NCBI RefSeq assembly: GCF_037042905.1
Contig: NC_087256.1
Coordinates: 1,364,001-1,428,000 of the forward strand
Source of the DNA: Lytechinus pictus
Lineage: Eukaryota
Reading direction: 5' to 3'
DNA length: 64,000 nucleotides
The notes under the pieces were generated by a model. It was given only the letters and a program-made list of their open reading frames with translations, was not told the DNA's origin and made no database searches. Position numbers and translations under genes: made by a program. Shown piece by piece: positions 1-64,000 of this stretch (the first letter of the stretch is position 1; every line of letters begins with the position of its first letter).

Positions 1-999
1 TTGGTGCTTCTCATATACCAGGCACTCACCAAAAAGAGCTTTTTCAATTTCGTTGCATAAAAAAATGACTGTATCATATTTGATGTGGGGATACTTTTTT
101 CCATCATAACAATTTATTCATCCAGATATATATTCCATGGATGGTTTTATTCATTTATTCATTAAATTATTTTGAGGTTTAATCTATGTATTGACAAGGC
201 ATAATAGATAAAACACATTAATGCCTCCCGCTGTGGAATTCATCGTGTTAGGGTGCAGGTGATAGTATTTTCAATGTGTGTGACAGATCTTTACCATGAT
301 GTAAATAGTAAAAAATATTACACTCTTCGCTAGAGTAAGCTCAGGACCCAACCGTGTACAAAACCTAATAGGGTTGAATTAAACATATAAATATGTGATA
401 AAGCTATATATAGATATATAAATATAAACAAAGTGTACATAATATATATTTCACTATATATTTCATGTTCAGTTCAATATTCATGATCCTAATGGCAAAA
501 ATTAAAATTCATTTGGTTGCTGCACCAGACCTACTTGAAGTTCATATTGTTGTTTTATTTGTGTTTTTTTAAAGAAAAGTAGACTGTGGATGACAATTGA
601 TCGATGCCACATCATTGCATAAGCTTATCTCTCCAGATGAGCCAAGAAATCATGACTTTGGAAACACAGAAATGTAGTATGATAATCAATAATTATTATA
701 TTAGCTGTCATGGCTACCTTTCCAAATTAAAGAACAGTTGCTCTTTAATAAGAGAGACGGATTATAGTGAATCAAAGAAAGGGAAAGAGATGGGTTGATT
801 TTATAGGAGGAAGGAGAGGGAAAAGGAGATGTAGAGGGAGAGAGACAAAGGCAGGAATGCAGGAAGAGAGAGGGGAAGAAATAGGTAGTAGGGCAAGTGA
901 GTAGTCTGCATGCACAGACGCTTGGTCTTTCAATTCACATTGTGCATAATGCAGTCTGAAGTAGTGAGACTAGATTCACTATGTCCTTTGAAACAGATA

Positions 1000-1424
1000 G
1001 GCCCGAATTCACAAAGGTAGTTTTGAAAACCCACGGTTGTGTCCATGGTTTATGCAGATTTCCTGTATAAATTACGCTTATTTTACCGCTTATCGTGTGT
1101 ATAAAAAATGTCCAATGCTATGATGCGTGCTCATGTCACAGTGCGCCAAATTGATGCCTGTTACCATGGTTAGATACGCTATTTTATTCATGAGTCCACT
1201 ATTTGAAGAGTAGACTCATTATTCAAAACAGTGGACTCATTAATAAAATAGCATGGATAACCACGGCAACAGGCGTCAATTTGGCGCACTGAGTGGCAAA
1301 AGCTTGCATCAGCTTTGGACATTTTTCATCATACGCGGTAAAATAAGCGTAATTTATACAGGAAATCTGCATAAACCATGGACTCAACCGTGGGTTTTCA
1401 AAACCACCTTTGTGAATTCGGGCC
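1000..1424. mobile_element. Palindromic MITE, PIF/Harbinger-like
   Basis: GGCCCGAATTCACAAAGG...CCTTTGTGAATTCGGGCC; the arms pair over almost the whole 425 bp; 3-bp ATA duplication on both sides. Confidence 0.85.
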
Positions 1425-1989
1425 ATAGAGTTTGGTGTCTATTTTCCACTCTAGACATGGTATAATTGGTTAAAGTGTCAAATATGAGACTGTTCTTGCA
1501 GACTAGTGAGTGAGAGTGAAAAAGACAACAGTTATATAGAATAGAGTAGAAAGAGATAAACAGAAGGAAAGAGGGGGAGAGAGAGAGGAAGAGACAGAGG
1601 GGAAGGGGAGAAGGTAAATATATATACAAGACATTTGTGTGAGATCGGAAGGGACAAATCCATACTTTATACACCAGTGTAAATCTAAAGCACAATCCGA
1701 TTTCACCTATTTTTTGTACCCCCTCCTACAAAACAAAACTGAAGCCCTGCAAAAATGCACTTAAATGCATCATCATCTGCGTCACAAAAATTAAATTTAG
1801 CAATTACAAGCAGTATCTGACATTTTATCCCTCCATACAGCAATGTCAGACTAAAGCATAAACTTTTAAGTATCTCATTTTCCCCTGAGTTTTTCTACCC
1901 CCCACCCCCTCCTCCGCAAAATGAATCCAATAAAATTGAACTGTCACACTTAATCATGTGTATCACAAAAGTAAATATATCAGTGAAAT

Positions 1990-2625
1990 GAAATGCTAAA
2001 CTGCTTGTAATGAAATGAAATATTGAATACACACATCTAATTTAATTCCTTTTGACTGCAAAACAGTATAGCTTTTAGGATTTAATATGCTAATACTTAT
2101 GCTCTTATTATTGGAATTAAATTTTTAAACTGTAATGAAATGCTGATAAAAAACGTATTTTAAACCTTTTTGGAGGCAATACAGTGATTTTTTTTATATG
2201 TTAATTATACTGCATGCATATTATTGGAATTAAATTTTAAATTGTTAGTAATGAAATATTGATTATACACATATAAAAACCTTTTTGGAGGCAATGCAGT
2301 AACTTTTTTGAATAAGTATGCATTTATTATTAGAGTGAAATTTTTTGTATTGTTTGAAATGAAAATTGATTACACACATGTAATTCAAATCTTTTTGGAG
2401 ACAAAGTAATTTTTAGGAATTATGTTAATACTTCATGCTTGAATTTGAAATGAAATTTTGAAATGCTAAACTACTTGGTTGAGTAGAACTACTTGTAATG
2501 AAATATTGATTACGCACATCTAATCTCATTCTTTTTTATGGCAAAACAGTATAGCTTTTAGGATTTAATATGCTAATACTTCATGCTCTTATTATTGGAA
2601 TACAAATTTTAATATGTAATGATTT
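1990..2625. repeat. Degenerate AT-rich tandem repeat (~115-130 bp unit, ~5 copies)
   Basis: Recurring gtaatgaaatattgattacacacat...ctttttggaggcaa...attattggaattaaattt. Confidence 0.7.
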
Positions 2626-3228
2626 TTTTTCTACTGAATTTTTCAAGTGTTGTCATCTTTTGTCAAATGGAGGCTTTATATATGTATATACATGTATTAT
2701 TTGTTTGTAGTCTTTATGTAAACGGGTATTTACTTTCACTGTATATAATTCTTATAAATGTATTAATGGTTTTATATGTTTAATATGGCATTTTTTTAAT
2801 GTTTATTGACTTCAAGTTGTGAACAAAACAAATTTGAGCTTGATTAGAAGTATATGACTGATTCTTGCTTTAGACAGCATAGTAATTGTCTCATGTTAAT
2901 ACCCCCATTTGTCTACATCTCCCATCCAACTAATTGAAGCCCAGCAAAACTAAACCATAAATACATCATCATGTGTGTCACAAAAGTGAAATATCAGTAA
3001 AAGTAGAAGTATGACTTGCTTGCTGTAGACAGTAGTGTTAGTCTAAAACAAAAAGTGTTAGACCCATCTTCTAAGCTATGCTTGAATGTAAACCATGGTC
3101 TGTGTCTAGAAAAGATATTATTATTTTATGTTTTTGTGTTTTAACTATCAAAGCTCTTGACCATGTTTTACTGGTGAAGAAAAACTATTGTATTTACCAT
3201 TTCAAGAAAGACTGGTTGTGCAGTTTAA

Positions 3229-4350
3229 AGGGGAATCCAGCCTCGGTCACAAAATGTTGTGTTGGAAAGGAAAAAATGAATTAAACAGAATAGTTAAAGT
3301 TTGAAAGAAATCGGACAAGCAATAAGAAAGTTACGGCTGCTTTAAAATTGAGATCCCTAAGACTATGTAGATTTCTAATTGGCAACTGGGTAAGTATATT
3401 ATGACAAGGGGCAAGGATAACTTTCTCATAGGCCATGTTTAAAGGGATGCTCCAGGCTGAAAATAATATGATCTAAACAGATAAAGAAAAATCAGACAAA
3501 CAAAACACTGAAAATTTGATCAAACTCGGACAACGAATAACAAAGTTATGGCATTTAAAAGATTTGCAATATTCAATGAGCAAATTGATGTCATATCCCC
3601 ACTTCTCTTTTGTATTTTATTATATGAAATTAGGTTTATTCAATTTTTTTCTACCAAAAACTGAAAAAATTTGATTGTCAATTGATTTAGTTCATTAGAT
3701 ATTAATTGCTGCAACTTATTTCATTATAGAGGAGACACATTATTCACATATGTATGAAAAAAATGAAACAATTATGATTTCATATAATAACATTAGAAAA
3801 AGGAAAGTGGGGATGTGACATCATAAGCCCACCTAATGAATATTCATGACGACGTGCATATAACTTTTTTCACAAAATAATGCTGAAATTTTCAGCATTT
3901 TGCTCTGTGGATTTTACTCTATTTATTCAGATATAAATATTTTCAGCCCAGAGTACCCCTTTAATTATCAGGGATTTGTGGTTTTCTCTTAAGTACCCAT
4001 TTGCCTGGGGCAGTAATCTAAATATAACCCAGGTAGTAGATATAGCTTTATGTCCTCATGAAAGAAAAATATTATTTGAAGTAGAAGTTTTGAAAAAATG
4101 AAATTTTAGCAATTTTATGTATGGGAGTACATTGAAGACTAGTCCTTGCCTTACATCACTATGACATCACATATGCGACCAATTTGAAGTCTCCATCTGG
4201 TATAGTGATTGATCACCAATATTTACAACTTTAAAAAAATTCGTAACTTTCTTTTGAATTTGTCTGATATTGTTCAAACTTTCACCTATCAACTTGTCTG
4301 ATTTTTCTTTTTCCTCTAAAAATAAGTTTTTATTTGGGTTGGCTTCCCCT
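3229..4350. mobile_element. TTAA-flanked non-autonomous DNA transposon (Kolobok-like) carrying a nested insertion
   Basis: TTAA|AGGGGAATCCAGCC...GGTTGGCTTCCCCT|TTAA; an uninterrupted copy of the same family lies at 61658-62253. Confidence 0.85.
3443..3960. mobile_element. Nested TTAA-flanked non-autonomous DNA transposon (Kolobok-like)
   Basis: TTAA|AGGGATGCTCCAGGCTGAAAAT...ATTTTCAGCCCAGAGTACCCCT|TTAA; related copy at 58477-59010. Confidence 0.85.
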
Positions 4351-4439
4351 TTAAAAATCAAGACAACTTTGTTTTTCAACCAATATAAGCATACACTGAA
4401 TACTATTGCTTTATTTTACTAGTCACATCCAAACTTTTT

Positions 4440-4750
4440 TATCCAACTTTTTATATTTTATTGTAAAATGGAAGCCATATGATATTTACTCTCATGTAAC
4501 TCAGAAATGTAAGAATTCTTTTTACATAAGAATGAGGAAACCTTGGAATAGTCTAAGTAATGAATTAGTAAATGCACCCAGTGTCCACAGCTTCGAGAAT
4601 GGACTGGATAAGTATATTGGAGATGTGAACCTGTGAAGTACAAGTTTGATGCTGACCCACCAGGACATGATCCGGCCAACCAAAAGGGGAGACAGATTTT
4701 GGAGCTGAATATAGAGTCTTAGACTGCGTTCAGAAGCATCCATAGGTATG
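4440..4750 (+). mobile_element. 3' end fragment of a CR1/L2-group LINE
   Basis: Remnant peptide FYIRMRKPWNSLSNELVNAPSVHSFENGLDKY matches the typical ORF2 C-terminus pattern (WN.LP..VV.A.S...FK..LD). Confidence 0.6.
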
Positions 4751-7700
4751 TTGAAACTATAAATAAAACTCTACTACTGAGATACGTCAAACTCATGAGA
4801 CTCAGACAAGGATGTCTCTTTAAAAAAATATTTTATTCATATTTATATAGGCATACATTTAATTGTTCACCCTTACAATATGTATATCAATGTAACATAA
4901 AACAATGACGATTTTATTCAGAAGTAGATTTGATTTTAAAAAGATAAATGTATTAATTTTCAATAAAGATATTTGATACACACTGCTTTTAATAAATGTA
5001 TTTAGCATTTACCTAGCTGTATCTATACTAAAATGATTGGAAATTCTAATTGGAATGGTCCATTCAGTCAATGATGTCACTTATTCAGACTTTAATTAAT
5101 ACACTGGTAACATTATTTGGCAGGAGTAAACAAATAAATTAAAAAGCTTACAATACAAAGAAACAAAGATAAATATTCTCATGCAGCTGAGATGCAAGTT
5201 CTTTTACAACTAATGAACGACAATGTCTAAAAAAAGTCCATACCCATACAGACAAATAGATTTACTGGAAAGCTTAATATGATACATCAATATCAGAAAA
5301 TGGCAATCAGCATAGACATACTGTAACTTTTTGACATGCATTAATCAGCATACTGACCACATTCTGTGCCGTCAGAACTCAGAATGAGTTTGTAATAATA
5401 CTTGCCTTTTATGTGGTTGTTATTACCCTAACCACTGGGTACCAAGCCTGGACATTTAGTGCCCAGTTTCTCTCAGTTTTAATACATAAATTGTTTTGTT
5501 CTAGCAATCTGTTCATTCACACATTTTACTCTGAGTGCATGTTGAAAAGCTTCAGTAAGTCTGTGTTTTAATATTTTCTGATTCTGAAGTACTAAACATT
5601 TATTCCAACACCAATTTCTAAAAGAATAAAAGGATTTTAACATCATGCTACCCTCTTTTTTCAAACCAAATTTGATCACCTGATCATTGTAAAATTGATG
5701 AGTCAAATATCAAATCCTGCAAATGCATTTTACATGCAATGTACTTTTGACCTTTGATATTGCTGGAGTTAATCATTTCTTTAGCCAATAATTCTGACTA
5801 TATTACCCATTAGAACCAACAGGGTTCATTTGAAAGTCTGCCCTGCATTTTCCTAATGCATAAGAATAGTCATTGTTTAACAGTGTTACTTTGATAAAAT
5901 TTCTAAGCTCAGAGTGAGCTTTGCAAAGCTAAATGCAGTTGAATCATGCCAGAAAAGGATTTGCAAAAATATTGTGATGAATTTTGGCAGTATATCAGAG
6001 CTCCCTATCACAAAGGATTACAATCAATCGGTTGTGCAAATGATGATACATGAGATATTTTCACATCACTGACTGATAATGATTTCCTTGACCATATGTC
6101 ATTTCTCATAGTTTCTATTGTGATTACATAATACATCACAACACATCTAACCAACTTGCCACCAAAATACATTCTGAAATCTTACATTTTAATGATGTCC
6201 ATCTTCACATATATTGAACTTCAATTACTAATGCAATAATACATGTACTTAAGCTTATTGACAAAATTGCACTTTATCATATTAAAATGTTCTTTCAACC
6301 TATATTAGCAAAAAGTAGATATAAAAACAGAATACTAAATGCATTTTACCACATAAGAATATATTTTTACTACATGATCATCAAAACATGCAAGGAAAAA
6401 AAATCGAAATACTTAAGTTTATAAACGTTTGAATATAGAAAAAATTGGGGAAAAAATCCATCATATGAGAAAAATTAATAAGAAAAAAGCAAAAAGTGAT
6501 AAAACTTGATTGTGGAAAAAGTAAAGTACGATAATCAGTCATTCCCAAAATAAATGAATCCCAAATCCTGAAAAACAAATTATCTCTTGGATTTTCAGTT
6601 TCCTTGCAAGAATTGTAATAATAATTAACATATTGGTTGATAATTACATAGCATTCATTGTGATCAACCTACATTAAATAGACCAAACATTTATGGAGTG
6701 CTTTAAGAAAATGTGTTCACTATGTTCAAATCAATTTAGTCCTGCTATAAAATTTCGTTTTTCACAAAGCCCATGTTGCATATAAAACTACAATTAAGAA
6801 AAAGATAACTTTCTTATTTTTATCACAATTTTGTTATGCATGATCTACTAAAATGAACTTGGCTTTTGAATTATTCAAAGCATCTCAGAATAACTCGTAT
6901 TAGATTTCTAATTAATCATACTGACAGACAGTCAAATAATGATGAGATGTGCTTACTTATCAACTCATACTTCTCTGTCAATCCTTTTAAATGATATCCA
7001 CTAAACTTAAATGAAACGTTATAATTCATCAGTTAATCCACACTCTTACAACAAGAATCAACCATAATTCAACATTTCAAAGTACATGATGTATCACAAT
7101 TTTCATATGAGTTAATTTCTGTTTTTCATCTTGAATTGTATATAAACATGCATGAACATAGTAATACTGATTTAAACATCGACATGGTGTCTGATCCACA
7201 CCATAAATATGTTAATCAAATACCTCTACAATGCACAAAGCAATAGAAAATGCTGCTACAGCTAAGTGATATTCATGGCGTGCAAGGGTTCATAATACCA
7301 AGCAAAACCTGGCAGGTTTTTAAAAAATCTGCTATGTTACAACTGACTTTACACATGACTGGTAACTCTTTCTTGATGCTTATTAAAATCTCAATCATTT
7401 CAATTCTAATCTGCTAACAATTAAAATTTGATCTTTGAAGATTAAAATTCTTGTTGTTAACTAGCATGTGAATAGTTTGATCAGGTTTTAGGAAACACAC
7501 TCCCATGATGTTTGAAACAGGACAAAATGAGGTATCAATTATCACAAGAAAAGGTTACTAGTTGTGCATGAAGGTGTGCATAGCTTACAAAGAGATTTAT
7601 AACTTTATTATATAGTTTATATATTATATAGTTTATATTACATAGTTTATATAATATGTGCAGAAAAAACATATGGGGAAAGTAGTACGTTGAGCTCTGT

Positions 7701-9519
7701 TCAGCTATGATACAAGTCTACAGTAGATACTTGCTCAGAATCATGGCTTCATACAAGCTCAATGTCAGCTACATTGTAATAAGGTTGCAGAATACGTATG
7801 AATTATTTTCATGATGCCATTAAATGCTTTCTGTAAGGATTGAGTTATAAACATGCAGCACTTGATAAAGATTGTCATCACTCACAAGCTGTCATTCAGT
7901 GACAGTTACCATAGGAACAGTGCCTCTATGCTAATCAAGACCAATGACTAAACTAATCTGATAACTCACTAGCAATGGAAACAAAATGATTTAAAAAAAG
8001 CTATAAAATTCCTAACTTCACTGAACTCTACAGATTTAAGATCATAGTTGTTAAATCTGAAAAAAATATGAAATATGTGAAATATGGATATTTCAGTGTT
8101 ATCTTTATAGTATCCTTCATTTTTTTAACAACATGAACAAACAATGATATTAAGAACTTGTTAGGAACATAAGCATTAGGAAAGGTCTGACTTTGGATTG
8201 ATATCACACACCAAAGAAATGTTTCCAAATATAAAGTTGATTCATGATTATCTTAAAGCCCACATTTCTATTCACCTCCTATATAATTACTTCCTCTCTT
8301 AAAGCTGTCAAAATAAACACATCACAACAGACAGAATAAAGACCATGTGCTGTGACCTTTTCTCCCAATATTGCAATGTAGGTGAAAAGGTCAAGAATGT
8401 GTTTATAAACACTGAATTCAGTTGCATGTCTACATAAAGATTGATGGGGGGGGGGTATCCATATGTACCATAACAAATACAACATGCACTAGAATTCAGA
8501 TTTTTTTTTTAAACAAGATCTTTATATTAACAAATGACTTAAAGTGATGATTACTTTTGACTTATGCTCTTACAAGTAAATATATTCATTGCTCAAAACA
8601 CAGGTGTCTCATTCAGCTTGTAAGGATATGTAGTCAACTATTATAAAAACTTTTAAAAGAATTTATTAATGAAAGGAGGAATAAAATACAATTCTTTAAG
8701 TGCCAGGTTATGCTCATCCAAGTGTATTTTGAGAAGCAACTGTGGGTGATTTTCACTGATACATTTCCTATCAACCAATCAGATGCAAGGATTATTTGTT
8801 TCATGAAACACTCCCTTGTTTGTCAATTCTCAATTTGTGCAAAAGCTCCCTATTTGGAGTATTTCACCATAATACTTGTGAATCAATCTACATATATCAT
8901 GTATTTACATAATACTGGAAGCACTAGAAAATTTCCATAAGGGAACTCAATAAATCACATATTAACATCAGCATATATTATTTTATCATAGTTATAATGT
9001 TGTTCTACATAAATGCATTTGATTGACTAGTATCCTTACTCCTATATTTGTAACCTAGTAATCTCAAATAAGTCAATACCTCTCCATTCCTTATAACAAT
9101 TCACCATTCCCCATTCAGCCCATGATAAAGTAATGACATCTTCATATATTTCACATGAACAACCCATGGCTATACTTTCTACAATAAGACTTTGGTCTGC
9201 TCACAATGATTTAATTATTGCAATCAAGTTTTTAACATTTAAAGATATTAATATAATTTGATATTATGCATTATTCAGAAAGTATACAAATGAAATAGTT
9301 TACTAGTATAACTATTTATATAGCACCTATCCATCACTTTATCAGAAATCTGTTTTGTGCTCCACAATAATGCAGCACAAATAAAACTGTTTATACATGC
9401 GTTGTGTTTCACAAAATCATCTCCTGCAAGGTTAACTCAAACACTACTTTTGACACACACTAGTCTTTGCAATATTGATCCAGACTTGAGTAGAGATCTT
9501 AATCTTATATTAATGATCA

Positions 9520-9980
9520 CTTTAATAGAGATCATCGAAATGCTGCAGCTCGTATTGTTACTCTGTAAAAAAAAAACTTACATATTACTCCTATTCTGAA
9601 TTCGCTGCACTGGCTCCCTATCAAGGATTGGATAACTTTTGAGATTGTGTTGCTTGCCTTTATTGCATTCATGGATCAGCGCCCCACTTTTATCAATTAT
9701 TACATACCAACTAGGTCTCTACGTTGTTCAACATCTCATTCACTTGTGGTTCCAAAAGTTTCAAAAACTTGGGGGGGGGGGGAAAGATCCTTTGCTCATG
9801 CATGCCCCATACTATGGAACAGACTTTCCTGATGACATAAAAAATTGTATTTCTGTTGAATCTATCAAAAATGTTCTTAAAACCTTTCTTTATACTTCCA
9901 AATTTCTTTATGTACATTGGGCATTCTACAGAGTGGATTTGACGCTTTATAAGTCACATGTACATGTATTATTATTATTA
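9520..9980 (+). mobile_element. 3' end fragment of an L2-clade LINE
   Basis: YIPTRSLRCSTSHSLVVPK...GERSFAHACPILWNRL...; tail ...gacgctttataag...(tat)n. Confidence 0.65.
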
Positions 9981-10037
9981 AATCTTAATCTTTATTGATA
10001 TCTTATCTGAAACCATGCAGACTGTAGCACACATCTG

Positions 10038-10206
10038 GTGGGTGTTTCATAAAGCTGTTCGCAAGTTAAGAGCGACTTTAAGAACGACTGGTGATCCTTT
10101 CTTGTGGTAAATAGTATTGAATTGGCGATTGTTAAGCGCGTATAAGGGTTCACCAGTCGTTCTTAAAGTCGCTCTTAACTTAAGAACAGCTTTATGAAAC
10201 GGCCCC
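10038..10206. mobile_element. PIF/Harbinger-like MITE (family GGGGCCGTTTCATAAAGCTG)
   Basis: ~50-bp TIRs with CWG flanks; other copies at 17528-17706, 61613-62395 and a degenerate one at ~14473-14594. Confidence 0.85.
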
Positions 10207-10511
10207 CAGATCAAAGACATCAGGCAATACATAGGTCTCAATCTTAATCTTATCCTTACTTAAGCAGAGATCTTATTCTTAACTGAATTTTTTAGTGACA
10301 TCTGAAGCCGAAAATCATGTTTGCATACTGTACCACTGACCTGGGCCAATAACATATAGCTTAGCGATTGATCATGAAGCCAATTTTTACGATTGATCAT
10401 ACACAGTAATCAATGCAATCAATCGTAGAAATAAGCCCCGCATTCAATTGTTAAGTTTTATGTTACCGGGCCTAAAACTAGACTTTGATCAAGAATAGGG
10501 TCTGTGGTCCA

Positions 10512-10624
10512 CGTTGGCGGCGGAGCAGAGGATTATCTTTTGTGTTGGGGGGGACGCAACAATAGATATCTATTGTTGCGTCCCCCCCAAACACAAAAGA
10601 TAATCCTCTGCTCCGCGGCCAATG
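10512..10624. mobile_element. 113-bp hAT-type MITE forming a near-perfect hairpin
   Basis: 8-bp TSD GTGGTCCA (10504-10511, 10625-10632); whole element palindromic about agat|atct. Confidence 0.9.
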
Positions 10625-10880
10625 GTGGTCCATACTGATTCTTAAGGTATAGTAGGTACCCTACATTTCTCCAGGACAGTCTAGACACTTTCAAAACCAA
10701 TGAATCTTAAAATTTTAGCTAAGAGACATCATATTTTGAAATATCTCATGATCTTACAAGAAGGAAAACATGCTGTATAAGGCAGCGCTTGTGCACATTC
10801 AAACTTGAAAGTTATTGCTAAGTGGCATAACATCGGGAATGAAGAGCACTGCCACCATTTTCCTAATTAATAATAATCAT

Positions 10881-11232
10881 GGAGGAGCTGTGGTGTAGTG
10901 GTTCTGACTCTCACCTTGTAAACAGAGGGTCATGTGTTCAAATACCATCACGGTCTGGCATCCTTTGGCAAGGCGTTAATCCACACTTTGCCACTCTCGA
11001 CCCAGGTGATTAATGGCTACCCGGTAGGATGTGAAGGTTATTGTAGCTTGTCCAGTACTGTGTGCGCCTCACCGGCAACTGACTGGAATACTCCCCAGGG
11101 AGTTGAGGATGTGCATACATTGTGTGCGGGAATGACTTATTGAATCCGATGACCGGGGTAATAATATATCTGTAAAGCGCTTAGACACGTCGTTTCTATG
11201 TATCAAGCGCTTTATAAAAGCGGATTATTATT
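10881..11232 (+). mobile_element. tRNA-derived SINE with L2-like 3' tail
   Basis: A-box TGGTGTAGTGG, B-box-like GTTCAAATAC, 3' tail tgtaaagcgcttag...aagcgctttataaa...(att)n. Confidence 0.85.
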
Positions 11233-11289
11233 TTCCTAATTCAACTCAAGCACTGTTTAATTTGCATGAAATCAACCTGACAATACTGT

Positions 11290-12099
11290 GGGTGCGTTTA
11301 TGCTTCCACTGCGTAGACAGAATGAGCATTTTCAAACGTTGTTTCAAAACACTGATCGCAAATGTGGTTCTGGAGGTGCTGTTTATGCTTAATTTTTCAG
11401 AGGCGAAATCGCGATCTGCAGCTGGCTTAGCATCGTAATTTTCGTTGAGCAGGAAAGTGAGGTCAAATTGGGCGCGCCTTTTTTCGAAAGGTTTTTTTCC
11501 CCGAGTGTTGTTATGGTCGACAATTATTTTAACTTAGAACAATTTTCGATCTTTAAGTAATTGCATGGAGCTACTTGACATAGCTATAGAATTTTCAGCA
11601 TGGTGAGGATAATAGTAAGATAAAATAAAGAATATTAAAGTATACAAAAGAAAATAATAAGATATCTAATTATTTATGCTACTGGGGCTTTTGGCTCAGT
11701 GATGTCTCCTCATCATAACTCATGTTCCGTTCTTTTTATAATCATACCATGCAATGTACATACAATGGTCTTTAATAAAATCAGAGAGAGATGAGAGGTA
11801 ATGCCGTGGAGGTCCCTGTTAGAACCATGCGACTGTATTTGCCCGCGGATTTTCATCTCACCGGAAGCATGTACCAAATGACGTCATTTAAACACGTTTA
11901 CGATCGCGGTCCTGTTTATGCTTCCCCAGAAAGCCTGATTCTGGTCAAACGACGTTTAGAAATGCACCTTTTTGTAAGTTTACGATCGGCATTCTGTAAC
12001 ATCGTTTAAAAGAAAGTAAGCATGGACGCAACCGTGTTTTGAACCCCCACATATGAAAACGCTGATTCTGGCCTGAAAAGTGGAAGCATAAACATTGTC
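11290..12099. mobile_element. Non-autonomous TIR element (~810 bp), PIF/Harbinger-like
   Basis: Left end gggtgcgtttatgcttccact...agaatgagcattttc pairs with right end gaaaacgctgattct...agtggaagcataaac; internal repeats of gtttatgctt. Confidence 0.7.
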
Positions 12100-12365
12100 T
12101 AAGATATATGTAGCTTATCCTGGATCTTAAATCATCAAAGCCAGTGTGACCTTCAGAGATTGAATATTCTAGTTACGGAAGGATCAATGAAGATCCAATG
12201 CAACGACTATGGCATATTCTTACAATGCACTTTGGCACATTTCAATGCCCTATGATTTGCTCTCATGAATACTGTAATCATACAATCCTATAGCACAGCT
12301 GCAAGGACTCTCTCAAAAACTCTCCTTCAAACAAACCATCCTCACCAAGACTCTCCTCGGCCAGC

Positions 12366-12690
12366 ATTCTTCATCTCACCATGTATTCCCAGACAGATTA
12401 ATATCCTTCATCTCTATGCCATGGTGTCTTGGAACTTCTTCACCTCACCAGGCATTCCAGGACAGATTCTCTTCAAGGCATAACTATGCCCTTCATCTCA
12501 GAGACCCCATCCTGGACCTTCTTCAGCTCACCAGTTATTCCTGGACAGATCCTCTTCAACGCAGATTAATATCCTTCATCTCTAGACCCTGGAATCTTGG
12601 ACCTTCTTCAGCTCACCAGGTATTCCTGGACAGATCCTCTTTCAGCGCAGTTCAATACCCTTCATCTCATAGATCCCATCCTGGACCTGT
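12366..12690. repeat. ~84-bp tandem repeat (about 4 copies) overlapping the ENTPD stop codon
   Basis: Unit ccttcttcagctcaccaggtattcctggacagatcctcttcagcgcag...cccttcatctc...atcctgga. Confidence 0.85.
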
Positions 12691-12906
12691 CCTTCTTCCG
12701 TCATGAAGTACGCCATGGTAGGAACCCTGGTCAGACCGCTCCTTGACGTCGACCTCATCCTGCCCAGCCAGCGGGAGTACACGAAGATGAAGGCGATGAC
12801 GACCAGGAAGCAGACGACTAGGACGTACTGGTTTGAGAGCCAGGGAGCTGCTACCCGGATCCAAGGTGGTTTGTAAGACTTCTGGAATGCACCTTGCTGA
12901 ATCTCT
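12642..12906 (-). CDS. ENTPD4: ENTPD4/7 last coding exon (C-terminal TM helix, stop)
   Basis: EIQQGAFQKSYKPPW...NQYVLVVCFLVVIAFIFVYSRWL...DGIYEMKGIELR*; TGA at 12644-12642. Confidence 0.92.
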
Positions 12907-15900
12907 CTGTAACAGATAGGTCAACAGAGTAATAAAAATAATTTGCTTTTATATCGCGCCTGGTTGAATTCCTTCAAAATATTCCTTCACAGGATTTGAT
13001 TGGAGATGGTGGTGGTAGAGGTTACCTTAAGTTACAGAATACAATCATCACAAAAAGAACTTTGTCTAAAAATAAGGTTTTTAGGCTTTTAAGGTATTGG
13101 CTAGCTTTGCAAACAGCGGATTTAAAAAAAATTCTCAAGCCAAGATGAAACATGTGTATGAGTACATATATCAGAACTAAATAAACCCCTTGAAAACAAC
13201 CATTATTGAGAATGAAAAGCTATCAGTACAATGGAAACCACAATTTCATAATTTCGCTTCCTCAAGTCGTATTTTGTGTTTATGATGAAAATAAGATGGT
13301 GTTTCTGATCACTATATTTTTCACTTTTTGAAGCACTAAATAATGATTTCTTGACGCATTTTTTTCCCGGATTAATTTTTATTTCATATCACAGACACAT
13401 GTGAAAAGTGGGACCTTTTTTAAAGTCGATGTTAGCCTATGTCTTTAATAAATCATTACTCACCTAAGAGGTAAAAATCTTGTTCTATATAATATTGCAC
13501 CTAAAGTCCACTGGACCTCTTTGTCATGTATAAGGCTGGCAGAACGTAAATAATGATAATCTTTGGGGAATTCAAATCCTTTATGAAGTACTGTTGTTAT
13601 CCATGCTGATTTAAAACATTGGTATCTGTCAAAATAAAAGCATATATATATAAAGACATTTTAAATAAACATCATAGCACAATTTATTTAGCTATCATAA
13701 AAAAAATCTGAACAGATTAAAAAAAATTAAACTAAATGAATGACAGTTCTTTATATATAATTCAATTCAAAGCTGGTCACTACATCTATCATTCACATGG
13801 AAGTCAATCATATGTTAACAATGAACTCGGTAATAAAAGAAAGGGACAAACTTGCTTTTCATTTTTAAAAGTGGAGAATCAATATGAAACAAGTACATAA
13901 TTTAGCTTATTTTACCTTTCCTGATGCTTTGTGTGTTTGTATTCCTTATAATTTGTATAATCAATCAATACTGAAAAATAAAAAACAAGGGTCCTAAATG
14001 CGAAAAAACATGTGAACTGCAAAATCTATGTATAATATATCACTGTTTCCTATAAGTGAGTATCAAACTTTTCTTGACATGGGAGCAACAATATTAATCA
14101 GTAACAGGATATAAAAGAAAATTCTCACTTACTTTAATCTATGCTCATCTGCTTTACTATAAAGACCTTTTTGATGATGCTCTTGTAATAATGTCCATTT
14201 TGTGGCACAAAATTTCTGCACAATAACAAATAGAAAAAAAAATTAAGCATGAACATTGATATATATATATCTATCTATCTATTCATGATCGAATGACAGG
14301 GTATTCCTTCCACTGTGAGTTGAAGTCATCCAGGAAACTACTGGGTAAAATGTTACTGAAGGAGTATATCAAGGGTAATGCCAAGGTGATTCTAGGGTGA
14401 AAATCTGATCACTTGGATCAGGAGTAGTTGGAACAACTTGATAGATGATGATACCCTTTTTTTTTTTACCTGGGGGCAGTTTCATAAAGACATTCGTACC
14501 TTACAAATTACTTTACAAATGACTGGGGATCCTTTCTTGTGCTAAATGATGTATCCCTGTGTAGCTGACTTGGCACCTGAAACATGTTCCAGTCTTGATT
14601 GCAAAGAAAGCATGAATGCTTGTAAGCAAGCAACCAGAGGACCTAAGGCACAAGGTCCTCTCAGAGTGACCTGGAAGTAAGGAAAATGCCTTACCAGAGG
14701 GGACTAGCTCAACAAGTAGGAATCAAGCCCAGTTAACTAGATTGCAAAAACAATCGATTTACCATCTGAGCTATCACCCTCCCCCCCTCTAACGCATGCA
14801 CATAGCAGAACTAATAAAGCCAAACAAGTGTCTCACAAAAATTATGTGGCATATCTACAGCTGTCAAATTCATAGATGAATGCATCAACCCTCTTGATTC
14901 ATCTAATGACACTGCAATATTTAACATAACCCTTTCAATTTTTTTAAAGATTCCTATAAAAATATTACATAAAAAACTAATTGTATGCTTCCTATCAATA
15001 CAAACTTACTTTTGCTGCAATTTCAAACTGGTCGTACTCATAGACCCCTCCCATCCTCAGTACATCCTCCATACAGTACCAGTATTCTGAAAACCCGTAG
15101 AACTCTGAGTTGTCAAAATTAATTTCAGCTTGATACACCCCTCCAAGGGAACATGGTTCCTTCTGACATGGCTTGTTAGATCCTAGGACTGGGATCATGG
15201 ATTCTTTACAAGCAAGGTAATCTCCTGTTCCTTTAAAGTGATAGGTCTTCCCTCCTTTGATGATCTGATCTGTCATTGAGGTTGGTAGACAGGGATCCAG
15301 GAAGGGAGAGGTCGGACTGAGACCTATCACAGATTTACTGAAATGAAAAAAAGTTTGATATCAGTTGGCATTACTCCATTCATGATCGTCATCCAATATC
15401 ATCATCACTGTCCAGACCGTCCGATCTATCACACTGGAAAATTTGCTAAAAATGAGGAATAAACATGCAGTTCCCATAGGAATGTGCAGTAAAAAATATT
15501 CATTCACATCTGAAAATCATATAATATGGGATCATAATAATAAAATATTTAAGAATGCTTGAAAGGTCTGGCTATTATCATTTCACTTTATTCTGGAATC
15601 ATTTGATTGATGTACTGTATCTTGTTTGTTATAGAGACGTGAAATAAAAAAATTTCTTTCTTTTTTTTTTTTCATTCAGAGATAACAAGGTCAAAGATGC
15701 ATTCAATTTTAGGCAGGTCACCATGACTGGCCATTGAAATTGATAGACACTGTAGACTATGTATGGTGATGGGCTGTATTGTGTGTTTGATAAAGAGATG
15801 AGGGTAGCAAGAGACTCCGGTGACTCATGCCTAATGCAAATTTGTAAGCATTCTCTCCTGTTTAAAATTTCTACACATAACGCCTGCCCCATGTCTAGTA

Positions 15901-18900
15901 AAATATACGACCATGACACATTAAGTGACATTGATACTCACCTATCATCTTTATTGCTTAGAGTTGAATTGACGAGTATAGTTTCATATCTTGACCTAGC
16001 AGCATTGCCTCCGTAGCCTAAGAAGGTTGTTACATAGACCCTATAGACATGATCTGATTCGTGCTGGTCACATCCTAGATTGAATTCCGCCATCAAATCC
16101 TTCGCTGCTGCCTCCTACAATGACAACAAATGATGACTTTGTTAATTACAGAGAAACTTGGACCATTTAAGGAAGACTAGAAAAAATTCACTATACTACT
16201 GTAGTTTACACAATTCAGTGGAAGATATTAAATTCTGTCTTTTTTTCTCCAGTGGAAATGGGGTGAGGGGGACAGGGGGTTATAATTAACTGAGAAAAAA
16301 TACTGAATGATGTACCTTGGAAATATTTCAAAAAATAATTTTCAGTGATTTTTATCAACATATGTTGATTGACTGAGAAAAATACTGAATAGAATACCTC
16401 TGAAATATGTCAAGAAATATTTTCACTGATTTTCATCAACACCTGTTGAAAGCTACTGTATACTGTACTTGTATCTGACTAAATGAGAGCAAATGTCTTA
16501 TACCCTTGCAATTTCTAAGTGCATTTAGTATTGTATGTGAACTCTCATGATTTTTTTTTAGTTTCACAGTTATTTATGATAATATGAATGTCAAGTTGGT
16601 CTGAAGATATCACTATCAGAGTTGCAAAGGTAGATTCACTCAAAGACACAAATAATACAAATATGTGTCATGGAAAATGCCACTAGTATGATCAAAGAAA
16701 AATAGAGAGAGAGTCAAGGACAAATGTTCACTATGATCAGAGATTCAAATCATTATTATTTGAACAACCCCTTGTATCTCATATATGATTCCCTGTGTGT
16801 TGATGTAAAAGCACTATTCTCTACAATGTAGTCTGATATTTCTCACAGAAGAATTGAAGTGTGTAATGTTCTTCATACTTGACTCACTCAGTATAACAGA
16901 GATTAAACACACAGTGAGTATGCATGAAAGCCCCAACGCTCAATTTCTCTGAAAAATATTGTGGTACAAAGATTACAAAAATAAGTAACTTACTGTTTTT
17001 TGTTGTGAGATTGTGTGCAATCAGTGAGTTCTGAGATAATTCATATCCAAGGTTATATCATGTTCTGGAACACTGGTTCAAGCAAATGTAATTGTGTGGT
17101 CATGGAAAATCATGTGTGTGTCAACTATTTGTATTTAATTGCATTTTAATAAGAAAAGAACTGTGAAAATACAGCTAGTGATGTGCACTGGTGTGAAATT
17201 AATACTGCAGTGATAATGTAAAGCAAATGTTTTGAAATGAAACATGTAGTTGGAGCACAATATTAATATTTTTGAAAAGAATCAATTGCCTAGTTAAGAT
17301 GCAATGTATGTTCTAGATTAACATGAAATTATTAAACAGCAAAATGATATTTGGAGATTCATTTCACAGGATTTTAGTGCATTTCCAACAAACTGAAAAA
17401 TATAATCACTATATATGAGTAAAGTTAACTGGAAATGTCTCTTCAATGATTTAATACATAATACAAGGCTATAAATCAATTTTGCAAAGCTCCGATAAAA
17501 ATGAGAATTTTTAAGAAGGGGATTCAGGGGGCTGTTTCATAAAGCTGTTCATAAGTTAAGAGCGACTTTAAGAACGATTGGTGATCCTTTCTTGTGGAAA
17601 ATGGTATCAAGCAAAATGTTCATTGGAAAAATTAGCATGTAAAATAGGTTCACCAGTCATTCTTCAAGTCGCTCTTAACTTACAAACAGCTTTATGAAAC
17701 GGCCCCCAGGTTAGTTTAAATCTAATAATGAAAAGTGAAGATCTTTGGCAGATAATTGGTTATGTTCATTCCAAAATCTTGAAAAACTATCCATTTTAAG
17801 GGATAATTCTGAAAATCTGTAAAATGAGAGACAGTTCAGACGATGGCCAACTGAATGCGAATCTATCCAAATGTTTTTTTAATAGACTTATGTATTGTAA
17901 AATGAAAGCCTTTACAATGAATTACCTTAAAGCAAAGAAAAATATTATTTAGCACTCAGAAATGGCCTCCTCTATCATCCCCGCCCCCAAAAAAGGTATA
18001 TATAAAAAAGTTTTATTTTCCTCAAAATAGGTAATATTCTTAGAGACTATCACAAGCATAAAACCAAATATATTTTAGGTAGTGAAAATATAGTGTCCGT
18101 TTAGAGAGTGAGAGTAGGCATGACAAATAAAGGGTACATATCCAATGTGGCATGTATAGGGTATTGTGCGTTATTGGGTGTTCAAGTATATTCAAATATG
18201 GACAATGACAGGCATAAACCAAAATTGGAAAGCAAGGAACAATAACAATGCAAGCTACAATGACAAATCACAGATATTACCACAATATGGGCATACATAC
18301 AGTACAAGATTATTCAAGTATATATTTGCTAATTTTATTTCTTTAATTTGCTCCAAACTTAAACTAAGAATGATGCTATTAAGGAAAAGCTTGACTCCTG
18401 GATTTTTTTTTACTATTTCTATTTCTATCAACCCTATTTGAACTAAGATGGAGGATGAAGGCCCGGGACTCTGGAAGCCCCATCTCTACCATCCCTCAAT
18501 ATAATAAGCATAACGTTTTAATCTTGAGAAACTCTGGCAGCAACATTTTAGACATTGAAATCAGCATTTGAAATTTTGCTTTTATATTAGATTTCTCAAA
18601 GCTTTCACAATATTCACTAGGACTACTGCAGTAGACACAAACTGCAAAGCAAATCCAGCAAATTAAACAAAATATCTGACATAGATAATTAGCCAATTCC
18701 CAAGCAAATTTCAATTCTGAATTAATATTTTAGATACTCTATCATTAGGATATGGTTTTTGCAAATTAAATTAAAGCTGCAACTTTTCAATAACAACTTT
18801 CTTTCACTAAAAAACATAAATCAGAAATGAAAAAGGAGGCTAGATGAGCTGATGTGAAGACATTTTTTTTAAGAGAGGAGCCAAGCTGTGGGATGTTTTT

Positions 18901-21900
18901 AGTGCAAATGATAAACACCTGTGGGTTATTGAGATTGAAGCTTACAGACTGGGGGACTTCATAGGCAATCTGAGCTGATCCTCCACCCATATCAAGTACT
19001 CCTACAGTCCTCTTCCTGGAGACAGTCTGAGGAGATGCCTCAGCTCCTGGTAGCTCCACCTTCACTACAGGCTCATCTGAAAGAGAACACATCATAAAGA
19101 AGAATACAACAGATTAACAATTTTTTGCTGTACAATTTTCAAACATAAACTTAAATGGATATTGCCAGATATGTTAAGAAAGGTTTCGTTCATGATGTGC
19201 CATCAAATCTATAGTTTGACTATTGCTATAAGTGCCTTTGAAGTGAATACACAAATGAAGTATACACAATTATTCAATTAAATTTCAATTTATTTATTCA
19301 ACCATCATCAGGTACAAACAATTGCAAAAATACATACCAATATTGATTTTGCTTTTATTTTTAGCATCTACACATTTGACCCCCTCCCCATTGCGTTGTG
19401 AAATCAAGATTAATTTTGTAAAAGCAGAGTTATAATATAAAATGCATAAGTGTCTCACCATTATTGCTGTGATCAAATCGTCCCAATACATAGTTGATAC
19501 CAATCCAAGCATAGACACCCTCTTGCTTCCCACTGATCACTTCTACATTCTTCTCAGGGAATAGGAAACCATAGTCCAAAGGAATGTCTCTCTTAAGGTC
19601 ATCTAGAATTGCCTGAGATTGACTATGAATACAGAGATATAAACAGATCGGGATCATTAAAAACACTATTTCCAACATATCATTGTTCTTTGATATTAGA
19701 ATATACACCGTGATAATGTCCCTCATTTTATCTAGGATTGTCAAGTATATCCTCATACGTACATTCAATACTGGAATTCTCCTACTATAGTTTTATCCAC
19801 CTCTAGTGTGCCAGCATGTAAAAATTTATATCACATAATATGCCAATTCTCATTTAGCTGCCACTACTCATCATAAACCTTGCGGAAACAAAAGGAAATC
19901 CATGAGAAAGGGCACAATTTTACGAAAGTGCATCAACAGATTCATGCAGTGAAACATGTCTATACAGACTACCAAAGGAAGACTAGAAAATTGGTCTTCA
20001 TGAGCAGGTGAATTTTATGGACAAGTTCTTATAATAAATATTTCAATGGGAAATAGTATTTTGTAGTCCTACGAGACAGGTATTGCCAAATCGGTGACAC
20101 AACATTTGCTCCTGCGACATTTACTCCAGTCTTAATATCTCAGAGGGCATAGGTTTAGAGTTAAGATTGCAATAGAGTTTTAGTTTCAGAATGATGTAAA
20201 GATAAGGATTAGGGTTTATTTAGTTTTGGAGGTTAGATTCAATGTTTGGCTTAACATGGGAGATTTTCCTAAAAAGCAATCATCACCAGAGCAAATGTCA
20301 CGGAACTGCCAAATCAAGTTTAACTGTACTAATTAGCTGAGACCTACCTTTCAGGTAACATACGCATACCAGCAGTGGCAAGGATGTAGAGAGGTGTCTC
20401 TGGTATCTTAGATTCTGGAATGTGATTAACTGCAAAGTCTAGTAATGGTTTCATATATGTACTTGCTTCTGATGGGGTGCTGGCAAGTCCTGCCAAACCT
20501 TTAATAGGATACAAGGGAAAAATAATGAATTAAATCATATTCAATGAAATGAAGCGATAAATGGATTACACACATTACTTCTAAGAATAAGCAAATAATG
20601 ACATGACCTTTTTGTGCTAATATCAAAACATTTTCCCTTTCTCTAACAAATTTAAATATGTAGTGTAGATACTGTACATGTTTGTGAAGACGAATGGCAT
20701 GTTGACAAAGGAATAATAGAATCTGATACCTTACTTTTTACTACCTCATTGTAAATAGATGACTAGTTATTTTTTTATGATCTGGTTTTCTTTTTACCTG
20801 TTATGAATATGTTTTTCAATATTTCTTTCTCAAATGGATAACATTCTCATTGTCTGTTTCTATCAATATTTTATTCACATGATTAATACTTGTTTTGAGT
20901 CTTCTTTTCAGCACATATGGGATATTTGAAACAATATTTCTTTTGCACAGCACTTACCTGGTTTAATTTTCTTGACCACTGGCTGTCTATTGGCATCTCT
21001 CATCTGGTGTATTTGGAGCAGTTCATTATTCTTTCCAGTGTGACTGGGCCAGAAGTAGACAAAAACCCTAGTCCCACTGGAACCAGCATCAACCACAACG
21101 CCATAGTAGAGATTTGGATCTCCTATATTGGTGGCCTCTACGTGTTGGTACCTCTGCACATAGTTATCATAGTCTCTGTCCCCACTAGTGGACGGGCCAT
21201 AGGAGCCAGTCTCATAGACATAGATACAAATGATGAGGAGAGCTGTGATTACAAGGGCACTGCAAGCCGTCTGCCTCCGTAGATGGGTCATTCGAAAACT
21301 GATGTGCCAGAAAGCAGGAAGAGGTACAAATGGACACCTGCATAAAAAGAAGATATCAGAAGATATATATGTCATTATGACCTTAATAAGATTACAAACC
21401 ATGTAGGATAAGTTGCAGAGTTTTGGCACTGTAAGTCTACCCTTCCTAGAGTACTGTGAGTGTCATCAGCAATGCCAAGCTAACCCTGTAACCGATTCTC
21501 GGATCGGCGGCCGATCTCGATCTAATCAATGCTGATCGATCGTTTCATGCCGATCACCGATCATAGCAAATTTATCGTTATGATCGGTTGCGAAATTCCC
21601 CGCACCGCGCCGGGCCAAAGTTGGCTGCGCTAGCCGGCCGTAGCTGCTGTGCGCTCGCTGTGTTAGCTCTTGGTCGGCTGCCGTGCTGCAAGCCGATATG
21701 ACTGCAACAGTGAAATTGATGTTTTGATGTCCTTAGATGTCCTTAACTGAGGTCATCATTGCTCCGGGGTTACCACAAATTAAGATTAAAAAATACCTGT
21801 TGCCATGCAGAAAACCGCAGATTAATTGGAGTCGCGTGCCCCACAATCATTCCATATTCCTCTTAAAGAAAAAGATTTACAGTTCACTTTTTTCTGCCCA

Positions 21901-24900
21901 GCTAGCCCCAGTTGGCTGACTATGCTCGTAAATAACTTCCACCACCATGCACAAGAATGTTATCGCGACCTCCAAATTCTGAGCCCATCATTTTCTCTGT
22001 TTTGTTTCACGTTCTCAATTGTTATTTCACTTTCTGTAATATGATATCGAAAAATAAAAGGAAACTTGATGTGTTTTGAAAGCATGTTTATGTTTTTAAT
22101 CAGTCTAAGAATATGAAAAGCATGTTTACATTTTCGTCTTTGAGGCAGTAAGGTGAGCGGTTATGTAAGGCTGTGCAAGAAAGTGAAGAGGTGTCTTTCC
22201 TTTCTTGACTATATGTTTTCATGTTTTACCTCCATTTCCTCAAGTTATCAATTCCATCTCTCGCTCTCAGCTTTTGAAAATCATTCCCTATTCTTTCTCA
22301 TTCCTCATTTGCATTTGTTTAAAACGTTACTTGGGGGGGGGGGGTGCTTCATGTCATTTTAAATTGAATAACTTTATTGTCCATAAAGTAAAGTATTTAT
22401 TCATAACCACCCATTCAAATTTTTAGTTTGTACATGTTACAATTAGAATAGATTTCAAAGTTTCCAACTTAAATCACAAACACACAAAAACTGTACCTTT
22501 ATACTTTATTCCCATTATAAATCCCGGTATAAATCCAACTTGTTTGTGATACTGATTAAATCCAGTGCATATATTCCTTGAAGTCGTGGATTGTGCATGC
22601 CATGGGTGTGATAATGTGATATGAATGCAGCGAAGGATCGGAGGAAACACAAAACTAAAAAAAAAAAAGACCACGTGTACGCGTGCAACATCACATCGAG
22701 GTAATACATGTAGGTGCTTGGCGGAGCTCCATGCTGGCCGTCCTGATATGATGACCTGGGAATTCAAACGATTCAGTTAGCTCGAGAGAGAGAGAGAGAT
22801 GGGGAGAGAGATTGACTTTCGGTACCATACGTGGAGGAGAGAGAACGGGGAGGGGGCTGAAAGGAATGAGAGTAATGGTTTATGTTAGGTGTTACTTTGA
22901 AATAATGCCAGATCGTAGCAATAGGGAGTCCGGGGACAGGGTATTGATGTGCGTAGAACAAAACATGCTGGCATTGAATTATTTTTGTGCGTCTTATAAG
23001 AAACGAAAATTGCATGCTTTTTAATAGAGTATCAATGTTTATCTGTTCCCTTCTGTTCTTATTTTCATTGAACTGTGCGACTATTAGTCGACATAGAAAA
23101 GTGGGCTTATTCATTGCAATTTTTAGTCTCATAGGTCAGTAGGGGATTTTTTTATTTCCCCGACTAATACATAAACTTAGTATGAGTTTTCGAGTTAAAC
23201 AATACTGCTGTAGGTATGAACATTATGTTGGTGACGATAAATGACAGGAAAGAAAAGTAGAAGGATCATGGCTGGTACACATCTCCCTGAATAATCATCT
23301 TCCGTAAGGGACAGATACCAGGGGGAGGGGGAAGCTGGAAGTTTGAGTTCATGCAATTTTTAAAACTTTTTTTGAGCATTTTTTTCCCCCATACTCCATT
23401 GAGACAAGGTGTTTTTTTTTTCAGTGGACCAAGTTTTTTTTTTTTACTCTGATGTTGAGTCAAGTTTTTGCTATTGCTCATTTAGCAAGTGAAGTTTTTT
23501 CAAACTTCCAGCCCCCTTCCCTGGATATCTCTAATGGTGCGTCCCTAACAAATATGAACACCCTTTCCTACCCACATCTCCTTCATTGACAACTTGGATA
23601 TTTTGGAAACATCCACTTGAGAAAATCCCCCTAATCGACTGGTGGGCATTACGCTCCAGTGGTTTTGTAAACAACTTGATACATACTGTATGAAGGAGAT
23701 CTTGTCAGATGATAAATCCAATCAGCATCGAGTACCGTGAATGGAAATTAGAGGGAACAATTCTCATTGGTCAATTCCAAGCAGGGAGGACAGGGCTTCG
23801 CCAAAATTTACGAGCTAGCTCCAACTTACGGTGCCACATGTCAGAGGGTCAGAATGAAGAGTTTTTTCTCCCCTGATTTTTTCCATCATCCCACATTTTC
23901 ACACACAAACATCCACACATGTGATCTGTTAGCAAAGTTGGGAAAAGAAGCAACCAATCTCGCAAAGCGTGAAAACTCCAATGTTAATTTCGGTCATTTG
24001 CTTTCTCTTGCCTTTTATTTTCGCTTGTGTTAATATAACTTTTAGGCCTGCATGGGAGTACACATTGATTGGTCGAATGGTTTAAATGGCGTGCCCGCCA
24101 ATCAATCAGCAAAATTTACACTAAAGTGAATGTTCGGCAGATCCCGATTATGACGTTGGGATTATAGCTCAGATACCCAAGTAATAATAACAAAATGACA
24201 AGAAAACAATGATGACAACAGTTTTTTTATACTTGATACAGGTTTAAAAATGATGCTACCGAGGTAATTTTTGAAAAATTAGCAATGATTGTATCACATT
24301 CACAGTTACACAACAACACGAAAGAGCTCCGAAAATGTTAATCCCACTCGATCTTGCCCTCGATACACAAAATAAGTCATTGTCTGCGTGCTCAAAACAG
24401 AAAGTAAACACACAACCATCTCACTTGAGCTGATTGGACCTTCGGCTTCGAAAGCCAATGAAACCTTCGGGGAAACAGAAAAAGCCACGTGGTTCCCTTA
24501 TCAGGAAAGGTCGTGACTTCAGAAATAAATTGACCCCTCCCCCATGAGGGAGAGAGAGAGAGAGAGAAAGGTAGGGGGTGTGAGCCGGAGAATTCCTTTC
24601 AAATTTCAAACAATGCAACCTTTTTTATATCCCCCTCACACAATCAAAAGACATTCCAACACGCGCCGCCTTCATCAGTACTTTCTTGGTTAGTCTAAAA
24701 AAATAGACCCAGTTATACATGTAGGTTCAAATGATAAAAATTTGTAATTTTGAAAGGTATTTCAAATGAAATATTTTGCAAAATATTTTTTTTGAAATAC
24801 ATGTGTAGCATCGTGGGCAGTGCCACAAGTGGGGGTGGGGACATGGTGTGGGCAAGGAATGAATTTTTTTCAAGTGAAATGCTCCACCTGTGTGTCAGTC

Positions 24901-27343
24901 TCAAATAATACTTCATGAATGAGTTGTTAAAAGAGAACGAGAGAACTTAGTTGATTCAAGATAACTTGAATGAAGCAGAGTGGAAGAGAGGAGAAAAACA
25001 ATTCGAGAACGTTTCTGAGTGATGGTAAATTACCAATTATCTCTGAAATATTCTCTATATGGTATTTTCATTGATGATTATATGACACCGAGGCTGTTAC
25101 TTCAACATTTAATTCCTATTTTCATGATTAACAAAAAAAAGCAACAACGAAACAACCAACAAGAAACAACGACTTCATACCAAAAAAAATCAGACCTTTC
25201 TTACATTTTCCGTCAGAACTGATCAAATTTTAAATACCCTCAGATGAAAGTTGGCATCATTCCACGAGGTTTACTCTCTACTCTCTTTTTTTTCATAACT
25301 CCCTCCGTCCCCTTCTCTCTCACCTTCTCTCTAACTCTCTGTGCGGATCGGATTGGGGAAAGTGTCTGCGTTGGCGTATTTATTACATGAGCTCCGATGC
25401 TCCCTCTCCCCCTCCCTCTCCCTCTCTCTAGTGGACAGCCAGGCGTTGGCTTGCGATGACGTATTAACAACATTATAAGTGCACGGCATTTAAGTGCTGT
25501 TAGGGCGGGGATCCATTCTAACGCTGGTAGTGATACCAACCAGCTGGGTTATGTCGGCATAGAACTATCGTAAATCACTGCCTCGCTTGACAGTGAGACC
25601 CAGACTCCCAAGGGATGAATACGATATGTGAGTAGTGCTTGGAATGCATGGGGTCAGCTAAGGACAATCAGGTCAGCTAAGGACAATATGGGTCTGTTTA
25701 TTGTGCTTGATAAACAAATAGCAAAATCCGATATTTGCTGCCGATATTTTCGACCGATACCGATCATAGGGATAAGTATGTGCCCCCGATCATCCGATCC
25801 GATCAGAGCTCTCACTTACAGGGTTATGCCAAGCATCCTACAAAATCTTCTTAGACAGTCCACGGGTGTGTCGTTGAAGAGAAATCCAGTCATCTTCATT
25901 GAGGGATTTTGATAAATAACGCACAAAATGTAATTTGTCAAGGTAGAACATGGAATACAATGTTTGTTAATTCAAAAGATTTCATGTAGCCTGAGTGATT
26001 TTTAATTAGATTAAATGAGGTGATCCCCCAATTTTTTTAAAGGGAGGGGATTGAAGACATATTGCACAATATAACATTTTAATAGAATTGGGGGCTTTGA
26101 ATATTTAAATTTGTATTAGATATAAAACTTGTCCAGAAATAAGCATTTAATGTCAACTTTCTCACTAATGTCTATACTGCTATTTCTCATTTTAACACCA
26201 CTTGTATGCTAATGCTCAGTAATCCATTTCTTTGCACCCATGGACCAATCACCCTTAAAACTTATTCTCATCTGCTTCTTGGCTTTCACCATCACTTCAT
26301 GCATGCTTCACAATCATCCTTTGCTGTCATCCTGTATGCACATCTCCCACACCTCATCTTGCTTTTACAATGTAATCTCTCTTTTTTGGTCTTGTCTTGA
26401 AATGCTTCACACATCACAATTTCCAAAAAATTCTTATTCACAAGCAGTGCTTGCTCCTCAGGAATTAAATCATCCATCCCCGTTCCCCAGAGTTACTTGA
26501 ATTAACTAAAGTTCAAGTGCTAGATTACAGAAGGAAAAATGGTCAAGATGAGTGTGCCCGATGGTTACATTCTATTTATTTGAGCAAATGGGGGCGAGCG
26601 TCGCGTAACGTTGGGGAAGTACAATAAGAAACAAGATGGCGGCGTAAACATCGGGCAAGTCTCTTCCGTCTTTTCACAATATTTTTCTCATTTCGTTGAT
26701 GAATTCTTGTTTAAAAATAACGAGAGCGTAGAAATGTCGGAAATGAAGTTTTATACATGATTTATGGCTAGATGTTTTAGAAGGAAAGTAGAAATCTCGG
26801 GGGCGAAAGTTTCAGGGTTTTTTGCGGTACACGCAGATGAATAGGAAGGACTCATTGGCGGCGGAAGCAAAATTTTAGGGGGACTTAGGAAAAAAAATTG
26901 ACAAGCAAAAAAAAAAAAAAAAAAAAAAAAAAGGTTAGGCCTAGCCTAGGGCCTACCGTATCAACAAAAAATTATTTTAGGGGGGGTCCGTCCCCCCACC
27001 TAAAATTTAGGGGGGACACGTCCCCCACGCTTCCGCCGCCTATGGAAGGACTCCCTGGCTTCATTTAGAGTAAGCCTACGTTAGTAAATGATTTTAACTC
27101 TCAAGAAGCCGCCTGGCTAAGGCCTAGCTAGGCCATGGCTAAATCAATGCGATGGAGCTCCTGGACTCGGGCTGGAGTTAGCCCGCCCCGGCCCCGGTCC
27201 CCAGCCGCGCAGCGGCCGTAAGTAAGTGCAAAAGCCTCAGCTCGCGCTCGCAGCCGATAGAATCTCAGTCTCAGACTCAGTCTAACGTTACTACTCTCAT
27301 CTCAAGATCATTCATTTCTCTATTACTATACGTACCGAGCCAT
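12642..27343 (-). CDS. ENTPD4: Ectonucleoside triphosphate diphosphohydrolase 4/7-like (Golgi/lysosomal apyrase, GDA1/CD39 family), complete 10-exon CDS
   Basis: Exons (minus): 27343-27336, 21337-20958, 20498-20348, 19622-19459, 19076-18946 (or -18919), 16114-15942, 15337-15010, 14215-14133, 13625-13464, 12906-12642. All introns GT-AG with consistent phases; 1845 nt = 614 aa (623 with the distal donor). All five apyrase conserved regions are present (DAGSSGTR, ATAGMR, ISGKQEGVYAWIGINY, LDMGGGSAQI, WTLGA) plus N- and C-terminal TM helices. Likely co-ortholog of vertebrate ENTPD4 and ENTPD7. Confidence 0.95.
13093..13444. mobile_element. Degenerate TTAA-flanked MITE in the last ENTPD intron
   Basis: TTAA|ggtattggctagc ... 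gttagcctatgtct|TTAA with imperfect TIRs. Confidence 0.5.
13464..13625 (-). CDS. ENTPD4: ENTPD4/7 exon 9 (ACR5)
   Basis: YQCFKSAWITTVLHKGFEFP...EVQWTLGAILYRTRFLPLR; donor gtgagt. Confidence 0.95.
14133..14215 (-). CDS. ENTPD4: ENTPD4/7 exon 8
   Basis: KFCATKWTLLQEHHQKGLYSKADEHRLK; cag acceptor and gtaagt donor. Confidence 0.93.
14596..14783 (-). mobile_element. Degenerate tRNA-derived SINE
   Basis: Same family as 37484-37677 (aagaaagcatgaatgcttgtaagcaagcaaccagaggacc...ggtcctctc); abuts a truncated Harbinger-like MITE. Confidence 0.75.
15010..15337 (-). CDS. ENTPD4: ENTPD4/7 exon 7
   Basis: PFLDPCLP...GTGDY...CSLGGVYQAEINFDNSEFYGFSEYWYCMEDVLRMGG; donor gtaagt. Confidence 0.95.
15942..16114 (-). 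CDS. ENTPD4: ENTPD4/7 exon 6
   Basis: EAAAKDLMAEFNLGCDQHESDHVYRVYVTTFLGYGGNAARSRYE; donor gtgagt. Confidence 0.95.
17528..17706. mobile_element. PIF/Harbinger-like MITE
   Basis: CAG|GGGGCTGTTTCATAAAGCTG...CAGCTTTATGAAACGGCCCC|CAG. Confidence 0.88.
18946..19076 (-). CDS. ENTPD4: ENTPD4/7 exon 5 (ACR4), with a possible 27-nt extension to 18919
   Basis: RTVGVLDMGGGSAQIAYEVPQS; donors TCT|gtaagc (18946) and CAG|gtgttt (18919), both phase 0. Confidence 0.92.
19459..19622 (-). CDS. ENTPD4: ENTPD4/7 exon 4 (ACR3)
   Basis: QSQAILDDLKRDIP...EVISGKQEGVYAWIGINYVLGRFDH; donor gtgaga. Confidence 0.95.
20093..20308. mobile_element. Short interspersed repeat with degenerate (TTAGGG)-like core
   Basis: ggtgacacaacatttgctcctgcgaca...gagcaaatgtca; an inverted partial copy lies at ~30960-31088. 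Confidence 0.6.
20348..20498 (-). CDS. ENTPD4: ENTPD4/7 exon 3 (ACR2)
   Basis: GLAGLASTPSEASTYMKPLLDFAVNHIP...ETPLYILATAGMRMLPE; donor gtaggt. Not in the ORF track. Confidence 0.95.
20958..21337 (-). CDS. ENTPD4: ENTPD4/7 exon 2 (N-terminal TM helix, ACR1)
   Basis: tttttatgcag acceptor, YGVVVDAGSSGTRVFVYFW, donor CCA G|gtaagt. Confidence 0.95.
21481..25826. mobile_element. 4.35-kb non-autonomous hAT-type DNA transposon in ENTPD intron 1
   Basis: Perfect 11-bp TIR TAACCCTGTAA/TTACAGGGTTA, perfect 8-bp TSD TGCCAAGC (21473-21480, 25827-25834), clustered CCGAT/ATCGG subterminal motifs at both ends; no transposase ORF. Confidence 0.88.
23308..23545. mobile_element. Harbinger-like MITE nested in the hAT element
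   Basis: TAA|GGGAC...ccaggg..gctggaagtttg pairs with caaacttccagccccc...GTCCC|TAA. Confidence 0.65.
26626..27134 (+). repeat. Inverted repeat arm A (interrupted by a MITE)
   Basis: Aligns by eye to the reverse complement of 30408-30725 over ~310 bp. Confidence 0.85.
26853..27044. mobile_element. 192-bp hAT-type MITE
   Basis: TIR CAT(T/A)GGCGGCGGAAGC, 8-bp TSD GAAGGACT (26845-26852, 27045-27052), internal poly-A. Confidence 0.9.
27336..27343 (-). CDS. ENTPD4: ENTPD4/7 coding exon 1 (ATG GCT CG|gtacgt; M-A-R)
   Basis: 8-nt coding exon giving the phase-2 junction required by exon 2 (MAR|CPFVPLPAFWHISF), comparable to the vertebrate MGR/MAR start. Confidence 0.8.
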
Positions 27344-27736
27344 TTAAACAGATAACTTCAACCAACATTTAGCAGATGATTTATCATTTGACACAAAACA
27401 CCTCGATCTATCCCTAAGAAATTCCGCATAATTTTCTTCGTTCTTGCTAGCAGCTGCCTGAGCTGAGCTGAACCGATTAATGAGGTCGCCGACGTGTTAA
27501 CATCATACGTGTACTTTACAAGAAATTTGGCAATCAATGCCAATATTTTTTTTTCATTTACTGATTGTTACTTTTTTTATTCCATTGTAGAATAGTAAAA
27601 AATATAAATATGCAAATTTTGTATTTTTTTAATACTAAATTGGGTTTTTTTATTTTAAAGGTGATTTTTATTTCTTATTTCACTTTCAGATCTTACGATT
27701 TCAATGCTGCCAATTTGTATTGACAAATTTGTCAAG
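27344..27736. promoter_or_regulatory. Putative bidirectional promoter / 5'UTR interval between ENTPD4/7 and BNIP1
   Basis: Divergent start codons 393 bp apart; CpG-richer than the flanks, with a GC-box-like stretch (gcccgccccggcccc) at 27181-27200. TSS positions cannot be determined from sequence. Confidence 0.65.
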
Positions 27737-27817
27737 ATGGCTTTAGACGCTGTGAGAATTAGAACTTGCGTTCAGGAAATCGTCAAACATGACTTACAGA
27801 TCAATTCATATGCTCAG
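27737..27817 (+). CDS. BNIP1: BNIP1 coding exon 1
   Basis: aagATGG start, MALDAVRIRTCVQEIVKHDLQINSYAQ, donor CAG|gtaagt. Confidence 0.92.
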
Positions 27818-30800
27818 GTAAGTTCACGTACTAAAATCAATCGTTGATTTCTACGATTATTTGATGAAAATTATATTTTATCCCTAATTTTCTACATCGT
27901 ACAATTAAGTTTATAATATTGCTATGCGATTCTGTGCGACTGTTTTTTAAACAGTCCCACATACCCAGCTCTGCGCTAGTAACTCTCCGAAGAATTGACA
28001 ATGTCACTACTCACGTTAATTATGCGTGTCTATGTATGTTAGTGTTACAGTCTTGTAGTAGAGTCAGGTATTGTATTACCGGACACTGCACTATTATGAT
28101 TCTGGACGCGCATATTACTGTGTACGAAAACAATTTCGTCCCGCAAGATTTACGCAGTTCAATTTCACAGAGCAATTGACATTTGATTTTGATTTGTTAA
28201 TGTTAGAATTAAGTTATAATATAAGTAAGTTAGATTGAGAACAAGATTGCAAAAAAGCCAAAAACATTAATGGCGAAAAAATCAAATATTATCTTTTAAA
28301 TTAAATGACAGAAAATGCTTAAAATATCATATGTCAAAGTTTTGCATTAACAATTGATATATTTTCTGGTGGAAATATGGGCATGATTTGCTGAATTTCA
28401 ATCTTGTCCGCTCCTTCGATCGAATTGTGGTGTGGTGTATTGTGGGTGATCTTCGATGGCTAGCTAGTTCTCAAGGTACCCGTGTGCGAGGTTTACCGAC
28501 GATCGACAGTGCATGATGTGCATCGATAGAACTTGATGAGTGTCACAATACGAACAAGCATAATATCGGAAAGTGCCATGCAGTTAAAAAGAACAAAAAA
28601 AATCAAATTAGTTAGCAAACGCAAATTTATTACCAACATCTGCTCAGATTCGATATAAAAAAAGCAAACAAAAACTAAGAATTTACTCATGATATGATAT
28701 ATGAAGAAAAAATCACACAAATTCTTTCTTACATCATTCTAATCAAGAATACTGACAAGAGTTCCATATGCACCCCTCACTAAAAAAGTAAAATTGAAAA
28801 TAAAAACATGGAGAAGGTTCAGAATAATATATCTAGCCCTAATATAGAACATATATGATGGGGGAGTGGAAATACATACCAAATTTTTGGTTTATTCTGT
28901 CAAATTTCGAGCAGGATCTAGTGTGTGTAATTGTCCATAGACATCATTGGTTTATTTAGTCAGTAAAGGGTCTGTGAGTCAAGACTAGTTGAACTATTGG
29001 CTGATAATCATTAAAATACCCCTTCCGGTATCAGCACTTCTCGCCAGCATAGCGGGAAGAGGTCTTGACTGCAGATAAAACGAGGTGAGTTCGAGTCCCT
29101 ACTAAGGTAAGCAGCAGTAAAAAAAATGATAGAAAAATCTGAAGTGAACGAACCGGAAGTCTCAACAATCTTTTGTTATTTTTGGTGGGGGTGCATATGG
29201 AATTCTTTCCAGAATATCTTTACCCATCCTACGCAGGCTTGGTCCTACGTACACACGTCCGGAATCATGATGTAATTTGTCGCATAAATAATTGTTTTTC
29301 GTGGAGGGGTATGCGGCAAGTGCGATGCAAAGAAAACAGTTGGTAAATATAAAATAATTTCATCATATGCATAATTTTCATAATATTTGGAATAGCATTT
29401 TTGTGCAAATTTTTCTTGATTGTATTTCCTCTAGTTGTCATTTTTAAAGCACTGAAATAAAGTTGTCCGGCAATAGGATACATTGCCATACTTGTAACTT
29501 AGATTCCCTTCCTCCGAGGTGTGGAGATCGGTGGAGAACCGCAGTTTGTTGAGATTTTGAAGCTTCTAATTGGGCCTGTCCGGTCGATGATGCTGGACAA
29601 GGACAGGTGAATAGTTCACGACAACCAGTAGGCCTACAGTACTTTAGTACTAGAGCTGGCGCACGGCCAATATTGGAGACTCTCTCCAATATGAAAGACA
29701 ATCTTCCATATTCAATATGATATTGCAGACTTGCTTTTCAAAAGAACAAACGAAACACCACCAAAACGTGTAATTTTTCCACCCAAAATTTTGTCTCCCT
29801 GAGTCTGAGGTCAGAAGCCAATTTGTTTTGTGTGTGGATGACAACAAAAATCCTCATCAAAACAACAGTAGACTGAATTTTTTAAAGTAGACGGTGAAAA
29901 GGGGTAATTTTTCATGAGGAATCTGCTTGTCATATTTTTATTTGCCGCCAAGGTAATCCTTTTGCAGCAAATGTAAACATGAATCTTATCTTAAAGATAC
30001 ATGATATTTATCGGCCAATACAATTTACAAGTATTTTTTAAATCTAAGTTAGCACTGCTCATGATATTTTCGCCCTCTATACGCTTCTTGTAGCTAGGCT
30101 ACGATAACAAAGACGGCAAGGTGGCTACAATAACAGACTGAGTAAACGCTCCTCTACTTTTAATATTTTGATTCATTATATATGTGTAATATTAGTTAAA
30201 GATATAACTATTTTGCGCCAACAGGATTCAAATGATATTGTAGCCCATTTCCATAAGTTTGGGCTCAAAAGCCTAAAGAAACAAGTATTTTGGAACAACA
30301 TTATTGTCTCCAAAATACTTGGTGCGCGTAGAGCAATGGCATCCCGTCCCTGGCTCCGTGGAGATTAAGCACGTCAGTGATATGACATTAATCTCCAGGA
30401 GCCTCCTGGCTAGGTAGGCCTAGCTTGCCAGGAGGCTCCTAGAGAGTAAAAACAATGTACTAACGTATGCTTACTCTCCACTGAGTCAGGGATTGCGTCT
30501 CATTCATGTGCGTGTACCGCGAAAAAAATGAAACTTTTGCCCTTAGATTTCTACTTTCCTTCTAAAAGATCTAGCCCTAAATCATGTAAATGGGATACAA
30601 CTTCATTTCCGACATTTCTACGATATTGATATCATTTTTGAACAAGAATTCATTTAAAAAATGAGAAAAATATGAAAAGACGGGGAAAACTTGCCACAAT
30701 GTTTATGTCGCCATCTTGTTTTCTTTGTTTTTTTCCAAGGCTACAGCACACATATTGCGATATGCGTGCTGTAGCCTTGGCGAAAAACATGTTGGCCGGT

Positions 30801-33800
30801 GCAAAACTGCATTAGTGCCGAACTCTGTACAGTCCAAGTGGAATTCATATAGGGTCTATACCCTGGCCATGAATAATCTTAAATGTTTTTGGATCATTTT
30901 CTACTCTATTCCTCAGAAACAGAATCAGACCTCCTTAAAAAATCGATAGACCAAATTCAACCCTGGGCTTAACACTTTACCCTACCCTAAACCTAACATA
31001 AAATCCTATTGCAACTCTAACCTTGCAGTTGCATCTTAGACGAAATTAAGCCCGGAGCAATTTTCACAGGAGCAAATGTTGTGCCACCATTATAATTATT
31101 CTTTTTATTTCAGGAGCTGAGGAGTAATTGCAAGACCATGGAGATTCTAGACAATATCAATGTGAAAATCAAAGCAGAGACTGCCATATGTAAACAAAGA
31201 ATAGAGGTAAGATTTGAGAGCAGGTTGGTATCACGAAGGAAATTAATTTAAAGAGTTAGATATCAAATCAATCAATATTTTTTTGTCATATAGAACTCAG
31301 GTTGGTCATAAGTTTTCACGTGATCAATATCCCACAATGTCTTCTGTGACTTTTGTCCTTGGACATTGTGACTCCAAACTTTAATCAGATCATTATCACT
31401 CCTATACATACTTGACCTAAATTTGATGTTGATCTGTGAAACAGTTTGTTAATAATAATGACTGAGAATGTAAAATAGGAAAGATAAACTGACAGATGAC
31501 CCCAAAACAATGCCTATGGTGGGCGAAGGCATGAAAATCAAACAAGCCTAGCAATGAAAATTCAATTCAAATTTAATGTGAAATATGAAAGTTATGGCAT
31601 TTGAAAGTTTTTGCCATTTCATAACACAGTTATATGCACACCAGGCCAGAGTAGCAATCACACCCTCACATTTTTCTTTGTATTTTTACTGGAGATATTA
31701 AATTCTTAGCTCCTTTAATGGAAATCGTAGTTTCACTCTACCCTGAAAATATAGGAAAATCTGCATTTTTGTAATTTAATATTTATTTAATCAAGAATTT
31801 CTTTCTCATCAAATCAACCAACTATTGAAATTATGATATTTCATGATAATATAAAATAAATAATGAGGATATGACCTCATTAGTTCTATCATTTTCATAC
31901 GGACTAGAATGTGCATATAATTGCTTGGGAAATTAAGTGGAAATTTGAATGTCAAAACTAATTTATTTACATCTGATTTTAATTTAAAAATTTTGTGTAA
32001 TCCTTGCTTGATTTTCTGCATTTGTTCAATTCATCTCACTTTAGTTGTAAAAAGGAGAGTAATACTAATATATCTTTGATAGTTTGTTTGAAAATTCATT
32101 GCATTTTGTTTGATAATATTTTAATATAAGGAGCTAGAGAAGATTGGCAAAGAGCAAGATAAAGAAACTGACAGAATAGGACTACTCAAGGAAGCAGATC
32201 ATTACAGAAAACAACTCAGAAAGTAAGTTTTGAATATTACTGTATAGGCCTGTATAAGTTCATAATGGAAATATAAGAATTATAATTACCTGTAATTCTG
32301 TATTTGTAATTATCACACAGGTATTACTATGCCCAAGTCCAATATTTTGGGACTACAGAAATTTATCAACTTTTTCATAGAAATTTTATTTAGGTTTAGT
32401 GGAGATATGGATTAATCTGGTTTAGAAAATTGATTTGAATGAGACAATCCTACATTTTGAAGGTCATCTTAAGCTAGGTTTAATGTATGAATTAACTTTG
32501 GAAAGCACATATGAATTAATGAGCAGTCAATATATACTATTTATTATCTGATTTCTGTCAGCACCCAGACTGCGATAAGGCAAGCCAACCTTCGCTGCAA
32601 GATGGAGATTGATAGAAACCAAAGAAATGATCTGATGAAAGGACAAGAAGATCCAGAAGTCAGAAAAAGGTAAGGTTTCTTGTATGACTTTTCAAACAAT
32701 TTGATAGAGGAAGAGTAAGAATTGTATATTTTACCAGGACTTAGCTATCTTTTGAAAGCAAAGCTGATGAAAGTATCATGTAACTGTATATCAAACAGGA
32801 TGTGATAGTTTGTCTCACCATCCCATTTCAAGAGGTGAATAACTGTATGTTTATTGTAAAGAAAACAATGTTTTTATTTCTCTACAAGAAATATTTTTGG
32901 TATGAATATTAAGGCTTCCTGAAGAAAACACACACTAAAGTCTGCTAGCATGTATATAAACTGCATGCTTATATCTAAATCTTGCTCATTCAAGTTAATT
33001 GTGGTTACATCACAAAGGAATTTCACTGCCACTGCATGTGAAAGAAACAAATGGAGGAATTTGGAACAAAAAAATGAGGGCCAATGCACCCTTTCTTTGT
33101 GTGTACTCAAAATAATTGATAGTGCCTCGATGAGCCGAAGTGATTAAGCAAATTCCAAAAGCTCCATCACTGCAAGTGATGGCAACTACACTTTATCACA
33201 TTCATAACTAAGCTATTCGTATTACAATTTTTAGAATGTGGTATATAATGTACAGACAATGTATGCTACCAAGTGCACTAGATAGGGAGAAATTCTTGCT
33301 TCTTATGCCTTAAATACTACGGTGCATTGCACTTTCATTCAGTTCACAGTGCAAGGTCTCTTTCCATCTAAGAGAATGCAGTTGGGTTACAGTTGCATTG
33401 CCAGTGCCTTTTACCTAGAAAATACAAATATTGAATGTTTATGAGTGCAATGGACAGAATACTTCATTGCACGAATGAAGGAACATTTATTATTTGGTTT
33501 ATATGACACTTCAAAGTAGATTATTTTTCATAGGAAATTTATCAGTTTCTATGCAATATATGATCATGCAGTGCGAGCTCGGTCTGTTGAATGTTGTGTA
33601 TGTCGCTTACAATGCCCGCGTCGCGTGCAATGGACAAAATTGTATGGATCCAAAATTGCACGATGAATGGATCCTAAATTGCACGGTCGATGACGTCATT
33701 TTAAAATGGTCCGAATGATCGATATCAAACAACCAATCAAATGCCAAGGATCTATCTAGGTGTCATATAATTAATTCTATGTATCTTCTGCTTTTATCTA

Positions 33801-34800
33801 TTTAGGAAAAATAAGGAAGACCTAGCTAAAACAGCAAGTAGTATTACAGAAAGTCTTCAGAGTCTGAATCGTATGATGGCAGACAATGTGGAAAGGAGTA
33901 GCCTAACAAACCAAACATTAGGTCAGTATAATCATCCTTCTTGAATTTTTCTGAGATACCATATTTAGTTTTGCACTAGACTAGTTTACTACTGTGTTCG
34001 ATATTGAATGGACATTTCTTTCCAGGAGATCTACTTCTGTTGATATTTTATTAGTATTTCATTAACCCACTTTTGGCTGAATTCTGAAATTCCCATAGAC
34101 TTTGTACTAGGACCACCTAATTTCAGTAGGCAATGACTTATTTCTGGATAAACTAAACAATACCCAGTCTGCATGCACATCTTGATGTTTCCTTTGTAAT
34201 GTTACTCTGAATCTATTTTAAATTGCAAAATGGATACAATGAAATCTTTTTGGTATCATGGGCAAATTCCTTCAATCTCTGTAGAACCATCATTTCCTAA
34301 AGAATGTATGCCAGAAAAAAACTTTTTTCAGAGATAGATATTACAATCATTAAAAATGATCAATATCACATTTGACACTGATGTGGTGAGAATAAATTCT
34401 ATTCTTTGATTTGAGACCAAATACTCAACAGATGATCCATGATTGGCAGATTACAAACAATAATAAACAAGAGGCTCATCTAAAACAATATGCTGAAATA
34501 CACCAACTGTTTTTGGTGCATCAGTTAAAAAAAAAAAATAGGAACAACAATCAGGAGTAAATTCAGACTTATAACAGGTCTCTACTCTCCTCCTTTGCAT
34601 TTTTATCTACAGTGACATCATCAAATAGAATCCAGGAAACAAATGAAGAATTCAAAGGAATGGCAGGAGTCATTCAGACCAGCCGAAATCTCCTCACTAA
34701 ATACGGACGTCGGGAAATGACGGACAAGTTGCTCATATTCCTTGCCCTAGCCCTCTTTCTTGCCACAGTGATATACATTCTAAAGAAAAGGATATTCTGA
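27737..34800 (+). CDS. BNIP1: Vesicle transport protein SEC20 / BNIP1 (ER Qb-SNARE), complete 6-exon CDS
   Basis: Exons 27737-27817, 31114-31206, 32131-32222, 32562-32669, 33806-33921, 34613-34800. GT-AG introns, phases consistent, 678 nt = 225 aa. N-terminus MALDAVRIRTCVQEIVKHDLQI; Sec20 domain; C-terminal anchor LLTKYGRREMTDKLLIFLALALFLATVIYILKKRIF. Confidence 0.95.
28759..29205. mobile_element. Non-autonomous TIR element (GAG terminus, possibly Sola-like)
   Basis: GAGTTCCATATGCACCCC ... GGGGTGCATATGGAATTC. Confidence 0.7.
30408..30725 (-). repeat. Inverted repeat arm B
   Basis: Reverse complement reads aacaagatggcgacataaaca...cgtagaaatgtcggaaatgaagtt...ttttagaaggaaagtagaaatct...gcggtacacgca, as in arm A. 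Confidence 0.85.
31114..31206 (+). CDS. BNIP1: BNIP1 exon 2
   Basis: tttttatttcag acceptor; ELRSNCKTMEILDNINVKIKAETAICKQRIE; donor gtaaga. Confidence 0.9.
32131..32222 (+). CDS. BNIP1: BNIP1 exon 3
   Basis: ELEKIGKEQDKETDRIGLLKEADHYRKQLR; donor gtaagt. Confidence 0.92.
32562..32669 (+). CDS. BNIP1: BNIP1 exon 4
   Basis: TQTAIRQANLRCKMEIDRNQRNDLMKGQEDPEVRKR; donor gtaagg. Confidence 0.92.
33499..33770. mobile_element. Short unclassified element with terminal inverted repeats
   Basis: TTATATGACAC...GTGTCATATAA, CpG-rich interior; ends 35 bp before BNIP1 exon 5. Confidence 0.6.
33806..33921 (+). CDS. BNIP1: BNIP1 exon 5
   Basis: KNKEDLAKTASSITESLQSLNRMMADNVERSSLTNQTL; donor gtcagt. Confidence 0.93.
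34613..34800 (+). CDS. BNIP1: BNIP1 last coding exon (SNARE C-terminus and TM anchor)
   Basis: VTSSNRIQETNEEFKGMAGVIQTSRNLLTKYGRREMTDKLLIFLALALFLATVIYILKKRIF*. Confidence 0.95.
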
Positions 34801-36782
34801 TTGTCAGCAAGACATTCAACAGACTCAAAAGACAACGAAACATTGTGAAAAGCCTTGAAGGTTCATTCAGATTGGAAGAAAGGAGATGCATTTAATTTAT
34901 TGACCACAAGAACAATGTCACCCCTGTGTTGAACCTGTGATAAGAATAACATTATTCAGTGAGTTAACCCATTGCTCTATTCATTTTGCAAGAAGAAAGG
35001 GAATGTATTTACACATTGGCCATCAGAACCATTTCATCTCTATTTTTAGACTGTTCAGGAATAAGACAATTCATTCTTGGGGGGGGGGGGTTAATGAGCA
35101 TTTTCTCAAGGAAATTCACCACTATTTTCAGTGCTATATTTGTATATTGTAAAGAGGATATTTTTTCTGATGAAAAGTGTTAAATCTGCATTGGTTGATG
35201 TCATGAGAATGTGTTAATCATGATTATTTGGGGTCGTAAGGTAGAAATCAAAGGGTGCAAAGGTCACTATTTACCTGAAATTATTTTGTTCTTGTGAATT
35301 TAAAGAATCGTTAAAGGGACCAATTTTAAACTTAACTCCTTTACGCATATGACTGTGATGTCATTACATTTGGGGATCATAAGGTGAAAAGTCAAGAGGT
35401 CTACATCCTGAAATATCTCATTCTTGTGATAATTGAACCATTTAAGGGATCAACTTTAGACTTGACTGAGGATGATCTCATTAGATTTTGGGATTTACAA
35501 TTTCCTAGGTCACAGATGACATTACATACATTCAATTATCTTGTTCTTGCAATAACCTATAAACTTGATCATATTAAAAAATGGCTCATGTGGGCATATG
35601 GGAGTATTAGTGATCTGATTAGACTTTATTTTATACATTTTTTTTGTGGCTGTTTATTGTGCTCTTTCCTCATACTTGAATGTGCAGAAAAACTTTTTCC
35701 CACTACAGATATGAATAATCTGTAGTATTTGATTTGAGTGTCAAATGAACTGATGAATTGAAATTGTACTGTTTAGAATTTGTATCACAATTAGCTATCT
35801 GTAGGTACACCTGAAATTTATACTGGGGACTTTTTTCATAAAATTTGTTATCATAACAACATATTTGCAAAAAAAAAAGGTTTCAAGCTACCAAAATCAT
35901 TCAATTTTATTGGCTGATAGTGAACTTGTTATGGACATTGTGCATTTGTTATTATGCAAGTCTTTATGAAATGGGAGCCAGAGTTTGAATTAAACGCCAA
36001 GTTCAGAATACAGGCCCTTATTTGGAATCACTGTTGATGAATAAGTATGGTATCTCAAAAGATGCAGACACATCCAGGAATCTTTAAAATAGACCGTTCT
36101 ATGAACACAGTCAAAATGTAAATTGAAAAATGAAGATTCTTTCCTTTGAGTGGATTATAGAGTACAGAGACAGGGTATTCAATTGATTTTTTAAAAAGAT
36201 TTCATATTAATTCTTGCACACTTCAAAAAGATAATTCAAATTATGGAAGAATTAACACCATCTGGAGATCAGTTCTCTTATATCACTCGTGTGTGCACCG
36301 CTTCTGATCAAGTGAGTGAAGGTGGCATTTATTTTGTTATTTGATCAATGGATTTGTTGTTCTAATATTAGCAAACAATTATGCACGACCACCAGAGGAT
36401 ATGTTTGGAACTATGGTTGTCGAAGTGACGCCGGAATGCTACTATTTTCCTGAGCGGTGCAGCCCTGAAGGGAAATGGTTGTATTCGCGTCACTGAGGGG
36501 ATTTTAGTTTCACCAGACGATGAAAGGCCATATATATTTGGTTTATATCTGTCATAGGTATTGAATACATTAGATAGGAAATATAATTGAATGAATGCTG
36601 GTAATCCAGTTTTAGAGTGAGAAGTTATTAATAAGATTTGACAAAGGTGATCGATCACTGTGTTTACGCACATTGTTATCAAATAGAAATCTATGTAGTT
36701 TGATTTAAGTCCCGCCCATCAAGCTGTAAATAGTTGTTGTTCTATTTACAGCCCAGCTATTTTTCCCCGCTTGTGACATCAG

Positions 36783-37097
36783 GGGAACGTTTCATAAAAG
36801 GACTTGTCAAATGTTTATCTGACAAGTACTGTTATATCTGACAGTTACTATGGTAACAGTGCCTCTCAGCCAGTCATAATCAAGGGAAGTTGTCAGACCT
36901 GACAACTTGTTGGACGAAAATGTTGTTGAAACACTCCCCAGAGGAGCGTTTCATGAAAGGACTTGTCGGACGTTTATCCGACAAGCCCTGTTTTATCTGA
37001 CAGTTACCTTAGTAACAGTGACTATCAGGCAACCAGAATCAAGAGAAGTTGTCAGATTTGACAACTTGTCAGACAGAAATGTTGATGAAATGCTGCC
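36783..37097. mobile_element. Tandem dimer of a ~156-bp Harbinger-like MITE
   Basis: CAG|copy 1 36783-36938|CAG|copy 2 36942-37097|CAG; ggagcgtttcatgaa...ttgatgaaatgct. Confidence 0.8.
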
Positions 37098-37483
37098 CAG
37101 ATGTCAGGGTTCATGCCATTTTGTCCCAAGTTTGTGATGTGGTTGGAATTATCTTTGGTCACCTGACAGGGTTTAGACCAATCACATGTTCAGATTATTA
37201 TGATTGATATAATACCTTGTAGCATCACTGAAGAAAATGAATATTATACCCTCCATTCACTTGGTTCCAGGATGTCATCACTGTACAAAAAGTGCAGATT
37301 TAAATCTAATTTGTGCTCTCCTACCTGTAATTTGATATAATGAAGTTTATCCGTAATTGATATTAATTCATGTCTTTAATGTAGGCCACCTATTTTCTCT
37401 TTGAAATATATTTTTTGATGATTGTTGAAGGTTGCTGGAAAAGATTTTATAATTACATGTGGTGATGGTGGTGATATTTTTTT

Positions 37484-37677
37484 TAACCTGATTGCTAAGA
37501 AAGCATGAATCCTTGTAAGCAAGCAACCAGAAGACCGACGGCTTAAGGTCCTCTCAGAGGGACCTGGTAATGAAGATTAATGCCTTACCAAAGGGCACTA
37601 GCACACCAAGTGGGAATCGAACCTGGGTCACCGGAATCTGAAAATCCCCGCTCTACCGACTGAGCTATTGCACCTCC
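37484..37677 (-). mobile_element. tRNA-derived SINE, near full length
   Basis: Minus strand begins GGAGGTGCAATAGCTCAGTCGGTAGAGCG (A-box)...GGTTCGATTCC (B-box), followed by a non-tRNA body shared with the 14596 and 60899 copies. Confidence 0.88.
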
Positions 37678-39924
37678 ATGTACATCATTAATAGGGATGC
37701 AAAGTACTACAACTTGTACTTGCTGCCCCTTACATATTGGACCAATACTGCATTTGTAATGGAATTCTAATGACTTTTTCACAGCCAATCCATTTTTATT
37801 CACATTGATCTTGGTCGAATCTTTGTTTTAAAAAGTGTTTTTGTTAATACATTGAATTAAGTCTTTGAGTTTATGATCATACAGATCAGGTAATGGTGTA
37901 AGCATAAATAATGAGTGCATGCAGTTGAGAATCCGTCAAGTTTCCTCCAATAATGTAAAGCTTAGTTTGATTTCTCAATGAACATGAAATTGAACAATTT
38001 TACCCTTTAATTTTCAAAATCTGTCTGATTCATACATTGGTTTCATCTTTTGATTAGGAGTTATTTGGAAGGATTTCACCTTTTCAGCAAATTTGTTACT
38101 AAAACGTTTATATCACTGTTAGATGTTGTACACAACCCCCATGCTGTTAAAATAAAGTCTTACTCTGAGCTTTATTGCCAATACATTAATACATTCCGCA
38201 GAGCATACTGTAAAACAATCTGTTATTAGTGTGTGAAATATATACCCATAATATTGAATAGAGAATGTTTTTATGAGAAAAAATAAGGAAATAAATAAAT
38301 GTTAATTCTTCATGATACTTTTTTTTTATTTTTGTTTCCCAAATAATTTGGTTGCTATAGAAACTGGGGAATAATGAACAATTGGGCTGTACTCAGAATC
38401 ATACTCTCTTTCATTGTGAGAAACCCTTTACAACTTTTTCTTATTTTCTAAGCCTCAGAAATCATTCACTCTGATGTACTGTTTGATTCATTATAATGTC
38501 CCTGTAAAATATATGATGTAAAGTGTATATCATGCAATATAATATATTGACTATTATTAAAATTCAGTATTTTGTTTTATATGTCATTCTATAGCTTGAA
38601 CGTGAAGTTACCTAGCCAACCTCATTAAGTTGATTTGAAGGAAAGCTGTGAAGAAAAAAAAAGAAACAAGTGAATGAAAGTTTTGACTAGTTTGGCTGAA
38701 CTGTTAATAGAAATTTTATGAATGTTTGAAAACAGAACTAAAAAGAACTAAGCCTGTGTTACATCTGAATATTGCTGGCCCGGGGCCCGGCCCAAGTCAT
38801 GTTGCAACCTTGTCGTGAATTAAGGTGGATTAGGTTCGTGATAGGACCTCGTCCATTAATACCTTTTTACATCACAGCACATTCATCCCCCCCCCCCCCC
38901 CATTGGTCAAAGAAATGTATGTCATTCCCGAAGTCTGTTTCAAATTCCTGACAACTTTCAGTTAGTCTTGAGTGCACAGACCCAAATTTAAAAGTTGATA
39001 AACTTTTTTTTCAAACATGGATAAACTTGACTATTGAAACTATTGATTACCTAATTTAGTCAAACTTTGACTGAGGTTTTTTTTTGTATTTCTCTGTTTT
39101 AAAGCACATTCCATGTTTTTATAAAAGTAAGAACTGTACTGTTAAAGTTTTGAATAAACCAGACTCATAGGAAAGCTACAATTTTGGAAAATATCAGATG
39201 AAAATCTCCACATTTCTACATTTTATTGAATTTAAGTCCTCAGAAAACTCCCAAGTGATATCGATACAAAAGTATGGTGCATGAAACAAATAAAATAACC
39301 AATTACATTTGATTTGGTACTAGCAAGAAAGGAAACATCTTTATTATTTCAAACTAGATTTGATTAGATTCTTAATGAATCCCTTCTGATGAGATGGCAG
39401 TGCTAAGATTATCTGGAATAAAGATAGCTTATATATAGAGATGGAAATTCTTGGTTTCAGTTCCTTGAATGATTTCAGTTAAAAGGAAGAAGAAAAATAT
39501 ATATATATATACTTGCCCACCCCCCCCCCCCTTGAAAAATATTATGTGTACATATTATTTCTAAAACAAATCATCTGCAGTTGTGGAGAGTTTATCCAAT
39601 TTCATGTATATTTTTTTCTTTCCAAAAACTCCATATGAGCATTGCTGTATCATTCCTCTAAAGGAAGAGATCTTTCCACTATGGAAAATTATTTGCTTCA
39701 TTCTATTTATTGAAGTAAGTTGGTAAATTTCCTTTTTCTCTGTCAAAATGATATTGATGTTTTCAAGAGATAAGTTCCAAATGACATTATGATCACAAGA
39801 TTTCATAATTCACAGCTCCCTTATCTGTTAGATCTTGTTTATTTGCTCCTCTGATATTGTCATATTTCTTTGTTTTGTTTGCAAATGAGGTTGGATTTCT
39901 CTTTAAATGGCCCTGAGATTGATC

Positions 39925-40222
39925 ATGATCATTATCATAGTGATAATGACTGTAATGATGATTAAAAGTGATGATGATGATGATGATTAAAAGTGATGAT
40001 GGTGATTATGATGATGATGATGATAATTGTAATGATGATGATGATTACAAGTGATGATGATTAAAAGTGATGATGATGATGATAATGATGTTGACTGTAA
40101 TGATGATGATGATTACTAGTGATGATGAGGATGATGATTAAAAGTGATGATGATGGTGATGATGATGATGATTAAAAGTGATGATGGTGATGATGATGAT
40201 GAGGAGGATGATGATGATGGTG
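39925..40222. repeat. Compound (GAT)n microsatellite with recurring gattaaaagt interruptions
   Basis: Directly visible. Confidence 0.9.
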
Positions 40223-40439
40223 ACCACAAATTATATGAGAAATGCCATGATTACATTTACATACGATAATAAAAGAAGATGTTTCAGGATCAGGAACACT
40301 GTTAGCAAAGTTATACGCTATGCACAAACAAAATATTTAAACTTTAAATTTCAACTTTTTAAAGGAAATATGAAAAGAGATGGAGTATGATAAATCAGTT
40401 ACTTGGAAAGTCCAAGAAGAATGTACTTTTATACATTAA

Positions 40440-41054
40440 AGGTCAAGTCCACCCTAGAAAAATGTTGATTTGAATAAGTAGAGAAAAATCAAACAAACAA
40501 CACTGAAAATTCCATCAAAATCTGATGTAAAATAAAAAAGTTATGGCATTTTGAAGTTTCGCTAATTTTTCACAAAACAGTGATATGCACAACTCAGTGA
40601 CATGCAAATGGCAGGGGCAAATGGGACAGTCGATGATGCCCATCACTCACTATTTCTTTTGTTTTTTATTGTTTGAATTATACAATATTTCATCTTTTTA
40701 TATATTTGACAATAAGGACCAACTTGACTGAACCATATAATATTCAACAATGCTAATTCCACATGTTTAGGGAGGAACTAATCGTTGTTTCCCTTGATAA
40801 TGAGGAGAAAATTCGAAAATTTCATATATCATATAATAAAATACAAAAGAAATAGTGAGTGGATGATGTCATCGGTCTCCTCATTTGCATACCGACCAGG
40901 ATGTGCATATAATTGTTTTGTGAAATTAAGCGAAACTTTAAAATGTCATAACTTTCATATTTTACATCCGATTTTGATGAGATTTTCAGTGTTATGCTTG
41001 TTGGATTTTTCTCTTTTTATTCAAATCAACTTTTTGTTGGGTTGGACTTGTCCT
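40440..41054. mobile_element. TTAA-flanked non-autonomous DNA transposon (Kolobok-like)
   Basis: TTAA|AGGTCAAGTCCACCC...GGGTTGGACTTGTCCT; close copy at 53621-54210. Confidence 0.85.
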
Positions 41055-41269
41055 CAAAATGGTTAAGATCTACATGATGAAAAGAATATTGCTTATATCA
41101 ATTTAATACATATTTTGTACATTTGGGAATGCCTATAGCTAACTCCATTCAAAGTAATGACAATTATCTGGATTTTTTGTCTGTAAGATGTAATGACTAT
41201 TAGTTTTTCAAACCAATAAAAGAAACTGGAAATATTAACAATTGTTAAAGGCATGAATTCATCTAGTAG

Positions 41270-42610
41270 AAGTGGCATTGATTAAATCAGTCCTACTCTT
41301 GTGAAAAAAACATGGTATTGTCAAACCTTTATCACTCACAACTGGAATAGTTCCTTAGAAATTGAAAATAGCCAAAATTACACCAGTATACAAAAAAGAA
41401 GTTCATGACACATCAAACCTTATCTGTTCTTCCTTTTTTTTGCTAAAATATTACAAAGATTAGTCTATAGTAGAGTTTAGGAATTTTTACTAACAAATAA
41501 AATATTAAATTAATATCAATAAGGCTTTTTGAAAAAAAAATCTACTGAAGTGGCACTAATTGACTTACATGATTACATTTTTAATTCTTTAAAACTAAAT
41601 TTCATACTATTGGTGTCTCCCTTGTTCTCAATAAAGCATTTGATTCAATAGATCATTCAATTTTGTTACATGAATTAAATTTTAATGGATATACCTTATT
41701 CTTGGTTTAAAAGAGATCAAATTCAAGTTATTTCATATAATGATGTCATTTCAGATTCCCTTCAATATATTCATTTGGAATTTCTCAGGATTAATCCTTG
41801 GTCCAATTGAAATTCATATTGTTTGATGATGACACCCATATCTTGTATTCAACTGACAATACTTTATCATTGTCAACTAATTTGAATTATGAATTGTGAA
41901 AGGTATCTAGATGGTTTATATAGACAAATCAGATTATACATTATTTCAGCCTTCAAAACAGAAACAAAAAAATAGCTCTTTGCAAAACATGATGATTAAA
42001 ATCAATAATACTCAAATTGAATGAGTAAATTATACAAAATTTCTTGATATTTACATCGACCATGATTTATCTTGGAATACTTACATCTCTTTTTGTCAGA
42101 AAGAAGCTATCACAGAACATCATCAACAAGCTATGCTACATGCCAAAGCCACAAATTATATTACATATTGTACAGAACTTTAGTCTTGCCCTTTTTATCT
42201 TATTGTAAAATTGTATGGGTTAATTATTCTTCTAAATTAGAAGTACTGTTGCTAAAGAGAGTTGTGAAATAGCATCTTGCACATACAAAACCTTTGTTTG
42301 AGGATTTAGAATATTGAACATTTATAAATCAAATAATTACTGTAAGATATATCTTTTTAAACATAGGTTAGGAATACTACCTTATAACTTATGTAACATG
42401 TCAGAATTAAATTGTACAGTACATAGTTATAATACCAGAAAAAAAATGAAGTATCATTTATGCTATCACGAAACAATATAAAATGCACCCTTCTTTTAGA
42501 TACAAAGCTCTGTCGGTAATGGAATTCTCTGCCATCAGATATAAGTTATATAAAAACTATGAATTTATTTATACAAAAACTTAAAAATATCTTATTTCCA
42601 ATTACTCATA
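41270..42610 (+). mobile_element. Decayed CR1-group LINE reverse transcriptase fragment
   Basis: Frameshifted, stop-ridden RT motifs: TGIVP*KLKIAKITPVYKK, STEVALIDLHDY, KAFDSIDHSILL, ILGP, DDT, LYRTLVLPFLSYCKIVW, WNSLP. Confidence 0.8.
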
Positions 42611-43109
42611 AGTGTGAACAATGATTCATGTCGTCTATAAGGTCAGCCACTATGACTGATTAACCTACTATAGGTAATTCAGCTTGGCGTTTACCAGCAA
42701 AAATGCTGTCCTGCCGAGTTCCTACTGGAGTTACCATAAACAGAAACAAACAGATCTATTTTCCACATTGTTTAGGATTGTGCTGTTTTTTATGTCTTAT
42801 CATGTTAAATTGTTATGGGTTTTTTCTTCATATTTTAGGTTATTTGTTGTTTTTGCTGTTTTTATGCCATCAAACTATTTTGCTATTTATTCTCAGTTAT
42901 CATTTTCCTATACTGCATTATATAATGTTGTGGTGGCTGTCAAGACAAACCCTCTACAGTTTAATACAGCAGCCATTTTCATTTTTAATCGTGTAATTTT
43001 ATATTTTATTAGGCCTTATCATTGTATCTGGTATGGTTATCAAGATATACTGTATAAAACAGGTCCTTTAGATGTAACTTAGAATGGAATAAAATCAATT
43101 GAATTGAAA

Positions 43110-43218
43110 TGATGATGACGATGATGATCAATGATGATGATGATGATAATGATGATGATGATGATAATGATGATGATGATGATGATAATGATGATGATGA
43201 TGATAATGATGATGATTA
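43110..43218. repeat. (GAT)n microsatellite
   Basis: Directly visible. Confidence 0.92.
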
Positions 43219-43242
43219 TAGTTTGTACATGGAGATGGTTAA

Positions 43243-43826
43243 AGGAGAATGAAACCCTTGAAACCAGCTGAATCCATATCAAAGAGAAAAATCAAAGAAA
43301 CATATTGTTGAAAGTTTGAGGAAGATTGAATGAATAATAAGAAAGTTATGAGCATTTGAATATTGAGATCACTAATGCCATGTAGATCCTCCAATTGGCA
43401 ATGCGACCAAGATCTGTGATGTCACACACGTACAACTCCCTCATTACTTTAGTACTTATTTCACTTATATTCTCACTTTTATAGAGTCTATCACAAGGTG
43501 AGGTGTTCTCTTTATGAGAGGACAAGTACAGAGGTTTCACAACATTATATCATTGATGAATCGTTTGTCATATGATTAGAATGAGCAAAAAGAGATGTTT
43601 TGGGGTATATTTTCAGTGTCCAAAAGGGGAGAGTTGTTCATCTGTGACATCATAGATCTTGGTCGCATTGCCAATGAGAGGATCTCCATAGCATTAGTGA
43701 TCTCGACATTCAAATGCTCATAACTCTTCTATTGCTAGTCCTATTTTACTCAAACTTTTGTTGATCTTATTCTTTGATTTTTCTGCTTTCACAAAAGCTA
43801 ACTTGCTCCAAGAGTTTCATTCTCCT
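43243..43826. mobile_element. TTAA-flanked non-autonomous DNA transposon (Kolobok-like) with long imperfect TIRs
   Basis: TTAA|AGGAGAATGAAAC...GTTTCATTCTCCT|TTAA; internal arms pair (caatgcgaccaagatct / agatcttggtcgcattg). Confidence 0.85.
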
Positions 43827-44419
43827 TTAAATGAGTTTAAGATATAATGATAGTGATATCTGTTTGTGATAGCGGCATACCATTTTAACATTTTGATATA
43901 CTGTAGCATATAGGCCTATTTCTGTTTTTCAACAGAACATTTTATCGGTTTTTTTTCACATGTAAAAAAAAAATGGTAAAATATGCCCCCCCCCCCCAAA
44001 AAAAAAAGTATAGACTATATAAGGACTTGCAAGCAATTAATGGCACATACCGGTACACAATTGCGCTTTTCTGTTTTATACTCTGCTGGTGTAAAATTCA
44101 CCGTAATGTGAATTTCATGCCATTTTAATGAGGAATTAAAATGGCAATGCATGCAAGATCAACACCCCAAGCTATATTATCAGGCCCACTTATAGTCTGT
44201 CAGTGGGGTTACCTGATATGCATAGGCGGGCCTAATGAAAGAAAAAGGCATTCTACTCATTTTAGTTGGAAATGGTAACATTTGAATGGAATGATTTACT
44301 TATAAAGTAATTTCAATGAACCCAATTGAATTAATACACACTGATGGGCATCTAAAATAATAATTCAACATTTATTTGAGACATATCCCCATATCATTTA
44401 CAAATTGCAAGCTGTGTAG

Positions 44420-44780
44420 GCCTACAGGTTGGTTTGAGCCTTCCGATCTCATGCCGAAAGGGAAATGGTATTTCCGAATGCCCTCGTAAATTCGGAATCA
44501 AATTGAACAGCCAATTGAACGCTTGGTAAATTCGCGCCGCTTCGACTCGACTATTTCCGTGAACACTCGTGAGGCTCGTTTACCTTTATTCCCTCGATCC
44601 TCAAGCCAAACTGATTTCTCTAGGCCTACAGACTGCATGTATATTTTCTGCGCGCGTAAATTGTGTACAGGCCAGCTAGCTAGCTGTATGCGATTTACAC
44701 ACACGTTTTCTCATAGACCTGACACGAAAAGCCGCTGCCCCCGTGTTTTAAATGGGGATTCTGTCGGAAGGTTAGTGAAA
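44420..44780 (+). promoter_or_regulatory. Candidate NSD promoter / non-coding first exon
   Basis: Local CpG-rich patch ending in the donor-like GAAG|gttagt at 44770; the ATG exon has an acceptor at 48133, so an upstream UTR exon is expected. A second candidate lies at ~46870-47010 (ccggaagt ETS-like site, gtaag donors). Confidence 0.4.
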
Positions 44781-45833
44781 TTATAGCATTTTAGGAAGCT
44801 TCATTTTATGAAATAAGTTATTTCTTGAATTCGAAAATTATGGGACTATATGTTTATGAATTTAATGTTTATTATGACGTTCTGAATATCTTAATTTTTA
44901 ATTTTATATGCCTGATTCTGACATCTCTCTCATCCTCTGATGTGAATCACATCACAATTTTTTTCCAAATAAATGTGAATGTCAAGTCATGTTTGTGATT
45001 AAATAGTAAGAACAGTGCCTATTTTTATTGCAAGCCAAAAAACATTTAAATAGATAAGACACTCCTATGATTACCTTATTAATGGCAAATTATTTAGGCT
45101 GAATATGTCTACAGTTTTAACTTCATTAGTTAATAGTTTATCTGATGTTTTGTCGGGACTGCACTTGATGATGGAATTAAAAATTTATTTTGATTGTGAA
45201 CTGGATTATGATGAGTGATTATCGAAGACGTTGTTGACAGTTGTGACCTGGCAGGAGTCCGAGTTCGATGTGTGTCAAATTAGGGTAGTGGTTGTATGAA
45301 TTTGTGTAGTCGAGATTTATGCGCAGCATTTTTACACTAAAATTCCTGATCCAATGCATATGACTTGAGTTGAGCAAAGTATGTCATGTAATGTATGTCA
45401 GGCCCACTCACGCTTATGCGAGGTTAGTATACTAACCTCACACCATGAACCGCATTTGGCAGTGGATTTCTAACTAGTGGATCGCACGTGCTGCGACTTC
45501 TGGTGTCCACGACTTCTATGGCTTGATTTTTCTGTGCGCGGCGGCATGTAATGAACCCTGGCTTGAGTGTGTTAGGCCTATGGCAAGTCTGCGCAGTCCC
45601 CCCTGTCTGTGCACAAGCATATCTGCGCGATTGTAGAAAAAGAAGATAGGCAACTAACACAGACTTTACACATGCATTACTGACAGATATTCATTATAAG
45701 ATTTGACTCAAAATGGTGGAAAAATAATGAATTTGGGGCATTTCATGTGACACATGTGTGATGGCCTCAAAATGTGGCCTTTCTCGTAAAAATCCCTGAA
45801 TCGTTTGCAAAGTGAATGGGTGCACAGACATGG

Positions 45834-46315
45834 GGTATAGTGAGTGATTGTATTACCGACCGGCCTTGTATTACCGAACGCGCGCATCATACGCATCAGA
45901 AAATAATTTTACGCTCAAAATTTTGCAACATCCTTCCAAAGAGAACTTGAATAGAAAGATGATGAAAAATTGTAAAAAACCCATTTTCAAAGTCTTAATA
46001 TTCTTTAAATAATAAAATATGGTCAAAATAGCTCATCAGTGATTTTGTTGTTTTCTCAACTTTTCCCATAGATAACACACGTTCGGTAATATGATACCTT
46101 TTTCAAGTGACCCAAATATTTCACATGCGAAGAGGGATCCAATTGGAAGCTAATATCGTAAAAAGGAAAAACGATTTCGGCAAAATTTTTACATATTGAT
46201 ATTTTGTAGGTAATTGTGTATTTATGGTGAAAGTTTGGTGAATTTCATGAGAATAATGTGTTTGATATGATTGAATTCATGAAAAGTGTTCGGTAATACG
46301 ATCCACTACCATACC
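45834..46315. mobile_element. Non-autonomous TIR element
   Basis: ggtatagtgagtgattgtattaccga pairs with tcggtaatacgatccactaccatacc; internal gtattaccga repeats. Confidence 0.65.
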
Positions 46316-47426
46316 ATTTTTTTTTTAATCTGAAAATGACTGCCCAAGGTTTTTTCAAAGAAAATCCTATATTTTCTCACAAATATTTATGAGATATTTG
46401 GTACACTTACTAAATAAGGAACATTAATTGAAAGATTTTGTGAAATAAAAAGAAATTCATGTTGAATCTAAACTCAAATTGTTAGGTGCGCAGACTTGGG
46501 GACCACCATCACAAAGAACACTGTTTTAATATACAAGGCAAAGCACTACTAAAACCTGGCTTAATCTTTGCGTTTAATGGTGTGTATCCCTGCATTAGCC
46601 AAAAAAGCAATACATGCAGCAACTGTTTAGTTGCAATTACACCTTTGCATAATGGGCAAGACTTCCATATGTCCCCTCCACTATAATTGAAAAAAAATAT
46701 GGAGGTTTATCAAGAATAATCTAACATATATCTGAGAGATTTAAGAAGGAAAAGTTGGATACATACCAAAATATGGCTTTATTCCGTCAAAATTTTGAGT
46801 GTGTAATTCTCAATGGCATCGGTTTATTTAGTCAGAAAAATAAATACCCAATACTCTTGGAGAGTAGACTAGTCGTTATATCTGTTGTTAACCGTTATGA
46901 AACCCATGGCTTTCAACAATTCCTGCTAGCTCAGTAAGTAAGGCGACAGACTGGAGATGCCTCGTTCTGCAGCGAGAGGTGCGAATCCAAGTTCCAACCG
47001 GAAGTAAGAAGAAGAAAAAATAGAATGAAAGAAGTGGGTTTTGGAGAAGTATTTTTTTTAATTAGTGGAGGCGGAGACATAAGGAAGTCTTTCTGTCTAA
47101 TGCATTGCCTAATGCACTCGTACAAAGTTGAACGCAGTAAAATGAGGTAGGCCCTAATGCAGCAGAGGTGATTTGAGATAAATCGAGCACTAACGCTGTG
47201 TAGCCTATACTTAAGCTGCTCTTTGTTGCTTGCCCTTGCGCGTCCTTGCATTTGCTTGTTCAGATCATGAATATATTTGCTCCTATTTTATGAAGTTTGG
47301 GTGCATTCAGTTGTGGATGTTCAAACTACTGAGCTAAAACATGAGGCCTCTGCGTTAAACTGTGTATTGACCTTGTATTAGTATTAGCTTGTTCATTGCA
47401 TTGTGTTGTGGTTCTTTGCGTCGGGG

Positions 47427-47600
47427 TAAAAGGGGGAGGGCTGGGGGTGATTTTGCCCCCCAAAAGTTCAAAATAGCCCTGGAAGCTAAAAGGAGTCCTG
47501 GAAAAAATTGTCATTCGTTGCATTGTTAAAGCTTATCCAATGTTGCAGATTATCATTAAGGCAATAAGTTGTGAAAAGTAGCCCCCGTAAATAAAAAATA
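47427..47600 (+). repeat. Interspersed repeat fragment (second copy at ~52572-52685)
   Basis: Shared ggggtgattttgcccc...gccctggaa...tgtgaaaagtagcccccg. Confidence 0.6.
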
Positions 47601-48225
47601 TTTTTTGTCTGGCCTGTGTTAAGGGCTACAGGCAATTCTCAGCTGAACGCAAGCCCAAAACGCAAAGGTGTGAGCCAGACTTGAGACGGTAAATTGCCAA
47701 CTTGTTCTCATTACATGGTGTACCTTCATTTCATTTCACAACCATCTTGTTCAATAACCATTTCATCCAATGATCAATTTGTCTAATCACCAGTTAGTCA
47801 AATGCCCATTGTCTTTTCATTCTTTACCCCCAATTAAGACTTACTCAAATTAGACCAAATGGAACATATCTTTCATTTGAATGGCCATGGCTCTAGAGGG
47901 GGGGGTGCAACAAGCAATTCAGTAGAGATCTATGTCACTATCACCCTGCCATATTGAGTTTCTTATGTTTCTGAATCTTTGTGATAGATCTTGAGGAATT
48001 TTAGGAGCGGTTTGGGCTTTTTTGGGGGGGGGGTGAGGGTGGAGGGATTAACAGCAATGGGGAGTAAACTCGGGCATATGATGGAATTGTGGAATTCAAA
48101 TTTGTAGTAAATTATCTTTTGTCTCCCTTGCAGAATACATGTCAGCATTGATCAGAGAACCAAACCAACTACACACAAACAAGGATAGCAGTGATCAGTA
48201 GGATACAAGGCTTGGAGAGAAAAGG

Positions 48226-49360
48226 ATGAATACCTCTGATCCTCCAAGTCAACTTCCTCCACCGCCACCTCTTCACAGAGAGACATCTGAAGGAAGCAGC
48301 CTTCCTACCATGCAGGCGATGGGAAACTCTTCACCATCAAAGCTCCTCGGCATTGCCTCTACTGAGACGCCCATTTCTGCTGTAGGTCACAGTCACATTC
48401 CGGTCAAGTCAATCCCAGGCCCTACCCATCATAAGATTGCACAACCTATGCGCCAATCTGAGCCAGCACAGACACTCCATACATTCCCAAGCGGTCCTCA
48501 ATTGATGGACTTGGCTCAAAAGCCTCCTCAGCAGTCCCTCTCATTATCGGTAGTAGAGCATGTTGTGCTGCAGGAACAGTCAACTCTAAAGGCATCTCAG
48601 AAAGTAGTTCCAACTCCAGACCTGTCTGGTTCTCCCATCAATATGCCAATTACCAGTGCATCACATCTGCCTTCAGAATCTCTAGGACAGGTGTCTCCTA
48701 CTAATGCATCTCAGAAAGAAGCTCCAACTCCAGATCTGTCTGGTACTCCTGTCAAAATGCCAATCACCAGTGCATCATTGCCACCTTCAGAATCTTTAGG
48801 ACAGGCTACTCCAGAACCTTCGGGGGATATCCCAGTGAAAGGCACACCACCTGAACTGATGTGCACTCCGACCAAACAGAGTTCAATTATTCCAACACCT
48901 CCTTCTGACCCTGGACCCATTGAAACCTCAGAGACAGCATCACCAGAGATAAAGATTAAAATCAAGAAGACGGTTAGCAGAGGGAAACCAAGCCTTACTT
49001 CAACGTTGCTCAGCACTGATGAATCTCCACAGAAGACATCACCAAGTGGAAGTGACACTGAGTCAGCAACTTACACAAAGCGCAATCTGATGGCCAGTGT
49101 TGAAAGAGAGCTGCCCGTTGACCCAACACCTACCAAACCTCCAACTGTAGCTCAGAGGAGAGATACAGTAAAGGCTGCCAAAGGAAGCAGCCTCCCAATT
49201 CCTAAGGGCCACTACATTAAGCAACCCCTTCCAATCAATGATGAAAAGCCATGTGAATGGCTTGTTGGAGATCTGGTTTGGTCTAAAGTTAGCGGACATC
49301 CATGGTGGCCTTGTATGGTAGCATATGACCCCAACCTGGGGATTTACACAAGAATGAAAG
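48226..49360 (+). CDS. NSD2: NSD coding exon 1 (disordered N-terminus, ET-binding motif, start of PWWP1)
   Basis: Acceptor ctcccttgcag at 48133, in-frame upstream stop at 48199, ATG 48226, donor AAA G|gtgaac. Confidence 0.9.
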
Positions 49361-52300
49361 GTGAACATTGCCCCTATCCTTGTTGGCCATTTGCCTTTAC
49401 CTTGAAAGGGTGTAGAAGAATAAATGTGAGATAAAATAATGATAGTACATTTTTTTTAGCAATAAAACAGTTACTCTATAGCACATATCGGATTAAAGTC
49501 TCAATACATTTTCCAATTGTTTGGATATTATTACCCTGGCTGTACCCTGGCATCCTAGAAATAGAAAGGCTTATACATCCCATCTCATGAAGTTTGTCTT
49601 AATTTTATATTGTTTCAATTGGAAACCATAACTATGAGCGCAAAATATAATCTGTACATTAAGTTGAATTTTAGATTCATGGTAATGTTCAAGAGATTAA
49701 ATAGGACAACACTGTAACAACACTATTACTGCAAGAAGTCTGAATTGTACATTTAATTTAATTTTTGATGTAGCATTCGCTTATTTTTGTTCCAGGATGA
49801 AAGACTTAGGGGTACAGTGTCTATCATGTCTTTTCTGTTTTTCTCTTATCTCTAGGATCCATTGGGAAAGCCTATAGAATGTACCATGTGCAGTTCTTTG
49901 GAGAGGTCCCAGAGAGAGGCTGGGTGAGCGGAAGCAGCATGAAAAAGTTCTCGGGACGTGACCAATATGATTCATTAGTTGAAGAGATGGTCAGCAAAGT
50001 TCGAAAAGCAGAGAGATCTCGCATGCTATCCAAACTAGCAGTGAAACCCTGTAGGAGAAATGCTTGGGATGCTGCCATTTCAGAATGCGAGAGGGCGCTT
50101 CCAATGAGTAGACATGAACGCAAACTCAATTTCACTTTCAAGTATGAGATGCCTAAGGCAGGCCCTGCTGGTGAACAGATTGATGTTGTGTCACTCGGGG
50201 ATTCCCCAAAGATGAAAGCCAAGAGGGCTTACAAGAAACAGAAAGAAGATGCTCCAACCCCCGATGCTAGTGGGGATGCACTACCGCAGAGCAAACAAAC
50301 CCCAGGAACAACTAAGAAAGCTAAATATGAGCCTGATACACCTAAGAGAAAAAGAGGTCGGAAGACCAGTCAGTTCTTGGAGTTCTCCAAACTGTACAAG
50401 AAGGAGATTGTGAAGGAACATCCTGGTATTGGCCAAAGGGAAATCTATGAGAAACTGCAGGATAAATGGGAAGGTTTGTCAGAAGAAGATAAGGAGAAGT
50501 ATAACACCAAGCCTGTCACCCCACCTTCCACTAAGAGAGGTATGTATCTGAAGAGTTTAGGTGATTAATCATGGCTCATACTATTTGCAGATATAATTGC
50601 AACAAAGCTAAAGAAGCAACAAGCACGAAACTTGTCATTAATATAAGTATTCATTTTTTGTCCATAATTGGAAATTCTTCTTGTTTACATGCTGCGCAAA
50701 ATGACAGACAACAAATTGTATAAATTTCACATTAACAATGGAATATACATTTGGAACATGACAATAAACATAATATATCTTACATAATAATTCATAACAG
50801 AGTATTTAAATAAAATGAAGGCATTATATGAGTTCACTGAAATTTGCAATTTGGGAAATATCAAGAAAAGACAATTATTTGATTGATTATATTGTAATAA
50901 AGGGTGAAAAACTTGGTTAGATGTAATTTACATTTCAGGTGAGTACTAATGTAGTTGGGTAATGTATTCAAGTATTCTTGCTAACATGGATCATAATCAA
51001 GTCAGGAGAGGGAGGCAGAAAATGAAAGAGAGAGAGAGAAATGGGAAGGGAAGAGAGTAGAAACAAAGAAAGAGAGAAAAAAAAAGGAAGAAAGACAAAG
51101 ATGAAAAGAAAGAAGGTAGAAAATAAAGAAAGAAAAAGAAAGGGGAGGCGGAAAGGTATACTCAAGCCATTGAGTTTAAGAGACGGAGAGAAGTGGGTAC
51201 AAACGAGTTAAGATAACGGGTGGTATTTGCCTTAACAGACCGCCATCGTTTTCCACTCCTTAACATAACATAATGAATATTTAGAGGATGTGATTTATCT
51301 CTAGATACTTCCATTGCCTTATTCAGAGTTATTTCTTCGCAGTTCATGACCAGGTCAAATTCAATCTTCAAGATTTTACCAGCTTGCTTCACTATTCTTT
51401 TTAGTTTCCTCTTATCTTGAATTCTAGCACTATTATACCACACTGAGCACCCAAAGATCATTACGCTTTCAATCACTGATTTATAAAACATATTCATGAT
51501 TTTCCTATCCACTCGAAAGCTTAGTAGCTTCCGAAGAAAGTACATCCTTTGGTTTCCTTTTTTAGATGCATCATTGATTTGATTTTCCCAAGTTAATTTG
51601 CTATCTATAGTCGTACCTAGCTATTTATAGTTTGAATTTATTTCAATCTCTTCATTATTAATGCGGATTGGGTTATCGAGAGGATTCAAAGTTTTCCTTG
51701 TTCGGAAATCCACAACCATTTCTTTAGTTTTTGATGTGTTTAGCTCGAGATGGTTATCTTTACACCATTGCACAAAACGTTCAATACCCGTTCTATACTC
51801 TCTTTCATCTTCCTTAATGGATGAGCTTTAGAAATTCTATTATATTTGAGGCAATGTTGACTAGAAAACAATTTGTTTCTTGCCTCAGAATATCAAGACA
51901 AAGTTAATACTGACAATACTTTGCCATGCGAATAGAGTTCAGCCAGTTAAATTCAATAACTGGAATAACTATAAATGTTTACAAGCCTTTGAAAAGGTTC
52001 TCTGTTCCTTAATAGCCAAATGACCTGAGATGAACAGAAGGGAGTGGATATTGTTAATTGGTAATGTCACTGCATTTTTCCCCCTCATTGCCAACTATTA
52101 CAATGGACTTGAAGCCCTTGGTCCTTTCTTAGCCTTTGGTGAATACTAATTGACCAAATAACCAACACTACAAGGCATCAATCAATACAGGCTAAAACAT
52201 TAGTTCAGATAATGCATTGATCCCAAGTATGAATAAATTAACTGGCCCCATAACACAAGGCTTAGTGCTAGATCTTATGACCAATTTTTTCTGCTTTATT

Positions 52301-54383
52301 ACATTGATGATTATGTGTAATCAAGCATATAAATCAACTGTATGATCAATCGCTTTAGCTCTGCATTACAATCCTCAAAGTGAAAGTTGGTTTTGATTTC
52401 TTGATTCTACAGAGAGAAAGCGGAAGAGTCCTCCAGAGCAGGATACCCAGACAGCCCCTGTGAAGAGGTCCAAGCGGGAATCAAAACCTTCCAAGAAACT
52501 CCAAGAAGCTGATCTCTCCAGCCTTGGCTTCTCCCCAAAGGTTGTGGCTTCAATCAAGGTATTTGACCATCAGGGAAAATATTACACAGGAGCTTGGGGT
52601 GATTTTGCCCCCTGAATACTCAAAAGAGCCCTGGAAAATTTCCCATTTGTATAATGTGAAAAGTAGCCCCCGAAAATTTTCCAAACAAAATCCTAGTGAC
52701 TATCTCAATGGATGAGAAGTGGATATATTGTTCAGAAACACAGTTAACCTGTGTTATCTCCAGATAATATCTTTATTTTGAAGACATAGCCCTTTATTTC
52801 AAGTCTGGATTAACTTGAACCATAATCCGTACGGAAAGCTGAAAATGTCACATGGTTGGAAAATTTTAAAACACGGTTATTGGTTTTTGCTGCAAATATA
52901 TATATTTTTTTTTCTTTTAGTATTGAAAACAATTCATCCCATATTGTCTATTCCCAGAAATATAGCGAAGCTTCTCAGTCAGAATCCACTAGTTCTGATG
53001 GACTTCTTTCCCCATCAAGGGAAGCAGTCCCTCCAAAGAAGGGCAGAGGACGACCATTAGGATCCTTCAAGCCTGTTCCTAGCAAAGAGCCTTCAATCAC
53101 CAAGCAGTCAAGGCCAAGGAAGAGCTTGCCAGCTCCTGAAGGCACTAAACCAGCTAAGAAAAGGAGGGGAAAGCAGGATGAAACTCCCATGGAGACCAGC
53201 ACTAAACCTGATGTGATAACATCAGATGTAAGTTATCAACTTATAGTGGAAGTCCATCCCAATTTGAATGTTTTGGAAATGTATTTTTTTTTTTTTAATA
53301 TATATAAAAAAATTCAGAAAAGTTTGAACAAAATCTGATGAAAAATAACGACACTACAAAATTTTGAATTGGCAGCATTGGTAATGTCGTTGTGATGTAT
53401 GGAGTATGGTAGGGACAACTCCTTTTGCTACAGGACACATGTGATTTTTTTTTTTTTTTAAAGTTTTACCGAGATCAATATTTTTATGAGGTCATCTAAT
53501 AAGATGCAATCCACATTATATCAAAAAGAAATAACTCATAATTTTTACTTTCTTTTATGTTTGTGGATGATTCAGATTGAGTGGTTGATAAAGCTATCCT
53601 ATATATTAAACAGGGTTTAAAGGTCAAGTCCACCCTAGAAAAATATTTATTTGAATAAAATTAATAGAGAAAAATCAAACAAGCATTATGCTGAAAATTT
53701 CACCAAAATCGGATTTAAAATAAGAAAGTTATGACATTTAAAAAATTCCCTTTTCACAAAACAGTGATATGCACAACTCAGTGACATGCAAATGAGACAG
53801 TCGATGATGTCCCTCACTGACTATTTCTTTTGTTTTTTATTGTTTGAATTATACAATATTTCATTTTTTACAGATTTGACAATAAGGACCAACTTGATTG
53901 AACCACATAGTATTAAACATTGCTAATTGCACATGTTCAGGGAGGAATTGATCGTTGTTTCACATGACAACAGGGAGAAAAGTTGAATATTTCATATAAT
54001 AAAATACAAAAGAAATAGTGAGTGATGTCATCAGTCTCTATTGCATACCGACAAGGATATGAATATAACTGTTTTGTGAAATTAAGCGAAACTTTAAAAT
54101 GTCATAACTTTCTTATTTTTCATCCAATTTTGATGAAATTTTCAGTGTTATGCTTGTTGGATCTTTCTCTTTTTATTCGAATCAACTTTTTGTTGGGATA
54201 GACTTGTCCTTTAAACTTTCATTATGTTTTCTCATTCCCCTTAATGTGTTTGATTTTAGATGAGTCAAGACTTTGCTGAGATGCAAGAGGAGGATGATGA
54301 GGGTGGTCTTATCATCGATACAGACATCATTGCTGATGCTATCCAGTCTGTCACTGATCGTCAAAAAGGCAACCCTCCTAGTG
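48226..54383 (+). CDS. NSD2: NSD-family histone-lysine N-methyltransferase (NSD1/2/3 pro-ortholog, NSD2-like architecture), 5' part only
   Basis: Exons 48226-49360, 49856-50539, 52413-52558, 52958-53227, 54260-54383; phases consistent, ~786 aa. PWWP1 (VGDLVWSKVSGHPWWPCMV...YHVQFFGEVPERGWV), HMG-box-like helices (SQFLEFSKLYKKEIVKEHP...LQDKWEGLSEEDKEKY), PEIKIKIKKT motif. The gene presumably continues past the window, since no PHD/SET exons were seen. Confidence 0.88.
49856..50539 (+). CDS. NSD2: NSD exon 2 (PWWP1 C-half and HMG box)
   Basis: tcttatctctag acceptor, GSIGKAYRMYHVQFFGE..., donor AGA G|gtatgt. Confidence 0.92.
51162..51815 (-). mobile_element. 5'-truncated non-LTR retrotransposon (Rex1/Babar-like) ORF C-terminus in NSD intron 2
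   Basis: QWCKDNHLELNTSKTKEMVVDFR...YK*LGTTIDSKLTW...QRMYFLRKLLSFRVDRKIMNMFYKSVIESV...RYLNSFVPTSLRLLN. Confidence 0.85.
52413..52558 (+). CDS. NSD2: NSD exon 3 (basic, NLS-like)
   Basis: ERKRKSPPEQDTQTAPVKRSKRESKPSKKLQEADLSSLGFSPKVVASIK; donor AAG|gtattt (alternative in-phase donor at 52540). Confidence 0.8.
52958..53227 (+). CDS. NSD2: NSD exon 4 (AT-hook)
   Basis: KYSEASQSESTSSDGLLSPSREAVPPKKGRGRPLGSFKP...DVITSD|gtaagt; the acceptor was chosen by phase and is less certain. Confidence 0.8.
53621..54210. mobile_element. TTAA-flanked non-autonomous DNA transposon (Kolobok-like)
   Basis: TTAA|AGGTCAAGTCCACCC...GACTTGTCCT|TTAA; same family as 40440-41054. Confidence 0.88.
54260..54383 (+). CDS. 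NSD2: NSD exon 5 (acidic)
   Basis: tgattttag acceptor; MSQDFAEMQEEDDEGGLIIDTDIIADAIQSVTDRQKGNPPS; donor G|gtaatc. Confidence 0.75.
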
Positions 54384-54953
54384 GTAATCATCTTATTATT
54401 CCTTAGTATTTTCTCTTTTATTTAGGCTTAGTAGACAGCTGTTAAATGAAGCATTAGTAACTAAAATAACTCATTCTTATGAACTAGTGGGACAGAATGA
54501 CAGCCAGAAGGAGTTTGCAATGGCTGTTTACTACCGTAAGCCTAATTTCTCTTCCTACAGCCCATTTAGCATTCATTGTTTTTTTTTTCAGTTCACTATA
54601 TTTGTTAAAATATTTTGCTGTGGTTTTATGGAATCACAAGTTCACAGTCACAAAAGATTCCATATCCAGGGTTATCACCGGGGATTCTTTAGTGGTGGAA
54701 ATTTCATTGAGTGATGCCTTGCCATGGGGGTTCAGGGGGGATGAAAATGAGTCTGCTTTCAGAGTCTAATCTTTGGAAATATTAATTTTGTATTTTTGTT
54801 GTTAGTTGGGAAATTAGTGACAGTCGATGGGTTGTGATATTGCATAAAGTGTGAGTCAGAGATTTTGGGTATGGGAAGGTTCTTAGCAGCGCTGAGTACT
54901 GTAGTGACACACTGTCAATTTCTATACAAAGTTATTTGCTATGTACATATGAA

Positions 54954-55743
54954 GAGCACACTTGCAAAAGGGGTTAGGTCCATTTTTCATCAAATTTAAT
55001 TTTTATGTCTTAATGTATAGATTTTTAGTAGCTCTATAAGATGAAACCAAAAAAAAGTTGAAATTCCTATTAAAAAAGTGAACTAAAATGGCAAAGAAAA
55101 ATCACTCTTTTTTTTTTTCAAAAGGGGTTAGGTCCACACATAATTTTTTGGGAAAAGAATATCTTAAAAAATATGAAGACAGGTATATTTCTCTTATACC
55201 CAATTTTATGTTCTCATGGTAGGGTATCATGAAAATTCAGTTTCACATAGGAATATTGCAATATGGGAGAATTAAAAAAATGATTTTCTTGGAGTGGACC
55301 TAACCCCTTTTGCAACTAAACTATTCTGAAGAACTCCTTTGTCAAAAGGGGTTAGGTCCATTTTTCATAAATTTTATTGTTTTCTGTCTCTAAACCTCTA
55401 AATTTTTAGTCACTCTGATGATACCAGAGACAATTTGAAATTCAAATGAAAACGTGAATGAAAGTGGCAAAAGAAAAATCACTTTTTTAATCAAAAGAGA
55501 TTAGATTCATTTCAGTTTACTTGCAAAAGGTGTTAGGTCCACAATGATAATTTTTTTTTTAATATATAGAAAAAAATTGAAGACAGGTAGATTTCTTTTA
55601 TACCCAATTTCATGTTCACATGATAGGGTAGTACATCATGACAATTTAGTTTCTCATGAGAATATTGCAATAAGTGAGAATAAAAGACATGGTTTTTCTC
55701 GGAATGGTCCAAAGTGGACCTAACCCCTTTTGCAACTAAACTC
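54954..55743. mobile_element. Two tandem copies of a TIR element (GAG...CTC outer termini, possibly Sola-like)
   Basis: TTGCAAAAGGGGTTAGGTCC occurs four times forward and GGACCTAACCCCTTTTGCAACTAAACT twice inverted; ~380-bp period. Confidence 0.75.
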
Positions 55744-58476
55744 ATATATACATGGTGTTTCTTCTCTATTTCTCTCAAATCGGTCCCTTAGACCAGGGAT
55801 TTCTGATATTGTAACTTTGTAAATATCTTGTGGCAGCTAGGCAATATGGTCGCAATATTTAATATTCAGTATTATCTAAACCTATAATCATTACATTTCT
55901 CCATGGATTGAAAGTCCTACGCAAGGATTTAAAACAAAATTATTACTCAAGTTGCTGAACAAGGCGCTTGCCAAGTTAAATTTATTTTTTGTCGACAACA
56001 TTATGCCTTTGCTGCTGTGTATTTTTAAATTCACGCTGACTCTTGCATCAAAGAACACCCTTTTCTTGGTCCATGCTTCTGCTTCATTCATAAAAAAGTG
56101 TATTCAATATTGTGTGTGAGAGCTTATAAAGCTGGATGTGAGAAACCAATTGCAGAAGAGTAAATGAACATCTTGTCTGTTTTGGTGGAGTTTATTACCT
56201 CTTCCCTAAAAATGTTAGAAGATCAGCTTTGCAGTTGACTATTTTATAAGTATATGTTTCTATGTGTGGGACTAATTTGGGCTGTGAGAGAGTAGAGCGG
56301 TGGATTTTCACCCCCTATCTCAAGCGATATTATGACTACTTTCAGATTGCCAATGTATTGCACAAAGCATCGAGGGGGCGCAGATTCTGCAATAGCATCT
56401 CAACCTATATTATCAAACATTTACATGAATTGATACGGAAATAAAACGAGTGTGTGCCCCTTATCCTGGTATCTTAAATGTTCTGAACAAGTGTGGATGT
56501 AAACAGAATTTTCTTCATTGATGTTATTTGACAAAGCTTGCTTCTCATGCTATTTGTGTGCAGTGCCAGATTCAGTTCACAACACAGAATGATGTTGTCC
56601 AATGTCTACCACAAGGAAGAAAGTTGATTCAGTTTCAGGTGTTTGGCATCTCTGTCTTTTCTTGTATTGTCCTGTTGGATATCTCTTGATTAGTAAGGAT
56701 TTTAGTGTGAAGACTGAAGTGTGGACATTTTGGTTTTGTTTTTGGTTTATTATGACCTTGCGTCAGCTGATGGAATTTCGTTTCTCACTCTGTGTTTAAG
56801 GGGATGTTTTGCATTTGCCGTGCAGAAAATGAGCTTCATATACGTTTATTGATTGAGCTGCAAGCTGAATTTAGACTGAACAAAGGACTTGAAGAGATGT
56901 GCAATTGTAGATGTATAATTTAATTACAACTAGACAATATTGATTACCCTTCAATGATTTCCAATGTCAGAGGAACAGCCCAGATTAATTTCTAAAAAAG
57001 GTTATTAGCCTATAACTACAAAATAATTCTAACTTGAGATTGAAAAAAAAATACTGAGTTAATTAATATGTAGCATACATATACTTATCTTGCTATATGG
57101 AGTATATGGTTGAAAATATTGTATTTATGATTTAGTGCATTAAGTACTAGGCTAACTTTTTACCAAGTAAAATCTGCTGGCAGATAGCAATATAATCTTT
57201 GAAGTAGCATGCATTGCTATGGTCTATCATGTTCTAAGCCAGAAACCTGGTTGTTTAAAAATTGCATTGTAATCTAATCAATGGGATTGTGACCTGATGT
57301 GACTTACTACATGTGTATTGAAAGCTGTAAGCCATTACATCAATTTTGTGAAATCTTTTTAGGATAGTATTCATCAAAATTTATGAAGCTATGTCATTAG
57401 ATTTTAATAAGTAATCATGTCTTTCTTAGCAATGTTGTATTGAAAGGATTTAGCAAAATGCGAAACTAGAAATTATTATGCAGATTGGCAAGTGAAAATT
57501 TAATCAGAGCCTAGATTTTCAAAATTACAAAATTAATTTGAGGTCAATGATTCTAGTTTTAAAGTTTATTGTACAGTAGCTGATGGTGTATAGATTGTAA
57601 TTTTGATTTTTTTTTTTCATTTTTGTTTCAGAAGTGTGACCATACCCGTAGACTGCCCCAGTGTCTATTGAGGTATGCACATTGAAGGCAATGATTGATG
57701 ACATCTTTTATCAGCGCTGTTGCATGCATGTATTTATACCAATTAAAATGATGCATAATAGTTGGTTACTTAGGAATATTTGAGACTTCAGGGACATGTA
57801 GCACGAAAGTCACTATTATGATAATTTTGTCATCAAATTGTAACTGTCATGAAATCCTTGATTTTGATTGACTGTTGAGCCAGTCCTCGCCGTTGGATAA
57901 CAATGTTAACCATGATAGTAAGGTTTGTGCAATATGTCCCTAATCAGGAAAATGTGAGGATTTGCTTACATTAGACTACTTATTAGTTTGTAAAAGACTG
58001 CCTGTATTGGCGATAGCGTGCTATGCTGTTTTGTATCATTTATGATTGTATACATCCATGAAAAGAAAGGTTTTTGTTACTTATTAAAGAATATGATTAA
58101 TCTGAAAAAGGAAATGTATGACATTTTTTTAAGGAATAAGGGCATGAAATTTGTTACTTAATCATATTTGGATCATGTTAGTAAATTTTGTTTTGATTAA
58201 GCAATCAAAGATAGTTATCAAAGATTATGTATCTCTGTGATACTACACACTTACAGATATCTATAATGCTTGTGGGATTGGAAAACTGTTGATCATATTT
58301 GGGTATTGATTTTTTTGGGAAAAAATACTATCTTGGAATTCAGGTTTATATTTGTGAGAGAATGGATATTTCAGTCCTAAAAAAAATACATGTAGTTAAG
58401 TTTGGTTCTAAAAACCTTCTAATAAATTGGATGATTTTCCATTGAAAAAAAGTTGAAAGATGCAAATTAATTTTAA

Positions 58477-58963
58477 GGGGTACTCGAGGCTGAAAAAAAA
58501 TATTAGTTGCGTAAAATCAGACAATCTAAAATTGAAAAAGTGAAAATTCATCAAAGTCGGACATGGAATAACAAATTTTCAACATTTTAAAGTTTTGCAT
58601 TATTTCAGTGAAACAATTTGATGCATGTCTTTATGAATATGCAATGAGGAAGCTGGTGATGTCATATCCCCACTTCTAATATTCATTGCACAAAATTACA
58701 TTTCATACTTTGTCCTCCAAAATGAAACAAATTAAGATTAACTAAATAATCATTGTTGCAACTTATTTTGTTGCAAGGGAGACATTCCATAAACATATGT
58801 ATGCAAATATAAAATAATTATGATTTCATCATGTACAGTAATAACTTAAGAAAATGCAAAGTAGGGACATGACATTAGCCCACCTGATGTTCTTGATAGT
58901 GTGCATGTGTTTTCTTTTTTTTTTAGAATTTAATTCTATTTTCAGCACTTTGCTAGATTTTTC

Positions 58964-58996
<33 letters not shown>

Positions 58997-59010
58997 TTTG
59001 GTGTACCCCT
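58477..59010. mobile_element. Degenerate TTAA-flanked element, family of 3443-3960
   Basis: TTAA|GGGGTACTCGAGGCTGAAAA...GTACCCCT; shared gatgtcatatccccactt core. Confidence 0.7.
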
Positions 59011-60021
59011 TTTATTAGGAGTATTATATTACTCTTGTAGGACTGGCACAGCATCTAAAACATCTGTTAGAACTTCAAATTTGTTAAACATTTTTTTTTT
59101 CCTTTTTTATCTTCGAGAGGGGGGGTATATTTTGTATGTTGTTTTTTCCCCCAGTTATAAAATGATACATGCCCATTTTTTTATAGAAATAAATTCTATT
59201 ACATGTAATTTTTAATAACTTACAAAGTTCAAAATTTAAAGTTTATTTGAACTCTAAGTCCTATCAAGAATTTGTTGTTGTAAATATGAAAATCCATTAT
59301 TTTGTTTAATTTTTGTGCTCAAATTTTCACTGTCCATCTATCTCAATACCAGATTCCAATCAGAAGCCATCTGAATCTGGGAGAATAATTATTTTTCAAC
59401 ATGATTAGGACTTCATGAAATTTTATTCACAAGCAAAATGAAAGTCAAGGTTTCATGATGTGGATCAGAGTAGCTAATTAAGTTTATAATTTTCTTTTGA
59501 GATGGGCTGATCTTCAAAGTTTCTTTATAGTGTTGAATCCTAATTACTTTCAGTATGGATATTCCCTTAATATATTTTCATCTGAATGTGACAGTTTTTT
59601 TTAGAAAACCAAATATACCTCATTCAGTACTTAAATGTAATATAGTAAGTCTTTTAAATTGTAAGGACAGATTTATTTGTAATATATTTAATAAAGATTG
59701 CCATGGTGATTTTGTATATCAAGCAAAAACAAATCTTCCACTAAAGCTATTTGTAATTTGATGTTGATTGCTATGCCAAATAAATATTATAAGAGACAAG
59801 ATTCTTATTAAAGACTTGAATTGAACATAGTATGCTTGCGTGCGAATTGTGTCTATCTCTATGCAGCGAGGCTTGTGGTTGGTGTTTGGTGGAATCTTGG
59901 TTAGTTTCATGGCTACTATTTGCTTGTTTTCTTTTGCTGCTGTTTGCATGTTGAACTGCTGCTTTCAATAATGTCTTGGCTTAGTAGAAGTAGATAAAAG
60001 CATGACTTTGATCATATATCT

Positions 60022-60473
60022 CAGGGACTCAGTTTTATAATTATGAGGGGAGCAGTAAAAAGCTCTCCTAAAACTTTTAAGGGGAGCACTACAAAAAGCT
60101 CTTCTTTGACGTACAAGGGAATCTCTCATGTCCGATTTCAATATGGATGGAGGAATGTACACTAAGGCACAACCCACAACCAAAGGAGACAAACAATCAG
60201 ATATAGATCTATGCAATATTTATCTCATTGAACTTTTTAATGTAATTCTTGCAAGTGTGTTATTGCTTACAAAAGTTACAATATAATTGAGTGTTATTTA
60301 CAAAACCTTGACAGAGAATGAGGTTTTCAAGGTTGACTCTATCAGTTTGATCATTGACTGACAAGTAATGACTAAGTAATCGCTGAGGCGAGTGATAAAT
60401 CGCTCTACCAAAAATGGATTAAGGAGAACGGTAGCGAGTGATCGTTCTCTCTCCCCTTAAAACTGAGTCCCTG
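60022..60473. mobile_element. hAT-type MITE
   Basis: Perfect 16-bp TIR CAGGGACTCAGTTTTA / TAAAACTGAGTCCCTG; imperfect TSD (atatatct / atatcttt). Confidence 0.78.
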
Positions 60474-60898
60474 ATATCTTTAATGGATTTAAGATTTTCC
60501 CCCCACACAATCAAGATTAGGTTAAATTGTCTTGTTATATTATCATCTGTGATTGCAGTATGTGTCTTCTGAGCTGAACAGACAGCCAATTCTGTGGTTG
60601 GCCAGAGATGAGATTGCAGAACTAGCAGATTAACAGTCTATTTCTCTGAGAGAATATTATTGAATTCTTTGGTTAGATTTTAAACCTTCAACAATTTTTA
60701 GACAGGTCTCTCTACCTAATTTTCATGATTATGTAATGTATTTAAACCAATCATCTAGCAAATCAGAAGAACCACTCCAGGGATAGTGTGTTGCATGTTT
60801 TGCATCCTTCTTCATTGGCATTGAGAGATCAACCTCTGTAGTAGTTGAACTAATTTTACAACTTTGAATCTAGAGTTATTTCAATATGCGTCATCAAT

Positions 60899-61063
60899 TG
60901 GTGCGCTAGTTGGTGCGCTAGTGCCCTTTGGTAAGGCATTAATCCTCATTACCAGGTCCTTCGGAGAGGACCTTAAGCCGTCGGTCCTCTGGTTGCTTGC
61001 TTACAAGCATTCATGCTTTCTTAGCAATCAGGTAAAAAATCCCCACCAATCAATCAATCAATC
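60899..61063 (+). mobile_element. 5'-truncated SINE with (CAAT)n tail
   Basis: Body matches the reverse complement of the 37484-37677 SINE; the tRNA head is missing. Confidence 0.8.
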
Positions 61064-61067
61064 AAAA

Positions 61068-61463
61068 AATAGAATTGGAAACACCGTTTGTGAAGGATGA
61101 ATAGTGGTGCATCTTGGATAAATGCCCTTGGGGGCAGGCACTGAAACTTTGCCCCTTGTAACATGAGACACCAGAGTGAGCACATAAATTGATGCTAGTG
61201 GCTTCTTTGGTTCATCAGAATCTTTCCAGAATTTTTCTAAACTTGGGAATTGTTTTATTTCAATATGCATCATGAATAGAATCAGAAACACCGTTTGTGA
61301 GCGATGAATCGTGGCATATCTTGGAAAAATGTCCTTGGGGCAGGCACTGAAACTTTGCCCCTTGTAACATTAGACATACAGAAAGCACATAAATTGATGC
61401 CATTGGCTTTGGTTCATTAGTTAATCTTTCCAGAATTTTTGTAATCTTATGAATTGTTTTTTG
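61068..61463. repeat. Tandem duplication, ~208-bp period, 2 copies
   Basis: aatagaat..gaaacaccgtttgtga...ggggcaggcactgaaactttgccccttgtaacat...aatctttccagaattttt occurs twice. Confidence 0.85.
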
Positions 61464-61612
61464 TTCCTCATGAAAGTGGAATGGGTTCATGTGTCCCTCT
61501 TGCCTCTTCCTCCAACGCTACCAAGATCATGGTTATATTTTCATTGTGATTTGAAAGTCTATTTTCTTCAATATTTATGAGTTACAGTGTACTTAACTTA
61601 TTGAGAATCCTG

Positions 61613-62395
61613 GCAGGTGTTTCATAAAGCTGTTCGTAAGTTAAAGAGCGACTTTAAAGGGGAATCCAGCCTTGGCCATTAAATGTTGTGTTGGGAAGGA
61701 GAAAAATAAATTAAACAGAATGGTGAAAGTTTGAAAGAAATCGGACAAGCAATAAGAAAGTTATAGCTGCTTTAAAATTGAGATCACTAATACTATGTAG
61801 ATTTCAAATTGGCAACTGGATAAGTAAATTATGACAAGGGGCAAGGACAACTTTCCCATAGGCCATGTACTTTATTATCAGGGATTAGTGGTTTTCTCCT
61901 AAGTACCCATTCCCCTGGGGCAGTAATCTAAATATAACCCAGGTAGTATATTGTTTTATGTCCTCATGAAAGAAAAATATTAATTTGAAATAAAACTTTT
62001 GGGAAAAATCACATTTTCGCCATGATATGAATTGGAGTACATGGAAGAGTAGTCCTTGCCTTACATCACTATGACATCCCATATGCGGCCAATTTGAAGT
62101 CTCCATGGGTACAGTGATTACCAATATTTACAACTTTTAAAAATTCATAACTTTCTTGTTGTTTGTCCAATATTGTTCAAACTTTCACCTATCAACTTGT
62201 CTGATTTTTCTTTTCTTTATAAAAACAATTTTTTATTTGGGTTGGATTCCCCTTTAAGGACGACTGGTGATCCTTTCTTATGGTAAATGATATTCACCAT
62301 TAATGTTCATTGTTGATTATTTAGTGTGTAAGGAAGGTTCACCAGTCGTTCTTAAAGTCACTCTTAACTTACTAACAGATTTATGAAACGGCCTT
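61613..62395. mobile_element. Harbinger-like MITE split by a Kolobok-like insertion (61658-62253)
   Basis: Outer CTG TSD and gtttcataaagctg TIRs; the inner element sits in the MITE's gactTTAAgaacgact site with TTAA duplicated. Confidence 0.88.
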
Positions 62396-63424
62396 CTGGT
62401 TGTCTATTTTGGAGGAAGATCACAATAGATTTCATATTCCAGTTACTGCTTCTCAACTTTGATGCTCCCTATCAGCATTTTCAAAACTGGTCCTTTCAAG
62501 AAATGATCTTAAGACCCAACGACCTCGTAGGAATGATACTGAGCCAAACCAAGAGCAATTTTTGTCCTACTTGTATTTGATATTAATTTCAGCATATAGT
62601 AAATTACCTCCCTAGACACCTCATTTATCAGTATTTCATACAGATTAAAATCAGTTTTAACCTGAAAGAAATAAATTCTAACAATCCTTGCAAGTGCGCA
62701 TGATTTATTCTCTCATGTTGCAACTAATATCCCATACTGAAAAATAAGATATCAAGAGATCATTTCCTGTTAGATTTTCTTATGAGTTTATAACTTCCAT
62801 CTGGATATTGTACATGAATGTCTGCTATTATTTGTATACCGGTACTCATGCTCGTTCCATCCATGAAGACTGAATGTTGCCTGTATGTGTTCTAGTGTGT
62901 GTTATTATGAACCTTCATGCTTAGTTAAAGGAAATTGGGTTTCTGTGTGATAAGTGAATGTGATTTCATGCAATGCTCCATCTTCAGCAATTCATGCTGA
63001 AGATGGATTGAGAATGGGAGAGACAAGAGAGAGGGATGGGGGCAGAATGAGGTAGAAAGATGGAGGAAGACAGAGAGAAGGGGGTAGAGAGGCAGAGACA
63101 GATAAAGAAGGGTAGAGAGATAGGAGTTATTAATGGAGGGGAGGCAGAAAACTGTTCAATTTGGTGGAGAAAAAAAATTAGCACAGAAGTGTTGTAGCAA
63201 AATGAAAGTTTGCACTTGGACTAAGAAAGAACTGATGGAAATAATAAAGAGAAGATAATTGAATTAAATGTGTTATATATTAAAGTTGGATTGCAAACTT
63301 GTGATAAGGGTGGAGGATATGAGCATAGACTAGAGGTTGAAATAGAGTTTGTAAAAGAAGGATGGAGAGATTTCCTAATGGACCGTGCAAACTTGAGTAA
63401 ACTTTAGAAGTGAAATAACAATTA

Positions 63425-63599
63425 TGATTATGCTGATGGCAATGTGATAGCAATGATGATGCAGTGGTGATGACAATTCCTGTGATTGTAACAATGATTG
63501 TCAAAATTATGATGAAGATTGTGATGATGATCATAGCATGGATGATGGAAATGATGATGATGGTATTGATAATGACGATACGATGATGATGATGATGAT
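63425..63599. repeat. Degenerate (GAT)n microsatellite
   Basis: Directly visible. Confidence 0.75.
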
Positions 63600-64000
63600 T
63601 TTTGTCTCACCTGCATAGCAGAGTGAGACTATAGGCGCCGCTTTTCCGACGGCGACGGCGGCGGCGGCGTCAACACCAAATCTTAACCTGAGGTTAAGTT
63701 TTTGAAATGACAGCATAACTTAGAAAGTATATGGACCTAGTTCATGAAACTTGGCCATAAGGTTAATCAAGTATTACTAAACATCCTGCCTGAGTTTCAT
63801 GTCACATGACCAAGGTCAAAGGTCATTTAGGGTCAATGAACTTAGACCATGTTGGGGGAATCAACATCAAAATCTTAACCTAAGGTTAAGTTTTTGAAAT
63901 GTCATCATAACTTAGAAAATATATGGACCTAGTTCATGAAACTTATACATAAGGTTAATCAAGTATCACTGAACATCCTGCATGAGTTTCACATCACATG
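63600..64000 (+). mobile_element. Satellite-bearing non-autonomous element (Helentron/DINE-Pearl-like), runs off the window
   Basis: T-tract, short hairpin gtctcac...gtgagac, (CGG)n microsatellite, then ~192-bp tandem units (63671, 63862) containing tgaaacttgg and ggtcaaaggtca motifs. Confidence 0.7.

Follow-up and report, generated by a model that had tools for sequence, protein, structure and literature searches.

A tandem alternative 5′ splice site in the ENTPD4-like gene of Lytechinus pictus, probably homologous to the human LALP70/LALP70v switch

The ENTPD4-like gene and its switch site

The window analysed here, a stretch of 64,000 nucleotides of Lytechinus pictus DNA (contig NC_087256.1, positions 1,364,001 to 1,428,000 of the forward strand), carries on its minus strand a gene whose nine-exon model, which starts at coding exon 2 and ends at the stop codon, matches RefSeq (Table 1). 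The apyrase conserved regions are present in the minus-strand open stretches, and the protein matches Pfam GDA1_CD39 (PF01150) with E=1e-118, the long form scoring 396.8 bits and the short form 404.9 bits against Pfam's curated cut-off of 24.9. The best solved relative is NTPDase4 (PDB 6wg5, E=1.8e-195), with NTPDase1 at 7e-38 and NTPDase2 at 1e-29. One transmembrane helix is predicted at each end of the protein, AlphaFold placing long helices at residues 21-47 and 562-585 of the long form, outside the catalytic domain. By these matches the gene appears to be the L. pictus ortholog of ENTPD4, a member of the ENTPD4/7 subfamily of the GDA1/CD39 family. NTPDase4 is a Golgi/lysosomal nucleotidase.

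The exon that encodes ACR4 can end at either of two GT donors, here called D1 (upstream) and D2 (downstream). Built with D2, the window model is identical from residue 3 to RefSeq L. pictus isoform X1 (XP_054766326, 623 aa), and built with D1 it is identical from the same residue to isoform X2 (XP_054766327, 614 aa); the tiny first coding exon, which supplies Met-Ala (residues 1-2) and lies upstream of 21345, was not located. On the minus strand the region reads GGA GGA TCA GCT CAG ATT GCC TAT GAA GTC CCC CAG TCT / GTA AGC TTC AAT CTC AAT AAC CCA CAG / GTG TTT ATC, where the slashes mark the two cuts. The last exon base is 18946 with D1 and 18919 with D2. The donors are 27 nt apart and share the acceptor at 16114, where the next exon begins EAAAKDLMAEFNLG / EAAAKDLMAEFNLGCDQHESDHVYRVYVTTFLGYGGNAAR directly behind the ttgtag; the optional stretch, 18945 to 18919, is 27 nt long, stop-free and in frame. 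A sequence-only reading of this DNA had named the positions 18946, 18919 and 16114 together with the peptides, all of which direct reading bears out. The switch region contains no N stretches, and the switch intron holds a high-copy repeat at 17525-17711.

A pair of in-frame GTs is not in itself beyond chance, as an in-frame, stop-free GT lies within 45 nt downstream at two of the eight donors of the L. pictus gene. We judge the switch site to be real because RNA and conservation support it, and not on the bare pattern.

Table 1. Coordinates of the ENTPD4-like gene and of the switch site within the window.
Feature	Position	Strand	Basis or remark
ENTPD4-like (NTPDase4) gene, coding exon 2 to stop codon	12642..21345	minus	nine-exon model matches RefSeq
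Exon	21345-20958	minus	ENTPD4-like model
Exon	20498-20348	minus	ENTPD4-like model
Exon	19622-19459	minus	ENTPD4-like model
Switch exon	19076-18946 or 19076-18919	minus	ENTPD4-like model
Exon	16114-15942	minus	ENTPD4-like model
Exon	15337-15010	minus	ENTPD4-like model
Exon	14215-14133	minus	ENTPD4-like model
Exon	13625-13464	minus	ENTPD4-like model
Exon	12906-12642	minus	ENTPD4-like model
ACR4 exon, constitutive part (DEPVV...DMGGGSAQIAYEVPQS)	18946..19076	minus	contig pieces 18945/18956-19076
D1, upstream donor TCT/GTAAGC, short isoform (614 aa)	18940..18945	minus	contig joint to 16114
Optional 27 nt, VSFNLNNPQ, long isoform (623 aa) only	18919..18945	minus	aligns to VSFASSQQ of 6wg5
D2, downstream donor CAG/GTGTTT, long isoform	18913..18918	minus	contig joint between 16114 and 18919, GT..AG ends
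Switch intron	16115..18918	minus	2804 nt in the long form; 2831 nt (to 18945) in the short form
Next exon (EAAAKDLMAEFNLGC...), shared acceptor ttgtag/GAG	15942..16114	minus	contigs and protein reconstruction

Transcripts and isoform pairs

Both D1 and D2 are used in L. pictus, as is confirmed by assembled RNA. We compared the contigs of four exonic-word-only runs with positions 14900-20600. Missing from these contigs are the introns 15338-15941, 19077-19458 and 19623-20347, all with GT..AG ends, so the contigs derive from spliced RNA; in all, spliced contigs bear out four joints of the gene model. The long-form joint between 16114 and 18919 occurs in one contig of run X1, which bears the organism label of the DNA set X8, probably the window's source, at a depth of 40.8 and with 37 letters on its shorter side, whilst the short-form joint from 18946 to 16114 lies in contig 6 of run X3 (1594 nt), which comes from another sample of the same organism. 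Under a second organism label, two contigs continue past D1 and D2 into the intron; in one of these the upstream introns are spliced out, so the switch intron was either retained in that transcript or not yet removed. For S. purpuratus, Logan transcripts encode proteins of 628 and 619 aa (P0248, P0249), with and without VSFNLASPQ. The sequence-only reading had proposed a second in-frame donor 27 nt beyond the first and an optional VSFNLNNPQ; both joints are present in spliced contigs, including that of the distal donor at 18919, and RefSeq X1 and X2 agree. The L. pictus pair is in this sense already known, having been annotated automatically in RefSeq, an ordinary event in genome annotation.

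The junction evidence for L. pictus consists of assembled contigs, one listed for each form, and is qualitative. Minor isoforms are a frequent product of tandem donors separated by a few codons, and one of the two junctions could be a functionless, low-level by-product of adjacent GTs that is reported wherever RNA-seq is deep. The depth of the long-junction contig is, however, not that of a trace product, the contigs flanking it in run X1 having depths of 62-71. A different concern is that the two forms might stem from alleles, paralogs or contig mis-assembly and not from one pre-mRNA. A synonymous SNP at 18955 does segregate in the runs, with its T allele on the short-form contig, but both forms map colinearly to a single locus and are identical in all other exons, both donors lie on the window's single haplotype, and 14 species in total have this pair annotated. 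We give such an artefact almost no credence.

Orthologs were found by search with a full-length cephalopod relative, and isoform pairs by cluster look-ups followed by pairwise alignment, in which the members of a pair differ solely by a peptide directly after EVPxx (Table 2). Besides L. pictus, 13 further species have annotated pairs, drawn from echinoderms, hemichordates, cephalochordates, Brachiopoda and Polyplacophora. The pair-bearing taxa comprise three sea urchins, four sea stars, one crinoid, two acorn worms, amphioxus species, Lingula and Liolophura; Saccoglossus, a third acorn worm, has records of 610 and 601 aa with the same difference at the same position. Outside L. pictus the pairs are automatic RefSeq models, to which the Logan transcripts are added in S. 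purpuratus. Fish, frog and bird records include a short ENTPD4 (EVPKT/EEVAK...) alongside long forms. An exon search returned many short 'proteins', in fact gene calls that run on past the exon end into intron sequence. Fragments of this kind from vertebrate ENTPD4 read EVPKT VSFASSQQ V, in agreement with the human peptide cited in the sequence-only reading, which puts a GT after the eighth codon.

A further search with a 69-residue Lingula region gave only 10 candidates, two arthropod proteins among them. At the switch position no pair is annotated in the sampled gastropods, bivalves, cephalopods (octopus) and two nemerteans, in which isoforms differ elsewhere, or in the sampled arthropod proteins, which have long unrelated linkers instead; for these protostome groups this is an absence of annotation and not proof of absence.

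Table 2. Donor sequences (the slash marks the cut) and optional peptides by species.
Species	D1	D2	Optional peptide
L. pictus	TCT/GTAAGC	CAG/GTGTTT	VSFNLNNPQ
L. variegatus			VSFNLNNPQ
S. purpuratus	TCT/GTAAGC	CAG/GTGTTT	VSFNLASPQ
Asterias (peptide from A. rubens and A. amurensis)	ACC/GTAAGC	GAG/GTTATT	VSFNKPGPE
Patiria			VSFDGSDPQ
Acanthaster			VSFDQSGPQ
Antedon	ATT/GTAAGA	AAG/GTGTTT	VRFDPSNVK
Glandiceps			VRFKSHDKQ
Ptychodera	TCT/GTAAGA	CAG/GTGTTT	VRFNLYNKQ
Saccoglossus			VRFNSYDKQ
Branchiostoma (peptide from B. floridae and B. lanceolatum)	AGT/GTAAGA	AAG/GTGTCG	VRIDK
Carassius ENTPD4	ACT/GTAAGC	CAG/GTTATT	
Lingula	TCT/GTAAGA	AAG/GTTATT	VRFDSPK
Liolophura	ACT/GTAAGA	AAG/GTTATT	VRYETTK

Sequence constraint on the two donors

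Genomic loci were fetched for ten orthologs, the fish locus (Carassius) representing vertebrate ENTPD4, and were modelled by HSP chaining with refinement of the junctions. At each of the eight loci that carry an annotated pair, both annotated proteins could be regenerated from D1, D2 and one shared acceptor. The start of the switch intron had been singled out earlier for inspection in other echinoderms, hemichordates and amphioxus, and both donors are indeed present there (Asterias, Antedon, S. purpuratus, Ptychodera and Branchiostoma).

All nine loci, from five phyla, have GTAAG at D1, and this is the sole invariant base run in the region that is unexplained by invariant amino acids. In these genes GTA makes up only 5-30% of the Val codons and AGN 33-78% of the Ser or Arg codons. 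Given the amino acids, the joint probability of GTAAG at nine loci is about 4e-11, a figure uncorrected for phylogeny and to be read in the manner of an upper bound, the species not being independent, though at least seven deep lineages are represented. Residue 2 of the optional peptide switches between Ser (AGC) and Arg (AGA), an alternation that is predicted if the constraint falls on the bases GTAAG and not on the amino acids. The sequence-only reading had cautioned that the 'VS' start of the peptide is forced by the GTAAG donor; the caution was right, and it is also informative, since the Ser/Arg alternation fits a constraint on bases. The codon comparison shows what appears to be selection on the donor GTAAG itself, besides that on the peptide. 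The optional stretches are 15, 21, 24 or 27 nt long, every one a multiple of three and stop-free.

The two donors differ in kind. AG occupies positions -2/-1 at none of the nine D1 sites and at all nine D2 sites, and G is found at +5 in none of the nine D2 sites; the background, taken from 57 other donors in these genes, is 70% for AG at -2/-1 and 67% for G at +5. As judged from these bases, D1 would pair well on the intron side only (GUAAG) and D2 on the exon side only (AG/GU, no +5 G), and this pairing of opposite types is kept in every examined species that has the switch. The description of D1 as strong and D2 as weak, as first proposed, is too simple: each combines a strong side with a weak side across the cut. 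5′ splice sites have been sorted into two main classes, a 'right-handed' or U6-type //GURAG class and a 'left-handed' or U5-type AG//GU class (PMC9803359, PMC11732430, PMC11842720), and the same classes have been described for dependence on LUC7L/L2 versus LUC7L3 (PMC11842720). D1 and D2 of ENTPD4 correspond exactly to these two classes, respectively, although ENTPD4 is absent from PMC11842720 and the likeness is one of sequence resemblance, not of shown regulation. By analogy, the ENTPD4 switch may respond to LUC7 proteins or to m6A on U6.

A U-rich stretch follows D2 in all species, which is commonplace in introns; it may aid the weak D2. Special constraint on the intron after D2 was not found between L. 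pictus and S. purpuratus, where the first 100 nt are identical at 71 of 96 positions and other introns at 60 of 76 and 62 of 77. Nor was an RNA hairpin that hides a donor supported, as folding of the 106 nt that surround D1 and D2 is not superior to that of shuffled sequence (z = +0.69).

The conservation of the donors also bears on the possibility that one junction is a functionless by-product. GTAAG has been kept against codon usage at nine loci, the frame and openness of the optional stretch have been kept at four lengths, and the unusual form of D2 has been kept in all nine; in addition, the human motif is reported in study titles to change enzyme properties. All of these argue against splicing noise, which we regard as very unlikely.

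Likeness to the human switch, origin and losses

The human LALP70/LALP70v switch (NTPDase4 alpha/beta) has been known since 2000. It belongs to the same gene family and lies at the same position after ACR4 (EVPxx/) as the urchin site, and it shares with it the V-S-F start, the E-x-x-AK-x-L-AEFNLGC that follows, and two in-frame donors. Fish ENTPD4, with ACT/GTAAGC ... CAG/GTTATT, matches the urchin donor architecture. Within a 500-residue alignment, HMMER sets vsfnlnnpq against vsfa-ssqq of 6wg5, which suggests that the optional urchin peptide is homologous to VSFASSQQ. The resemblance claimed at the outset needs a small correction as to length, the urchin peptide having 9 aa and the vertebrate peptide 8; the D2 hexamer differs too (urchin GTGTTT, fish locus GTTATT).

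AlphaFold, applied to the long form, puts the nine optional residues (279-287) in a loop of high confidence (pLDDT about 89-90). On one side of this loop is strand 268-274, the second one in the phosphate-binding hairpin of ACR4; on the other is a short helix, 286-292, after which comes the AEFNL strand. The short-form model keeps the fold, with lower local pLDDT (83, 77 and 69 in three blocks) and a shorter helix, a comparison that is indicative only, as the input alignments differ. To go by the titles of the studies, the human ENTPD4 splice variants are reportedly enzymatically different, and the human VSFASSQQ motif is said to confer calcium sensitivity. These effects on calcium sensitivity and substrate use are reported for the human enzyme only; by transfer from VSFASSQQ, the nine-residue insert would be expected to alter both the calcium sensitivity and the substrate preference of the urchin enzyme.

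In our view the alternative 5′ splice site of L. pictus ENTPD4 is genuine and shares its origin with the LALP70/LALP70v switch of human ENTPD4, with a probability of roughly 0.85. Two GT donors 27 nt apart compete for a single acceptor, D1 yielding the 614-aa enzyme and D2 adding the nine residues VSFNLNNPQ. The likeness to the human switch could instead reflect parallel evolution, in which the intron position is ancient and D2 was recruited separately in each lineage. Such convergence would be helped by the frequency of in-frame, stop-free GTs downstream of donors (the two in eight noted above for this gene) and by the Val-Ser/Arg start, which the GTAAG donor forces. Any intron that begins with GTAAG could run on to an in-frame GT close by. 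It would also accommodate an optional length that varies by phylum from 5 to 9 aa, and the fact that the switch is absent or unannotated in conchiferan molluscs, nemerteans and arthropods. The likeness extends beyond the forced start, however: species with annotated pairs have 14 distinct optional peptides, and 13 of these carry an aromatic residue at position 3, the exception being Ile in amphioxus, and VRFD is common to Lingula, Antedon and Capitella. Extended D2 sequences are likewise common across phyla, AG/GTTATTAT to fish, brachiopod and chiton and AG/GTGTTTA to urchins, crinoid and acorn worm. Furthermore, the distribution among deuterostomes is nearly continuous, and the lineages without D1 described below (ENTPD7 and sea cucumber) keep the peptide constitutively, so the peptide must be older than those losses. 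Separate recruitment therefore seems unlikely to us, and we retain a single homologous switch as the preferred reading.

Cnidarian sequences speak to its polarity. Nematostella has a single donor, GGG/GTGAGT, at the exact D1 position and in phase 0, and an in-frame stop is reached after four codons; the mature Nematostella protein is as long as the short form, and coral gene-call fragments show the same behaviour. From the single donor in Nematostella and coral, together with the higher Pfam score of the short form, we infer that the short form is the older state and the long form an exonised intron start. The ancestral state would have been the short form, made as Nematostella makes it, with a single donor where D1 lies, and the bilaterian ancestor would then have recruited a donor a few codons inside the intron.

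The switch very probably arose before the echinoderm-chordate split. The earlier suggestion that it predates the separation of vertebrates from invertebrate deuterostomes is supported, and the pairs in Lingula and Liolophura point deeper still. Because these pairs, in a brachiopod and a chiton, have the same donor sequences, an origin before the protostome-deuterostome split is likely, though less so. A single bilaterian origin requires several losses, given that no switch is annotated in the sampled conchiferan molluscs and nemerteans and that the sampled arthropod proteins have unrelated linkers. A broader proposal can be put forward only tentatively, and we think it more doubtful than not: that the two-donor switch comes from the protostome-deuterostome ancestor and has persisted for over half a billion years in the form of two donors of opposite class (GUAAG-type against AG/GU-type without +5 G). 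If so, the spliceosome's choice between the classes, by way of LUC7 paralogs and U6 m6A, would be an ancient, selected input that sets the calcium sensitivity of a Golgi/lysosomal nucleotidase.

To our knowledge, few alternative splicing events are common to several animal phyla, and among these alternative 5′ splice sites are less frequent than cassette exons. Here the same two-donor design, in the same frame and with a similar peptide, spans chiton, brachiopod and fish as well as the human switch of the literature. The calcium-sensitivity switch of human LALP70 is thus likely to be an ancient trait of this enzyme family and not a mammalian peculiarity. Among the papers searched, none joins ENTPD4 with invertebrate splicing or describes conservation across phyla, and the cross-phylum conservation, the constraint on GTAAG at the DNA level and the opposite-class donor design appear to be undescribed so far. 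ENTPD4 offers a clean natural case of competition between donors from two recently defined classes of 5′ splice site and, if the reading is true, a natural reporter of class choice that can be compared across phyla. The switch is open to test in the embryos of sea urchins, in which the use of splice-blocking oligonucleotides is routine.

In some lineages the choice has been removed. In the sea cucumber Apostichopus ATT GAA replaces GTA AGN, and in vertebrate ENTPD7 (LALP1) ATC or ATT followed by ACN stands at the place of D1; both carry a homologous peptide at the same place (IEFTNK and ITFSSPQE, respectively), but with ATT or ATC for GTA no upstream donor is left, so that the peptide is always included and the switch is gone. 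Comparison with the two-donor loci suggests that the sea cucumber gene and vertebrate ENTPD7 each lost the upstream donor. In an asteroid contig (L001) the switch intron is precisely absent and the long form is fused in.

Loss of the upstream donor and apparent loss of the switch intron

In two lineages the upstream donor has gone while the optional peptide is kept as constitutive sequence. At the Apostichopus (sea cucumber) locus ATT GAA stands in place of the donor, and in vertebrate ENTPD7 (for example proteins P0067 and P0197) ATC ACN is found there. The two are independent instances of a switch frozen in its long state.

The switch intron itself is precisely absent from one small contig (GCA_014845345.1, contig JACSEG010018931.1, positions 151-552) that belongs to a sea-star-like genome and is 87–93% identical to the Asterias rubens locus. 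Here the ACR4 exon, with the optional peptide VSFNKPGPE, is joined straight to the next exon, and the flanking introns are present. This arrangement looks like intron loss by way of a long-form mRNA; it might also be explained by an incomplete retrocopy or by an error of assembly.

Retained or slowly removed switch intron, and a nearby variant

Under the second organism label, contigs at window 18472-19076 extend through both donors into the switch intron. In record 21 of run X6 both upstream introns have been spliced out, and record 14 of run X5 is likewise unspliced over this region. These contigs show that the switch intron is retained or slowly removed in the runs under this label. Read in frame, this intron would end the protein about 40 codons past the optional peptide.

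Ten bases ahead of the upstream donor, a G>T change at window 18955 (plus strand) is synonymous (GTC>GTA, Val). It is carried by some of the source-species contigs and by all of those under the second organism label; the short-form contig of the source-species run X3 has T.

Other features of the gene and family

The two intronic intervals listed in the table are transcribed high-copy repeats: hundreds of contigs are stacked on them in all four RNA-like runs, with a summed contig depth of thousands to tens of thousands, and loose ends and internal joints are frequent among them. A transposon origin is probable.

High-copy repeats within introns of the ENTPD4-like gene
Feature	Window position	Location	Evidence
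High-copy repeat	17525-17711	Intron of ENTPD4-like gene	Contig pile-up
High-copy repeat	20093-20187	Intron of ENTPD4-like gene	Contig pile-up

The coding sequence for Met-Ala, residues 1-2 of the RefSeq protein, does not adjoin window 21345. The coding sequence must begin in a tiny exon upstream, as it does in most orthologs.

We also compared annotated isoforms of the nemerteans Lineus (P0280/P0178) and Tubulanus (P0295 and its isoforms) and of Octopus (P0289/P0290). They differ at sites other than the position of the optional peptide: one directly after GRFxHE(E)G, matching the window junction 19459/19076, the other a cassette of 23–24 amino acids ahead of RYQCFKSAW. Both may be additional variable points of the family.
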